Below the pieces are notes generated by a model that was not told the origin of the DNA, made no database searches, and saw only the letters and a program-made list of their open reading frames with translations. A stretch of DNA of 64,000 nt, from assembly GCF_036365525.1 (NCBI RefSeq), contig NC_090379.1, positions 12,047,659 through 12,111,658 of the forward strand, read 5' to 3'. Shown one piece after another: positions 1 to 64,000 of the stretch. This DNA comes from Heterodontus francisci. Taxonomy: Eukaryota. Both the position numbers and the translations under genes were made by a program. Each line of letters opens with the position of its first letter. Position 1 is the first letter of the stretch.

Positions 1-1010
1 CTGTTAGGGAGGAAGTTCCAGGATTTTGACCCAGCGACAGGGAAGAAATGGCGATATATTTCCAAGTCAGGATGGTGTGTGGCTTGGAGGGGAACTTGCA
101 GGTGGTGGTGTTCCCATGCATCTGCTGCCCTTGTCCTTCTACGTGATAGGGTTTGGAAAGTGCTGTCGAAGGAGTCTTGCCAAGTTGCTGTAGTGCATCT
201 TGTAGATGGTACACACTGCAACCACAGTGTGCCACCTCAATGGGAGTGAATGTTTAAGGTGGTGAATGGAATCCAGTCAAGCGGGCTGCTTTGTCCTGGA
301 TGGTATTGTGCGTCTTGAGTGTTGGAGCTGCACCCATCTAGGCAAGTGGAGAGTATTCCATCACATTCCTGACTTGTGCCTTGTATGTGGTGGACAGGCT
401 CTGGGGAGTCAGGACATGAGTTACTCACTACAGAATTTCCAGGCTCTGAACTGCTTTTGTAGCCACAATATTTATATGGTTGGTCCAGTTCAGTTTCTGA
501 TCAATGGTAGCCCCCCAGGAAAGTGATGACAGGGTTTCAGCAATGGTAATGCCATTGAATGTCAAAGGAAGATGGTTAGATTCTCTCTTGTTGAAGATGG
601 TCATTGCCTGGCACTTAAATGGCAAGTAACATTCACGCCACACATCATTCCAAGTCTGAATGCTCTCCAGGTCTTGCTGCAAACCGGCTGAGATGACTGG
701 CCTCCAATAACCACAACCATCTTCCTTTGTGCTAGGTATGAATCCAACCAGTGGAGACTTTTCTCCCCTCATTCACATTGACTTCAATTTTGTTAGGGCT
801 CTTTGATACCACTCAGTCAATGCTACCTTGACATCAAGGGCAGCTGAGTGCCACTGACGGAACCCAAACTGAGAATCAGTGAGCAGGTTACTGCTGAGGA
901 AATGCTTCTTGATAGCACTGTCAGGGATACCTTCCATCAATTTGTTGATGGCTGAGAGTAGATAGATGAGACAGTAATTAGCTAGATTGATTTGACTTGC
1001 TTTAGTGGAC
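1..1010 (-). mobile_element. Decayed LINE 'family 2' (CR1/L2-group RT), 3' part
   Basis: RT fragments LLTDSQFGFRQ and IDQKLNWTNHINIVATKA. Shares its 3' region with copies at 23365, 24295, 45678 and 46900. Confidence 0.85.
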
Positions 1011-1028
1011 AAGACGTACATTGAATGA

Positions 1029-1890
1029 AGTCGATGGGAATCGGGTGAGGGAGGGGGAGCTCTCCAATGGCTGGAGTCAGGTCTTGCACAGAAGATGCTT
1101 GTGTTTGTTGGAGGTCAAACATCTCTGCCCAGGAGATTCTCAGGGTAGTCTCCTCCGCTCGATCATCTTCAGTTACTTCATCAATGATCTTCCCTCCATC
1201 ATGAGGTCAGAAGTAAGGATGTTTGCTGATGACTTTTTTTATTCATTTGGGGAATGTGGGCATCGCTGGCTGGGCAGCGTTTATTGCCCATCGCTATTGG
1301 CCTTGAGAAGGTGGTGGTGAGCTGCCTTCTTGAACTGCTGCAGTCCTTGGGGTGTAGCTACACCAACAATGCTGTTAGGAAGGGAGTTCCAGGATTTTGA
1401 CTCAGCGACAGTAAAGGAACGGTGATATAGTTCCAAGACAGGATGGTGTGGAGCTTGGAGGGGAACTTCATGGTGAATCTGCTGTCCTTGTCCTTTTAGG
1501 TGGTAGGGGTTGTGGGTTTGGCAGGTGCTGTCAAAGGACTGCACTATGTTCAGTACCATTCGCAACCTCTTAGCTACTGAAGCAGTCCATGCCACGTGCA
1601 GCAAGAACTGAACAACAGTCAAGCTTGGGCTGATAAGTGGAAAGTAACATGACCATTACCAACAACATCCTGGGGGCTACCACTAAACCAGAAACTTAAT
1701 TGGACCAGCCATATAAATACTGTGGCTACATAAGCAGGTCAGAGGCTGAGAATTCTGCAACTTTTAATTTGCCTCCTGCCTCCCCAAAACCTGCCCCTCA
1801 TCTGCAAGGCACAAGTCTTAGATGAGTGCAGCTCCAACAACACTCAAGAATCTCGACATCATCCAGGACAAAGCAGCCTGCTTGATCTGC
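1029..1890 (+). mobile_element. Family 2 LINE RT fragment, interrupted at FADD by an antisense 3' fragment of the same family (about 1233-1540)
   Basis: SQGSLL...FINDLPSIMRSEVRMFADD, then a poly-T and family 2 tail, then RT sequence resumes near 1546. Confidence 0.8.
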
Positions 1891-2232
1891 AAATTTTGAA
1901 ACTGTGCCCTGCAATGCCTAGGTCATTAATACATACCAAGAAAATCAGTGGTCCTAGTACTGACCCTGGGAAACCTCACTGTATATCTTCCTTCAGTCTG
2001 AAAAACAACCTTCACCACTACTCTCCTCTTTCCTGCCACTCAGCCAACTTGGGATTCATGCTGCTGCTATCCCTTTAATTCCATGGGCTTCAACTTTGCT
2101 GGCAAGTCTATTATGTGGCACTGTATCAAACACCTTTTGGAAGTCCATGTACAACGGCTTTACCCTCATCGACCATGTCTGTTTCCTTATCAAAAAAATG
2201 AAAACTGGGCAGCAAGGTTGTGTTTTCTCTGT

Positions 2233-2480
2233 AATAAAAGCAGAATACTGCAGATGCTGGAAATCTGAAATAAAAACAAGAAATGCTGGAACCACTCAGC
2301 AGGTCTGGCAGCATCTGTGGAAAGAGAAGCAGAGTTAACATTTCGGGTCAGTGACCCTTCTTCGGAACTGCTGGTTGGAGTTCCGAAGAAGGGTCACTGA
2401 CCCGAAACGTTAACTCTGCTTATCTTTCCACAGATGCTGCCAGACCTGCTGAGTGGTTCCAGCATTTCTTGTTTTTATTA
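2233..2480. mobile_element. Penelope-derived tail-to-tail terminal repeat (hairpin) with 14-bp TSD
   Basis: 101-nt inverted arms at 2269-2369 and 2379-2479 with 2 mismatches and a 9-nt spacer. TSD TGTGTTTTCTCTGT at 2219-2232 and 2481-2494. The same sequence ends the GIY-YIG element at 62453-63345. Confidence 0.85.
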
Positions 2481-2662
2481 TGTGTTTTCTCTGTGTTTGG
2501 CCTGGCTTTATTTTTATCAGGTTTTTTTTTAATGTCCATATGGCCAGAGTTCTTCCACTGAATGAAACCTAATACAATGTTTAATGAACTATAGAATGAA
2601 ATGTGAAACTCTTTGCCAATCCTTACTGTGCTGTACTGAAAAAAAGTGCAGAGTACGCTAAT

Positions 2663-3370
2663 ACAAAGGCAAAATGCTGCAGGTGCTGGAAATCTGAAAT
2701 ATAAGCAGAAAATTCTGGAAATACGCAGCAGGTCACAGCATCTTTGGAGAGCGAAACAGCATTAATGTTTCAGATCTGTAACCTTTTGTCAGAATTTGAA
2801 ATTTTGCAGATATAATAGTTTTTCAGCAAGTGGGGAGGGGAGGAAAGATTAAAAGGGAAGGTCTGTGATAAGATTGAAAGGTAGGAGTGATTAAATGGCA
2901 AAAGGGGTGATGGTGCGAGGCAAAAAGTTGTGCTAATGCGATTAATAAAACAAAAGCTGAATCCATAGGAGGTGTAAATGGCATCAGCAGAATCATTATT
3001 AGCATCTGCTGCCTGGAGAAAAAAAATAGTAGTTATGATTAGATTAGATTAGATTAGATTAGAGATACAGCACTGAAACTTATGATTGACATAAGGGAAA
3101 AATTTTTACGTGACTTATTATAATCGGGAATGCACAGCCTGAGAGCATGGTGGAGGCAGATTCAATTATGACTTTTGAAAGGGAATTGGATAATTCTCTG
3201 AAGGGAAAAAAAATTTGAAAGACAAGGGAGCGGAATTAGCTAATTTGTTTTGCAGAGAGCCAGCACAGGCTTAATGGGCTAAATTCCTCCTCTGTGCTAT
3301 AACCATTTTTTGATTCTATGGTATGAAGTTGCTGAATTCTGTGTTGAGGTCAGAGGTTATAAAGTGCCAT
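2663..3370 (-). mobile_element. Penelope 3' remnant, interrupted by (ATTAG)n and a CR1 3' fragment (about 3090-3320)
   Basis: Terminal repeat and 3' UTR similar to 62453-62930. 3325-3370 resembles the ORF end at 62890-62930. Confidence 0.65.
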
Positions 3371-3773
3371 TGCCTGGCTCCTATTCTGTTACATAAAGTG
3401 TAATATTCCTTGATGTGCCTGACCCTCTGAGCTGACTCACTGAGAATATCTGAAATTTGAATCTATTTTATTAGTACACTCAAAAAAAAAATACTGATTT
3501 TTTTCATACTTCCATTAATCTTGCTTGGTCTTTATCCTCATTTTGATGTTGAAAAGATTGAGGACCACCATTATTGGGGATCTAAAGTGCATCCAGAAAA
3601 TGATGAAAATACATAACCAGTCTGTCACTGTCTATAGTTTCTCAGCCAGAGGTTGTTCTAACTAAATGTTAATCTGACTCTCAGAATGCTGATGAACCTG
3701 ATGTGTATTTCTGGTGATGTGAGGAAGTTGAAGTTGAGCAGTAAGCTTGTATTGAATCAACATTGTATTGAAT

Positions 3774-4095
3774 CTTGGTCTTAAAAGAGTGTGTTCTCAA
3801 ATCAACTCTCCAAGAACTCTGCGCTCCTCCAAATCTGGCTTCTTGTGCATCCCTGATTTTAATCACTTCACCATTGGCAGCCGTGCCTTCAGCTGCCTAG
3901 GCCCTAAGCTCTGGAATTCCCTCCCTAAACTGCCCCCCTTTCCATGCTCCTTAAAGACATTCCTTAAAACCTACATCTTTGACCAAGCTTTTGATCACCA
4001 GTCCTAAATCTCCTTATGTGGTTTGAAGTCAAATTTTGTTTGATGACATTTTGTGAAGCGCCTTAGGATGTTGTGCTACAGTAAAGGCACTATAG
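3774..4095 (+). mobile_element. L2-like LINE 3' fragment
   Basis: RTLRSS...TIGSRAFSCLGPKLWNSLP...FLKTYIF, a typical L2 ORF2 C-terminus, followed by its tail. Confidence 0.75.
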
Positions 4096-4096
4096 A

Positions 4097-4475
4097 GGGA
4101 GACGGTCACTGAACTAGTAATCCAGTGGCCTAGACTAATGCCCTGGGGGCATTGGTTCAGATCCCACCATGGCAGTTGGTGAAATTTAAATTCATTAATA
4201 AAAATCTGGCATTGATAGCTAGTCTTTTTTTTATTATTCTTTCATGGGATGTGTCGCTGGCAAGGCCAGCATTTGTTGCCTATCCCTAATTGCCCTTGAC
4301 AACTGAGTGTCTTGCTAGGCCATTTCAGAGGGCAGTTAAGAGTCAACCACATTGCTGTGGGTCTGAAGTCACATGTAGGCCAGACCAGGTAAGGACGGCA
4401 GGTATCCTTCCCTAAAGGACATTAGTGAGCCAGATGGGTTTTTGCAACAATCAATAATAGTTTCATGTCACCAGT
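4097..4475. mobile_element. tRNA-derived SINE with the head on + and the body/tail inverted
   Basis: 4097-4225 matches the head of the SINE at 21423. 4226-4475 is the reverse complement of the rest of that SINE. Confidence 0.75.
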
Positions 4476-4882
4476 TATGAAGATAGATTGGAGAAGCTAG
4501 GACTGTTTTCCGAGAGAAGGATGAGAGGAAATTTGACAGTGGTGTTCAAAATCATGAGGGGTCTGGACAGAGTAGATAGGGAGAAACTGTTCCCACTCAT
4601 GAAAGGATCGAGAATGAGAGGGCACAGATTTAAAGGAATTGGTAAAAGAAGCAAAAGCGACATGAAAAACATTTTCACACAGCGAGTGGTTAAGGTCCAG
4701 AATGCATTGCCTAAGAGTGTGGTGGAGGCAGGTTCAATTGAAGCATTCAAATGGGATTAGACTGTTACAGGAAAAGGAAGAATATGCAGGGTTACGGGGA
4801 GAAGGCGGGGTGAATTGCTCATTCGGACAGCCATTGCAGACACAGTGGATCAAATGGCCTTCTGTGCTGTAACAATTCTGTG
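4476..4882 (+). mobile_element. CR1 LINE 3' fragment
   Basis: LGLFSERRMRGNL...RGHRFK...FTQRVVKVQNALP motif. Confidence 0.85.
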
Positions 4883-4899
4883 GCTCTTAACAGCAGAAT

Positions 4900-5195
4900 G
4901 TCCCACGGTGCTTCACAGGGGCACTGTTGGGCACAATTTGACACTGAGCCACACCTGGCACTACTTAGGGCAGGTGACCAAAATTTGGTCAAAGAGGTGA
5001 ATTGTAAGGACCAACTTAAAGGAAGAGAGCGAGGCAGAAAGGCTTAGGAAGAGAATTCCAGAGCTTAGGGCCTATACAGCTGAAAGCATGGCCAACAATG
5101 GTGGACCAATTAAAATTGTAAATGCACAAAAGGCCAGAATTGGAGGCATGCAGAGAGGGTTGTCGGGCTGGAGTAGGTTACAGAGATAGGGAAGC
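4900..5195 (-). mobile_element. L2-like LINE 3' fragment
   Basis: Reverse complement similar to 3790-4095. Confidence 0.65.
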
Positions 5196-8100
5196 ATTAA
5201 TGTTTTAAGCACCTTGGAATATTTTACTGAGTTAAATGCACTAATGCAAGTTGTTGGTGCTGTCACTGCTTATGACAGTGGTCAAAAGGTCGTGGTTAAT
5301 CTGTGCCTGCATGTTGCTTTCACCACCAGTTCATAAAGAAGCCAGCCCTGTGATCCAAATGTAGCTGTGAAAGCGGCACCCTTAGGCTGTTATCCTAAGA
5401 TCTAGCCTATAATGTAAATGGTCCCTTAGGTAAAAACTAAAGTGGCCCACAGAATAGGGAAGGTCAGATAGCCATGGTTTAGGTTGCCAGTGAATGCGGT
5501 CTAATGGTTGATCCTGGCCAAAATAAGTCCCAGCTTCTAATATGTGTTCCTGGTGTAACCAGCGATAACAACAGATGCCTGTCGATAGATATTTAGATCC
5601 TTGTACTAAAAATAAAAAATGCTGTAAAAACCTTTGCCAGCAGTAAATCCAGAAACATCCAATTTGCAGGCACCATATGGAAACTTTCATAGGGGGAAAG
5701 AATAGCCCTGAGGATAAAGATTTTACTGAATGTTATTCAGGGAAGAGACGTATAAACTCTTTCGAGCTCACATTGGAGTTTACAACCAAGTTTACACGCT
5801 GGTGTTGAAGTACCCAATCTGAAGAATTTCTATGCCACAGCCAAAGGTATTACCCACCTATTCCAGCTTGAGTGGTTAACCAATTCAGTTCAGTCATTCT
5901 AAATCTTTTGCTTTTGTCAGTCATTTTCTACTTCTCCTCTGCTGATGTTAAGTCCTTGCCGGAGTACAGTAGAAATAAAAGGGTACAAGAGGAGGTGGAA
6001 CAATGAGGTAGATGTAGTACTAATAATGCTGGTGGGACAGAGACAGGGCCCTGATGTCATCTATCTGTGGGAAATAATAGAGGGGACTTCAGAGGTTCTG
6101 ACAATCTTCCAGACATCATTGGATATAGAGGTTGCGACAGAGGATGTGAGTATCTTGTTCTCACTTGTCCATTAGTCAACTGTGAGCCTTCACGGCAAGT
6201 GTCAATAGCCTGTGTGACTGTGCAAAGTCAGGCCTTATCCTGTCCTCACCTGACATGGTGAAACAAATAGGGTGTTGTGTTTACCTATCAACCTGTTTGA
6301 CTGTGGATGGAGGCTTCACCACTGAGCCTGACCCAGTCTTTACCCAACAGCTGTACATATGAAGCAAACCTGGTGGCATATCCACCTCCTGAGCCTCTTC
6401 CAAGCCTACTTCATCTAATCCTGTCAACATATCCTTGCATTCCATTCTCCCTTATTATGACTATCATATTTATAGCCCCCTAGTTTTGGTCTCCCCCACA
6501 AGTTGAAACATCTCTATATCTACCCTATCAAACCCTTTCATAATCTTAAAGACCACTATCAGGTCACCTCTGAACCTTCTCTTTTCTAGAATAAAGAACC
6601 CCAACCCGTGCAATCATTCCTGATAAGTGTGACTTCTCAGTTAAACACCCACCAGGAGTTTAGTGTCTTTAATTCAGGATTTATCATCTGGCTGCAGCAT
6701 GTTTTTCTTCATTTCCTGCTTGTCCATCTGAATTTTTCTGATGGTTATTCCATCCTGGCACATCCTTTAGCACAGCTTCTATTTCCAGTGATGTTTGAAA
6801 GATTGTGTCAGAGCTTCTGCTACCTCCTCTCTGCTTTCTCTCAGATACATGCTGTCACGGTCCTGTCTCTGCCACTCCTGTGTTCTATCAGCTTTATCAG
6901 TACTACATCTTTATTATTGTTACCCTATCTCATCGCTCCACCTCCTCTTGTACCCTTCAATTCCCACTCTTTAACAAGAACCAACACGAGTGCTAATTCT
7001 AGAAATTCTGTGTACAAAATGTGTAAAAGCTCCTTCATTCAGTTTTACATCAACTGTGGCTTTAAGTAAAGGAGATCAGATCCTATATGTCGGGGGTGCT
7101 CTAACAAAGTATTCTTTCCCCAATAAAATAAATGGCAATATGATCATGGGAATCCACAGGGAAAAAAGACAATACCATCCCCACTTTACAGAGCTGCTCA
7201 TTAGCTCTGGGTTCACAGCCAGTCCAGAGGAAAAATGGACTTGCAACATAGTATAGTGCAGGAATTGAGACCCTTAATAGAATGGTTCATGACTTAGAAC
7301 AATGAGTGCCTCTTGTTTTTGTCCTTTCCAGGCAGATACTGAATGATATTGAAAATAAAATCCTTCCAATATATTCACATTTCTCTGCTATATTTTACTT
7401 TGAATGAAACTCCCCAATTGAATCAGTGGGTATTTGTGTGGACCCCAAGGAGTCAGGTGAATAAAATATATTTTTTAAAAGGAACGTTGACGCCTTGAAA
7501 AACTAGTTTTGTTTGTAACCACACACTGCAATGATGTGAAATTGTGTTGAGCTGCATTGGGCCACTTGCACTTCAAAAAAATATATAGATATTCCAGCTG
7601 ATCTCCATCTCTGGCAGCCAAATAAATCATTTTACTAAATACTTTTTCCTAAAGATATTGACCTATTATTTTTGCCCCTTCCACTTTTCTCTTCATTGTC
7701 AACATGGCCTAGTTAGTAGTGTTCTTGAGTTGGAAGGTTGAAGTTCAAGCCGCACTCCAGGAATACAGCACATAATCTAGGATGACACTCCAGTACAGTA
7801 ATGATGCACTGTTGAGCTTCTAACCCTATATCCTTTCCATCACCAAGATCCATTTCCATAATATCTTCTATCTCTGTCTAACCCATGCTTTTTTTTCTTA
7901 CCTCCAGGCTGTCAATTAGGGTTCCTTTAAGTAAAGATTGTAGTGGAAATCTGCCGCTGTTGAGTTGTCCTCAGCTTGCTATATCTGTGGTGATAATACT
8001 AAATTCAGGTCTTGAGTGATAGGTCTATTGGGAAGATTGTATTCATTGTGGAAATCAAGAAGTTTTGTCTCAGGCAAGAATTCAGCATTACCCTTGAGAA

Positions 8101-8639
8101 TTTATCAAAACCTGCTCACAGACTCCCCTTTTATATATAGAACAAGGGGGGCTAGTGTTCTCGAGAATTGATTTAATTGTGCTTGCTACATGTATAAACC
8201 CCAAGGATGACTTTTCACTAGTTTACCTTCCAACCATCTATTATAGCTTTATCTATTTCTATCTTTCTTTCTCTCTCTCTCTCACACATACAAACACTCT
8301 CTTCCTCTGTCTCGCTTCCAGAATATGTAGAAGTTCTACTCAGTCATACCAAGCAATCCATCTGCTCCATAAAGTACCTGCCCACCATATTGAAATGAAT
8401 GAAGTGTTTTTTGAAATTTAACTCTGAGCACTGAAACAAGTTTGCTTGGTGGAGGTATTTTCTGACTTCCATGTGAATTTTGCATCCGTGATAAAACCAT
8501 TTCAGTCTTCTGAATTTGACCTTTTCTTTGGCTAGAACATTGCCTCTTTAATAGCAGATTTCAACCAATGAAAATTAGACTTTAGAAGCATAGGGACAGA
8601 AGAGTAGAGGTAAAATAAACATCTAAACAACAGCTTCTA

Positions 8640-8733
8640 ATTTTATAGTGCCTTTATTGGCATAAAACATTCCAAGGCGCTTCACAGAAGTGTTAGCAAA
8701 TAAAATTTGACACCGAGCCACACAAGGACATGT
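8640..8733 (-). mobile_element. L2-like 3' tail, left half of an element split by the 9-kb nest
   Basis: L2 tail sequence that continues at about 17782. Confidence 0.65.
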
Positions 8734-8748
8734 GTCAGAGTCATAGAG

Positions 8749-11700
8749 TTATACAGCACAGAAACAGGCCCTTCGGCCCATCGTGTCTGTGCCGGCCATA
8801 CAGCACCCAACTATTCCAATCCCATATTCTGCACTTGGCCCGTAGCCCTGTATGCTATGGCGTTTCAAGTGCTCATCTAAATACTTCTCAAATGTTCTGA
8901 GGGTTCCTGCCTCCAACTCCTCTTCAGGCAGTGCGTTCCACTTTCCAACCATCCTCTGGGTGAAAAAATGTTTCCTCAAATCCCCCTAAACCTCCTGCCC
9001 CTTACCCTAAATCTATACACCCTGGTTCTTGACTCCTCCACTAAGAACAAAGAAAATTACAGCACAGGAACAGGCCCTTCGGCCCTCCAAGCCTACGCCG
9101 ATCCAAATCCTCTATCTAAACCTGTCGCCTATTTTCTAAGGGTCTGTATCTCTTTACTTCCTGCCCATTCATGTATCTGTCTAGATACATCTTAAAAGAC
9201 GCTATCGTGCCCGCGTCTACCACCTCCGCTGGCAATGCGTTCCATGCACCCACCACCCTCTGCGTAAAGAACTTTCCACGCATAACCCCCCTAAACTTTT
9301 CCCCTTTCACTTTGAACTCGTGTCCCCTTGTAATTGAATCCCCCACTCTGGGGGATTCTAAGGGAAAAAGTTTCCTCCTATCTAACCTATCACTGCCCCT
9401 CATAATCTTGTACACCTCAATCATGTCCCCGTTCAGCCTTCTCTGCTCCAAGGAAAACAACCCCAACCTATCCAGTCTGTCTTCATAGCTGAAATGCTCC
9501 AGCCCAGGCAACATACTGGTGAATCTCCTCTGCACCCTCTCCTGTGCAATCACATCCTTCCTATAGTGTGGTGCCCAGAACTGTACACAGTACTTCAGCT
9601 GTGGCCTAACTAGCATTTTATATATCTCCATCATAACCTCCCTGCTCTTATATTCTGTGCCTTGGCTAATAAAGGCAATTGTCCCATATGCCTTTCTAAC
9701 CACCTTATCGACATGTGCTGCTGCCTTCAGTGATCTATGGACAAGTACACCAAGGTCCTTCTGACTTTCTGTTCTTCCTAGGGTCCTACCATCCATTGTG
9801 TATTCCCTTGCCTTGTTAGTCCTCCCTAAATGCATTACCTCACACTTTTCAGGATTAAATTCCATTTGCCACTGCTCCGCCCATCTAACCAGCCCATCTA
9901 TATCTCCCTGTAATCTAAGGCTTTCCTCCTCATTATTTACAACACCAATTTTTGTGTCAAATGTGAACTTATTGATCATACCTCCTATATTCACATCTAA
10001 GCACCGATCGCTGTGGTACACCACTGGTCACAAGCTTCCAATCGTAAAAACAGCCCTCAACCATTACCCTCTGCCTCCTGCCAATAAGCCAGTTTTGGAT
10101 CCAATTTGCCAAATTTCGCTGGATCACATGGGCTCTTACCTTCTTAACCAATCTCCCATGCGGGACCTTATCAAAAGCCTTACTGAAATCCATGTATACT
10201 ACATCTACTGCTTTACCCTCATCGACACATCAAGTTACCTCCTCGAAAAATTCAATCAAATTAGTTAGATGCGATCTTCCCCTGACAAAGCCATGCTGAC
10301 TATCCCTGATTAATCCCTGCCTCTCCAAGTGGAGATTAATCCTGTCCCTCAGAATGTTTTCCAATATTTTCCCAACTACTGATGTTAGACTCGCCGACCT
10401 GTAATTACCTGGTTTATCCCTACTACCCTTCTTGAATAATTGTACCACATTCGCTGTCTTCCAGTCCTCTGGTACCTCTCCTGTGGCCAGAGAGGATTTG
10501 AAAATTTGTGTCAAAGCCCCTGCTATCTTCTCCCTTGCCTCACATAACAGCCTGGGATACATCTCATCTGGGCCTGAGGATTTATCTACTTTTAAGCCCA
10601 CTAAACCAGCTAATATTTCCTCCCTTTCAATGCTAATATGTTCAAGTATATCACAATCCCCCTCCCTGATCTCTACACCTACATCGTCCTTCTCCATAGT
10701 GAACACCGATGAAAAGTAATCATTTAAAACCTCACCTATGTCCTCCGGCTCCACACAAAGATTGCCACGTTGGTCCCTAATGGGCCCTACTCTTTCCCTG
10801 GTTATCCTCTTACCCTTAATATACTTATAAAATGCCTTGGGATTTTCCTTTACCTTGCCCGCCAGTGTTTTTTCATGCCCCCTCTTCGCTCTCCTAATTA
10901 CTTTTTTTAAGTGCCATCCTACACTTTCTATACTCCTCTAGTACCTCTGCTGTTTTCAGCACTTGGGATCTGCCGTAAGCCTCCTTTTTTTCCCCTGATT
11001 CAAATCTCTATATCCCTTGACATCCAGGGTTCTCTGGGCCTGTTAGTCCTACCCTTCACCTTAATGGGTACATGTTGGCGCTGAACTCTCACTATTTCCT
11101 CTTTGAATGACTCCCTCTGATGAGATGTAGATTTTCCTACAAGTAGCTGCTCCCAGTCCACTTTGGTCAGATCCTGTTTTATCATATTGAAATCGGCCTT
11201 CCCCCAATTCAGTACCTTTATTTCTGGTCCATCTTTGTCCTTTTCCATAACTACCTTAAATCTTATAGCGTTATGGTCACTATCCCCGAAATGTTCCCCC
11301 ACTGACACTTGTACCACTTGACCGGCTTCATTCCCTAGGATTAGGTCCAGTACTGCCCCTTCCCTTGTAGGACTTTCTATATACTGGCTCAAAAAGCTCT
11401 CCTGTATGAATTTTAAGAATTCCGCCCCTTTTAAGCCTTTAGCACTAAGACTATCCCAGTTAATATTGGGGAAGTTGAAATTCCCTACTATTATTACCCT
11501 ATTATTTTTAGACCTCTCTGAGATTTGCCTACATATCTGCTCCTCTATCTCTTCCTGACTGTTTGGAGGCCTGTAGTAGACACCCAGCCAAGTTATTGCC
11601 CCCTTTTTGTTTTTAAGTTCTACCCAAATGGCCTCATTTGAGGAACCTTCTAAGATATCATCCCCCCTTACTGCAGTAATTGACTCGTTGATCAAAAGTG

Positions 11701-11956
11701 CAATGCCACCTCCACTTTTATCTCCGCCCCTGTTGCGCCTGAAGATTCTATACCCTGGAATTTTGAGCTGCCAGTCCTGTCCCTCCCTCAACCATGTCTC
11801 TTTGATAGCAATAATATCATGTTCCCATGTGCTAATCAATGCCCTCAATTCATCTGCCTTACTAGTAAGACTTCTTGCATTGAAATAGATGCAATCCAAC
11901 CTTGCATTTTTCCCTTGTGCCTTACCAGGTCTATATTTGCTCTGCCTTCCAGGCAC
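8749..11956 (-). pseudogene. CR1 ORF2 (APE endonuclease plus reverse transcriptase), frameshifted
   Basis: Motifs YFNARSL, ETWL, GNFNFP, SDHNAI (EN) and QHGFVRGRS, DFSKAFDKVPH, SGVPQ, DTKIG (RT). Confidence 0.92.
9046..9357 (-). mobile_element. 5'-truncated young CR1 (family B) nested in the host CR1 3' end
   Basis: TSD CTAAG at 9041-9045 and 9358-9362. Nearly identical to about 14865-15177. Confidence 0.88.
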
Positions 11957-13931
11957 TTTCTGTTCTATATTACCCCCTACTGTACCTCCACTCTGTATCT
12001 CATCCCCCTGCCATATTAGTTTAAACCCCCTGCAACAGAACTAGCAAATCTCCCAGCAAGGATGCTTGTCCCATTCCGGTTCAGGTGCAACCCGTCCAAC
12101 TTGTACAGGTCCCACCTTTGCCAGAAACAGACCCAGTGATCCAGGAAACTAAAGCCCTCCCTCCTGCACCATCTCCTCAGCCCTGCATTCATCTGCTCTA
12201 TCCTCCTATTTCTAAACTCACTAGCATGTGGCACTGGGAGTAATCCATAGATTACAACCTTAGAGGTCCTGCTTCTTAATCTGCTACCTAGCTCCCTAAA
12301 TTCTTGTCGCAAGACCGCATCCTTTTTTCTACCTATGTCGTTGGTACCAATGTGTACCACGACCTCAGGCTGCTCATCCTCCCCCTTCAGAAGGTCCTGC
12401 AGCCGCTCCGTGACATCCTTGACCCTAGCACCAGGAAGGCAACATACCATCCTGGAGTCACATTTGCGGCCACAGAAACATCTATCTGTATCCCTTATGA
12501 TAGAATCCCCTATCGCTATAGCTCTTCCACTCCTTTTCTCCTCTGCTGTGCAGCAGAGCCATCCTTGGTGCACGGACCTGGCTGTTGCTGCTTTCCCCTG
12601 GGAGGTCATCCCCCCCCAAACAGTATCCAAAGCGGTATATCTGCTTGAGAGGGGGATGGCCACAGGAGACTCCTGTACTACCTGCCTGAGCCTACTACTC
12701 CGCCTGGTGGTTTTTTATTAATTCATGGGATGTGGGCGTCGCTGGCCAGGCCAGCATTTATTGCTCATCCCGAATTGCCCTTGAGGAGGTGGTGGTGAGC
12801 GGCCTTCTTGAACCGCTGCAGTCCATGTGGGGTAGGTACACCCACAGTGCTATTAGGAAGGGAGTTCCAGGATTTTGACCCAATGACAGTGAAGGAACGG
12901 TGATATAGTTCCAAGTCAGGATGGAGCACAGGTCTTCAGTACTATTGCCGGAATATCGTCGGGGCCCATAGCCTTTGCAGTATCCAGTGCCTTCAGTCAT
13001 TTCTTGATATCATGCGGAGTGAATTGAATTGGCTGAAGTCTGGCATCTGTGATGCTGGGGATTTCAGGAGGAGGCCGAGATGGATCATCAGCTCGGCACT
13101 TCTGGCTGAAGATTGTTGCAAATGCTTAAGCCTTATCTTTCGCACTGATGTGCTGGACTCCCCCATCATTGAGGATGGGGATATTTGTGGAGCCACCTCC
13201 TCCAGTTAGTTGTTTAATTGTCCACCACCATTCACGACTGGATGTGGCAGGACTGCTGAGCTTAGATCTGATTCGTTGGTTATGGGACGCTTAGCTTTAT
13301 TGCATGCTGCTTATGCAGTTTGGCACGCAGATAGTCCTGTGTTGTAGCTTCACCAGGTTGACACCTCATTTTGAGGTATGCCTGGTGCTGCTCCTGGCAT
13401 GCTTTCCTGCACTCTTCATTGAACCAGGGTTGGTCTCCTGGCTCGATGGTAATGGTAGAGTGGGGGATATGCCGGGCCATGAGGTACAGATTGTGGTTGA
13501 GTACAATTCTGCTGTTGCTGATGGCCCACAGTGCCTCATGGGTGCCCAGTTTTGCATTGCTAGATCTGTTCGAAAACTATCCCATTTTGCATGGTGGTAG
13601 TGCCACACAACACGAAGGAGGGTATCCTCAATGTGAAGGCGGGACCTCGTCTCCACAATGACTGTGCGGTGGTCACTCCTACCAATACTGTCATGGGCAG
13701 ATGCATCTGCAGCAAGCAGATTGGTGAGGGCGAGGTCAAGTATGTTTTTCCCTCTTGTTGGTTCCCTCACCACCTGCCACATACCCAGTCTAGCAGATAT
13801 GTCCTTTAGGACTCGGCTAGCTCGGTCGTTAGTGGTGCTACCGAGCCACTCTTGGTGATGGACATTGAAGTCCCCCACCCAGAGTACGTTCTGTGCCCTT
13901 GTCACCCTCAGTGCTTCCTCCAGGTGCTGTT

Positions 13932-14765
13932 CAAAGAACAGTACAGCACAGGAACAGGCCATTCGGCCCTCCAAGCCTGCGCCGATCATGATGCCTGTCT
14001 GAACGAAAACCTTCTGCACTTCCGGGGTCCGTATCCCTCTATTCCCATCCTATTCATGTATTTGTCAAGATGCCTCTTAAACGTCGCTATCATACCTGCT
14101 TCCACCACCTCCCCCGGCAGCACGTTCCAGGCACTCACCACCCTCTCTAAAAAAAAAAAAAACTTGCCTCGCACATCCCCTCTAAACTTTGCCCTTCGCA
14201 CCTTAAACCTATGTCCCCTAGTAACTGACTCTTCCACCCTGGGAAAAAGCTTCTGACCATCCACTCTGTCCATGCCACTCATAAATTTGTAAACCTCTAT
14301 CATGTCGCCCCTCCACCTCCGTCGTTCCAGTGAAAACAATCCAACCTCTCCTCATAGCTAATAGCCTCCAGACCAGGCAAAATCTTGGTAAACCTCTTCT
14401 GTACCCTCTCCAAAGCCTCCACGTCCTTCTGATAGTGTGGTGACCAGAATTGTACTCAATATTCTAAGTGTGGCCTAACTGAGGTTCTGTTCAGCTGCAG
14501 CATGACTTGCCAATTTTTATACTCTATGCCCCGACCGATGAAGGCAAGCATGCCATATGCCTTCTTGACTACCTTATCCATCTGTGTTGCCACTTTCAGT
14601 GATCTGTGGACCTGTAAGCCCAGATCTCTCTGCCTGTCAATACTCCTAAGGGTTCTGCCATTTACTGTATACTTCCCACCTGTATTAGACCTTCCAAAAT
14701 GCATTACCTCACATTTGTCCGGATTAAACTCCATTTGCCATTTCTCTGCCCAAGTCTCCGACCGA
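13932..14765 (-). mobile_element. 5'-truncated CR1 LINE nested in the family 2 LINE
   Basis: MEFNPDKCEVMHFG...RPHLEY and FSLERRRWRGDMIEVYK, with a CR1 tail. Confidence 0.9.
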
Positions 14766-14861
14766 TCTCAACATGGAGGAGTACTGACTCATCAGCTGAG
14801 GGAGGGCGGTAGGTGGTAATCAGCAGTAGGTTTCCTTGCCCATGTTTGACCTGATGCCATG

Positions 14862-16690
14862 AACAAAGAACAAAGATAATTACAGCACAGGAACAGGCCC
14901 TTCGGCCCTCCAAGCCTGCGCCGATCCAGATCCTCTCTCTAAACATGTCGCCTATTTTCTAAGGTTCTGTATCTCTTTTCTTCCTGCCCATTCATGTATC
15001 TGTCTAGATACATCTTAAAAGACTCCATCGTGCCCGCATCTACCACCTCCGCTGGCAATGCGTTCCAGGTGCCCACCACCCTCTGCGTAAAGAACTTTCC
15101 ACGCATATCCCCCCTAAACTTTTCCCCTTTCACTTTGAACTCGTGTCCTCTAGTAATTGAAACCCCCACTCTGGGAAAAAGCCTCTTGCTATCCACCCTG
15201 TCTATACCTCTCATGATTTTGTACACCTCAATCAGGTCCCCCCTCAACCTCCGTCTTTCTAATGAAAATAATCCTAATCTGCTCAACCTCTCTTCATAGC
15301 TAGCGCCCTCCATACCAGGCAACATCCTGGTGAACCTCCTCTGCACCCTCTCCAAAGCATCCACATCCTTTTGATAATGTGGCGACCAGAACTGTACGCA
15401 GTATTCCAAATGTGGCCGAACCAAAGTCCTATACAACTGTAACATGACCTGCCAACTCTTGTACTCAATGCCCCGTCCGATGAAGGAAAGCATGCCGTAT
15501 GCCTTCTTGACCACTCTATTTACCTGCGTTGCCACCTTCAGGGAACAGTGGACCTGAACACCCAAATCTCTCTGGACATCAATTTTCCCCAGGACTTTTC
15601 CATTTACTGTATAGTTCACTCTTGAATTGGATCTTCCAAAATGCATCACCTCGCATTTGCCCTGATTGAACTCCATCTGCTATTTCTCTGCCCAACTCTC
15701 CAATCTATCTATATTCTGCTGTATTCTCTGACAGTCCCCTTCACTATCTGCTACTCCACCAATCTTAGTGTCGTCTGCAAATTTGCTAATCAGTCCACCT
15801 ATACTTTCCTCCAAATCATTAATGTATATCACAAACAACAGTGGTCCCAGCACGGATCCCTGTGGAACACCACTGGTCACACGTCTCCATTTTGAGAAAC
15901 TCCCTTCTACTGCTACTCTCTGTCTCCTGTTGCCCAGCCAGTTCTTTATCCATCTAGCTAGTACACCTTGGACCCCAAGCGCCTTCACTTTCTCCATCAG
16001 CCTGCCATGGGGAACCTTATCAAACGCCTTACTGAAGTCCATGTATATGACATCGACAGCCCTTCCCTCATCAATCAACTTTGTCACTTCCTCAAAGAAT
16101 TCTATTAAGTTGGTAAGACATGACCTTCCCTGCACAAAACCATGTTGCCTATCACTGATGAGCCCATTTTCTTCCAAATGGGAATAGATCCTATCCCTCA
16201 GTATCTTCTCCAGCAGCTTCCCTACCACTGACGTCAGGCTCACCGGTCTATAATTACCTGGATTATCCCTGCTACCCTTCTTAAACAAGGGGACAACATT
16301 AGCAATTCTCCAGTCCTCCGGGACCTCACCCGTGTTTAAGGATGCTGCAAAGATATCTGTTAAGGCCCCAGCTATTTCCTCTCTCGCTTCCCTCAGTAAC
16401 CTGGGATAGAACCCATCCGGACCTGGGGACTTGTTCACCTTAATGCCCTTTAGAATACCCAACACTTCCTCCCTCCTTATGCCGACTTGACCTAGAGTAA
16501 TCAAACATCTGTTCCTAACCTCAACATCCGTCATGTCCCTCTCCTCGGTGAATACCGATGCAAAGTACTCGTTTAGAATCTCACCCATTTTCTCTGAGTC
16601 CAAGCATAACATTCCTCCTTTGTCCTTTAGTGGGCCAATCCTTTCTCTAGTTACCCTCTTTCTCCTTATATATGAATAAAAGGCTTTGGG
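14862..16690 (-). mobile_element. Young 5'-truncated CR1 LINE (family B) with an almost intact RT
   Basis: ORFs 16612-15680 and 15676-14939 are separated only by one stop codon. Contains GVPQGSVLGPLLF and FADDTK. Confidence 0.95.
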
Positions 16691-17781
16691 ACTTCATGGG
16701 GTCCATAGTTGATGTTGAGGACTCGCAGGGCAACTCCCTCCCTACTGTATACCACTGTGCCACCACCTCTGCTGGATCTGTCCTGCCGGTGGGACAGGAC
16801 ATATCCGGGGATGGTGATGGCAGAGTCTGGGATATTGTCTGTCAGGTATGATTCCGTGAGTATGACTATATCAGGCTGTTGTTTGAGTAGTCTGTGGGAC
16901 AGCTCTCCCAACTTTGGCACAAGCCCCCAGATGTTAGTAAGGAGGACTTTGCAAGGTTGACAGGGCTGGGTTTGCCGTTGTTGTTTCCGGTGCCTAGGTC
17001 GATGCCGGATGGTCCATCCGGTTTCATTCCTTTTTATTGACTTCGTAACGGTTAGATACAACTGAGTGGCTTGCTAGACCATTTCAGAAGGCAGCATGTA
17101 AGAGTCAACCACATTGCTGTGGGTCTGGAGTCACATGTAGACCAGACCAGGTAAGGACAGCAGATTTCCTTCCCTGAAGGACATTAGTGAACCAGATGGG
17201 TTTTTACAACAATCGACAATGGTTTCATGGCCATCATTAGACTAGCTTTTTTTAATTCCAGATTTATTAATTGAATTCAAATTCCACCTTCTGGGATTTG
17301 AACCCATGTCCCCTGAGCAATACCCTGGGTCTCTGGGTTACTAGTCCAGTGAGAATACTACTACGCCACCACCTCCCACATCCCTTTTCTGCCTGTGCTG
17401 CCATTACCTGCGTTGTGACCACCTCTTTAAATGTGCCATCCACGACGTTCTCAGCATCACAGATGCTCCACAGTGAATCCACCCGCAGCTCTAGCTCCGT
17501 AATGCGTGTAGTCAGTAGCTGCAGATGGATGCCTTTCTTGCACACATGATCATCAGGGACATTGGAAGCATCCCTGATTTCCCACATAGTGCAGGAAGAG
17601 CATACCACAGGGCTGAGCTCCCCTGCCATGACTTACCTTTAAATTAATTTAGTTACTCCCTTTAAAAAATACTAATTACACTAGGGGTCTTGTCTGCTCC
17701 AAACACTACCCAGTACAGTCTAAAGTCCTTAATAAATTACTCTAATTTAAGTAGTACTACTCACCTTATCAGTTTTTTAAT

Positions 17782-17983
17782 AGTTTTTAGGAGTGTCTGA
17801 AAAGAGGAGAGGTAGAGAGGCAGGGAGGTTTAGAAAGGGAATTCCAGAGCTTATGGTCTAGGCAGCTGAAGGCATGGCTGCCAGTGGTCGAGAGATTAAA
17901 ATTAGGTATGTGCAAGAGGCCAGGATTGGAAGAGCGCAGAGTTCTCAGAGGGTTGATTTGGCAACACACTCTTTAAGACCAAG
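17782..17983 (-). mobile_element. L2-like fragment, right half of the element split by the nest
   Basis: RTLRSS...AFSCLDHKLWNSL, continuing from 8640-8733. Confidence 0.7.
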
Positions 17984-18769
17984 TTAAAATAAAAGAGAGA
18001 ATAGAAAGGAAACGGGTTAAATACAAGTAACTGTGTAATTTAAAAAAAATCTTTTGTGAAATGTTTTGATTTGGGGTATTAGTTGTTAATCCATAGACAG
18101 TACTAAAGTTGTCCTGATGTTTGAGAAGAGTAATTACTCTAATACAGAATTGGTGTTTGTTTCAGTGATCTGAAAACACAAAAAAACGTGCTTAGCCAAA
18201 AAATGCTAGTGTCTCTGAGCCAACCAAGAGTCTGGCAGAGCTTTTATGCTAGACTAGTACAGATGATGTCAGGTGCACAGGTTTCACTCAGCCTCAACTC
18301 TGAGTGTAAACAATTCAAAGTTCAGTGAACTAAAGGCATTGGGACCCCCTCTTAAAAAGTAGCTTAGGACGTCCTGAGGTCATGCAAGGCATTATATAAA
18401 TTGTTTGTTCTTGCTAAATGAGAATGAAATGTAAAGTATGAGGTTGACGGAACCTCTTCAGTCTGGAATTAATGCTGTAGAGTTATACTTTGAATCAAAG
18501 AATTTTACAACACAGGACAAGGCCATTGAGCTCATCACACCTGCCCCACTCTCATAACTATTCACTTAGCCTCATTCCTTCACCCTTGAAAATTTTTCTT
18601 CTTCAAATATTTATTAATTTTCCATGTTGAAAGATGTTATGGATTCTACTTCATCACTGTTTCTGGTCCAGCATTCCACAACCCAACCACCCTCCATGTA
18701 AAAAATATATTTTTTTAAACTTCTCTCCTTCGCTGTTTTATAGGAACATACCTAGGAGGGAAGATCCCT

Positions 18770-18975
18770 CAACCTACATCACTTAAAAAAAACACAGATT
18801 ATCGGGTCATTATTACATTGCTGCTTGTGGGATCTTGCTGTGCTGTGCACAAATTGGCTGCCACGTTCCCTACATCTCATCATTGATTACACTTCAAAAA
18901 TGTACTTCATTGACTCAATCACTTTGGGATGTCCTGAGTTTGTGAAAAGTGCTGTATCAATGCAAATCTATCTTA
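18770..18975 (+). mobile_element. Deu-domain SINE (SacSINE1-like) 3' part
   Basis: GTGGGATCTTGCTGTG...AAATTGGCTGCC...tail is repeated at about 23170, 44810 and 57760, and inverted at 33715 and 50530. Confidence 0.6.
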
Positions 18976-19088
18976 CTGTGCAGCACTTAACATGTTAACT
19001 GTTCAGCTGATCACCTTTTCAGCATGGAGCAACAACACAGAATTATCACCTTTCACTATGTAGTAGTGAATTTTGAAATCTGTTGCAG

Positions 19089-19186
19089 TGATTCAGGGAG
19101 AGGGAGCAGCCTTTTGGACAGAGTCATAGCTGACAGGCGGAACCTTAATGCCATCTCTCTGCCCGACTTCAGTGATCCCGAGACAG
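19089..19186 (+). CDS. TTC7B: TTC7B internal coding exon (98 nt)
   Basis: ttgcAG acceptor and GTaaat donor. Encodes DSGRGSSLLDRVIADRRNLNAISLPDFSDPET-G, recognisable as vertebrate TTC7B. Ends in phase 1, matching the next exons. Confidence 0.93.
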
Positions 19187-21422
19187 GTAAATATTATCTT
19201 CTGTCATTCTTAATCATTATTGTCTTGTTTTGGATGAGTGACACGGGTGTGTTGCTAATTTAAGCATTCACTCCATTGTCCAATTCCCTCGCCTCTGCGT
19301 CTGTTATTGAGGGGTTCTGAGACGCTGCAACAAGAGGCAAACACCTTGCGTAGATGACCGGAGCCCAGAGTCAACATGGTGTGAGCTCCCACAGTGAGCA
19401 GTAAGATAGCATAATATGTACATAAAATGGACAAAGCCCAGCATTTCTTTCAAGTAGCGTGTACGCTGATCTTGATGTGTTTAAAATTGCCATTTTTAAA
19501 AACTCCTTTGGAGGCAGAGAAAATTTGATGCATTTACTTTGAGACACATATGCTTTCATATCACATAGAATTTATAGCACAGCTATTTGGTCCAACTAGT
19601 CCATGCCATTCTATATGCTCCACACAAATCTCCTCCCAGCCTACTTCATCTCACCAATCAACACATCCTTCTATACCTTTCTCCCCTCATGCTTATGTTG
19701 TTTGAACGCATGAATTCAGGTTCCAGTGACTCTGCCATAAGTTGGCTCCCAGCTATTAATTCCCTTTTCTGAAGGTTAAACTGAGTCTCATGAGTTGGGT
19801 GCTGTGTTATAGTGTGTGAATTTAACAGTCCAACTGGAAATTGAAAGGAACAATTTAAAAGTATGTTGAGTACAAAATAAACAAGAGTTTTGTTATGGCT
19901 CAGTATGTACATGTGGTGGAAGCAACCTCCAAGTTTGCCTTTTTGTTAACCTGTTTAAGTATCCCAGCAAAATGAACAGCTCCAATCCCAGCAACTGCTC
20001 CTTTATAGAATCATACAATGCAAAATGAGGCCATTCGGCCATTGTACCTGTGCTAGCTCTTTGAAGGAGTTATCCAATTAGGCCCAATTCCCTGCTCTTT
20101 CCTCATAGCTCAGCAGTTTTTTTCTTTTAAAATTTTATTCCAATTCCATTTTGAAAGTTACTATTGAATCAGCTTCCACTACACTTTTAAGGAGTGCATT
20201 CCAGATCATCATAACTCACTAGTAGCGTTCTGGTAAATCTTTGCACCCTTTACAAGTTGATATTATAGCTGATTGTTCTTTTCAGTTCTTTTCCCTGTCT
20301 GTTTTTATCCCCTGCGCTCCCCTAAAATCACTGACCGTAGCTAAGGTGCAGGCCCATGGTGCCTTGGGCACCCGCTGTTATATTGCCCAAGTGGCTATCT
20401 CCACGTCTGTGTCTAAACCGAGAGACGTTTTTGTGGGTGGGAGGTTGACCTTTGTAGTCCATCTTGTTCTTGATTTCCTTCAATGCCAGCATGCTTTCCA
20501 GAAGGGGGTCACTGGATAGTGCTTGGGAGGAGTGACTGTAATAGAAAATGGACACTGCTGCACCCATGCTATTGGCTCTAGGTAATTCACCTGGCCACAG
20601 TGCTGCCGAGATCACAATTCAGCACAGGGATCTGATCTGGGCCCTCCTGGAATGTGTGACACAGTTCCACGCTAGGCAATGAGCTACCAACTTAGACTGT
20701 TGAAAAGCTCTAGTTAACGAGTCTTAACCGACAACATATTGCCACTCTTTCCATACAGGGAGGCTGTGTGTATTAAAAGTTTAAATATCTTTTGTTGCTA
20801 TCATTGCACGATTCTTTAAGTGAGGAGTGCTGAACTTCAATGCTTGTGGCTGGTTAACTTTGCTTTCCTCCCATCTGACATTTTTCAAAGCTGCTTCCCG
20901 CCACTGTAAACCAGGCGCTGCATATCCTTGAAATTAAAAAGAAAGCGGAAACATGCTGGAAACAGGCCCAGCAGCATTCGAAGGTAGTGGGGTTTGGGAA
21001 TGGCATAACGTTTCAAGCCTGATGAATGGAAACATGAACCTGTAAAGGCAATCAGATTAAAGTCTAATGCACTGACAGCAGGCTAGGCATGCTGTAGGAG
21101 AAGCAAGGAGCCAAGCCAGCTGCAGGTGGATTCTTTTCCTATAACTCTTAGCAGTGGGCAGGAAAGGAAAAGAATTATGGGAAGCCTGGGAAAAACACAT
21201 ATTTTGCTGTTAACATGGACAACCATGCAGGATTCAATGTGAGAACTTTAATGTTTTTGTGAAAAGTAGAATGGATGTTGCCAGATCAATTCCTTTTATA
21301 ATCGTTCACACACTTGCAGAAATAGTGTTGCAAGAGACTGGACCTTGCATTTCGCAGCTGTGCATTAACTCATATATAAATGTAATGTATTTGAAACAGA
21401 AACAGATGAATATGATGAGCAT

Positions 21423-21834
21423 GGGAGATGGTGGCGTAGTGGTAATGTCACTGAACTAGTAATCCAGAGGCCTGGGGTAATGCCCTGGGGACACGGGTTC
21501 AAATCCCACCACGGCAGCTGGTGGAATTTAAATTCAATGAATTAATTTTTTAAAATCTGGAATTGAAAGCTAATCTCAGTAATGGTGCCATGAAACTATC
21601 AACAATTGTCGTAAAAACCCATCTGGTTCACTAGTGTCCTTTAGGGAAGGAAATCTGCCGTCCTTACCTGGCCTGGCCTACATGTGACTTCAGACCCACA
21701 GCAATGTAGTTGATTCTTAACTACCTTCTGAAATGGCCGAGCAAGCCACTCAGTTGTCAAGGGTAATTCGGGATGGGCAACAAATACTGGCCTTGCCAGC
21801 AATACCCACATCCCATGAAGGAATAAAAAAAAAA
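21423..21834 (+). mobile_element. Full-length tRNA-derived SINE sharing its head/body and tail with the family 2 LINE
   Basis: A box TGGCGTAGTGG at 21432-21442, B box GGTTCAAATCC at 21496-21506, LINE-type tail and poly-A. Confidence 0.9.
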
Positions 21835-22100
21835 CTCCAATTCTGGCATCTTGCCCATCCCCAATTTTCTTCACTGCACCATTAGTAGCCATGCCTTTAG
21901 CCGCCCAGGCCCTAAGCTCTGGAAAACCCACCCTAAATCTCTGCATTGTTCTCATCCTTTAAGTCACTCCTTTAAACCTACCTCTTTGACCAAATTTTTG
22001 GTCACTTGAGCTAATATCTAATATATGGCTGATGGTGCTCCTCTGAAGCGCCTTGGGACAACGTACTACATTAAAAGCATTACATCTAAGCAAGTTATTG
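21835..22100 (+). mobile_element. L2-like 3' fragment
   Basis: Similar to 3825-4095. Confidence 0.65.
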
Positions 22101-22299
22101 AAAATGCCAAGCAACTCTGGGCTGGATCATAATAATTACAACTTTTGTATCAGACCTAATGCTACCCTTTTCAAGTGAGAAGAAGTCAGTTCTCCCAATT
22201 ATAGTTTTTTTTTTAAACTCCCCCTCTCCCCATCAATGAATACATTTGTTTTTGACTAAAGAATTTCTCAAGCTGAAAGTATGCCATTGTATTTTTTTT

Positions 22300-22610
22300 T
22301 ATTTAGAGATACAGCACTGAAACAGGCCCTTCGGCCCACCGAGTCTGTGCCGACCAACAATCACCCATTTATACTAACCCTACAGTAATCCCATATTCCC
22401 TATCACCTCCCTACACTAGGGGCAATTTACAATGGCCAATTTACCTATCACCTGCAAGTCTTTGGATGTGGGAGGAAACCAGAGCACCCGGCGAAAACCC
22501 ACGCAGACACAGGGAGAACTTGCAAACTCCACACAGGCAGTAACCAGAATCGAACCCGGGTCCCTGAAGCTGTGAGGCTGCGGTGCTAACCACTGCGCCA
22601 CTGTGCCGCC
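22300..22610 (-). mobile_element. HE1-type V-SINE
   Basis: Reverse complement begins GGCGGCACAGTGGCGCAGTGGTTAGC, has the V domain GTGTGGAGTTTGCA and a CR1/HER1-like tail. Confidence 0.85.
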
Positions 22611-23364
22611 AAAATGTATTTAATAACCCAGCTGCCCAGTGCAATCAAAGGCTTGTACAATAGAATATATTGCCTACATAACAACAGTCATTGCACTTGA
22701 AAATAATCCATTGGATGTGAAGCATTTTGAAACAAGGTAAAATACTATCTGAATACAAGCGTTTCTTTCTTGGCTCCACCTCTCTACCACCTTCCTCAAA
22801 CCCTTAAGTGCCTCTGTGTTGTCAGACTGCTTGTCCAACATGGATGAGTAACAATTTCCTCCAAACCTGTTGCCTTCAGCTCTGATCACAAACTCTGCTG
22901 TCTTGCCAGTGAATCTAACCCCCGTCCTGTCCACTGCCACAAGCTCAGCTAGACCATTCGCAGCCTTGACAACCTTTTGGGCTGTGAACCAAGTTTGAGA
23001 CCACATATCCTCTCTGCCACAAATACCACTTACTTTAACCTCCGCAACATTGGCCATCTCCATCCAGCCATTGGTTAAATCATTATTTCTGCCTTTGTCA
23101 CTTTCAGAGTATAAACTACTCCAGTATTCTCCCACCCTCCAAAACTTCTGACTTCCTCATTTATCTCACTGCTGTTTGTGGGATCTTGCTGTGTGCAAAT
23201 AATCCCTACATCACAACAGTGACTGCACTAAACAGTATTTAAATGTAAATTGCATTGGGACATTTTGAGGTACTACATAGATGAAAATTCTTTATTTTCT
23301 TTCATTCATGTTTATCTGTATAATGTATAATGGTTAACTACTCTTCAAAAGTAATTCATGGGCT

Positions 23365-23705
23365 TTTTTTTCATTCATTCATTCGTGGGTTGTGGGCATC
23401 GCTGGCAAAGGAGGCATTTATTGCCCATCCCCATTTGCCCTTGAGAAGGTGGTGGTGAGCTGCCTTCTTGAACTGCTGCAGTCACTATGGTGTAGGAGCA
23501 CCCACAAGTACTGTTAGGGAGGGACTTACAGGCTTTTGACTCAGCAACAGTGAAAGAACGACGATATAGTTCCAAGTCAGGATGGTGTGACTTGGAGCGG
23601 AACTTGCAAGTGGTGATGTTCCGATGCGTTTGCTGTCCTTATCCTTCTAGCTATTTGAGGTTGCGAATTTGGAAGGTGCTAATGAAGGAGCCTTGGCGAG
23701 TTGTT
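23365..23705 (-). mobile_element. Family 2 LINE 3' fragment
   Basis: Matches the 3' end at 47200-47490. Confidence 0.8.
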
Positions 23706-24294
23706 TGAAGTGCTTTGGAGAGTGTTCAGTGCACAAAAGTGCCGCATAAGTGAAAATTCTTTCTTTGTTTTCTGCTGCTATGTCCTTCCAGCCGCTATTG
23801 CATATTTTCCGATTATTTGTCTTAATTGTCCCTGTACGTAAATCTCTGAGGGCCCAGCTATCCGAAAGAATCACTGCTTTAGTCACTGCCTTCCCATTTC
23901 AATACAGTCCAAGTAAACCCATCATGCTGCCAAGTTTTTAACAGTATTAATGATAAACTCAGTATTCTTTCAGATCTCTTGATGCATTGCCTGCTAAGTG
24001 GCCTTTACTGTCCTCCTCCTAAAATATCATTGTGAGCCTGAATCCTGTCCTGAATGTTGGGGCTTACTGACAGCTGTTTCCTCTAACAATTCTGCAGCTA
24101 AAATTCTCTGCAGTCTTTGAAAACAGAACTCTAACAAATTAAGGGAGAGAGAAATCTGATTCTTGGACAAGGTAGATAAAGAATGAAAATGGAAGGGAAA
24201 TAAAGAATTGAAGGGTTATGAAACAAAAAATAAGTATCTAAATCCAATTTCCATGCCCAACACAGACACACAAGCGCATACTCTCACTCTCACG

Positions 24295-24562
24295 CAAATA
24301 CATGGGAACACCACCACCTGCAAGTTCCCCTCCAAGTCACAAGCCATCCTGACTTGGAACTATATCGCCGTTCCTTCACTGTCGCTGGGCCAAAATCCTG
24401 GAGCTGCCTTCCTAACAGCACTGTGGGCATACCTACCCCAAATGGACTGCAGCGGTTCAAGAAGGCAGCTCACCACCACCTTCTCAAGGGCAATTAGGGA
24501 TGGGCAATAAATGCTGGCCTGGCCAGCATCGCCCACATCCCATGAATGAATAAAAAAAAAAG
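24295..24562 (+). mobile_element. Family 2 LINE 3' fragment
   Basis: Matches the family 3' end and ends in poly-A. Confidence 0.85.
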
Positions 24563-25884
24563 ACACAGTCTCACTCTGACAGTCTCTCTCTCTCATACAC
24601 ATGCACATTCTTACACATTTGCACTCTCGGGCACACTCTTGTCATACACATCCTACCCACACTCTCTTATCTACTTTCTCATAGACTCTCATGCACTCGC
24701 GCGCGCACACTATCTCTCGTGCTCTATTTTGTGCACATGCACCCTTCACTTCTTTCCAGTTTAGGAACTCGGGGAAGGGAATCACAGAGACATTTGGCCA
24801 GTCTTATCTGGCTTAGCTGTGGAGTGAAAGGAGTGAACCTTTCCGGGGGCAGGCATGCTTTCATTAACAGCTCAAACGTGTTGCCAATTAGATCAAACAA
24901 GGAATTGAACCGACAGCGTAAGCAGGCTGTATTCTGCTTTCCAAACCACGACTAAATATGAACGACTAAATTAAGGAGAAAATAGCATGGGAAAAAAATG
25001 AGAGAATTTATGATGCTTCAGTGATCAGTTTTGTTTTCACAAGCTGCGGCAGGAAACTGAATCCATTTTGTTTGGCAACAACAGGACGTTGTAGATTAGA
25101 TTTGAGTCAGTTCTGAGAACTGAGTGCCCATTTTGCAACCACTCAAAGCTGCTGTTAAACATACGTTAATACATTTACTGTTGAAACTTGCAGGTTGCTA
25201 TCAACTGAAACCAGCACTTGCCAATATTGTTTCCTGTGCTTATTCCAAAAGGCATATTTCTTTTACTGGGGTACATTTACATGTACATTGGGTACCCTCC
25301 AGTCCCTCACCCAGGTTCCCATTGTTAATACATGAACCTTGGCTGTGAATGTCTGCAGGCAATGAAGTCACGGTTGGAGCTGTAAGGGTCAAGTCCAGTT
25401 CTATCTATGCGAGTGTACTTTCCAACAGGGAGTTGCCAGCTGGGGATCGGAAGAGAGACGATTGAGTGGTTTATTCACCTCCCTTTACCCGTGGGGCACT
25501 AAAGCTAATTGTAGCTGCCCTAGCTGAGATAAGGTAACCCAGCACACACAAGATCAAACCTTGGCATCACGCTGGTTTGCAGGGCTCAGCTACTCACGGT
25601 AAACCAGGTGAGCATTCGGAGAAGCTCAGTAGTTTGTTTAATGATTCTCATTGACTGGTACTTTCTATTTTGCACCATCATCCCACTTAGAAACTTCCGA
25701 TGTTCGAATATAAGCCATTGTCTTTCATATGTCATTGTGTTCAGTTGGTACTGTGTGTTGTATATGGTGGAGATTCCTTTGAAGCAGTCTGTTTTCTCCC
25801 CCCCCAATGTACTGGAGTAGAGTCCCATAAGCACCAGCTCTCCTCCTGCATCTCTGCATCTCACCCACCTGATCATTCATAGAG

Positions 25885-26185
25885 ATATAGACATAGAAAA
25901 TAGGAGCAGGAGTAGGCCATTCGGCCCTTCAAACCTGCTCCGCCATCCATTGTGATCATGGCTGATCATCCAACTCAGTAGCCGGTTCCTGCTTTCGCCC
26001 CATACCCTTTGATCCCTTTAGACCCAAGAGCTATATCTAACTCCTTTTTGAAAACATACAATGTTTTAGCCTCAACTACTTTCTGTGGTAGTGAATTCCA
26101 CAGGTTCACCATTCTCTGGGTGAAGAAATTTCTCCTCATCTCAGTCCTGAAAGGTTTACCCCGTATCCTTAGATTATGACCCCCT
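25885..26185 (-). mobile_element. CR1 3' fragment
   Basis: GHNLRIRGKPFRTEMRRNFFTQRMVNLWNSLP. Confidence 0.85.
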
Positions 26186-27169
26186 TTATGTGTGAGTTTA
26201 GAAAGTGAGTGTCCCATTCAAATGTGGGAATGTCCTCACACCAAGACTAATCCTATTCCTGCCTGCTATCCACACACATTCTTTCCAGCAAGGGTCACGG
26301 GTGATCAGGTGCAGGACCCAGGCTGATTTCCCCTCTGACAGTGCACATTGACTCAGCCTAATTTTCCCATCCCACCCCATCCCCTCCAACACCCCGACTC
26401 AGAATGACTTCCCTCACCCACCTCCAACCCCAGCTGATTTCCTCCGTTTGCACCCCCCCTCCCACTGCCCCAGCCAGCTCCCCATCACAAACTCAAGGCA
26501 AATCATAGCATCCCCACACCCTTACTGCTATTCAAGCTGAGGTCCGCTAACTCCGCACCAACAATAGATTAAAACAGCACCCTTCCTTTGTTTGGCTGGC
26601 TCAGCTCCTAACACTGGACAATGCACTAACCAGCTGAGTTCTCAGTGGAGTTGTTGGCATAATGTTTAATTTAAATACAAGTTTGGTAGCATTTCAGCTT
26701 TAAAATGAAGTCAATCTAAATTGCTTTGTTGTAAGTCCAGACGCGGATCTAAGGCAGCAGAGGAATAAAGGTATCTCATTGAGGGTTGCAAGGGTGATTT
26801 GAGCACGAATCTCACTAATGACATTAATGAATCTGTATTGTGGCCTAATTAAGAAGCCTTAGCTGGGTCTGACAAAGAATCATGAATGGAAACATTACAC
26901 TGATATGTTGAGGTTAAGGTTATAGTTGCACTTCGTGGCGATCAGGATGGAGAATACTGTTTGTGATCTGGAGTGATTATATTCTATTTGTACATGGGGA
27001 AACTGTGTTCTGAAACAAAATGATAATTCCAAGTGTACACAGAGATTTTTCTCTCCATTTCAGTTAACTGATTGGACTTGCTTTCAGCTCAGTTTAATCA
27101 GTCCGATTCATTTTCCCCATTGACGGAAGACTAGACATTGAAAGAGTTGTCCTGATCCAGAGGTACCAT

Positions 27170-28851
27170 GTTCTTGTTCTGTTCTTTGGCCTCCTTGTCT
27201 CAAGAGACAATGGGTATGCGCCTGGAGGTGGTCAATGGTTTGTGAAGCAATGCCTGGAGTGGCTATAAAGGCCAATTCTAGAGTGACAGACTCTTCCACA
27301 GGTGCTGCAGATAAAATTGGTTGTCGGGGCTGTTGCACAGTTGGCTCTCTCCTTGCGCTTCTGTCTTTTTTCCTGCCAACTGCTAAGTCTCTTCGACTCG
27401 CCACACTTTAGCCTCGCCTTTATGGCTGCCCGCCAGCTCTGGCGATCGCTGGCAACTGACTTCCACGACTTGTGATCAGTGGCACAGGACTTCATGTCGC
27501 GTTTGCAGACGTCTTTAAAGTGGAGACATGGATGGCCGGTGGGTCTGATACCAGTGACGAGCTCGCAGTACAATGTGTCCTTGGGGATCCTGCCATCTTC
27601 CATGCAGCTCACATGGCCAAGCCATCCCAAGCGCCGCTGGCTCTGTTGGGTGTATATGCTGGGGATGTTGGCCGCCTCGAGAATTTCTGCGTTGGAGATA
27701 TGGTCCTGCCACTTGATGCCAAGGATTCTCCAGAGGCAGCAAAGATGGAATGAATTGAGACGACGCTCTTGGCTATCATACGTTGTCCAGGCCTCGCTGC
27801 CGTAGAGCAAGGTACTGAGGACACAAGCTCGATACACTCGGACTTTTGTGTTCCGCGTCAGTGCGCCATTTTCCCACAGTCCAGTCTGGCCAGTTGGCCA
27901 GTCTGGACATAGCAGTGGAAGCCTTTCCCATGCGCTTGTTGATTTCTGCATCTAGAGACAGGTTACAGGTGATAGTTGAGCCTAGGTAGGTGAACTCTTG
28001 AACCACTTCCAGAGCGTGGTCGCCGATATTGATGGATGGAGCATTTCTGACATCCTGTCCCATGATCATTTTCTTGAGGCTGATGGTTAGGCCAAATTCG
28101 TTGCAGGCAGCCGCAATCCTGTTGATGAGTCTCTGTAGACACTCTTCAGTGTGAGATGTTAATGCAGCATCGTCAGCAAAGAAGAGTTCCCTGATGAGGA
28201 CTTTCTGTACTTTGGTCTTTGCTCTTAGACGGGCAAGGTTGAACAACCTGCCCCCTGATCTTGTGTGGAGGAAAATTCCTTCTTCTGAAGACTTGAACGC
28301 ATGTGAGAGCAGCAGGGAGAAGAAGATACCAAACTGTGTAGGTGCGAGAACACAGCCCTGTCTGATGAGGTGCCGCTATGCTGAATTGTGCCTTTCATAT
28401 TGTCATGGAATGAGGTGATGATACTTAGTCGCTTTGGTGGACATCCGATCTTTTCTAGTAGTCTGAAGAGACCACGTCTGCTGACAAGGTCAAAGGCTTT
28501 GGTGAGATCTGTGAAAGCAACGTAGAGGGGCATCTGTTGTGCACGGCATTTCTCCTGTAGCTGGCGAAGGGAGAACAGCATGTCAATGGTGGATCTCTCT
28601 GCTCGAAAGCCACACTGTGCCTCAGGGTAGACACGCTCAGCCAGCTTCTGGAGCCTGTTTAAAGCGACTTGAGCGAAGACTTTCCCCACTATGCTGAGCA
28701 GGGAGATTCCACGGTAGTTGTTACAGTCACCGCAGTCAGCCATGTTCTTATAGAGGGTGATGATATTGGCATCGCGCATGTCCTGTGGTACTGCTCCCTC
28801 GTCCCAGCACATGCAAAGCAGTTCGTAGAGTGCTGAAAGTATAGCAGGCCA
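27170..28851 (-). mobile_element. 5'-truncated RTE-clade LINE
   Basis: NYRGISLLSIVGK, PEAQCGFR, DLTKAFD, FNLARLRAKTKV, FADDAAL, YGSEAWT and a C-terminal CxxC...HxxH, all typical of RTE ORFs. Few frameshifts. Confidence 0.9.
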
Positions 28852-30879
28852 TATACTCAACTAAATGCATTTTTATGTAATGTGGGAATTAATACTTCCC
28901 TGAAGGTGCAAGTCTTTTGTTGCAGGCTCATGGGATTGCAGTGATGATCAGAGAACATCAGTGAACTAAGCAGATTACGCGGGTAGTGATCAAAAGTAGT
29001 GTTCAAGGGCTATTCCGTGAAATGCTCAATTTGGGCAAGGGCATCATGTCTAAGAAGGACAGATCTAAAAATGCACAAAGTACTGTAGTTACTCAAACTT
29101 CTTGTTGGAACCTCATGGCGGCAGACAAAATTTCAATAGTCCTATGGAAGAATTTTGATCTAACTGCCCTGGACCTGTTAGTATATCAACACTCAAGGCG
29201 CCCCGTCTCACATTGAGGTGTAGTGGTCATTCATTAGCTTTAAATCCAGCTCACAGCCATTAAAATAACTTTGTAGGACATTTTGTTGCCCGTCTGGCAA
29301 TGATGTATAGTATTTACAGCCCAGAAACAGGCCATTTGACCCAGTAGGTCCATGCTGGTGTTTATGCTCCACATGAGCCTCCTCCCATCTCTCTTCGTCC
29401 AACCTCTTGAACATAACCTTCTATTCCTTTCTCCTTCATGTGTTTAGCTAGCTTCCCTTAAATGCAGCTACACTAGTTGCCTCAACTGCTTCTTGTTGTA
29501 GCGAGTTCCACAGTCTAACCAAAGTTTTCATTAACCGGAACTATTACTGCTCAAATCTACGCATTATCATCTTCATGCCTAAAGTAATTGGAATTTTTTG
29601 ACTAGAGGACAAAGGGCCACAGTGGGACAATGATGACGAAGAGGAGGTACTTAACCACACACATTTTGTTTTTAAATTGCATTTATGGAAAACCTTATCA
29701 CATCCTCAGAACCTCCCAAAAAACTTTGGAACCAGATGATTATTTTTTGAAGTGAAGTCACTGCTGTTAGTTAGATAAATGCAGCAGCAAACTTGCTTAC
29801 TCCCAGGTCCCACAAACAGCGAAGGAATAAATGATCAGATAATCTGTATGTTGGCGGTGGTGTTTGAAAGATGAACCTTGGCATGGGGTACTCCCTGCTC
29901 TGCTTCAAATAGTGCTGTGGGATTAGGACTGTTCATGTGGAGGATTTGTTGTGTGTTGTCCATCTTAATTTGGGTGAGCCCAGTCATCAGCTGGCACCTA
30001 AAAAGTCTGTTGCCAGTCAGTTGTCTTTTCAGCGTGTTAAAAGTCTGCAGCTCAAACTCACTGAAGTGCAACACAAAAATAAGGCAGCTACCGGCAATGA
30101 CCGTCTTCAGATCAAACGCACCTGTCTTTGGTTCCCCTGGAACGTTACAGGTAGATCTCCATTATTCTAGAAAGCACACCTTGCAGATGAAGTCCACTCC
30201 CCAAGTGGGAAATGCTACTCTATGACCAGAAACACAAAAAGTCTTGGCAGCTGTGGAGTGTGATCTGTACCTTCGCTCATTAGACTAATAAGATCTTGTC
30301 ACTCCTGAGCTACCCAGTTAGCTTCACTTTGTGGGAGATATTTATTGCCGCTCTGACATATCCTTTCTGCCTGTCTACCTGTTTGAAAAACAGGACTATT
30401 CCGACAAATGAGCTCAATTTCATTATTGTACAAGGCCTTCATAAATTTGCCCTGTTTATTAATTCCCGAGTCTGACATAAGTAGCAGCGACAGAGAGAAA
30501 CCTAGAAAAATTAATATTGGTTCTTATTCATCACAGAAGACTTGACTGTGACGTATGTATGCACATACTGAAATGAAACAGCATGCAGGTATTGAGTGGA
30601 ATTAATTGGCACAAAGATACCTGGATGTCTTTGGGACATTTGTAGAAGTGAGACTGATTTATTGTGCCTGAAGTGAAAGGCTGCAACCTGAGGGGACAAT
30701 ACTTTTTAACCCAATTAAAGGAGGTAACCTGCATTTATATGCAGAGCGGGAGCCTGTTTTGCCCATTGTGTGAGGACCTACACAATGTGACATGAGTGAA
30801 CAGCAAAATATTTCAGATGCTATAAATCATCACCTGAAACACACAAGTTCCCAAACCAGAAATAGGCAGTAACCGAGGG

Positions 30880-32460
30880 GCTAAAAAGTGCGGAGATTAA
30901 GGATATTGATATCAGTCAAGAAAAAGTATTGGAGAAACTTGAGGGACTAAAATCTGAAAAGTCCCCGGGACCAGATGGCCTACATCCTAGGGTTCTAAAA
31001 GAGATAGCTGCAGAGATAGCCGATGTGCTGCTATAATTTTCCAGAATTCCTTAGATTCAGGAATGGTCCCATCAGATTGGAAGTTGGAAAATGTTACAGT
31101 GCTTTTCAAGAAAGGAGGTAGAGAGAAAACAGGGAACTACAGACCAGTTAGCCTAACATCAGTCGTTGGTAAGTTGCTGGAAACTATTATTAAGGAAGCC
31201 TTAACATTGCACTTGGAAAAGCATAGTATGATTCGAACAAGACAGTATGGTTTTGACAAAGGGAGATCCTGTTCGACAAATCTATAGAGTTTTTTGAGGA
31301 TGTAACTAGTAGGGTAGATAAAGGGGAGCCGGGAGATGTAGTATACCTGAATTTTCAAAATGCATTCAATAAGGTGCCACATAAAAGATTAATAGGCAAG
31401 AAAAGGGCTCATGGTGTTGGGGGTAATATATTAGCGTGGATAGAGGATTGGTTAACAGTCAGGAAGCAGAGAGTGAGCATAAATGGGCTTTTTCAAGTTG
31501 GTAGGCAGTGAATAGTGGGGTACTGCAAGGATCGGTCCTGGGGCCTCAGCTATTTACACTCGATATTTATGACTTGGATGAAGAGCCAAAGAGTAATGTA
31601 TCTTAAGTTTGCTGATGATACAAAGGTAGGTGGATAAGTAAGCTGAGGGGAGGATGTAGAGAGGCTGCAAAGAGATATCGACAGGTTAAGTGAGTGGGCA
31701 ACAAGATGGCAAATGAAGTATAATGTAGGGAAGTGTGAAGTTGTTCACTTTGGTCATAAAAATAGAAAAGCAGAATATTTTTTAAAAAGGTGTGCAACTG
31801 TTAAGTGTTGATGTCCAGAGAGACTTGGGGAGTACTCGTACAAGGAACACACAAAGTTAACATGCAGGTGCAGCAGGCTATTAGGAAGGCAAATGGCATG
31901 TTGATCTTTATTGCAAGGGGATTGGAGTACAGGAATAAAGAAGTCTTACTGAAATTGTACAGGGCTTTGGTGAGACCGCACCTGGAATACTGTGTGCAGT
32001 TTTGATCTCCACATTTAAGAAAGGATATACTTGCACTGGAGGCAGTGCAGCGAACATTTACTAAATTGGTCCCTGGGATAAAGGGGTTGTTCTGTGATGA
32101 GAGCCTGAGTAAATTGGGCCTATATTCTCTGGAGTTTAGAAGAATGAGAGGTGATCTAATTGAGACATACAAGATTCTGAAAGGGCTTGATAGTGTAGAA
32201 GCTGAGAGAATGTTCCCACTGGGCAGGAAATCTAGAACACGGGGACACAGTCTCAGGATAAGGGGCCAATCATTCAGGACTGAGATGAGAAATTACTTCA
32301 CTCAAAGGGTTGTGGATCTTTGGAATGCTCTACCCCACAGGGTTGTGGCTGCTCCATCATTGAATACATTTAAGGCTGGGATTGATAGATTTTAGGTCTC
32401 GCAGGGAATCAAAGGATTTGGGGAGTGGGCAGAAAAGTGGAATTGAAGCCATGATCATAT
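30880..32460 (+). mobile_element. 5'-truncated CR1 LINE
   Basis: GNYRPVSLTSVVGK, FADDTK, VRPHLEYCVQF and TRGHSLRIRG fragments. Confidence 0.9.
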
Positions 32461-32474
32461 TTCTTGTGTTCTTG

Positions 32475-32863
32475 TGAAACATTAACTCTGTTTCTCTCGC
32501 CACAGATGCTGCCTGACCTACTGAGTATTTCCAGCATTTTCTGTTTTTATTTCTCATTTAATTACTGTTTGTTCATGGCCAATATGGGAAGAGACTGCAA
32601 GATGCTGGCACATCATCAGAGAGCCACTGAGTGCAGTAACTTGAACCAGACAGGTTCATGTTGGTACCCGTCATCTCCACAAGACATTTTTAGTGGCAAG
32701 AGGGGACAATCTTTCTCCCTCTTGTGTTTACTGTGCTCAAAAAGGTGCCAGTATCTCAATTACTTAGCCCAAGCAGAGTTAACGTTTCAGGTCTTTTGTC
32801 AGAACTGGCAAAAGTTATAGGTGTAACAGATTTTAAGCAGGGGATGGGAAGGAAAGAACAAAA
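32475..32863. mobile_element. Two short Penelope terminal fragments (about 32475-32555 on +, about 32770-32863 on -)
   Basis: Match the GAAAC(G/A)TTAACTCTG...CAGATGCTGCC terminal repeat. Confidence 0.65.
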
Positions 32864-33714
32864 TCTCCAAGGACACTTGAGTATTTTTGTGGCAAATAAC
32901 TCCACTCAATACTTTCATGCTGTTTCATTTCTGTGGCCTCCTTTTGTGTTGTCGGGTACTAGGTGGATCAGGGGCTGAGAGGCGCAAAAGTGAGTTTCAA
33001 ATGGGAACCTTTGTGGGTGTTGTCAGATGTGTTTTGAATTTATGGTTGGTACTCTTTAATTTTAACTTGCTACCACAAGCAGTTGTTTACATATAAAATA
33101 TGCAAATTGTTCTCCGAACAGCAACGGCACAACCAGAAATAGCAGGCTCCAACTCTGCTTTTTCCCTGAGGCTTCTGCAAATGGCAATTAACTTTGATAA
33201 AGTTATGCTCTGTGCTCAGTTTTATTTCTGTTGAATCTTTATTTCAGAGGCTTTGGATTTGAAAATTTTTTCCAGTGATGTCACCAGACTCATTTAGTGC
33301 ATGGATCATAAAATTATACAGCACAGAAAGAGGCCCTTCGGCCTATCTTACCTGTGACGGCTCTTTGAAAGAGCAATTCAATTAGTCCACTTCCCTCCCA
33401 CCCCCTTACTCTTTCCCTATAGCCCTGCACATTTTTCCTTTTCAAGTATTTATCCAATTTCCAATTGGGTGTGTACTTGAAGACAATTGAATGTCCAAGC
33501 TTTTGCTTTCTCGGCCTGCATAGCTATGTGTACACTGAGACTCAGGTGGGGGGACATAGATATAGTGACCAATCTTCATGCCCCTGGCTACTTGTGTAGA
33601 GCAGAAGTGTAGCCCACTAGCCTCAGGGCACCTGAGTCTGTTCATTAGCAGCTGGGTCGCACCCCCTAGCGCTGGACCTTGTGCCAAGAACCAAGGATGG
33701 AAAAGAAAGACACG

Positions 33715-34140
33715 TTCATATAGCAACTTGCATGACCTCAAGTGCTGTGCAACCAATGACGCACTTTTGAAGTGTAGTCACTCTTGTAATGTAGAAAACG
33801 TGGCAACCATTTCCAGCAAACAGCAATGAGATAAATGACCAGACAATCTATTTTTAGTGATGTTAGTTGAGGGTAAATGTTGGCCAGGACACTTAGGTGA
33901 ACTCCCTTGCTCTTCAAAATAGTGCCGTGGAATTGTTTACATCCACCTGAGGGGGCAATTGGGACCTCAGTTTGTCACATCCGAAAGATGGCACCTCTAA
34001 CAGTGCAGCACTCCTTCAGTACTGCTCTTGGGAGTGGCAGCTTAGATTGTGTGCTCAAGTCTCTGGAGTGGGTCTTGAACCTACAACCTTCTGACTCAGA
34101 AAGTGCTACCCACTGAGCCATGGCTGACACAGCCAGCTGA
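33715..34140 (-). mobile_element. Deu-domain SINE (SacSINE1-like), near full length
   Basis: tRNA-like head on - (B-box-like GGTTCAAGACC), Deu-like core GAGTGCTGCACTGT..GAGGTGCC.TCTTTCGGATG and the shared tail. Confidence 0.7.
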
Positions 34141-35519
34141 TCAAAGGATCCCAAGGGACTCCGGGACAATTGTCCTACGCCAATTACAAGCACAGGCCCA
34201 AATCCATCCCTTTACGAAAGCCCTGGAAATTTTGGAGCAAGCTGAAGGAGGTGGAATACAGATGTCGCTGGCCTTTGCTTCAAACTCCTGTTATTAATGC
34301 CTGGAAAATAAGTATTGCCCACGTGTTCCTAACAGAAAAATCAACCCCATCAAATTCAAAATCCATGTTTTCGTTCATTCCCGGATGCTAACAGATCTCG
34401 GTGTTCTGATTTAGGATTGATCTGCTAGTGAAACAGCAATGCTAAAAACCGAAGTGTCAGGCTCAGACAGTGGTGTCAACAATGAACATCGTGTTGGCCA
34501 ATAAGCTGGACTCGCAGCAAACAGTATATTTTACAGCAAAGAAAGTCTGTTTACTCAGCAGAATCTGTTTAAACAGCTCATTACAGCAGTCTACAGAGTC
34601 TATTTAAAAGGAGTTCACACAAACTACAGCAAACAAAATTCATGATCAAAGCTACAGTAAAGACTCCCAATAAAAGCAGGGTGATTTCTCCAGCAAGTGC
34701 AATGAATGGAGGATAGTTACATAATACCAATTGTGTACGTAAAACCAATCCCAGCCACTAACAGCAGTGCCGTCTCCATGTGTGACTGACAGGGGAATCA
34801 TCTCCTTTCTGGCCTGGAATAGTGGTGCCGCTACATGCATCTGCTAAAAGCAGTCCTTTCCAAACATCCAGCCCTGCAAAATTCAAATTAGAAATGTAAG
34901 TACAGATTGCATCGAGTGCCCGGGATTCGAGGAACAAATTGTCAAGCCTCGGGCTGCATGCAGCCCACGCATCATAGTTCAGAGATTTAGTGTACAAGCA
35001 TCAGTAGGCATTGGAATAGAGAAAACTTAAGCTGATGCAAGTTGATTTTGTGCCAACACACTTCTGGTGTGATTCTTTTAATCTGTCACCTCTAGTGTTG
35101 CCAACCCTGCAGGAATGACCTGGAGTCTCCAGGAATGAGAGGTTAATCTCCTGGGCAGTACTGCATTCAACCCAAGAGAAAAAAAGTCATACGGGCATTA
35201 AAAAATACCTTTGTGGCCACAAAATTGGGCTCTAACGCTGCTAGTGACAGCGCTGTGGAAGCCCCGGAGGGCGAAAATGGCACAGGCCACACTTCCGGCC
35301 ACCTCCGGTGCGGCCCACGTGGTTACCCTGTGCTGGCAAAGACGCGAGCACAGGCATGCCATGCGTAGGCCAGAAGCATCAAGAGAGGTCCTATCATGAC
35401 ATCATTCAATCGCTCTGGCTGATTTCATGTAAATTTCAGAAACTTAGATGTGCATGTGCACTGTATGCCCATGCTGATCGCTCACAGCTGAAGAGGTTCA
35501 GCAACGTGAGGGACGCCCC

Positions 35520-35805
35520 CTGGTTGGGGAATCTAGAACCAGGGGACAAAATTTCAAAATAAGGGGGAAGCCACTTAGGACAGAGATGAGGAGAAATGTC
35601 TTTACTCAGAGGGTTGTGAATCTTTGGAATTCTCTATCCCAGAGGGCTGTGGAAGCAGAGGTGACCGATTTCTAAATACAAATGACATCAGGGCATATAA
35701 GGATAGTGTGGGAAAAAGGCATTGAAGTGGATGATCAGCCATGATCTTATTGAATGGCAGGGTAGGCTCGATGGGCTGAATGACCTACTCCTGCTCTTTT
35801 GTTCC
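35520..35805 (+). mobile_element. CR1 3' fragment
   Basis: CR1 C-terminus/3' UTR motif TTTACTCAGAGGGTTGTGAATCTTTGGAATTC. Confidence 0.8.
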
Positions 35806-38800
35806 TGAAAACCAGAGGGTGACTGTTCTGGGACATTGTCATCAAGAGGATGCAGCCATTAGCAGCAGGAATCCAAAGGCCATCTAAAGAGGAAGAAAAG
35901 ACAGGGAAGATGTATCCTGGACCCCTTTGCTCTGGATGAGCTGCCCAGGAGCACCTGTTCATGCTCCGGCTCCAATAGGATCATTTTCCTTTACCATCAT
36001 GGACAGGCCATTAATTTCCCCGTCATTACATCCATCTGAGACGCCCCATCACAGAAGCCCCTTGGCCAACATCATACAATAAAAGCTGTCATCATTAACA
36101 TCTTTATCGAACAACACATCCACTCTGCAAACGAAACTGAACTAGTCACCCCTGTGCATTCTGTTGGTGCGTGTCTTGCCGGAGCCTTTGCCTGACCTAG
36201 TGCTCATACACAGTGCTTCCCCCATGTGGCTGCAGCGTGGCTGGTGAAAGGCTGCATGTTTTCACTGGGGGAGACCGAAGGTGGCCTTGCAGGATATCCT
36301 CAAGTAGCTCTGAGCTTTGTGGGCAGGCTTTGGACTGCACCATCTTAGTATGGGCAGCAACAGTTTGGGTTGGCTGGCTGAGCGGCAACTGCAAGGGCAC
36401 AGGTGGAGTGTTCCTAGTAATCATGAGAGCCAGCATTCCCTTTTGAGCACAGATCTGCAGCCATGGTGGCAGCAAGCATGGATCTTATGATGTCCATCTG
36501 AGTTTCCACAGCAGCGCTGTGGCATTGTGTGGCTTCTGGCTGCAGTGGAAACTGAGACAGCAGTCACCAGATGCTGCATCGCGGGTGGGTCCACAAGTGC
36601 TGAAATGCAGTTGGGCACCACTTCCACACTGGAAAGGATGGGTTCGAAGCTCTGCGTGGCGCCCTGTGCCATGTGGAGCCAGACTCCTCTGTCCTCTTTG
36701 ACAGTGACCGGAAGCTGTTTGACGGGGTTGCCAATGCAGGAAGTTATCTCAGTGTGCATATTCATCAGCATTCTCCTGTATGCTGCCTCATCTGAGTCCA
36801 CTGCAACAGATCCCGTCTGTGACCCTCCCCTCCATTGGGCTCGGGGTGAAGGTGTGCCTGGTCCCTGCCAATTCTCTGCTGCTCCATTCTGTTTTGTGCC
36901 CCCCTTGTCCTGCAAGAGGGAGAGCAGAATGTCTGTGATTATATTGCACTGTGTTTGGGTAATATGCCTACCATAGCCGAATAGCTAGAGCTCTGTGGAA
37001 GCAGTGAGAGGTGGATGTGAGGCTTAGCCATGTCTGCTCTGGTGCTCCATCTCCATTCTCTCTCTATTTGCAGCAGTGACAATCAGCAGGAGCCTTCTTT
37101 GATTCAGTGCAGCTTCCCTTTAAGAGCTGCAGGCTAACTCGAACACATGCCATCATCACACACTGTTTGATCCCCTGTTGTGCATGCCAGCCAGCTAACA
37201 GTGCTGGCCTATATGCAGAAATCATGTAAATAAGGAGACAGCACAAAGTTAGCCTCAACAGGAAGACGTGCGGGCAGATCACGATCTGTGACCCTGCACC
37301 TAAAAACGGGCCTTAACAAATTTTTCCCTGTGTTTTCTTTGAATTTTCTTTGATCACTTGAAGATGCCAGGCAGAATGTTGTTTAATCGGGCAGGCAGTT
37401 GTGATGGAACTAGTCAGCTCAAAGTGCCACCACCACTACAAGTACCAGTACTGACCTGTAATCACCAGTAGTGTTACCTTCATGTTATACAGCTTCAAAT
37501 GCTTTCTGCAGACACGATCGCAGTTTACAAGAAGAGCCTGTTATTGTACTGCATGTTCTTCACTGTTCTAGTTGACATTAGATGAAAATGTCAAACGAAC
37601 AAAACCTTTTGCTTCAATCAAATCCCAGCGGCATCTGAAAAGAAGTATCACAATGAGATGTAGAGAAATCCACAAGAGGTTTAGGCACACATTGCTGTCT
37701 ACAAGTATTCGTGACAACAGGACTGGAATGAAGTAGATGAAGAAGGAGGAAGCCCGTGCAATATTGTGACTGTTTAAAAGACGCTATTGTGCATTTTTTT
37801 TTTGTGAACAGCATTGATTCTGTAACAATAAGTACTCAATTGGCTTCAGTCTCTGTGGGTTAGGGAGGGGAAACTAGCCGGAATTCTCATTCCTGATCTA
37901 ATTAACCCTGCTGCAAGTGTACAGTATCAGCATCAGTTGATCACAGTATTGGGCTAGACTGTGGAATCTCTTATTGGCACTTGCTGTCCAGGGCTTACCC
38001 ATGAAGTACAGGCACTGGAGCAAGGTAGCAGAAATTCATTGGAGCTATAGCACCTCAATGACCAGAAGCTACAAGAGAGGATGGACACAAGTTACCTAGC
38101 AAATAGTAATACCAAACTGCTGCATGTGATCAGGTACTGCAGATCTTTGTGTTTTCATTCTGTTTGGCCTCGTATTTAAATAAACAGCATGGACCCATAA
38201 CAGCCTCAGCACACCAATTTATTTGGATTCAAAGTAAAAGGCTTTCAAATGCCCTGACTTATCCTTGGTTTAGAGAAGGTGATCTAGCCACATTAATGAG
38301 CAGTGCTTGTTAGCAGGCACGTACATGATTTCCTAATGTGCATTTTGCAACAGCAAGAGAGGATTTCAATTCCTGAGCTTCCTAATGTTGGTAAGTGCAC
38401 TGACTAAGTGTAGTGTTGAACTGTGCAGACCAGAGATGTCCCAGGTTCAATCTCTCAATCCCACAACCATTCAAAGCTGACCTCAGCCAAGCAGCAGTAG
38501 ACATGCTACAATTGACCACTGCAGCTCCGGGCTATAAATGGGCCACGGTCCTGGTTGCTGGTCTTTTTCCTGTAAAACAAAAAAAAAATGTGGGTGTCTG
38601 ATGAGGATAAGTTCAGATTTGGCTCTGATGCTCTCCATAGTCGGAACAGTCTGCGGACCTTCATTATGCGCGAAGAATTGTCATTTGGGCAAGGAGTTAG
38701 AACCATATCCCAGCACCATTCAGTGCCATCAGGAGAGATGGAGATACATCCTTATTTAAATCTGATTCTACATTGCCCTAAGTGGCTGACATCCCCTCCA

Positions 38801-38941
38801 CTGATCTCATGGTAACTCAACGGTTGAATGTATACTCGAGAATGGGTCAGCATCACTTAAAAAGTATTGAAAATAGTTACAAATCTACTTGCACGAGGTT
38901 TTAATGAAATTTTAATTGCTTGTTTGATTTGTTGTTTGAAG

Positions 38942-38992
38942 GCAATCCTCCAGATGCTTACTTTCATGGTTTTTTCTACCTTTTTTCAGTTA
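38942..38992 (+). CDS. TTC7B: TTC7B 51-nt alternative cassette exon
   Basis: U-rich tract plus gaAG acceptor and consensus GTAAGT donor. Phase 1-1, no stop codon, encodes (G)NPPDAYFHGFFYLFSV(S). Resembles the 17-aa insert I recall in the long mammalian TTC7B isoform (from memory, not checked). Confidence 0.8.
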
Positions 38993-39296
38993 GTAAGTAA
39001 GAGTTCATTTACAGCCCTACTGGTTTGATTCAGTCACGTTATCGTCTGCCTTCGAATGTGACACTGACTCTCCATCAGCAGTAGCGTGATCTAGTGCTAC
39101 AAGCCAAGGCTGCTGCTATTTGTCCCCATCCCGTGCTCTGCCTCCTCAGGCCCTGTGCGATCATGAGATCTGAATGCACTCAGCCAGCAATATCTATTTC
39201 AGTCTATTAAATATAGCTACACTTGCCCGTCTCATGATGCAACGCAGTCTGCCCTCCTCTTTTCTCACTTCCCTCTCTCCCCTCCATCCCCTACCC

Positions 39297-39419
39297 TGCA
39301 TGTGCTCAGAGGCTGATGTTGTGCAGTTGTTTAGCATTGCTGGTCTGCTGCTGGTCTGCACATAGCCGTTTTGTTTGTCTCTCTGTGCCTGTCCAACTCG
39401 AGCCTATTTATTATGCATG
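39297..39419 (+). promoter_or_regulatory. Candidate RBFOX intronic splicing enhancers (two TGCATG) downstream of the cassette exon
   Basis: TGCATG at 39297-39302 and 39414-39419, about 300 and 420 nt downstream of the 51-nt exon, in repeat-free sequence. Confidence 0.45.
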
Positions 39420-41751
39420 AGTCATATCTGTAAGATTCAGATCTTGATCGATAGAAAACGTTAGTGCAGTTAAATGTTTTATTGATTGAAATGTTAATCC
39501 AGGCAAGTAGGACAGTATAGCGGGAGTAAATTAGTTAATTGTAGCATTAGATACACGATATATCAAATCTATAATGTGATTATTTTAACTCAGTCATGTC
39601 AGTCTAATAAGCCATAGAAATTTGATCAATTGTTTTTAAATATATTTTTCTTAATATTTCTCATAAGATGTTCCCTGTTTTTGCTGCATAGCTTCTGAGA
39701 GAATTTTAAATTTTGCTTTTTTGGGGGGTTTACCTTGAAACTTAAAAGTAGTAGCAAGTAAAAACAAAGTGTTAAGATTTGAAATGTACAGGTTTAACAT
39801 TATTGAACCATGAAAGAATCATAAACTAAAAGTAGAAAATGCTGGAAATACATAGCAGAGCAATCAACATCTGAAAGAGGAAGATTAATGGCGTTTTTAT
39901 CAGAACCCTACACTGTCAGTCTGGGACTGTCCCACCGTGGAACTTGCCAGCAAAAAAGGGGAGGATCTTACAATGGATAACATCTGGGTACCTAGCAACC
40001 AAGCACCTTCCTCAATAAAGCAACTTCTCAAAATTGGCCCACTGGTTAAACCCAAGCGGGGTAATTCTGTTCCTTGTACCATAGTGTAAAACAGGTGGTA
40101 GTGAGTCCGCAGCGCAGTTCACATCTCTCCCCATTTTAATTTCCATTGACTTTAACTATCAGGAAATATGTAAAACAGGCTGCTGACTCGCTATCAGCTA
40201 ATTTACACTAACACAAGGTCAAGAAGCGACATATCAGCTTCTACATAATATCTTAATCCAAGATAATGCCCACCTGAATGTGCACTGGCAGTGGTTCCCT
40301 GTTTAAAAGTATTTTAGAATACTTTACATATATCTTTTGTGTTTTTTTTTGTCTGATTGTAAACATGACACAATATACATCCTGGTTACAGAATACTCAG
40401 TTTTCTTTTGGATTTTTAACCCTGTTTAAGTCCTCTACATGCTTTCTGAATGCATATTCTGGGATCTAGATGATGGGCAGGCAACTGTAGACATGCTTGT
40501 CCTCCAGCAGGGTATCACTGTTGGGTAAATTACATGCCTTGCTGCAACAACAATTAATTCACACACTTCCAATCCATTCACAAGCAAATTGCTTCATCAG
40601 TGATCCCCAGGGGAGGATAGGAAGACTGTGTATCCACTTAAGGAACAGACGCATGTATAAGCAAGTAGGATAATTCCATTCTGTACACAGAGGGAGTGAC
40701 AGGTTTATAAAATGCAGCCAGTTTACATATTAACAGTCAGCTTCAAGTGACTTTTCGATGTGGGTTTGGATATAAGATCACCTCACGGATTTAATTTCAC
40801 ACAGTATGAACAAGAATAACTGCAAACAGTGTAAATGCTTTGTAATGCTGGTAAAGTCCTAAATTAAAGGCAATCCAACATGGGAAAGTTTTAAACTTTA
40901 CCAACATTTAAAGAAAAAAAATCACTCCGGTTCCTGGATGGGAGAGGTATGGAGGTAACAGCAAAACCCAGCAGGAGTACCTGCAGTAAAACTGCACACT
41001 GAGCAGGATATACACAGGCAGTGTAGGCAGCATCTACAAACGAGAAATTAGCCAAAAATAAATCCAGTTAAGCCAGTGCGTTGCTGGGCTCGATTGCAGC
41101 TTACTTTCACTGTGATCCCATAAAGGCTTTATCTGAAAGATTGAGTAGGTTTGATACCATCAGGAATCATCAATTAATCTCATCTTGTTAGAGAAGAAGT
41201 AAATGCTGACCTGTTTTAGTTGCACTCAATTACAAGACCTGCATTTCATTTATTCCCATTCATAAGAATTTATTTTTTAAATTGTACGTCCTATTACTAT
41301 TTCATTAGCACTTCTCCAAACAGCTAATAAAAATACAGCTCTAAAACCTTTTAGTCTCTTGCTCAGTGCAGTTTTAGCTAAAATACAAAACTGAAAAGAA
41401 ATCCTGATTAAACAACCTGCATTTGTATAACACCTTTAACATAGCGAAACAGCCCAAGGCACCTCACAGGAGCTTAATCAGACAAAATTTAACAATGAGT
41501 CACATAAGGTGGTACGAGGACAGGTAACTGAAAGCTTGGACAAAGAGGTAGATTTCCAAGCGCATTAAACTCTGATACAGTTCTACAAAGGACAGCTTAG
41601 ATTGGCAGGTGAAGGGCTGCTTCGGTGTGTGGTTGTTGAGTCTAATGATGTGAGGTACTGTACCGTCTCATTAGTGCATCTGTTTTGAGTCCTTGTAAAA
41701 CTTTGGCCCTGTGTTGCTGTTAATTATCTTCTTTCTTGCACCCCCCTGTAG

Positions 41752-41892
41752 GTTCGGTGCATGCCACGTCAATCGCAGCCTCAAGAGTGGAGCAAGCGCT
41801 GTCTGAGGTGGCCTCATCCTTGCACAGCAGTATGCCGAAGCAGGGGCCAATGCACCCCTGGATGACCCTGGCCCAGATCTGGTTGCATGCAG
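41752..41892 (+). CDS. TTC7B: TTC7B internal coding exon (141 nt)
   Basis: Pyrimidine tract plus tgtAG acceptor and GTtaac donor. Encodes [46 protein letters not shown], phase 1-1. Confidence 0.95.
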
Positions 41893-42053
41893 GTTAACAT
41901 GCGGTGATTCTGCACCGCTATTTTGATTTCTATTTTGTGAGGTTAAAATGATGCAAAGCGACATTCCAACACACACTTTTTTCAAAATATGAGAATTTTC
42001 TGTAAAATCCTCCAGCATTGCTGGTGGTGCATCCTGTTAAGTCAGAAGATATG

Positions 42054-42826
42054 GGGCTGAACTTTACGTGCGGATGTGCCATCCCTGAGCCCCCTTAGGG
42101 GCTCATTTAAATAAGAGGAGGCGGAGTGGCTGCCCCCAGTGACATAGAGGGGGTGGCCGCTGTGTCCCCAGCAACGGTGTCGGGTGCCACTGCGCAGGCA
42201 CTGGCGCCATTTTTAAAGGGCTTTAAGCCCTTAACACGGATTTAAATTTATAATGGAACATTGGTGCCAATTTTTATTAAATCAACACTTATGTTTTATG
42301 TTCTGGAGGCCCTTCCCCAACCCCACAATGGTCTTTTAATTGGCCCTAATTGACAAAAAACACTTTATTCCCTAACTGAACTACCCCCCCCAACCTGCAA
42401 TCATTTGCCCTTCAACCCTTCCCACCATTCACAAAACCGATAAAAAATTGATTTCCCCACTCCCCCACTCCCCCACCCCTCCTGCCCTGAGAATTTTAGA
42501 CCTCCCCCTCCCCACCAGATTCTCACCTCGAAACTCCGTATGGAGTTCCGAAGGCGTGCGAGGGACAAACGGCGGCCATAAAACCGGTGTGGGATGGCTG
42601 CCGCCTGCAGGTAAGCTTATTAGCATCTCATTTCGGTTCATTTGAATATGCTGATGAAGGGCCTGCTGTCAGGCAACCGGGGTGGCCGCACCGAGGTCCC
42701 TCCGCTGCCGGTAATATGCGGCAGGCCTCTCTTGACGTCGCAGGTCGAGGCAGACATCTCCCCGCAGAATTTTACCGGCCCCTGCACCACGACCCATGGC
42801 TTCGAGGGGCGGGTAAAATTCAGCCC
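42054..42826. mobile_element. Non-autonomous DNA transposon (PIF/Harbinger-type MITE)
   Basis: TIRs GGGCTGAACTTTAC and GTAAAATTCAGCCC (13/14 match). 3-bp TSD ATG at 42051-42053 and 42827-42829. GC-rich, no transposase. Confidence 0.8.
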
Positions 42827-42884
42827 ATGCAGTTTTACAATGACACAAGCTTTTGACCATGTATTGCACAATGTGCATTAACTG

Positions 42885-44130
42885 AAGCTTGCATTTATAT
42901 GGTGCCTTTAATGTTGAAAAGCTTCACAAATTGCTTCACAGAGGCGCAAGGAGAAACAAACACCAAGCTAGTGGTTAAGTGGTATATTTTAAGGAGGATC
43001 TTAAGGAGAGTGAGGTGGAGAATCAGAGAGGTTTAGTGAAGGAAATAAAGAATGGGGAAACTAGGAGGCTGAAAGGAAGGTAGTGGGTGCACAGGTTTGG
43101 GAGGAACAGATAGTTCTGGGGATTAGGGACAGTGGTGTTGTAAAGTTGGTGAATGTTTTAGAGATGAGGAGCGGCAAAGCAATGGAGGGATTTAAAAGCA
43201 AGTTAAGCGCTTTAAATTTCAATTATTGGGGAATCAAGATTTCATCTAGGTCAGTTAGGGCAGGAGTAGTGAATAAACTAGACTTAATGAAGGAAAAGAC
43301 AGGGCAGCAGAACTTTGGATAATTTGAAGTTTCCAAACTTCAAGGTTGGGAGGCCAGTCAGGCAAACATAGGAATAATTGAATCTGTAGGTGACAAAGGC
43401 ACGGATAAGAATTTAGCAGCTGATAGGCTGTGGCAGGTTTGGAGGTGGGTGATAGGAAGTAGAGGTAGATGGTCTTTGTAATGGACAGAATGAGAGGTCA
43501 GCTGGACTTCGTATACGGTGCTGAGATTGCAGTCTGGTTCAGCCTATGATAGAACCGGTAGGGTGATGGAATTGGTGTCAAGCAGGAACTGAATATGATA
43601 GCTTTGGTTTTCCCACAGTTTAACTGGAGGAAATTGCAGCTCATCGAAGACTGGATGTTTGATAGCTTAGAGGGAGTGAAGGTGTCCAGAGAGGTAGAGT
43701 TGAGTGCCATCAGCGTATATGTTGAAGCTGACTACATGTCTGTGGATGATGATGCTGGGGGGCATCAAGTAGATGCAGATGAGAGGAGGTCCAAAGATAG
43801 ATTCTTGGGCAAAGGGGTTCCTGAGGTGACAATAGAGAGTTGGGAAGAGAAGCCATTTCTTCCAATGCTCTGGATAAAATTGGATAGGTAAGAGTGGTAT
43901 CAAGTGAGGGCAGTCCCAGCGGGCTGTACAGCAGAGGGGAAGTATTGGAGGAGGATGGTGTGATTGAGGCTCCAGAGAGGACAAGGTGAAGATAATGTAC
44001 CACAGTTATTTAAAAAAAAAGTTGTTTATGTCTTTAGCTAGAGCTGTTTGGTTCTGTGGGAAACCTATTTGAACAGATTCAGATGAGTGCAGGAAAGGTG
44101 GACATCTGGAAAGCAACAGCATGATGAAAG
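42885..44130 (-). mobile_element. Old L2-like LINE fragment
   Basis: QESIFGPPL...SFNIYADGTQLYLS and NFLQLNCGKTKAI (L2 RT). L2 tail at about 42890. Confidence 0.75.
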
Positions 44131-44608
44131 GTCTTGGAGAGAATTAAATTCTGTGATGCTGTGTATATTTGCATATAGCGTATTATTTGATGAGAGGAGG
44201 GTTAGAATAAATCAGACAGTTTCTACAGGAGTAAACACTAGAGAGTGGTTGATGTATTTATCAAAAAAAAATCCAGGTTCCAATGCTCAAGATTTGTTCT
44301 AAAAATGTGAAAAATTATTTTGTTTCAAAAATCAGTGTTGCAAAATGGACAAAATGGTTGGAAACTGCTTATGATGCCAAATTTGTTTATCTGTTCCTAA
44401 AATTGTCAGCAGAAAGGGGTATGTGAAAATAAAGTCAAGCCAAGATAACTGAGCTGGTACTAAGGGAATTCTGCTTGTCAGAAGTGCTATCTTTCAAATA
44501 AAATATTAAATCAAGGCTCCATCTACTTTCTCAGGTAGATGTGAAAGTTTCCATGACACTATTCTGACTGACATTATCTCTCAACCAAGACCACTGAAAC
44601 AGATTATC

Positions 44609-44790
44609 ATTTTTAACATTTCCAATTCTGACCACCACATCGATTGCAGCCTCAAGAATGGAGCATGCACTGTCACAGGTCATTGACTTGAAATATTAAC
44701 TCTTTCTCCACCGAAGCTTCCACACCTGCTCAGTATTTCCAGAAGTTGTGTTTATATCAGATTTCCAGCGGTCGCAGTATTTTGCTCTTA
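44609..44790 (+). mobile_element. Penelope terminal fragment carrying a TTC7B exon-fragment copy, inserted in a Deu-SINE
   Basis: TTTCCAATTCTGAC [insert] AGGTCATTGACTTGAAATATTAACTCT...CAGATTTCCAGC. Deu-SINE halves lie at about 44460-44608 and 44795-44950. Confidence 0.65.
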
Positions 44791-44949
44791 TAGACATTTG
44801 TCTCCTTGCTGTTGTGGGACCTTGCAGAGTTCACATTGGTTGCTGCATTTGCCTACAAAATGACAGTGACTACACTTCAAAAGTAATTTATTAGCTACTT
44901 TAGGATACAAGTGGGCTTATTTAGCATATTGGTACAAATGCACTATAAA

Positions 44950-47490
44950 TGAAGAATGTGGGAGAGCATGCCAGGAGCAGCACCAGGTATACCTAAAAAT
45001 GAGATGTCAGCCTGGTGAAGCTACAACACAGGACTACATGGATGCCAAACAGCGGAAGCAGCATGCGGTAGACAGAGCTAAGCGATCCCACAACCGTCGG
45101 ATCAGATCAAAGATCTGCAGTGCTGCCATATCCAGCCTTGAATAGTGTGGACAATTAAACAACTAACGGGAAGAGGAGGCTACAAATATCCCATTCTCAA
45201 TGATGGGGGAGCCCAGCACATCAGTGCAAAAGGAAAGACTGAAGCATTTTGGACCATCTTCAGCCAGAAATACCAAATGGATGATCCATCTTGGCCTCCT
45301 CCTGGGGTCCCCAGTATCACAGATGCCAGACTTCAGCCAATCCAGTTCACTCCATGTGATATCAAGAAACGGCTGAAGACACTGGATACTGCAAGGCTAT
45401 GGCCCCTGATAGCATTCTGTCAACAGTACTGAAGACTTATGCTCCATAACTAGCCACGCCTCTAGCCAAGCTGAACCAGTACAGCTACAACACAGGCATC
45501 TACCCGACAATGTGGAAAATTGCCCAGGTATGTCCTATCCACGAAAACCAGGGAAAATCCAATCCGGCCATTTACCATCCCATCAGTCTACTCTCGATCA
45601 TCAGCAAACTGATGGAAGGTGTCGCTGACAGTGCTATCAAGCACCACTTAAACAGCAATAACCTGCTCACCGATACTCCTTTTTTAAAAATTCATTCATG
45701 GGATGTGGGTGACGCTGGCCAGGCCAGCATTTATTGCCCATCCCTCATTGCCCTTGAGAAGGTGGTGGTGAGCTGCCTTCTTGAACCGCTGCAGTCCATG
45801 TGGGGTAGGTACACCCACAGTGCTGTTAGGAAGGGAGTTCCAGGATTTTGACCCAGCGACAGTGAAGTCAGGATGGTGTGTGACTTGGAGGGGAACCTGC
45901 AAGTGGTGGTGTTCCCATGCATTTGCTGCCCTTGTCCTTCTAGTTGGTAGAGGTCGTGGGTTTGGAAGGTGCTGTCTAAGGAGCCTTGGTGCGTTGCTGC
46001 AGTGCATCTTGTAGATGGTGCACACTGCTGCCACTGTGCGTCGGTGGTGGAGGGAGTGAATGTTTGTAGATGGGGTGCCAATCAATCGGGCTGCTTTAAC
46101 CTGCAAAGTGTCAAGCTTCTTGAGTGTTGGAGTTGCACCCATCCAAGAAAGTGGAGAGTATTCCATCACGCTCCTGACTTGTGCCTTGTAGATGGTGGAC
46201 AGGCTTTGGGGAGTCAGGAGGTGAGTCACTTGCCGCAGAATTCCTAGCTAAAGTCATGAGGTTGACCTGATTACAGCCTTGGGCCAGACATGGACAAAGG
46301 AGCTGAACTCAAGGTGAGATGAGAGTGTTTACCCTAGATATCAAGGCAGTATTTGACTGAGTATGGCAACAAGGGGCCCTAACAAAACTGGAGTCAGTGG
46401 GAATCAGTTGAAAACTCTTCACTGGTTGGAGTCGTACCTTGCACAAAGGAAGATGGTTGTGGTTGTTGGAGATCAATCATCTCAACTCCTGCAATGATGT
46501 TCTGGAGCTTCTCAGGGTAGTGTCTCAGGCCCAACCATCTTCAGCTGCTTCATTAATGACCTTTCCTCCATCATAAGTTCAGAAGTGGTGTTGTTCACTG
46601 ATGATTGCACAGTGTTCAGTACCATTCACAATTCCTCAGATGTTGAAGCAATCTGTGCTAATATACAGCAAGACATGGGCAACTTCAGGCTTGGGCTGAT
46701 AAGTGGCAAGTAAAATTCGTACCACACAAGTGTCAGGCAATGGCAATCACCAATCAGAGAGAAGGAAACCATCTTCTCTTGACATTCAATGGCATTACCA
46801 TCACTGAATCCCACACTAACAACATCCTGGGGGTTACCATTGACCAGAAACTGAACTGGAGCAGCCATATAAATACCGTGGCTACAAGAACAGGTCAAAG
46901 GCTAGGAATCCTGCGGTGAGTAACTCACCTCCTGACTCCCTAAAGCTTGTCCACCTTTTACAAGGCACAAGTCAGGAGTGTGATGGAATACTCTCCACTT
47001 GCCTGGATGGGTGCAGCTCCAACAACACTCAAGAATCTTGACACTTTCCCGGATAAAGCAGCCCGCTTGATTGGCACCCCATCTACAAACATTCACTCCC
47101 TCCACCACCGACGCACAGTGGCAGCAGTGTGTACCATCTACATGATGCACTGCAGCAATGCACCAAGGCTCCTTAGACAGCACCTTCCAAACCCACGACC
47201 TCTACCACCTAGAAGGACAAGGGCAGCAGATGCATGAGAGCACCACCACCTGCAAGTTCCCCTCCAAGCCACACACCATCCTGACTTGGAACTATATTGT
47301 TGTTCCTTCATTGTCGCTGGGTCAAAATCCTAGAACTCCCTTCCTAACACACTGTGGGTGTACCTACCCCACATGGACTGCAGTGGTTCAAGAAGGCAGC
47401 TCACCACCACCTTCTCAAGGGCAACTAGGGATGGGCAATAAATGCAGGCCTAGCCAGCGATGTCCATATCCCAGAAACAAATAAAAAAAA
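44950..47490 (+). mobile_element. 5'-truncated family 2 LINE with an antisense family 2 insert (about 45678-46247)
   Basis: MWKIAQVCPIH...PISLLSIISKLMEG, FTDD and YKAQVRSVMEYSPLAW, with tail and poly-A. Confidence 0.88.
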
Positions 47491-48875
47491 ATTAGGGTAG
47501 ATGAAGGGAATTATGAGAGAAGCTTTTCTGGAGGAATTTAGAACAAGGGGGCACAATCTTAAAATTAGAATGAAATCATTTAGGAGTGAAATCAGGAAGC
47601 ATTTTTTTACAGACAAATCTGGTGGAAAATAGTGGATATCCGGAACTCATTTCTTCCAAAATGCTGTTGATGCGGGGGGTCATTTGAAAATGTCAAGACT
47701 GAGATTGATTTTTTAATTATTCAGTAACAAGGGGAGAACAACACATTGTTCTACTGAACTTCAACTCCACAAAATGTTACAATAGCCTGGAGCACTGCAA
47801 GTTTCCGATCTTGTTGTCTATTGTAGAGCAAAAGCCTCTTCCAATCGTAGTGTCAGTCACCCAGGGTTGTTTGTTGGACTTCCTAGGAAACTTTTAGCAT
47901 CTCTAGCTCACTTCCTTACCTGCGAAGAGAAAGAATTTTTTTTAAATTCAGTTGTTGAATTGGAAAGGTTGTTGTTTTGCAACCAAAAGACATCCAGCAC
48001 TGAGATAGTTAAATAATCAACTTGAACATACGGAGGAAGTAAACACCTTCTGATCAGTGTTCATGCAGATAATTTCTGTGAAACTCTGGCAGCTCCCAGC
48101 TCACCGAGATTTTAGTTTCCTGTATGTGAAAGATGATGTATTCATCAACGAACATTTAAATATCAACCAAAAATACTTTCTTCAGTCCCATTGTGGAGTG
48201 AGTCATAATTCTGCACTTGAAATACAGAATAAATCTGGAAGTGAAGTATTTTACTGGGAAATAAGCCAACATGTGCTTCCAAATCTCTGTGTCCTCGCCC
48301 GCCCCCGCCATTTGTAGCCTCATAACAGCCCTCTGAGATCATTGCTCCTCCAATTCTGGCCTTTTGTGCATACCAGAATTTCTACCTCATCCAATTCCAT
48401 ATCCTACTCCATCCAATCACATCATAGTCAGTCTGATTGAGCAGCCTTGGCGAGCACTTTAGTATCAGCAGAAGCCAAATAGGGTGGCTTCAGTATTGCG
48501 AGTTTTGAGCTGAAGGTTATTTTGGCTCATACAGGACTTGAAATCAGACAGGTAGTTGAGCGCTGTGACAGTCATGGCACAAAGAGTGCAGATGAAAGCT
48601 AGGTGTCAGCATGTAAGTGGACAGTGACTCCTTGTTTGCGTATGATGTTGTCAAGGGACAACAAAAACATAGTAAAACATCCCAAGGTGCTTCACAGGGG
48701 CCTAATCAAATGAAATTTGACACCAAGCCACATGAGATATTACGGCAGATGCTTGGTCACAGAGGTAGGTATTAAGGAGCATCTTAAAGGAGGGGAGAAG
48801 TTTAGGGAGGAAATTTGCATAGCTTAGGGCCCAGGCAGGTGAAAGTACGGCCACGAATAGTGGAGCAATTAAATT

Positions 48876-49010
48876 AAAAGCAAAATACTGCAGATGCTGG
48901 AAATCTGAAATAAAAACAAGAAATGCTGGAACCACTCAGCAGGTCTGGCAGCATCTGTGGAAAGAGAAGCAGAGTTAACGTTCCGGGTCAGTGACCCTTC
49001 TTCGGAACCC
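48876..49010 (-). mobile_element. Solo Penelope terminal repeat with 14-bp TSD, inserted in an L2 fragment
   Basis: TSD GGAGCAATTAAATT at 48862-48875 and 49011-49024. Almost identical to 2235-2369. Confidence 0.85.
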
Positions 49011-49865
49011 GGAGCAATTAAATTTGGGGTTGCTCAAGAGGGCAAAGGAGATCATGGATACAAACTGGGTCACAATTCAGACACAGGAAGAGGTCATTGT
49101 AGGAGATATAATGACTGCATTAAAACTGGAAGTAACTATGAGAGTGCAGTGACACAGTGGTGGTCCATGGAGGAGAGCAGTGGGAGAGAATGGAATGGTC
49201 TGTTTTATCTAAGGGAATAGAGAGATTGAGATGGAATATCTAACATGTCAATTGTAACTTTGACTATGGTGGTTTTGCTGTTGGTCCAGGACACAAACTA
49301 GATTGGAGAGGAGGCAAGATATATGAAGGCACAGTCTCAAGATGGAGTGTGGAAAGGCAGTAGAGGTTTAACTGTTTTACGTAGATGATGATTATATGGA
49401 ATGAACTGCCAAGGTACCAGGTGAAACATTTGATAGCTGAGTATCATGGAATACGGTACTTGCTAAACACTGGGTCTTGACAATTGGACCATAATGGGCT
49501 TTTCTGGCCCTGTAGATTTCAGTGTAATAGTTTGTAATTACATGATGCCAACCTTGTCCTTTAGTAGATTGTAGGATGAAGGAGAGATAGAATTCCACAC
49601 CTTCGAGATCCAGGGAAAGAATGGGTTGGAGCAGGAGTTAATGCAGTGAGTCCTCATTTCCATTGTAGAGCACGGACGCCAATAACAGTGCCTCTACCAC
49701 TACGCCTCCTCTCTGAGAGATCAGCTAACTCAACCCAAACACTGAGGATAGCCGACACATTTGATAATGTATTCAGATGTACATTTCCATGGAGAAACAC
49801 TTCACATGCTGCTATTTTAGTAATACGTATGTTTTCAGTTCTCTCAGGGCAGCTCGTCTCTTTTA

Positions 49866-50094
49866 CAAAAGCAAAATACTTCAGATGCTGGAAATCTGAA
49901 ATAAACAAAACAATTGCTGCAAGTACTCAGCAGGTCAGGCAGCATCTGTGGAAAAAGAAACAGTTAATATTTCAGATTGATGACTTTTTGTCAGAACTTG
50001 GAAGGTTATCAACCTGAAGCGTTAACTCCGTTTCTCTCTCCACGGATGCTACCTGACCTGCTGAATATTTCCAACATTTCTGTTTTTATTTCAG
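49866..50094. mobile_element. Older Penelope tail-to-tail hairpin
   Basis: Diverged inverted arms at about 49896-49988 and 50001-50094. Confidence 0.75.
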
Positions 50095-50529
50095 CCCATC
50101 TCTCTTGTCTCTTTATTAATTCCTTAATGCCATTAAGGATAACTTCTAAATTTGCTGAGCCAATTCCATGGAGCTTACATCTTCACATCTGCTATCACTA
50201 TGCATTGATTTTTATCCTGCTCCCTAGCACAGAAATATTGAGGCAAGTTGTATCCCTACCGCTGCCCAAAAGGGAGACCCACCATCTCAACGCCATAATG
50301 TGGGTCCTTCCTCTCACCTAGCTCAGTGCCACACTATGCACTGTCATTAGGGAAGCTTATACCAGCATTTGTTCAAGACTTAACACTGTTAATGTTATTC
50401 TCCAATCTCACAGCTTCCCACATCAGTTCCAATCACAGATTGAAAGATACAGGAATCACTAGTATCAAATGACACATTTTCTTGCCTACTCTGGGAGAAT
50501 ACTAGCCAGTTTGTATATCTGCTGGCAAA

Positions 50530-50910
50530 AAAAGACTTGCATTTATACACTGCCATTCACAACCTCAGAACACTGATGTAATATAGGAAAAGCGACAGCC
50601 AATTTGCACGCAACAAGATCCCATGAACAGCAGTGAGGTAAATGAGTTGATCTGTTCTAGTGATGTTGGTTGAGAGAGAAATATTGACCAGGACAATGGG
50701 AAGAATGCCCCTACTCTTCTTTGGGATCTTTAATGTCCATCTGGGAGGGTATAGGCGAGCTCGGTCTAATGTCTCATCCAAAAGATTACCCCTCTGACTT
50801 GCTCAGTACTACACTGGGAGTGTCAGCCTAGATTTTTGTGCTCAGGTCACTGGAGTGGGGCTTGACCTTTCAACCTTCTGACTCAGCGTCAAGCGTGCTA
50901 TCACTCCTTG
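50530..50910 (-). mobile_element. Deu-domain SINE
   Basis: Collinear with 33715-34110. Confidence 0.65.
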
Positions 50911-50939
50911 AATAGAACCCAATGGCATAACATCTCATA

Positions 50940-51270
50940 GAGAGATACAGCACTGAAACAGGCCCTTCGGCCCACCAAGTCTGTGCCGACCAACAACCAC
51001 CCATTTATACTAATCCTACATTAATCCCATATTCCCTACCACATCCCCACCATTCTCCTACCACCTACCTACACTAGGGGCAATTTCCAATGGCCAATTT
51101 ACCTATCAACCTGCAAGTCTTTGGCTGTGGGAGGAAACCAGAGCACCCGGCGGAAACCCACGGGATCACAGGGAGAACTTGCAAACTCCACACAGACAGT
51201 ACCCAGAACCAAACCCGGGTCGCTTGAGCTGTGAGGCTGCGGTGCTAACCACTGCACCACTGTGCTGCCC
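50940..51270 (-). mobile_element. HE1-type V-SINE
   Basis: Highly similar to 22300-22610. Confidence 0.85.
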
Positions 51271-52089
51271 AGTGTAGTTTGCTTCCCTCAATTTTGTTCC
51301 TCATCTCTTAAAAATGCAAATTTAAGTGGACAGATCAGCCACAGATTTTCTACTCACACCCACCAGAACCTGGCCGGGCCGACTGCAGACACCGACCCTG
51401 AAATGTCACAGGACCCCAGGACAGCGGACACACCACACCCGGGAGAAAATCGCCGTTCCAAACCATTCCCTCGCCATCTCCCGGGCAACAAAAATAGAAG
51501 ATATCCAGCGACAGGAAAGTGAACACCATCCGCGCCCCCAGGAGACAAGCGAGACACGCAATTGCCACCCGTCCAATCCACGATGCACCCAGGAGGGAAA
51601 CAGCACCTCTGGAATCTCAGCCAAAACCAAGCACAAAAAAAAAATCAGCCTTAAAAAGAGCCTTTCAGGGATGGTGATTTTACTTGCGCCTGAAATTGTC
51701 TTCAATAAATCATTTTTTTTCCAGCAAAGACATATGAATCAACATGAAGCTGATTTAAATGGAACAATAAAGGCAAAGTATTGTCAGTGGAAAATATTTA
51801 ATCATGAGCCTGGCTGCAAGATGTTCCTAGTGACTAGAATGTCAGCTCGCAGAATGTCAAACTGCACCAATATTTCCAATTCACTGACATTGAATACAAA
51901 TACTGGAGATGAAAATAATTTCCATTTTCTTGCTCCTTCCTAGTAGTGCTGACTCTCTTTCAGGCTCATGCCACAGCTGGGGCCTGATCTTTTGCAGGGT
52001 GTGCTATAATTTCACATCTTTTGTGGGATGGGTTACAATCCCACAGCTAGGGATTGATTCTTATGCAGGTGGGAGACTATAACTCTCCA

Positions 52090-54015
52090 ACTGGAGCAGA
52101 AAAAGAAAGCTTACGACAATCACAAAAATCTTAATACTTTAGAAAGCCTAGAAGAGTATAGAAAGTGCAGAGGTGAAGTAAAAAAGGAAATTAGAAAAGC
52201 AAGGAGAGGACATGAAAAATTATTGGCAGGTAAAATCAAGGAAAATCCGAAGATGTTTTATCAGTACAAGAGCAAGAGGATAACTAAGGCCTATCAGAGA
52301 TGTACAGGGAACTAATGCGTGGAAACAGAAGATGTGGGCAGAGTTCTTAATGAGTTTTTTTGTCTCTGTCTTCATAAAGGAGAGGGATGATGTAGACATT
52401 GTAGTTAAAGAGGAGGAGTGTGAAATATTAGATACAGTAAGCATAATGAGAGAGGAAGTATTAGAGGGTCTGGCATCCTTGAAAGTGGATAAATCACCAG
52501 GGCTGGATGGATTGCATCCCAGGTTGTTAAAGGAAGCCAGGGAGGAAATTGCGGATGTGTTGAGGATCATCTTCAAATCCTCACTAGATACAGGAGAGGT
52601 ACCAGATGATTGAAGGTCTGAGAACGTTGTACCATTGTTTAAAAAGGGTGCAAGGGATAGGCCAAATAATTATAGGCTGGTCAGTCTGACCTCGGTGGTG
52701 GGTAAATTGTTTGGAATCTATTCTGACGGACAGGATAAACTGCCACTTAGAAAGGCATGAATTAATCAGGGATAGTCAGCATGAATTTGTTAAGGGGACA
52801 TCATGTCTTACTAACTTAATTGAGTTTTTTGAGGAAGTAAGAAGGATTGATGAGGGTAGTGTAGTGGATGTGGTCTACATGGATTTTAGTAAGACATTTG
52901 ACAAGGTCCTACATGGCTGACTGGTCAGTAAAATGAAAGCCCTTGGGATACAGGGGAATGTGGCAGGTTGGATCCAGAATTGGCTCAGGGCCAAGAAACA
53001 AAGGGTAGTAGTCGACGGATGTTTTTGTGAATGGAAAGCTGTTTCCAGTGGCGTTCCACAAGGTTCAGTGTTGGGTCCCTTGCTGTTTGTGGTATAATCG
53101 ATTTGTGAGGCATGATTGGGAAATTTGTTGATGACACAAAAATTGGCCATATAGTTGATAGTGAAGAGGATAGCCGTAGATTCCAGAAAAATATCAATGG
53201 TTTGATTGAGTGGGCAGAAAAGTGGCAAATGAAATTCAATCCAGAGAAGTGTGAGGTAATGCATTTTGGGAGGTCAAATAAAACGAGGGAATACACAATA
53301 AATGGGAGTATATTGAGAGGGGTAGAAGAAGTGAGAGACCTTGGAGTGCATGTCCACAGGTCCCTGAAGGTGGCAGAACAGGTAGCTAGAGTGGCGAAGA
53401 AGGCATTAGGAATGCTTTTCTTTATTGGCTGAGGTATAGAATTCAAAAGCAGAAATGTAATGCTGGAACTGTAGAAAACGCTGGTTAGGCGTTAGTTGGA
53501 ATATTGCATACAGTTCTGGTCACCACATTACAGAAAGGACATAATTGCTCTGGAGAGAGTACAGAGGAGATTTACAAGAATGTTGCCAGGGCTCGAAAGT
53601 TGCAGCTATGAGGAAAGATTGGATAGGCTAGGGTTGTTTTCCTTTGAACAGAGGAGGCTGAGGGGTGCCTTAATAGGTGTGCAAAATTATGAGGGGCCTA
53701 AATAGAGTAGACAGGAAGGACCTGTTTCCCCTAGCAGAGAGCTCAATTACCAGGGGGCACAGATTTGAGGTGATTGGTAGAAGGATTAGAAGGGGCATGA
53801 GGAAAAACTTTTTCACCCAGAGGGTGGTGGGTGTCTGGAACTCACTGCCTGGATCGGTGGTGGAGGCAGAAACCCTCAGTTTTTTTAAAAGGTACCTGAA
53901 GTGCTGTAACCTGCAAGGCTATGGACCAGGTTGGAAGGTGGGATTAGATTGGGCGGCTGGTATTTTCGGCTGGCATGGACACGTTGGGCTGAATGGCCTC
54001 TTTCTATGGTTCTAT
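52090..54015 (+). mobile_element. 5'-truncated CR1 LINE
   Basis: KSPGLDGLHPRLLKE, DFSKTFDKV, FVDDTKIG and FFTQRVVGVWNSLP. Confidence 0.9.
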
Positions 54016-54861
54016 GGTCCTCTTATAAGATCATAGCAAATAGGAGCAGGAGTAGGCCTTTCAACCCCTTGAGCACTGCCATTCAATAATATCATAGCTG
54101 ATCTGATTGTGGCCTTAACTCCACTGTTCTGCCAGTCCCCATTACCCTAGTAGATCAAAAACCTGTCTAACACAGCCTTGAATATATTGAATGGCTCAGC
54201 CTCCACTGCTGTCTGGTGAAGAGAATTCCAAAGATTAACAGCCCTCTGAGAGAAGAAATTCCTCCTCATCTCTGTCTTAAATGGGAGACCCCTTATTTTT
54301 GAACTGTGCTCCCTAGTTCTAGACTCCCCCACGAGGGGAAACATCCTGTCAAGCCCCCTCAGAATCTTTTATGTTTCAATAACATGACTTCTCATTCTTC
54401 TAAACTCCAATGAGTATAGGCCCAGTCTGCACAACCTTTCCTCATAAGGCAACCCCTTCATCCCAGGAATCAACCTGGTGAAATGTCTTTGAACTGCCTC
54501 CAATGCAAGTATATCCCTCAAGTAAGGAGACCAAAACTGTAAGCAGTGCTCTAGGTGCAGTCTCACCAATTCCCTTTCCAGTTGTAACAAGACTTCATGA
54601 CTTTCGTACTCTATCCCCCTTACATTCCATTTGCCTTCCTAATTACATGCTAATTCATGTTCCCAGATCCCTTTGTACCGCAGCATTCCGCAATCCTTCT
54701 CCAAGTAAATAATATTTAGCTTTTCTATTTTTCCTGCCAAAGTGAACAACCTCACATTTTCCCACGTTATACTTCATCTGCCAAATTTTTGCCAGGTGCT
54801 TAACCTATCTATATTCCATTGCAGATTCCTTGTGTCCTCCTCACAACTTGTTTTCCTACCT

Positions 54862-55742
54862 ATTTGCAGATGACACAAAGATTGGCCGTGTGGTAGATAG
54901 CGAGGAGGATAACTGTAGACTGCAGGAAGATATTGATCGTTTGGTCAGATGGGCAGAAAAGTGGCAAATGGAATTCAACTTGGTGTGAGGTGATTTGGGG
55001 AGGTCAAACAAGGCAAAGGAATACACGATTAATGGGAAAATACTGAGAAGTGTAGAGGAAGTAAGGGACCTTGGAGTGAATATCCACAGATCCCTGAAGG
55101 TAGCAGGACAGGTTGATAAGGTGGTTAAGAAAGCATGTGCAATCCTTTCCTTTATTAGCCGAGGTGTAGAATATAAGAGCAGGGAGGTTATGCTGGAACT
55201 GTATAACTCATTGGTTAGGCCACAACTTGAGTACAGTGTGCAGTTCTGGTCACCTTATTACAGAAAGGATGTAACTGCACTAGAGAGGGTACAGAGGAGA
55301 TTTACGAGGATGTTGCCAGGACTAGAAAAATGCAGCTATGAGGAAAGATTGGATAGGCTGAGGTTGTTCTCCTTGGAACAGAAAAGGCTGAGGCTAGATC
55401 TGATTGAAATCTACAAAATGTTGTGGGGTCTGGATAGAGTGGAGGTGAAGGGCCTATTCACCTTAGCAGAGAGATCAGTGACTAGGGGGCATAGATTTAT
55501 GATTGGTAGTAAAATTAGAGGGGAGATGAAGAAAAACTTTTTCACCCAGAGGGTGGTGGGGGTCTGGAACTCACTGCCTGAAAGGGTAGTTGAGGCAGAA
55601 ACCCTCAACTCATTCAAAAGGAGCACCTCAAGTACCATAATCTGCAGTACTACGGACCAAATGATGGAAGGTGGGATTAGAATAGGTGGATAGTTTTTTG
55701 GCCGGCACAGACACGATGGGCCTTAAACTTTCTATGATTCTA
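54862..55742 (+). mobile_element. CR1 3' fragment starting at FADDTK
   Basis: ORF 54995-55693 is a CR1 RT C-terminus, followed by a (TTCTATGA)-type tail. Confidence 0.88.
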
Positions 55743-56051
55743 TCTTTGTATCTCCACACGTTTGGGTACAATACACTTGGCCCCTTCATCCAAGTTATTA
55801 ATATTATTGTAAATAGTTGAGGCCCAGCACTGATCCCTGTGGCACTCCACTAGTTTCAGTTTGTATACTCTGAAAATGCCCCATTTATCTGGGCTCTCTG
55901 TTTCCTGTTAATTAGCCAATCATCTATCCATGCTAATATATTACCCCAACACCATGAGCTCTTATCTTGTGTGGTAACCTTTCATGTGGCACCTTATCGA
56001 ATGCCTTTTGGAAATCCAAATGCACTACATCTACTTGTTCCCCTTTACCCT

Positions 56052-56308
56052 AAATCTAATGGTGACCGTGAAACCATTGTCAATTGTTGTAAAAACCCAT
56101 CTGGTTCACTAATGTCCTTTAGGGAAGGAAATCTGCCATCCTTACTTGGTCTGGCCTACATGTGATTCCAGACCCACAGCAACGTGCTTGACTCTTAACT
56201 GTTTCTGAAATGGCCTAACAAGTCACTCAGTCATCAAGGGCAATTAGGGATGGGCAACAAATGCAGGCCTAGCGTGCCCATATCCCACAATAACAAATAA
56301 AAAAAAAT
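56052..56308 (+). mobile_element. 5'-truncated copy of the tRNA-derived SINE
   Basis: Matches 21580-21834. A further degraded copy lies at about 59920-60135. Confidence 0.8.
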
Positions 56309-57911
56309 CCACCTTGCTTGTTGCATCTTCAAAGAACTCTAATAAATTAACCAAACATGATTTCCCTTTCATAAAACCATGTTGACTCTGCCTGATTGTA
56401 TTATGATTTTCTAAATGTTCTACCGTTTTCCCAATAACAGATTTGAGGGTAACTGGCCTACAGTTTCCTACTTTCTGTTTCCCTCCTTTCTTAAATAGTG
56501 GTGTTACATTTGCGGTTTTCCAATCTGCTGTGACCATTCCAGGATCTAGGGAATTTTGGAAGGTTACAACCAATGTATCTACTGTCTCTGCAGCCACGTC
56601 TTTTAAGACCCTAGGATGCAGGTCATCAGATTCAGGGGACTTGTCAACCTGCTTATGACAGATGTCAGTTGGTTAATACAATTGAGAACCAGGCCGAATA
56701 TAGAAGTTTCAGAGGAGAATTGAAAAAACAAATAAGAAGCCAAGAGAGAGTATGAGAAGAGACTGGTCATTAACACAGATCAGAAGCAGGCACCCCATTG
56801 TTTCCTTGTCTAATTCTACCGCTCCTTATCCTGGGCCCTCTGCAGCCAATTATCATAACCCAATGAGCACCTAGCTGGGATCAGCTAACTCTGTACTGTG
56901 TAAAGAACTAAACTTGGGGGGCCTTCTTGGTGTTTATGCTGGGTGGTGCATTTATCATTAAACATGGCAGGGCATCTTTACAAGAGGAGCATTATTTCTG
57001 TAAATTTGTTGGCAATGTTCTTAACTGTTTATCCTGTGCTACTCAATAGTGAAGTATTATGGCGCAGAGAAATGGGAGCCTTTTCCTATTTTGGGCACCA
57101 AGTGTCAGTGTAAAACATTGAGGTATAACAGAGGGTAGCTGCACATTAAAGCTCTCTCCACAGTGTGTCTTACTTCAGAGGAGCCTCACCTACTCTACTG
57201 TTATAACACCTCCATTTCCCAAAACGCTTTTAGCCTCACTAAGTGAGATGAACAAGTTTGTCCATGCTCAGTTGGAACTGTGTTAATACAGTACAATCTC
57301 ATTTCATGCAGGATCCTAAGGGCCATCATCAAGAGGAAACTTTTGTCCCATCAGTCTAGACTGGAAACACTGCCAGGTCCCAAGGAAACTGGGATAACTC
57401 ATAACAACACTTAATCCCCAGCTACATTTATGAAGACTCCACTGTAACATCTCATCCCCATAGTGCCAATTTCTTGCTCTTGTTTTCACTTCACTCCATA
57501 GTCTTGTTCCAGCCTGTCTCTTAATGCTTGCCTAGTTCTGCACCCTAACTCTCTCACGCTGCTCATTCATTCTGGTCTACAGTAGGTTTCCTGGACCCTT
57601 CTCTGCTATTAGCGGCTGAGGTTCAGTTATTGCACCTCTGCACTCTGAAGCTCTGCCTAAACTGCTTTGCCTTGCTATCTGTCTTCATTCCTTAAATCCT
57701 AACCCTTTGGTCATCTTCCCGCTCAGGGTCCGCTGCTTTATTCAGTGCTGTTTTTCGGACTTTGCTGTGCACAAATTGCTGCCTCGTTTCCTACATTACA
57801 ACATTTCAAAATTCATTTGATAGTAATGTGCTTTGGACGTCCTGAAGTCATGAAAGGCTGTATAAAGAGTCTTAGAACATTTTGTATCATGAAAGGTTCT
57901 TTATAAATGTA

Positions 57912-58021
57912 ATAAAAGCAAAATGCTGCAGATGCTAGAAATCAGAAATGAAAACAAAGTGCTGGAAATACTCAGCAAGTCAGGCAGCATCTGTGGAGAG
58001 AGAACCAGAGTTAACGTTTCA
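57912..58021 (-). mobile_element. Penelope terminal fragment
   Basis: Matches 2233-2345. Confidence 0.7.
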
Positions 58022-58189
58022 ACTAACCCTGTACTGGCTAGAGATTCGCACGGCCCGGTATGACACCGGAAGGTGCACTTAGCCATAAAAAAGAAAACCC
58101 GAGTAAGTTTCTGGTTTTCTGTGAAAAAAGATAAAGCATGGGGAGAGAGAAGGCTGTTTTCTCCATTGGGAATGCCTGTCTAGCATTTC

Positions 58190-59155
58190 TACTCAGCATG
58201 GTCATAGTTGATCTTCTGCCTCAACTCCCCTTTCGTGCCTGCTCCCCATGTCCCTTGATTCTCAGAGACCAAAAATCTATCTCAGCCTTAAATGTGTTCA
58301 ACGATGGAACATCCACAGCTCTCTTGGGTAGAAAATTTGAAAGGTTCACAACCCTTCAGGAAAGAAATATCTCCTCATCTCAGTCATAAATGATAAATCC
58401 CTTATTCTGAGACTGTGCTAGACATGTTCTAGATTCCCCATTCAGGGGAAACAATCTCGCTGTCTACCCATTCCAGCCCCTTCAGAATCTTGTATATTTC
58501 AATGAGATCACCTCTCATTCTTCTAAACTCCAGAATGTGTAGGCCCAGTTTACTCCGCCTGTCATTAGAGGACAACTCTCTCATCTCAGGGCCTAATCTA
58601 GTGAACCTTTGCTGCACCACCTCCATGGTTAGTATAGTCTTGCTTAGACTTTGAGACCAAAACTGCGCACAGTACTCCAGATGAAGTCTTATCAAAGCCC
58701 TATACAATTGTAGTAAGACCTCCTTATTCTTGTACTCCAATCCCCTTGCAATAAAGGCCAACAAGCCATTTGGCTTCCTAATTGCTTGCTGTACCCTCAT
58801 GCTAACTTTCTGTGTCCTTTGTAGTACACCCAAGTGTCTCTGAACATCAATTTTAATAGTTTCATGCTTTTTTTTAAATATTCTGCTTTTCTATTCTTAC
58901 TACTGAAGTGAATAAACTCACACATCCCCACATTCTACTCCATCTGTCACATTGTTACTCACTCACTTAACCTGTTTATATCTCTTTTCAGCCTCATTGT
59001 GTCCTCCTTACAGCTTCCATTCCCACCTAATTTTGATTTGTCAGCAAACTTGGATACATTACACATGGCCAATTTGTCTAAGTCATTAATATAGATTGTA
59101 AATAGCTGAGACCACAGCACTGATCCTTGCAGCACCCACTAGTTACAGCCTGCCT
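58190..59155 (-). mobile_element. CR1 LINE fragment
   Basis: ORF 58833-58429 with LIRLHLEYCAQFWS...RRMRGDLIEIYKIL. Confidence 0.85.
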
Positions 59156-59313
59156 AGTGAGGTACTCTGAGGTGCAATAGTCTCTTGACTCATACTGGCT
59201 AGACTACAGTCCTGTGGAACTGTACACCTCCTTAAACCAGGTCCATCGGTAGAGGAGTGGAGAAAATTGGGAATGTACAGTGTTATTAATCTCCAATTTA
59301 ATTTATCTTCTAG

Positions 59314-59516
59314 CTGAAGTATACATTGGAATGGGAAAGCCTACTGAGGCCACGGCGTGCATTCAGGAGGCAGCTAACCTCTTCCCCACGTCACACAATG
59401 TGTTGTTCATGCGTGGTCAAGTGGCAGAGCTCCGAGGGAATATCGATGAAGCCAAACGCTGGTATGAAGAGGCTTTGTCCATCAGTCCCACTCATGTCAA
59501 GACAATGCAAAGACTG
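59314..59516 (+). CDS. TTC7B: TTC7B coding exon with TPR repeats (203 nt), probably the penultimate exon
   Basis: ttctAG acceptor and GTAAGT donor. Encodes AEVYIGMGKPTEATACIQEAANLFPTSHNVLFMRGQVAELRGNIDEAKRWYEEALSISPTHVKTMQRL, in frame with the previous exon. Confidence 0.95.
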
Positions 59517-60574
59517 GTAAGTGACTTCTTTGTGGTTGTGTTTCTAAACTGATGTTTTATCTTGTAAATTAAACCCTAAGTTGTTCTGCTTAGTTGTATT
59601 TGTATAATCATAGATTAAAAATGGTTTTTGTATCGATGGTTTAAGTATTAATGTTATGTCCATCCAGGTTTCTTTATGTCATTAGAGCCAACATTCCTGT
59701 TGATGTTTCCATCATTAATTTTTATGTGTGCTTTTATAATGGAAAGATCATTATGGCTGCAACGCCACTATTGGTGGAAAAATGGGATTACAGTGTGACA
59801 AGTTTACATTGGCAATCACCATTATAAATGTGCACACAAGAATTTTTAATGGAAATATAGCGTAAGGACAGAATCTATCAATCTGAATTATACCTACATG
59901 CCTAATTCAACGATCTCCACCCTGGGAATTTGAATTCTGTTTTAAAATCTAGAAATAAAAACTTGTATCAAAAAAAGTGAAGCTGTCGGATTGTTGTAAA
60001 AACCCAACTAGTTCACACATGTCTTTTCGGAAAGGAAACCAGCTGTCCTTACCCTTTCTAGCCTATATGTGATTTCAGACCCACACTTAGAGTTGACTAT
60101 TAACTGCCTTTTGGAGTGGCAAGCAAGCCATTCATATATCAAACTGCTAGGATTCAAGAATAAATCGGAGTCACTGATTTAATTATAAATAAGGCTGTAT
60201 GAATTCTGATAATTAGTCATCGTTTGATAGTCTCATTGTCATAGGGCACTGTTGCAAAATTTTTCTTATAAATAAGACAATTGTGGGAGATTCATGAGTT
60301 AACACCAGATATCCTTCAGTTCTAGAGGTTTGTTTTGGGTGAATGGAAATAGCGCAAGACCTTTTGGTTAAGAAATGTTTCCCTTTGAATCTTTGATCTG
60401 CTGGAACTGTACAATCCACATTCTTACAACCCTTTGTGTGAAGAATTAAGTTTCTTGGCTGCACTTTGAACTAGCTTAGTTTGGATTCTAGGATCATTTC
60501 ACCTTGTTCTGGCTTCCCTACTAGAGGAAAAAGTAATTTCCTCTCTAATCTGTTGCAATATTGATGGAGTAACA

Positions 60575-61620
60575 TTGAGTCATAGAGTCATTTACGGCAT
60601 AGAAGAAGGCCATTCAGCCCATCGAGCCCATGTCAGTGTCCAAAGAGCAATCCAGTGTGTTCCACTCTCCTGCTCGATTCCTGTAGCCCTGCAAGTTTAT
60701 TTCCTTCAAGTGCCCATCCAGTTTCCTTTTGAAATTATTGATTGTCTCTGCTTTCACCACCTTGGGCAGCGAGATCCATTAGCACTCGCTGTGCAAAATA
60801 GTTCCCCTGCATCTCTTGCCCAAAATCTTCAATCTATGTCCCCTAGTCCTTGTATCAGCGGTTAATGAAAACAGTTTTCCCTTGTCTAGCCTGTCATAAT
60901 CTTGTGCACCCCTATCAGGAGGTACGGGGAGAAAGCGGGAACAGGGTACTGAGTTTGGATGATCAGCCATGATCGTATTGAATGGCGGTGCAGGCTCGAA
61001 GGGCCAAATGGCCTACTCCTCCTATTTTCTATGTTTCTATCAAATTGCCCCTCAATCTCCTTTGCTCCAGGGAGAACAACCCCAGCTTTTCCAATCTAAT
61101 CTTGCAACTAAAATCCCCAATCCCTGGAACTATTCTGGCAAATCGCCTCTGAACCCTCTCAAGGGCCCTCACATCCTTCCTGAATGTGGTGACCAAAACT
61201 GGATGCAGTACTCCAGTTGGGCCCTAACCAGAACTTTATAAAGATTTAGCATAGCTTCCCTGCTTTCGTACTCTATGCTTCAATTTCTGAAACCCAAGAT
61301 CCCATATGCTTTGCTAACCATACTCTCTATATCCTGCCACCATCAAAGATTGATGCAGATGCACCCCCAGGTCCCTCTGTTCCTGCACAGTCTTTAGAAC
61401 TGTGCCATTAAGTCTATATTGCCTCACTCTACCCCTTCTGCCAAAATGCATCACCTCACACATCTCTGTATTTTAATTCCATCTGCCACTTGTCTGCCCA
61501 TTCTGCTAGCCTAGCTATGTCCTGTTGTAGGCAGTTTGTATAATCCTCACTGTTTGCCACTCCTCCAAATTTTGAAATTCTACTCTGTATTCCAAGATCC
61601 AAGTAATTTATATATAGCAA
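60575..61620 (-). mobile_element. CR1 LINE fragment with a short + strand CR1 tail insert (about 60915-61035)
   Basis: LQQDIARLAEWADKWQM and TRTRGHRLKILG, with a CR1 tail. Confidence 0.8.
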
Positions 61621-61961
61621 AAAAAATTCACTGGTCACTGATTTTGAATTGGTGAGCAAATGTCCAGTCCAATAAGACCATAAGAAATAAGAGCACTGTA
61701 GTAACTCAACAAGTCTTCTTTGATAGCACTTTCCAAACCCATGATCTCTACTGCCTAGAAGGACCAGCACATCAGATGTATGGGTCAAAATCCTGGAACT
61801 CCACACAACATCACCACCACCCCCACCCCCCGCACCAGAACAGAAATATGGGTATACCTACGGCACAAGGACTGCAACGGTTCAAGAAGGCAGCTCACCA
61901 CCACCTTCTCGATGGAAATTAGGAATGAGCAATAAATACAACACCCAGATCCCATGAACAG

Positions 61962-62435
61962 ATAAGAAAAAAATAGGAGCAGGAGTAGGCCATACTGCCC
62001 CTTGAGTTTGCTCTGCTGTTCAACAAGATCATGGCTGATCTTGTGCCTCAACACCACTTTTCTACCTTATCCCTTGATTTCCTTCGTGTCCAAAAATCTG
62101 TGGATCTCTGTCTTGAATATACTCAATGACTGAGCATTCACAGCTCTCTCAGGTAGAGAATTCCAGATTCACAAACGTTTGAGTGAAGAAATTCTACCTC
62201 ATCTCAGTCCTAAATTGTCGACCCCATATCCTGGGACCATGTTCTCGACTCTCCAGCCAGGGAAGCAGCCTCTCAGCATCTACCCTGCCAAACCCTCTAA
62301 GAATTTTATGTTTCAATGAGATCACCTCTCATTCTTTGAAACTTTGGAGAATATAGGCCCATTCTACTCAATCTCTCCTCACAGTACAGCCCTCTCATCC
62401 CAGGCATCAATCAAGTGAACAATGTGTTGCTGAAC
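61962..62435 (-). mobile_element. CR1 3' fragment, preceded by a family 2 tail (about 61690-61960, +)
   Basis: Similar to 54030-54500. Confidence 0.75.
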
Positions 62436-62452
62436 TGCGGGGATCAAATAAG

Positions 62453-63345
62453 AGCAAAATACTGTGGATGCTGGAACTCTGAAATGAGAACAGAAAGTGC
62501 TGGAAATACTCAGCAGGTGTGGCAGCATTTGTGGAGAGAGAAATAGAGTTAACGTTTCATCAGAAGTGACCAAGGTTAGAAATGTAATAGTGTTTGAGCA
62601 AGTGAAGGAGAGGGGGGGGGTGGAAGAAGAACAAAAGGGAAGGTTAGTAATAGGGTGGGAGATTGTGGGGGGAGATTAAATAACAAAGATGTCATGGAAT
62701 AAAAAGCAAAGGGAGTGTTAAATAGTTGTAGTAAAAGACAAAGCATTTGTCCAGAGAGAGTGCTAATGGCAGAATAATGAACAGTTCTGCCCGAAAGCAA
62801 GAACATGAAAAACAAATTTAAGAGTAGCACATGTTTTAAAAATAAATAATAAAATAAACAAAATTTAGATAATGGGCTCATGGTTTTAAATTATTGAACT
62901 CAATGTTGAGTCTAGAAGGCTGTAGAATGCCTTATCGGAAGATAAGTTGCTGTTCCTCGAGCTTGCATTGATGTTCACCGGAACACTGCTGCAAGTCGAG
63001 GACAGAAATGTGGGCATGAGAGCAGGGTGGTGAATTAAAATGGCAAGCAACCGGAAGCTCGGGGTTATTCTTGCAGTCCAAGTGGAGGTGTTCCGCAAAG
63101 TGATCACCCAATTTTTGTTTGGTCTCCCAATGTAGAGGTGACCACATTGTGAGCAGCGAATACAGTATACTAAATTGAAAGAAGTTCAAGTAAATCGCTG
63201 CTTCACCTGGAAGGATTATTTGGGGCCTTGGGTAGTGAGGAGAGAAGAGGTAAAAGGGCAGGTGTTACACCTCCTGCAATTGCAAGGGAAGGTGCCCTGG
63301 GAAGGGGATGAGGTGTCAGGGGTGCTGGAGGAGTGCACCAGGGAG
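62453..63345 (-). mobile_element. Penelope-like element 3' end (GIY-YIG endonuclease remnant plus terminal repeat)
   Basis: ETKQKLGDHFAEHL...PELPVACHFNS...KLEEQQLIFR is a Penelope GIY-YIG C-terminus. The 3' UTR ends in the repeat seen at 2233. Confidence 0.85.
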
Positions 63346-63961
63346 GACAGGATCAAATTTTGGCTGTGACATCAGAACCTTGGAGCAGGAGGAGGCCATT
63401 AAGCCCTACAGCCTGTTCCACCATTCAACTGGATCACAGCATCTTAACTCCGTCTACCTGCCTTGATTCCCTAACATTTAATACCTTTGCATAACAAGAA
63501 ACTATCAATCTCAGTTTTGAAATTCTCAATTGATCCCCAATCCTTCTGGGGGAGACAGTTGCAGGTTTCCACAACCTTCTGTGTGACTTGTTTCCTGACA
63601 TCATGCCTAAGCAGCCTAGTTAAGGTAAGAGGATTGCACCACTTGGTCAAGTAGCCTGCTGACATCCAGTACCTTGGCCAGTGCACGACGACTGGCCACT
63701 TGGGTCCGTGAAATTGTATCCAACGTGAGTCAACCTTTCAGCATGTGGAGTGAGAAAACTGGAAATAAATGCACTTGAATCCTGAACTGCCAGTGGTTTC
63801 TATTGGGACTGCAGTCAGCTCCCAGCTCAGTGATGCTCTAAACTGTATTACCTCTGAATTAGATCAGTAACCAAGACATGCTGAGCTGCAGAAAACATAA
63901 ATAATTTATCTGTCTAAGTACTGGGTGGAGAGAGGGAGGAGAAAGAGAATTTTGCATCATT

Positions 63962-64000
63962 GCGGCACAGTGGCGCAGTGGTTAGCACTGCAGCCTCACA
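63962..64000 (+). mobile_element. HE1-type V-SINE head, truncated by the window end
   Basis: GCGGCACAGTGGCGCAGTGGTTAGCACTGCAGCCTCACA. Confidence 0.75.

Follow-up and report, generated by a model that had tools for sequence, protein, structure and literature searches.

A decayed elasmobranch Zenon LINE with a native tRNA-derived 5' head and an RNA that is probably made by polymerase III

The element at 17378-12711 on the minus strand of the window (the whole stretch of 64,000 nucleotides from Heterodontus francisci that was analyzed) is a decayed copy of the catalogued shark and ray LINE Zenon. Its parts and the surrounding features are collected in Table 1. A preliminary description of this DNA had presented the interval as a single LINE; the head, the endonuclease, and the tail were all found, but the 4.67-kb span is discontinuous. 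It is interrupted by the 3' fragments of two nested CR1 elements, and approximately 1.28 kb has been deleted at 12924, which leaves most of the reverse transcriptase missing. The A box (TGGCGTAGTAG) and the B box (GGTTCAAATCC) were located exactly where they had been placed before, and a short A-run is present at the tail. The endonuclease frame, which matches Pfam Exo_endo_phos, does open ~300 nt into the element, after a TAG at 17076-17074, and no ORF1 precedes it.

The element interrupts ORF1 of a host CR1. The earlier proposal that its two ends adjoin consecutive host codons was not borne out: empty host sites read ...EKG-W-V-TTRR..., with two intervening residues (W-V in six of seven sites and L-V in one), and therefore 4-5 bp of the target were lost without duplication. 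After this correction, the insertion of the head and the LINE as one unit remains supported. No target-site duplications were apparent in 39 copies, where the longest shared word was no longer than in mismatched pairs.

Table 1. Features of the Zenon copy, its host CR1, and the SINE-like derivatives in the window.
Feature	Position	Strand	Remark
SINE-like derivative, head inverted at 4106-4225	4224..4467	-	
Host CR1 ORF1, downstream of the insertion	12016..12710	-	
ORF 3' end, short 3' UTR with AATAAA (12762-12757), A-tail	12711..12924	-	
Remaining endonuclease, linker, and RT start, decayed	12924..13934	-	Ruler 783-1799, then 3081
Second nested CR1 3' fragment, foreign to the element	13935..14767	-	
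95-nt endonuclease piece of the element, between the nested CR1s	14768..14862	-	Ruler 692-786, 93%
Nested 5'-truncated CR1 (RT and 3' UTR), foreign to the element	14863..16690	-	
Start of the single ORF: basic leader of ~45 codons, then APE endonuclease N-terminus (NIWG at 16935)	16687..17073	-	
Conserved body of the 5' region, ending in a predicted hairpin	17060..17214	-	2.3% divergence between subfamilies (ORF 4.7%)
B box	17294..17304	-	Columns conserved in two subfamilies
A box	17358..17368	-	Columns conserved in two subfamilies
tRNA-derived head, Thr(AGT)-like, with an extra hairpin in place of the variable arm; forms the element's 5' end	17285..17378	-	Between-copy similarity begins here
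Host CR1 ORF1, upstream of the insertion	17379..17632	-	
SINE-like internal-deletion derivative: head and body of the LINE joined to its last ~80 nt	21422..21834	+	
5'-truncated SINE-like derivative	56055..56306	+	

The copy belongs to an abundant 3.3-kb family that has a tRNA-Thr-like head containing an A box and a B box, then a conserved body of 150 nt, a single endonuclease-reverse transcriptase frame of 974 codons, an AATAAA, and a poly-A tail, but no ORF1. The junction from head and body to endonuclease was spanned by 40 of 40 scored matches at 94-100%, and this recurrence, together with the full-length copies, rules out a one-off template-switch chimera. The head was present from its first 26 bases in 35 of 39 fetched copies, most of which extended over ~3.29 kb as far as the tail. 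Among the fetched copies, none was found intact. With an internal endonuclease probe, 19 of the 29 copies examined extended into the first 12 bases of the head, 4 broke within the head or body, and 6 broke at ruler 346-495 with unrelated flanks. None of the 29 carried another 5' UTR or an ORF1. Since the internal probe reaches the head in 19 copies and a different 5' UTR in none, the head is the family's own 5' end.

Natural copies match Pfam Exo_endo_phos(_2) and RVT_1 within one ORF. The commonest codons of 33 young copies gave one stop-free frame of 974 codons. Clear non-CpG differences between these and 15 copies of an old subfamily fall at third, first, and second codon positions in the ratio 70:11:13, with 66 synonymous against 22 non-synonymous codons. 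The ORF has thus been under purifying selection between two subfamilies that both bear the head. Near the 3' end, five of the six positions of an AATAAA are conserved in 33 of 33 young copies, and the two subfamilies share further AATAAA motifs at ruler 120 and 343.

Canonical CR1 elements end in a microsatellite-like tail. The family has no such tail and no esterase-type ORF1, a CR1 feature according to PMC13343379, and an assignment to canonical CR1 was rejected. It appears instead in the catalogue as elasmobranch Zenon (CR1 group; Stuart et al. 2026, PMC13343379), an identity that rests on the 5' 400 nt and the length of the published consensus rows, the RT tree being that of the authors of that paper. 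By eye, seven published shark and ray rows match the head, body, and leader over their first 400 nt, and the five elasmobranch "-1" rows measure 3.24-3.31 kb (PMC13343379). CarCar_Zenon-1, RhiTyp_Zenon-1, and SquAca_Zenon-1 likewise have APE and RT, poly-A, and no ORF1; the poly-A runs of the present family are short and often eroded. The missing ORF1, previously viewed as an anomaly, is normal for Zenon elements. In contrast, three hagfish and coelacanth Zenon rows start differently and lack the head within their first 400 nt, as judged by eye. The word "tRNA" does not occur in the main text or supplement of PMC13343379, nor "polymerase III" in its main text. Of 79 loci from non-shark relatives, 39 were examined upstream and showed neither box motif, although many contigs may end before the true 5' end; blastn of the shark 5' region against all 79 loci gave no match below E = 0.08. 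Relaxed ARAGORN matches at these loci were dispersed over the two strands and were not taken into account.

ARAGORN called no tRNA in the window, where 8 nt are missing after the B box. At the default threshold, 14 of 79 fetched 5' regions were called as tRNA, 12 of these as Thr(AGT), and 46 of 79 were called with relaxed settings. Young heads aligned to tRNA-Thr genes of the same genome with scores above all 300 shuffles and old heads only marginally so, in an isotype comparison confined to Thr(TGT) and Lys(TTT) genes; the isotype may also be Ser. Rfam returned nothing meaningful for the 5' region of the window copy, and only weak matches to the tmRNA T-arm for eight copies; no tRNA, ribozyme, or IRES family exceeded the threshold in either search. 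RNAalifold of the heads gave a weak structure, one of the 19 inputs (L042) being the wrong stretch, and the result was set aside. A SINE with a UCON3 domain was also considered and rejected, as the body is unlike the UCON3 rows that the PMC7245038 supplement shows, and two words of the body occur there 0 times.

The preliminary description had proposed a search for internal Pol III terminators of four or more T. On the coding strand, no TTTT was common to any two of 23 full copies. The young consensus has 8 TTT against 27.8 expected and 0 TTTT against 5.7 expected (shuffle P = 0.006 for zero TTTT), and the old subfamily has 7 against 26.6 and 0 against 5.4. At synonymous T/C sites, T was avoided where a run of three would arise, with an odds ratio of 0.15 (P = 0.006, stratified by the next base). 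The same test gave 0.15 (P = 0.02) for the old subfamily, which shares its ancestry with the young one and is not an independent test, and 0.21 (P = 0.009) for unaltered natural ORFs. The control values were 0.87 for the CR1 of the window and 0.45-3.2 for 60 metagenome relatives, the 60-74 relatives used being distant (best ~36% identical protein) and related to one another. In natural ORFs of this genome, the observed/expected ratio of TTT was 0.29 in 96 ORFs of the family versus 1.41 in 23 CR1 ORFs. The Phe content is 1.8%, compared with 2.4-6.8% in 32 relatives. A codon permutation that retained the family's own codon usage gave only P = 0.085 for zero TTTT, and interrupted terminators (T3-V-T2 types) were not significantly depleted. 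No terminator appears to be built in as T-runs before the A-tail: at least three extra T were found in 16 of 65 LINE-type tails versus 52 of 167 control A-tracts.

This avoidance of T-runs fits transcription of the whole element by polymerase III. On the strength of these sequence patterns, we consider it rather likely that the 3.3-kb RNA of this ORF1-less LINE is made by polymerase III from the A and B boxes of its own head. The enzyme would initiate ~10 nt upstream of the A box, would read through the element because no TTTT lies in its path, and would stop at the first T-run of the flanking DNA. The resulting RNA would be uncapped, with 9-11 upstream ATGs, and may be polyadenylated via the AATAAA. 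Four presumed-RNA runs, as contigs, cover the element, three of them with the SINE-type joint; the contigs carry no information on start, strand, or polymerase.

The principal alternative, which we regard as unlikely, is transcription by polymerase II, from an internal promoter or by host read-through. The head would have been captured once and kept as an RNA structure for 5' processing, stability, or ribosome recruitment, and the poverty in T would stem from other constraints. The conserved AATAAA and the poly-A tail suit polymerase II, and the head has drifted faster than the body and the ORF (20% between subfamilies versus 4.7% for the ORF). The B box of the old subfamily departs from the consensus at two positions. 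Both boxes have been retained across two subfamilies and five other species. Synonymous sites likewise show a mild avoidance of C-runs (odds ratio 0.52, P = 0.04) and of A-runs (odds ratio 0.62, P = 0.09), but the avoidance of T-runs far exceeds this and is absent from the CR1 of this genome and from the relatives. The mature 5' end of a tRNA would lie a few bases downstream of where the copies start, ~10 nt before the A box, and this placement argues against polymerase II. The AATAAA motifs at ruler 120 and 343 would be awkward for an RNA made by that enzyme. Self-cleaving RNA structures set the LINE 5' ends of other clades, according to the relevant passage of PMC5786205, and offer a precedent for a structural role.

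If the RNA is made by polymerase III, the uncapped 5' end, the upstream ATGs, and the lack of an in-frame AUG before the endonuclease would together imply cap-independent, non-AUG initiation. The first in-frame ATG is codon 284. Initiation may occur at a TTG or a nearby codon just past the conserved body. The TTG put forward previously as the start is in frame at 17061-17059 in the window copy, and is one candidate among others. In 63 of 68 copies of one set and 33 of 36 of another, the two sets overlapping slightly, its distance to NIWG is divisible by three (126, 123, 129, 117 nt). Counted by eye in the 5' part of the published whale-shark and dogfish consensuses, the TTG is out of frame with the endonuclease, and a TAA follows it in dogfish. 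A hairpin is predicted at the end of the body (17087-17062) with the 7-nt loop CTAGCAA. As a lead only, pairing would be possible between this anticodon-like loop (CU-AGC-AA) and a GCT that lies in frame 12 nt downstream; no compensatory changes were found for the body helices or for this pairing.

Uncapped polymerase III RNAs are translated poorly, and both polymerases may contribute: the polymerase III RNA would be copied, while the protein, acting in trans, would come from a rarer polymerase II read-through RNA, perhaps from an out-of-frame ATG with a -1 shift. Such an ATG lies at 17027-17025 in the window copy. The young subfamily has an ATG in the +1 frame 30 nt past the body, as do six of the seven published rows within the part that was compared. 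Many derivatives are mobilized in trans, as this scheme would allow. However, the candidate ATG is ATA in old-subfamily copies and was rejected as a universal start, inspection by eye revealed no conserved slippery site, and purifying selection on the ORF is most easily explained if each protein copies the RNA that encodes it. We consider this division of labor improbable.

The family has also given rise to SINE-like elements, which arise from the LINE through internal deletion. They carry the head, body, and tail of the LINE and are abundant (40 of 40 scored matches; 5203 candidates). The LINE itself shares with SINE2 elements the tRNA-derived head with A and B boxes and the lack of an oligo-T terminator within the transcribed strand; at 3.3 kb with a selected ORF, the LINE is neither short nor non-coding, as only the ~0.4-kb derivatives are. 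The abundance of the short form would also be expected if a headless LINE had recently acquired head and body from a SINE, or if chimeras had recurred with the long form as a passenger, but this is largely refuted and most improbable. Derivative breakpoints are varied, several falling within the LINE-specific leader or endonuclease (ruler 315-340, 433, 512, 546 -> 3019-3221); the two subfamilies, as well as sharks and a ray, have the identical junction; and selection acted on the ORF while it was joined to the head. The head may first have come from a tRNA or from a lost SINE. Target-primed reverse transcription with recognition of the 3' end is established for LINEs. By this route, the endonuclease-reverse transcriptase would copy its own RNA and those of the deletion derivatives via their shared 3' end.

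Some Ingi/Vingi elements reportedly have 5' ends derived from small RNAs. RTE-1_DAn and elements related to it (Repbase; Kojima 2018, PMC5786205) are LINEs with tRNA-like sequence that matches many SINE2 families, but they belong to the RTE clade, and the relevant passage treats the match as a nuisance and gives no position or polymerase. The bipartite SINEs Bov-tA, WALLSI2, and SINE2-1_EC, as described there, join a tRNA head to 5' and 3' parts of a LINE; their head sits on a deleted, non-coding LINE, whereas in shark Zenon it sits on the coding parent. Persaeus SIDE, with the lepidopteran Zenon (PMC6740152), likewise consists of short elements in which internal deletion has brought together the two ends of a Zenon LINE, 5' and 3', but its authors report that it lacks both homology to tRNA and a polymerase III promoter. 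The shark parent carries a promoter of the Pol III type, and its deletion products therefore resemble ordinary tRNA SINEs. The dicistrovirus intergenic IRES (PMC3894237), with three pseudoknots and tRNA-mRNA mimicry, resembles the arrangement proposed here in that translation starts at a non-AUG codon after a conserved stretch of RNA comparable in length. The shark region has no Rfam match; its named helices are conserved and show no compensatory change. In the titles and abstract openings searched, a scope outside which lie Repbase, Dfam, and subscription journals, no report was found of an autonomous LINE transcribed by polymerase III or of this head.

More tentatively, the family may have lived by a Pol III mRNA throughout shark and ray history, as a 3.3-kb, uncapped, T-run-purged autonomous retrotransposon whose non-AUG start depends on a ribosome-binding RNA domain, with a possible mimic of an anticodon loop, and which yields tRNA SINEs by deletion. 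The polymerase and the coding capacity are what separate SINEs from LINEs. Should polymerase II prove responsible instead, the remainder would be a useful annotation of a catalogued family. Transcription by polymerase III would make this a natural vertebrate example of a long polymerase III transcript that encodes protein, with an ORF shaped against terminators at the synonymous and perhaps the amino-acid level, and the cap-independent, non-AUG translation of a LINE ORF2 would be directly testable with the 350-nt leader. Internal deletion provides a route from LINE to SINE in one step.

The Zenon LINE copy in the window was located by comparison with L039, a natural copy whose positions serve as the ruler. 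The A box, B box, endonuclease frame, and A-tail were all found at the positions assigned to them in the preliminary description. Two nested CR1 3′ fragments separate the first three pieces of this copy, 1.28 kb of the RT is missing, and the copy is dead. Comparison with seven empty host sites demonstrated that 4–5 bp of the host CR1 ORF1 is gone at the insertion; contrary to the preliminary description, the two ends do not abut consecutive host codons. The same seven sites show that the target was not duplicated. The head and LINE did arrive in the host CR1 as a single unit, as had been proposed. The host is a long and probably near-complete CR1; the Zenon copy was inserted into it, and the two further CR1 fragments were then inserted into the Zenon copy. 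Further Zenon sequences in the window are included in the table, and the relic listed there was used to find older derivatives.

Positions of the Zenon copies and associated features in the window
Feature	Window positions	Strand	Basis
Zenon window copy, ruler 3-694	17377-16687	minus	comparison with L039
Zenon window copy, ruler 692-786	14862-14768	minus	comparison with L039
Zenon window copy, ruler 783-1799	13934-12924	minus	comparison with L039
Zenon window copy, ruler 3081-3297	12924-12711	minus	comparison with L039
Extra hairpin of the head	17349-17310
Host CR1, esterase-like ORF1 and decayed ORF2	9040-12710 and 17379-17800
Long 5′-truncated Zenon copy, ruler 1298-3303, 84-88% identity	44948-47495
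Second, inverted Zenon 3′ piece inserted within the preceding copy	45680-46248
More Zenon 3′ fragments, some rearranged	1-1885, 23363-23696, 24294-24561, 61689-61937
Old body-only relic (73%), running on into LINE-like leader sequence	59925-60152

A probe spanning the body to the start of the endonuclease (EN) returned 3349 candidates in the genome, and all 40 that were scored match nearly the whole probe at 94–100%. The junction is therefore multi-copy, which rules out a one-off chimera. All 39 matches other than the window copy were fetched. The head is present from its first 26 bases in 35 of these, and the tail was found downstream in 34, typically 3.29 kb from the head. Similarity among copies ends abruptly ∼10 nt before the A box. 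Since this probe favored head-bearing copies, an internal EN probe was added, and 29 of its 39 other matches were examined: 19 extend to the first 12 bases of the head, 4 break within the head or body, and 6 break further in, with flanks that have nothing in common. Neither a different 5′ UTR nor an ORF1, which in other full-length copies would have spoken against the preliminary description, appeared among these 29 copies. An unbroken ORF is absent from every fetched copy. Four of the 29 (L314, L319, L328, and L329), whose flanks are unrelated to one another, are 5′-truncated within one 10-nt A-rich stretch of the leader (ruler 346–356), possibly a site where truncation is favored or the RNA is cleaved.

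ARAGORN called a tRNA in 14 of 79 fetched 5′ regions at the default threshold (12 of them Thr-AGT) and in 46 when relaxed. Aligned with the tRNA-Thr genes of the same genome, the young heads exceed 300 shuffles and the old heads are only marginally above them. The A and B box cores are retained in both groups, with the old-group B box two positions off consensus. An extra hairpin occupies the variable-arm position. By eye, in old copies and the dogfish rows, it resembles a duplicated anticodon arm (loops CTAATG-N vs CTAGTAA), and its stem letters vary between subfamilies, yet pairing seems preserved.

Copies were sorted into two groups by identity to the ruler, with intermediate copies excluded. 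The young group comprises 33 copies, 96.6% identical to the column majority of that group, and the old group 15 copies (89.7%); both groups bear heads. The young majority sequence is a single frame of 974 codons, and Pfam finds APE endonuclease and RT domains in natural copies. Between EN and the stop, the groups show clear non-CpG differences at 70 third, 11 first, and 13 second codon positions (66 synonymous vs 22 nonsynonymous codon differences). The four internal stops of the old majority sequence are tentatively read as CpG decay. Between the groups, the head has diverged by 20%, the body by 2.3%, the leader by 9%, and the ORF by 4.7%.

Oligo-T is the polymerase III terminator and has been used to rule this polymerase in or out for a retroposon, as described in PMC4494074. 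The preliminary description had raised the matter of internal terminators of four or more T, and the majority sequences hold none: TTT and TTTT number 8 and 0 in the young group (27.8 and 5.7 expected from base composition) and 7 and 0 in the old group (26.6 and 5.4 expected). In 23 near-complete copies, each TTTT is private to a single copy, and 14 AAAA sites are common to most. All of the metagenome relatives counted (74 of 79) contain TTTT, and their lowest TTT ratio is 0.57. For natural ORFs of at least 250 codons from the same genome, observed/expected TTT is 0.29 in 96 Zenon ORFs vs 1.41 in 23 CR1 ORFs. At synonymous T/C third positions, T occupies 4 of 39 run-of-three sites vs 162 of 351 isolated sites, with an odds ratio of 0.15 (P = 0.006) when stratified by the next base and 0.21 in unaltered natural ORFs; values for the window CR1 and 60 relatives are 0.87 and 0.45–3.2, respectively. 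However, P is 0.085 in a permutation that retains Zenon codon usage and 0.11 under a first-order Markov null, and C and A runs are also mildly avoided at synonymous sites. Interrupted terminators are not significantly rare in the Zenon coding strand. From these sequence patterns, the best reading, which we hold with moderate confidence, is that Zenon would be transcribed by polymerase III. About a third of the A-tracts in the fetched loci consist of a T-run then an A-run, in Zenon tails and controls alike, which suggests a common mutational conversion.

In a 0.4-kb family, the head and body are followed by just the final 80 nt of LINE sequence, with AACAAA in place of AATAAA in most copies. 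Older derivatives, found with probes that favored copies extending to the end of the body, break at many other points, some within the leader or EN. The simplest order is that the LINE came first and the derivatives arose by deletion.

No in-frame ATG occurs before codon 284, and the first 370 nt hold 9–11 ATGs. An out-of-frame ATG was rejected as a universal start; it reads ATA in the old group. In 63 of 68 copies, and in 33 of 36 copies of another set, the distance from a TTG just behind the body to the NIWG motif at the start of EN is divisible by three (group lengths 126 and 123 nt), and the leader therefore behaves like sequence translated in frame with EN. Among 110 copies, conservation extends across the body as far as ruler 335, beyond which it collapses. 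Judged by eye from published consensus rows, three of five species have TTG in frame with EN, and four of five have the GCT that lies four codons further on in that frame. The dogfish row has neither in frame, and TAA follows its TTG; a consensus error in an A-rich stretch could account for this, or it may speak against a fixed start. A hairpin is predicted whose loop, CU-AGC-AA, could pair with the GCT behind the TTG. No covariation supporting the body hairpin or the loop–GCT pairing was found. Such pairing recalls the dicistrovirus IRES mimicry described in PMC3894237. Translation of the Zenon protein would begin at a non-AUG codon, the weakest step of this account. The closest non-shark proteins (P0001, P0003, and P0004), as called, begin at the first endonuclease motif or within it, and thus an upstream AUG may be absent more widely in the lineage; their DNA contains T4 and T5 runs.

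Stuart et al. 2026 (PMC13343379) describe ORF1-less, poly-A Zenon elements from five elasmobranchs, which had not been deposited in repeat databases. All seven elasmobranch Zenon rows there begin with the same head over the 400 nt of each compared. Zenon is a real, multi-copy element, shared by sharks and a ray in conserved form, and the sequence family is already catalogued. The Zenon deletion derivatives described in PMC6740152 differ in being without a polymerase III promoter. Fish SINEs from PMC7245038 and PMC5499810 do not match the Zenon body in the portions compared, and the consulted passages of 10.1101/443036, PMC3747384, and PMC7140322 are silent on the Zenon head. Among the entries listed in full-text literature searches, none reports that an autonomous LINE is transcribed by polymerase III. 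What was previously unremarked in Zenon is that a head of the polymerase III type is combined with a coding strand from which T-runs have been purged.

Follow-up and report, generated by a model that had tools for sequence, protein, structure and literature searches.

The SINE and its copies

At position 21423 of the window (the whole 64,000-nt stretch of repeat-rich Heterodontus francisci DNA that was analyzed) begins a full-length SINE composed of a tRNA-like head, a body and a tail of LINE origin (Table 1). The element has the traits of a SINE2: a boxed tRNA-derived head, a 3' tail shared with a LINE, poly-A and multiple dispersed copies. When the SINE was compared with the window by BLASTN, bases 1-335 matched 17377-17058 of the minus strand (80.6% identity, E 3.6e-88), as an earlier note made from the sequence had claimed, and bases 332-412 matched six LINE 3' ends located at 24481 (87.7%, E 4e-24), 47412, 12784, 45760, 23447 and 1309, in keeping with the LINE-tail origin that the note had given to the SINE 3' end. 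The two matches overlap by four bases and leave zero SINE bases unexplained, which bears out the claim that the whole SINE is contained in the LINE. The SINE equals the first 335 plus the last 80 bases of the LINE family, and shows the defining trait of a bipartite LINE derivative in that it consists of the parent's 5' (bases 1-335) and 3' (bases 332-412) ends only.

Table 1 Features of the SINE, the headed LINE family and the neighboring CR1 elements in the window
Feature	Position	Strand	Basis
Full-length SINE, 412 nt: tRNA-like head, body, LINE tail, poly-A	21423..21834	+	BLASTN against the window
SINE tRNA-like head	21423..21520	+	A/B box scan; ARAGORN at lowered threshold only
SINE body, 90.2% identical (202/224 aligned bases) to LINE 5' region; non-Deu	21521..21757	+	Alignment
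SINE tail: final LINE ORF codons, 3' UTR and poly-A (21825-21834)	21758..21834	+	BLASTN, alignment
5'-truncated SINE, body-tail junction near 4299 as in 21423 SINE	4226..4473	-	BLASTN, alignment
5'-truncated SINE, junction at 56235 as in 21423 SINE	56057..56307	+	BLASTN, alignment
Head-only fragment with SINE-type letters	4105..4225	+	BLASTN, alignment
Old body copy (~72%) with weak continuation into LINE spacer, not tail	59931..60170	+	Shuffle scores
5' end of headed LINE: head with A box at 17368 and B box at 17304, body as far as 17058, then spacer and beginning of APE endonuclease	16690..17378	-	PF03372, E 3.6e-5
Next 31 endonuclease codons, between two younger CR1 insertions	14769..14862	-	Frame continuous with flanking pieces
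Remaining endonuclease, linker and start of reverse transcriptase (RT), same copy	12925..13931	-	PF14529, E 7.5e-11
3' end of same LINE copy, after internal deletion at CCA microhomology; poly-A	12707..12924	-	Alignment
CR1 insertion A: younger, 5'-truncated, no target duplication seen	14863..16689	-	
CR1 insertion B: younger, 5'-truncated, 4-nt target duplication	13932..14768	-	
N-terminal part of host CR1 ORF1, matching ~residues 1-84 of P0191, a sawshark homologue	17379..17629	-	
Host CR1 ORF1, C-terminal part and GDSL esterase domain (~residues 85-315 of P0191)	12016..12706	-	
Further family LINE piece supplying RT part	44948..45683	+	
Further family LINE piece supplying RT part	45679..46247	-	
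Further family LINE piece supplying RT part	46300..47491	+	
5'-truncated LINE 3' end	23365..23713	-	
5'-truncated LINE 3' end	24294..24561	+	

A 16-nt piece from the start of the tail was searched through the window at three or fewer mismatches, a cut-off outside which the tail at 1309 falls. Eight matches were obtained: the SINE body lies upstream of three (21758, 4298 on the minus strand and 56235) and the LINE ORF end upstream of the other five. The recurrence of the junction asserted in the earlier note was therefore found, near 4298/4299 (minus strand) and at 56235, the latter carrying two substitutions, but full length is restricted to the 21423 copy. The body ends with GTTGT, followed by CAAGGG in the three copies or by ATC at 17058 (weakly so in the 59931 copy). 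The three junction-bearing SINE copies are 83-90% identical among themselves, and SINE-LINE identity lies in the same range (head 84.9%, 73/86; body 90.2%, 202/224). For the 59931-60170 copy the spacer score was reached by 42 of 1000 shuffles and the tail score by 564 of 1000. No target-site duplication was found around the 21423 SINE. At 4105-4473 the plus-strand head fragment adjoins the poly-A end of the minus-strand truncated SINE, an arrangement that is nearly one SINE with its 3' part inverted and that is owing to either local inversion or insertion of one SINE into another.

In a pattern scan for the Pol III boxes, the SINE head was found to contain an A box (21432-21442) and a B box (21496-21506) 53 nt apart, and the LINE copy has the same 53-nt spacing. 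At a lowered ARAGORN threshold (ps90) the head folds as a cloverleaf with a long variable arm, such as Leu tRNAs have; at the default setting ARAGORN made no tRNA call, and the head of the LINE copy passes the lowered threshold in a different register. Rfam gave no tRNA hit for the head (chance-level hits only, no ribozyme), and the head folds no better than shuffles (z -0.49 and -0.15). Just past the head the full-length SINE has a T6 run (21547-21552), lacking in the LINE copy, which would stop Pol III in this SINE copy. Two further minus-strand A/B box pairs lie at repeat ends near 34120 and 22600, and second copies of these repeats (50626-50886 and 50941-51269) are present; they may represent other tRNA-headed SINE families.

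Several known SINEs were compared with the element. The Deu-SINEs SacSINE1 and LmeSINE1 of sharks and coelacanth are, according to the accessible part of PMC5499810, also abundant, tRNA-headed, of similar length and provided with a LINE-derived tail. Assignment to SacSINE1 or the Deu-SINEs was rejected because neither of two Deu motifs gave a match at three or fewer mismatches and because the body does not resemble the Deu alignment, nor the head that of SacSINE1, as printed in the accessible parts of PMC5499810 and PMC7245038. The central domains of Meta-, UCON3- and CORE-SINEs, judged by eye from printed sequences, showed no likeness to the body. An LF-SINE identity was considered and dropped as a probable misfit. 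The body of the salmonid SlmI SINE may resemble that of the shark SINE. SlmI, the partner of the RSg-1 LINE, is listed as tRNA-Leu-headed in the accessible part of PMC3747384, and is set beside the shark SINE by description only.

A single LINE insertion carries both SINE ends

The earlier note had placed head and tail on separate LINE fragments, but both also flank one single copy, 17378-12707. This is one insertion, with the SINE head at its start and the SINE-shared tail at its end, because the halves of an older CR1 ORF1 (P0191 residues 1-84 and 85-315) flank it and its endonuclease frame is continuous across the CR1 elements. That frame stops at 16690, resumes at 14862-14769 for 31 codons and resumes again at 13931, the gaps being the two CR1 insertions; the peptide that is split in the window runs unbroken through P0040, an independent protein. 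The nested LINE, like the 21423 SINE, showed no target-site duplication. The copy has an in-frame ATG at 17082 with TAG at codon 3. The nest as a whole (9040-17629) has three layers, from which an order of activity follows: the host CR1 came first, the headed LINE second, and last a pair of CR1 insertions of the same orientation 93 nt apart, one of which carries long open frames.

Aligned to P0006, an endonuclease-RT relative of 934 residues, the family pieces in the window cover residues 2-75, 100-456, 360-537, 565-854 and 761-932. The full length of the family is probably about 3.3 kb. At 44948-47491 a plus-strand member of the family is interrupted by a minus-strand copy of the family's 3' end. 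The spacer between body and APE endonuclease is about 100 nt. The LINE has no ORF1, since just 428 nt separate its 5' end from the first endonuclease strand. The family shows the traits of APE-type non-LTR elements, namely an APE endonuclease followed by RT, a 3' stem-loop, poly-A and 5'-truncated copies, but not those of canonical CR1 elements: an ORF1 upstream of ORF2 is absent and the RT stands apart from the window CR1s. The host CR1 with its esterase-bearing ORF1 likewise encodes APE endonuclease and RT, resides in the same genome and has short or no target duplications; unlike the headed LINE it has an ORF1, another tail and abundant T runs, and it is only ~28% identical to the headed-LINE relatives.

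In a tree of 53 sequences rooted on the window CR1s and based on a 167-residue stretch, the LINE RT was separate from these CR1s, and its sister group (support 0.995) included Branchiostoma P0004, catfish P0024 and metagenome proteins. A frameshifted LINE at 27232-28860 (minus strand), the protein of which we take to be RTE-like, was used as a control. The headed-LINE RT is unlike that copy and groups with the amphioxus/catfish/metagenome clade. CR1-Zenon elements have been reported from whale shark (10.1101/443036) and from bivalves (PMC10294476, PMC11481361), in the accessible parts of these sources. A stem-loop fold was obtained for both LINE tails (z -2.25 and -2.47) and less clearly for the tail of the SINE (z -0.98); alignment of the tails gave a different, weak consensus fold in which one of ten pairs co-varied.

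The headed LINE is a multi-copy family

About half or more of the words of the stretch 16690-17400 are common to runs of four organisms. Contigs of four runs, one per organism, were aligned to it at 80% likeness, which gave 90,001-162,383 records per run. In all four runs the summed contig depth was 1.7e5-7.5e5 over the spacer (16992-17053), of order 1e5-4e6 over endonuclease and head, and reached its peak over the body; contig depth is not copy number, and the short contigs restrict bridging. Depth falls sharply beyond 17377, where the loose ends are diverse (agreement 0.33-0.34). Among the 32 pieces listed, one (X5 record 16) bridges the junction with 31 bases on each side, and changes at 17044, 17048 and 17054 were found in at least 121-128 contigs. 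Eleven positions were chosen among 40 listed (four in the endonuclease, two in the spacer, two in the body and three in the head). At these the alternative letter had a share of 1-36% of the depth for organism A but of 71-98% for the other three organisms, the window's letter being dominant in organism A only. Given this joint shift at the chosen positions, head and ORF have spread together as a lineage-specific subfamily. At the three positions in the head, both SINE heads of the window have the alternative letters. In each of the four runs, two to six contigs contain a joint from 16953 or 16957 to 17099. Spacer-skipping joints (16953-17057, about 100 nt lost) occur in the runs, and the whale shark model P0045 is equally shortened; perhaps there is a short-spacer subfamily.

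Three whale shark gene models (P0038, P0039 and P0045) fuse the body translation to the endonuclease. P0039, and only P0039, starts from the ATG within the final 25 nt of the body and continues uninterrupted into the endonuclease. The close protein relatives of the family are from whale shark, horn shark, sawshark and white shark. Taken with the nested single copy and the contigs of all four runs, the whale shark models exclude a LINE lacking the SINE head and body, and we are virtually certain that the headed LINE is a real multi-copy element. The observation is thus better supported than it was from the first reading.

Five shark models of ordinary genes (P0025, P0031, P0033, P0036 and P0037) contain translated pieces of the LINE 3' end, by either exonisation or mis-prediction. 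Pattern scans of viral and metagenome contigs gave no match to the LINE-type junction, and no relative of the LINE endonuclease was found among viral contigs; the ESM Atlas contributed the endonuclease family only. Small word shares were seen in coral and fish-gut RNA runs and were not used as evidence.

Direction of descent

The earlier note had offered two directions, internal deletion of a tRNA-headed LINE to give the SINE or gain of the SINE 5' part by the LINE. The first is the more probable, and the two are compatible in that the LINE gained its head earlier at some time. The SINE probably arose by internal deletion of the LINE, since no SINE base is an orphan, the breakpoints fall at both ORF ends and TCAA is found at both. 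The 5' breakpoint lies some eight codons downstream of the candidate ORF start, the 3' breakpoint some four codons short of the stop; the TCAA match requires a 2-nt slip and the three-run majority letter at 17054. The family does produce microhomology deletions, as at 12925 (CCA). In runs X9 and X7, loose ends at 17094 (agreement 0.54-0.55) look like the tail start attached to the body about 30 nt earlier than in the window SINEs, and may mark a second SINE form with its junction there.

The alternative is that the SINE is the older element and that a 5'-truncated LINE RNA acquired its head and body by template switching. We searched metagenome loci of related LINEs and found head and body absent from all 79 (nhmmer best E 2) and a tRNA in none of the 60 scanned, which indicates that the head was gained secondarily. 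In the accessible text of PMC5499810 and PMC5786205 the accepted route for SINE parts is template switching and module exchange, and the several-fold greater contig depth of the body over the spacer also agrees with capture. However, capture requires the switch to have hit, by chance and to within a few bases, the border between body and tail of the SINE itself. Moreover, most of the metagenome loci are just 28-40% identical to the LINE and the close ones lack a 5' end, and the depletion of T runs over the whole ORF (below) suggests a long stay behind the head. We therefore consider capture rather unlikely.

T-run depletion of the sense strand

Runs of four or more T residues terminate vertebrate Pol III transcription. 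Hence, if Pol III reads the LINE from its head, the ~3-kb sense strand must avoid such runs. The earlier note did not contain this observation. In 6025 nt of family pieces, a set that counts homologous stretches more than once, there were three T4 runs versus 9.8 expected (6/1000 shuffles) and no T5 run; two of the three T4 runs are absent from homologous copies, and A4, C4 and G4 were at their expected counts. The window CR1 controls had 49 T4 runs in 11,685 nt, 18 of these being T5 or longer.

On a non-redundant tile (3248 nt) TTT occurred 11 times versus 33.5 expected (0/500 shuffles), a ratio of 0.33, the antisense ratio being 0.88. The same ratio was 1.35-1.48 for three CR1 controls and had a median of 1.12 and a minimum of 0.58 for 76 related loci, so that the LINE was below every one of the 76. 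These 76 were tested out of 79, one (L004) having been omitted for its patchy match and two falling under the 1.5-kb cut, and only two of the loci in this DNA-level test (L001, 0.83; L014, 0.88) are fairly close relatives, both without 5' ends. With protein and codon usage fixed, TTT was still depleted (8 versus 16.7, 3/1000), whereas AAA, CCC and GGG were normal. The T4 counts were not significant on the non-redundant tile (2 versus 5.7, 46/500) or with protein and codon usage fixed (2 versus 2.9, 414/1000). A dinucleotide-preserving shuffle likewise did not show T4 depletion (4 versus 6.2, 51/200, the count including a neighboring poly-A run), as expected of a shuffle that retains TT counts.

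The depletion agrees with what a Pol III transcript should show, and on balance we lean toward Pol III transcription of the LINE. ORF2p alone, and not ORF1p, is required by the Pol III transcripts of the L1/Alu system (accessible part of PMC2666806), and the missing ORF1 of the shark LINE fits a Pol III reading for this reason. The competing explanation accepts the headed LINE as real but assigns its RNA to Pol II, through read-through or a promoter in the body, with the boxes as passengers and the paucity of T runs owing to avoidance of splice or polyadenylation signals or to codon habit. The well-studied LINEs are all taken to be Pol II transcripts or Pol I co-transcripts (accessible part of PMC5786205), translation of an uncapped 3-kb Pol III RNA demands a special route, the T4 tests by themselves are weak and Phe is only modestly lower than in relatives (19 versus 25 of 940 aligned columns). 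Against this, the depletion is strand-specific, is T-specific among homopolymers, persists when codon usage is fixed, is stronger than in all 76 relatives and is opposite to that of the CR1s of the same genome, and both boxes are retained in the LINE copy. A Pol II origin thus seems to us unlikely.

Discussion

Our overall reading, which we favor with some reserve, is that a tRNA-headed single-ORF LINE, probably transcribed by Pol III, shed a SINE by internal deletion at a TCAA microhomology. In this LINE a tRNA-derived head bearing both boxes precedes a ~240-nt body and a single ORF for APE endonuclease and RT; it has no ORF1. RNA polymerase III would transcribe it from the internal promoter, and selection would purge T runs, the Pol III stop signal, from the sense strand. 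Translation of the uncapped RNA would begin at, or close to, the ATG that lies within the final 25 nt of the body, and the protein would bind the 3' stem-loop and copy the RNA into a nicked site. A SINE would be born when copying skipped from the tail to the body end at the TCAA microhomology, such that the ORF was lost and the promoter and recognition tail were kept. Chance juxtaposition, just once, of a 3'-truncated SINE upstream of a LINE fragment could appeal to the window having only one clear head-to-endonuclease copy, but is refuted by the single insertion in the split ORF1, the many contigs in all four runs and the whale shark models, and is extremely improbable.

Bipartite derivatives are reported only for RTE, Ingi, Vingi and R2 in the accessible part of PMC5786205. 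The same text shows that the claim of the earlier note that usual SINE/LINE pairs share the tail only was too strong, since RTE and Vingi also have SINEs that share the 5' part; the unusual feature of the shark pair is that the LINE includes the tRNA head itself. As described there, Bov-A/Bov-tA from Bov-B, RIME from Ingi and the Vingi derivatives likewise consist of LINE 5' and 3' ends with the ORF deleted, and the parents lack an ORF1 or do not need it. In the Bov-B, Ingi and Vingi derivatives, however, the tRNA head was added after the LINE deletion (accessible part of PMC5786205), whereas in the shark LINE it is already on the coding element. The closest cases of carriage by a LINE are RTE-1_DAn, which contains tRNA-like sequence, and Ingi-3_AC, which has a SINE-like piece in its 5' UTR; these belong to other clades, and in their passing mentions in that part of PMC5786205 neither a whole derived SINE nor a Pol III signature is reported. 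Searches of the open-licence literature gave no description of the headed LINE, and the accessible part of the PMC4824008 supplement gave no match; a curated entry in a repeat database such as Repbase or Dfam may exist.

More tentatively, and short of what we would assert, the LINE could be called an "autonomous SINE": a high-copy coding element with an end-to-end Pol III transcript, a 2.8-kb ORF rewritten to avoid terminators, uncapped translation with the SINE body as leader and ORF1 dropped, that repeatedly sheds SINEs. In the textbook division Pol II serves the coding LINEs and Pol III the non-coding SINEs. If Pol III makes the 3-kb RNA, it would be a natural example of a long Pol III transcript that encodes a protein.

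Where SINE bodies come from is treated as an open question in the accessible part of PMC5786205. A LINE that holds the whole SINE directly supplies the source of one SINE body beyond those of RTE and Vingi, and the route here, in which the LINE gains a head and the ORF is then lost, differs from the published route, in which the ORF is lost and the head then added. For shark repeat annotation, the shared 335 nt would be divided between SINE and LINE labels. If the autonomous-SINE reading is true, the shark LINE would be a living intermediate that explains the source of some SINE bodies.
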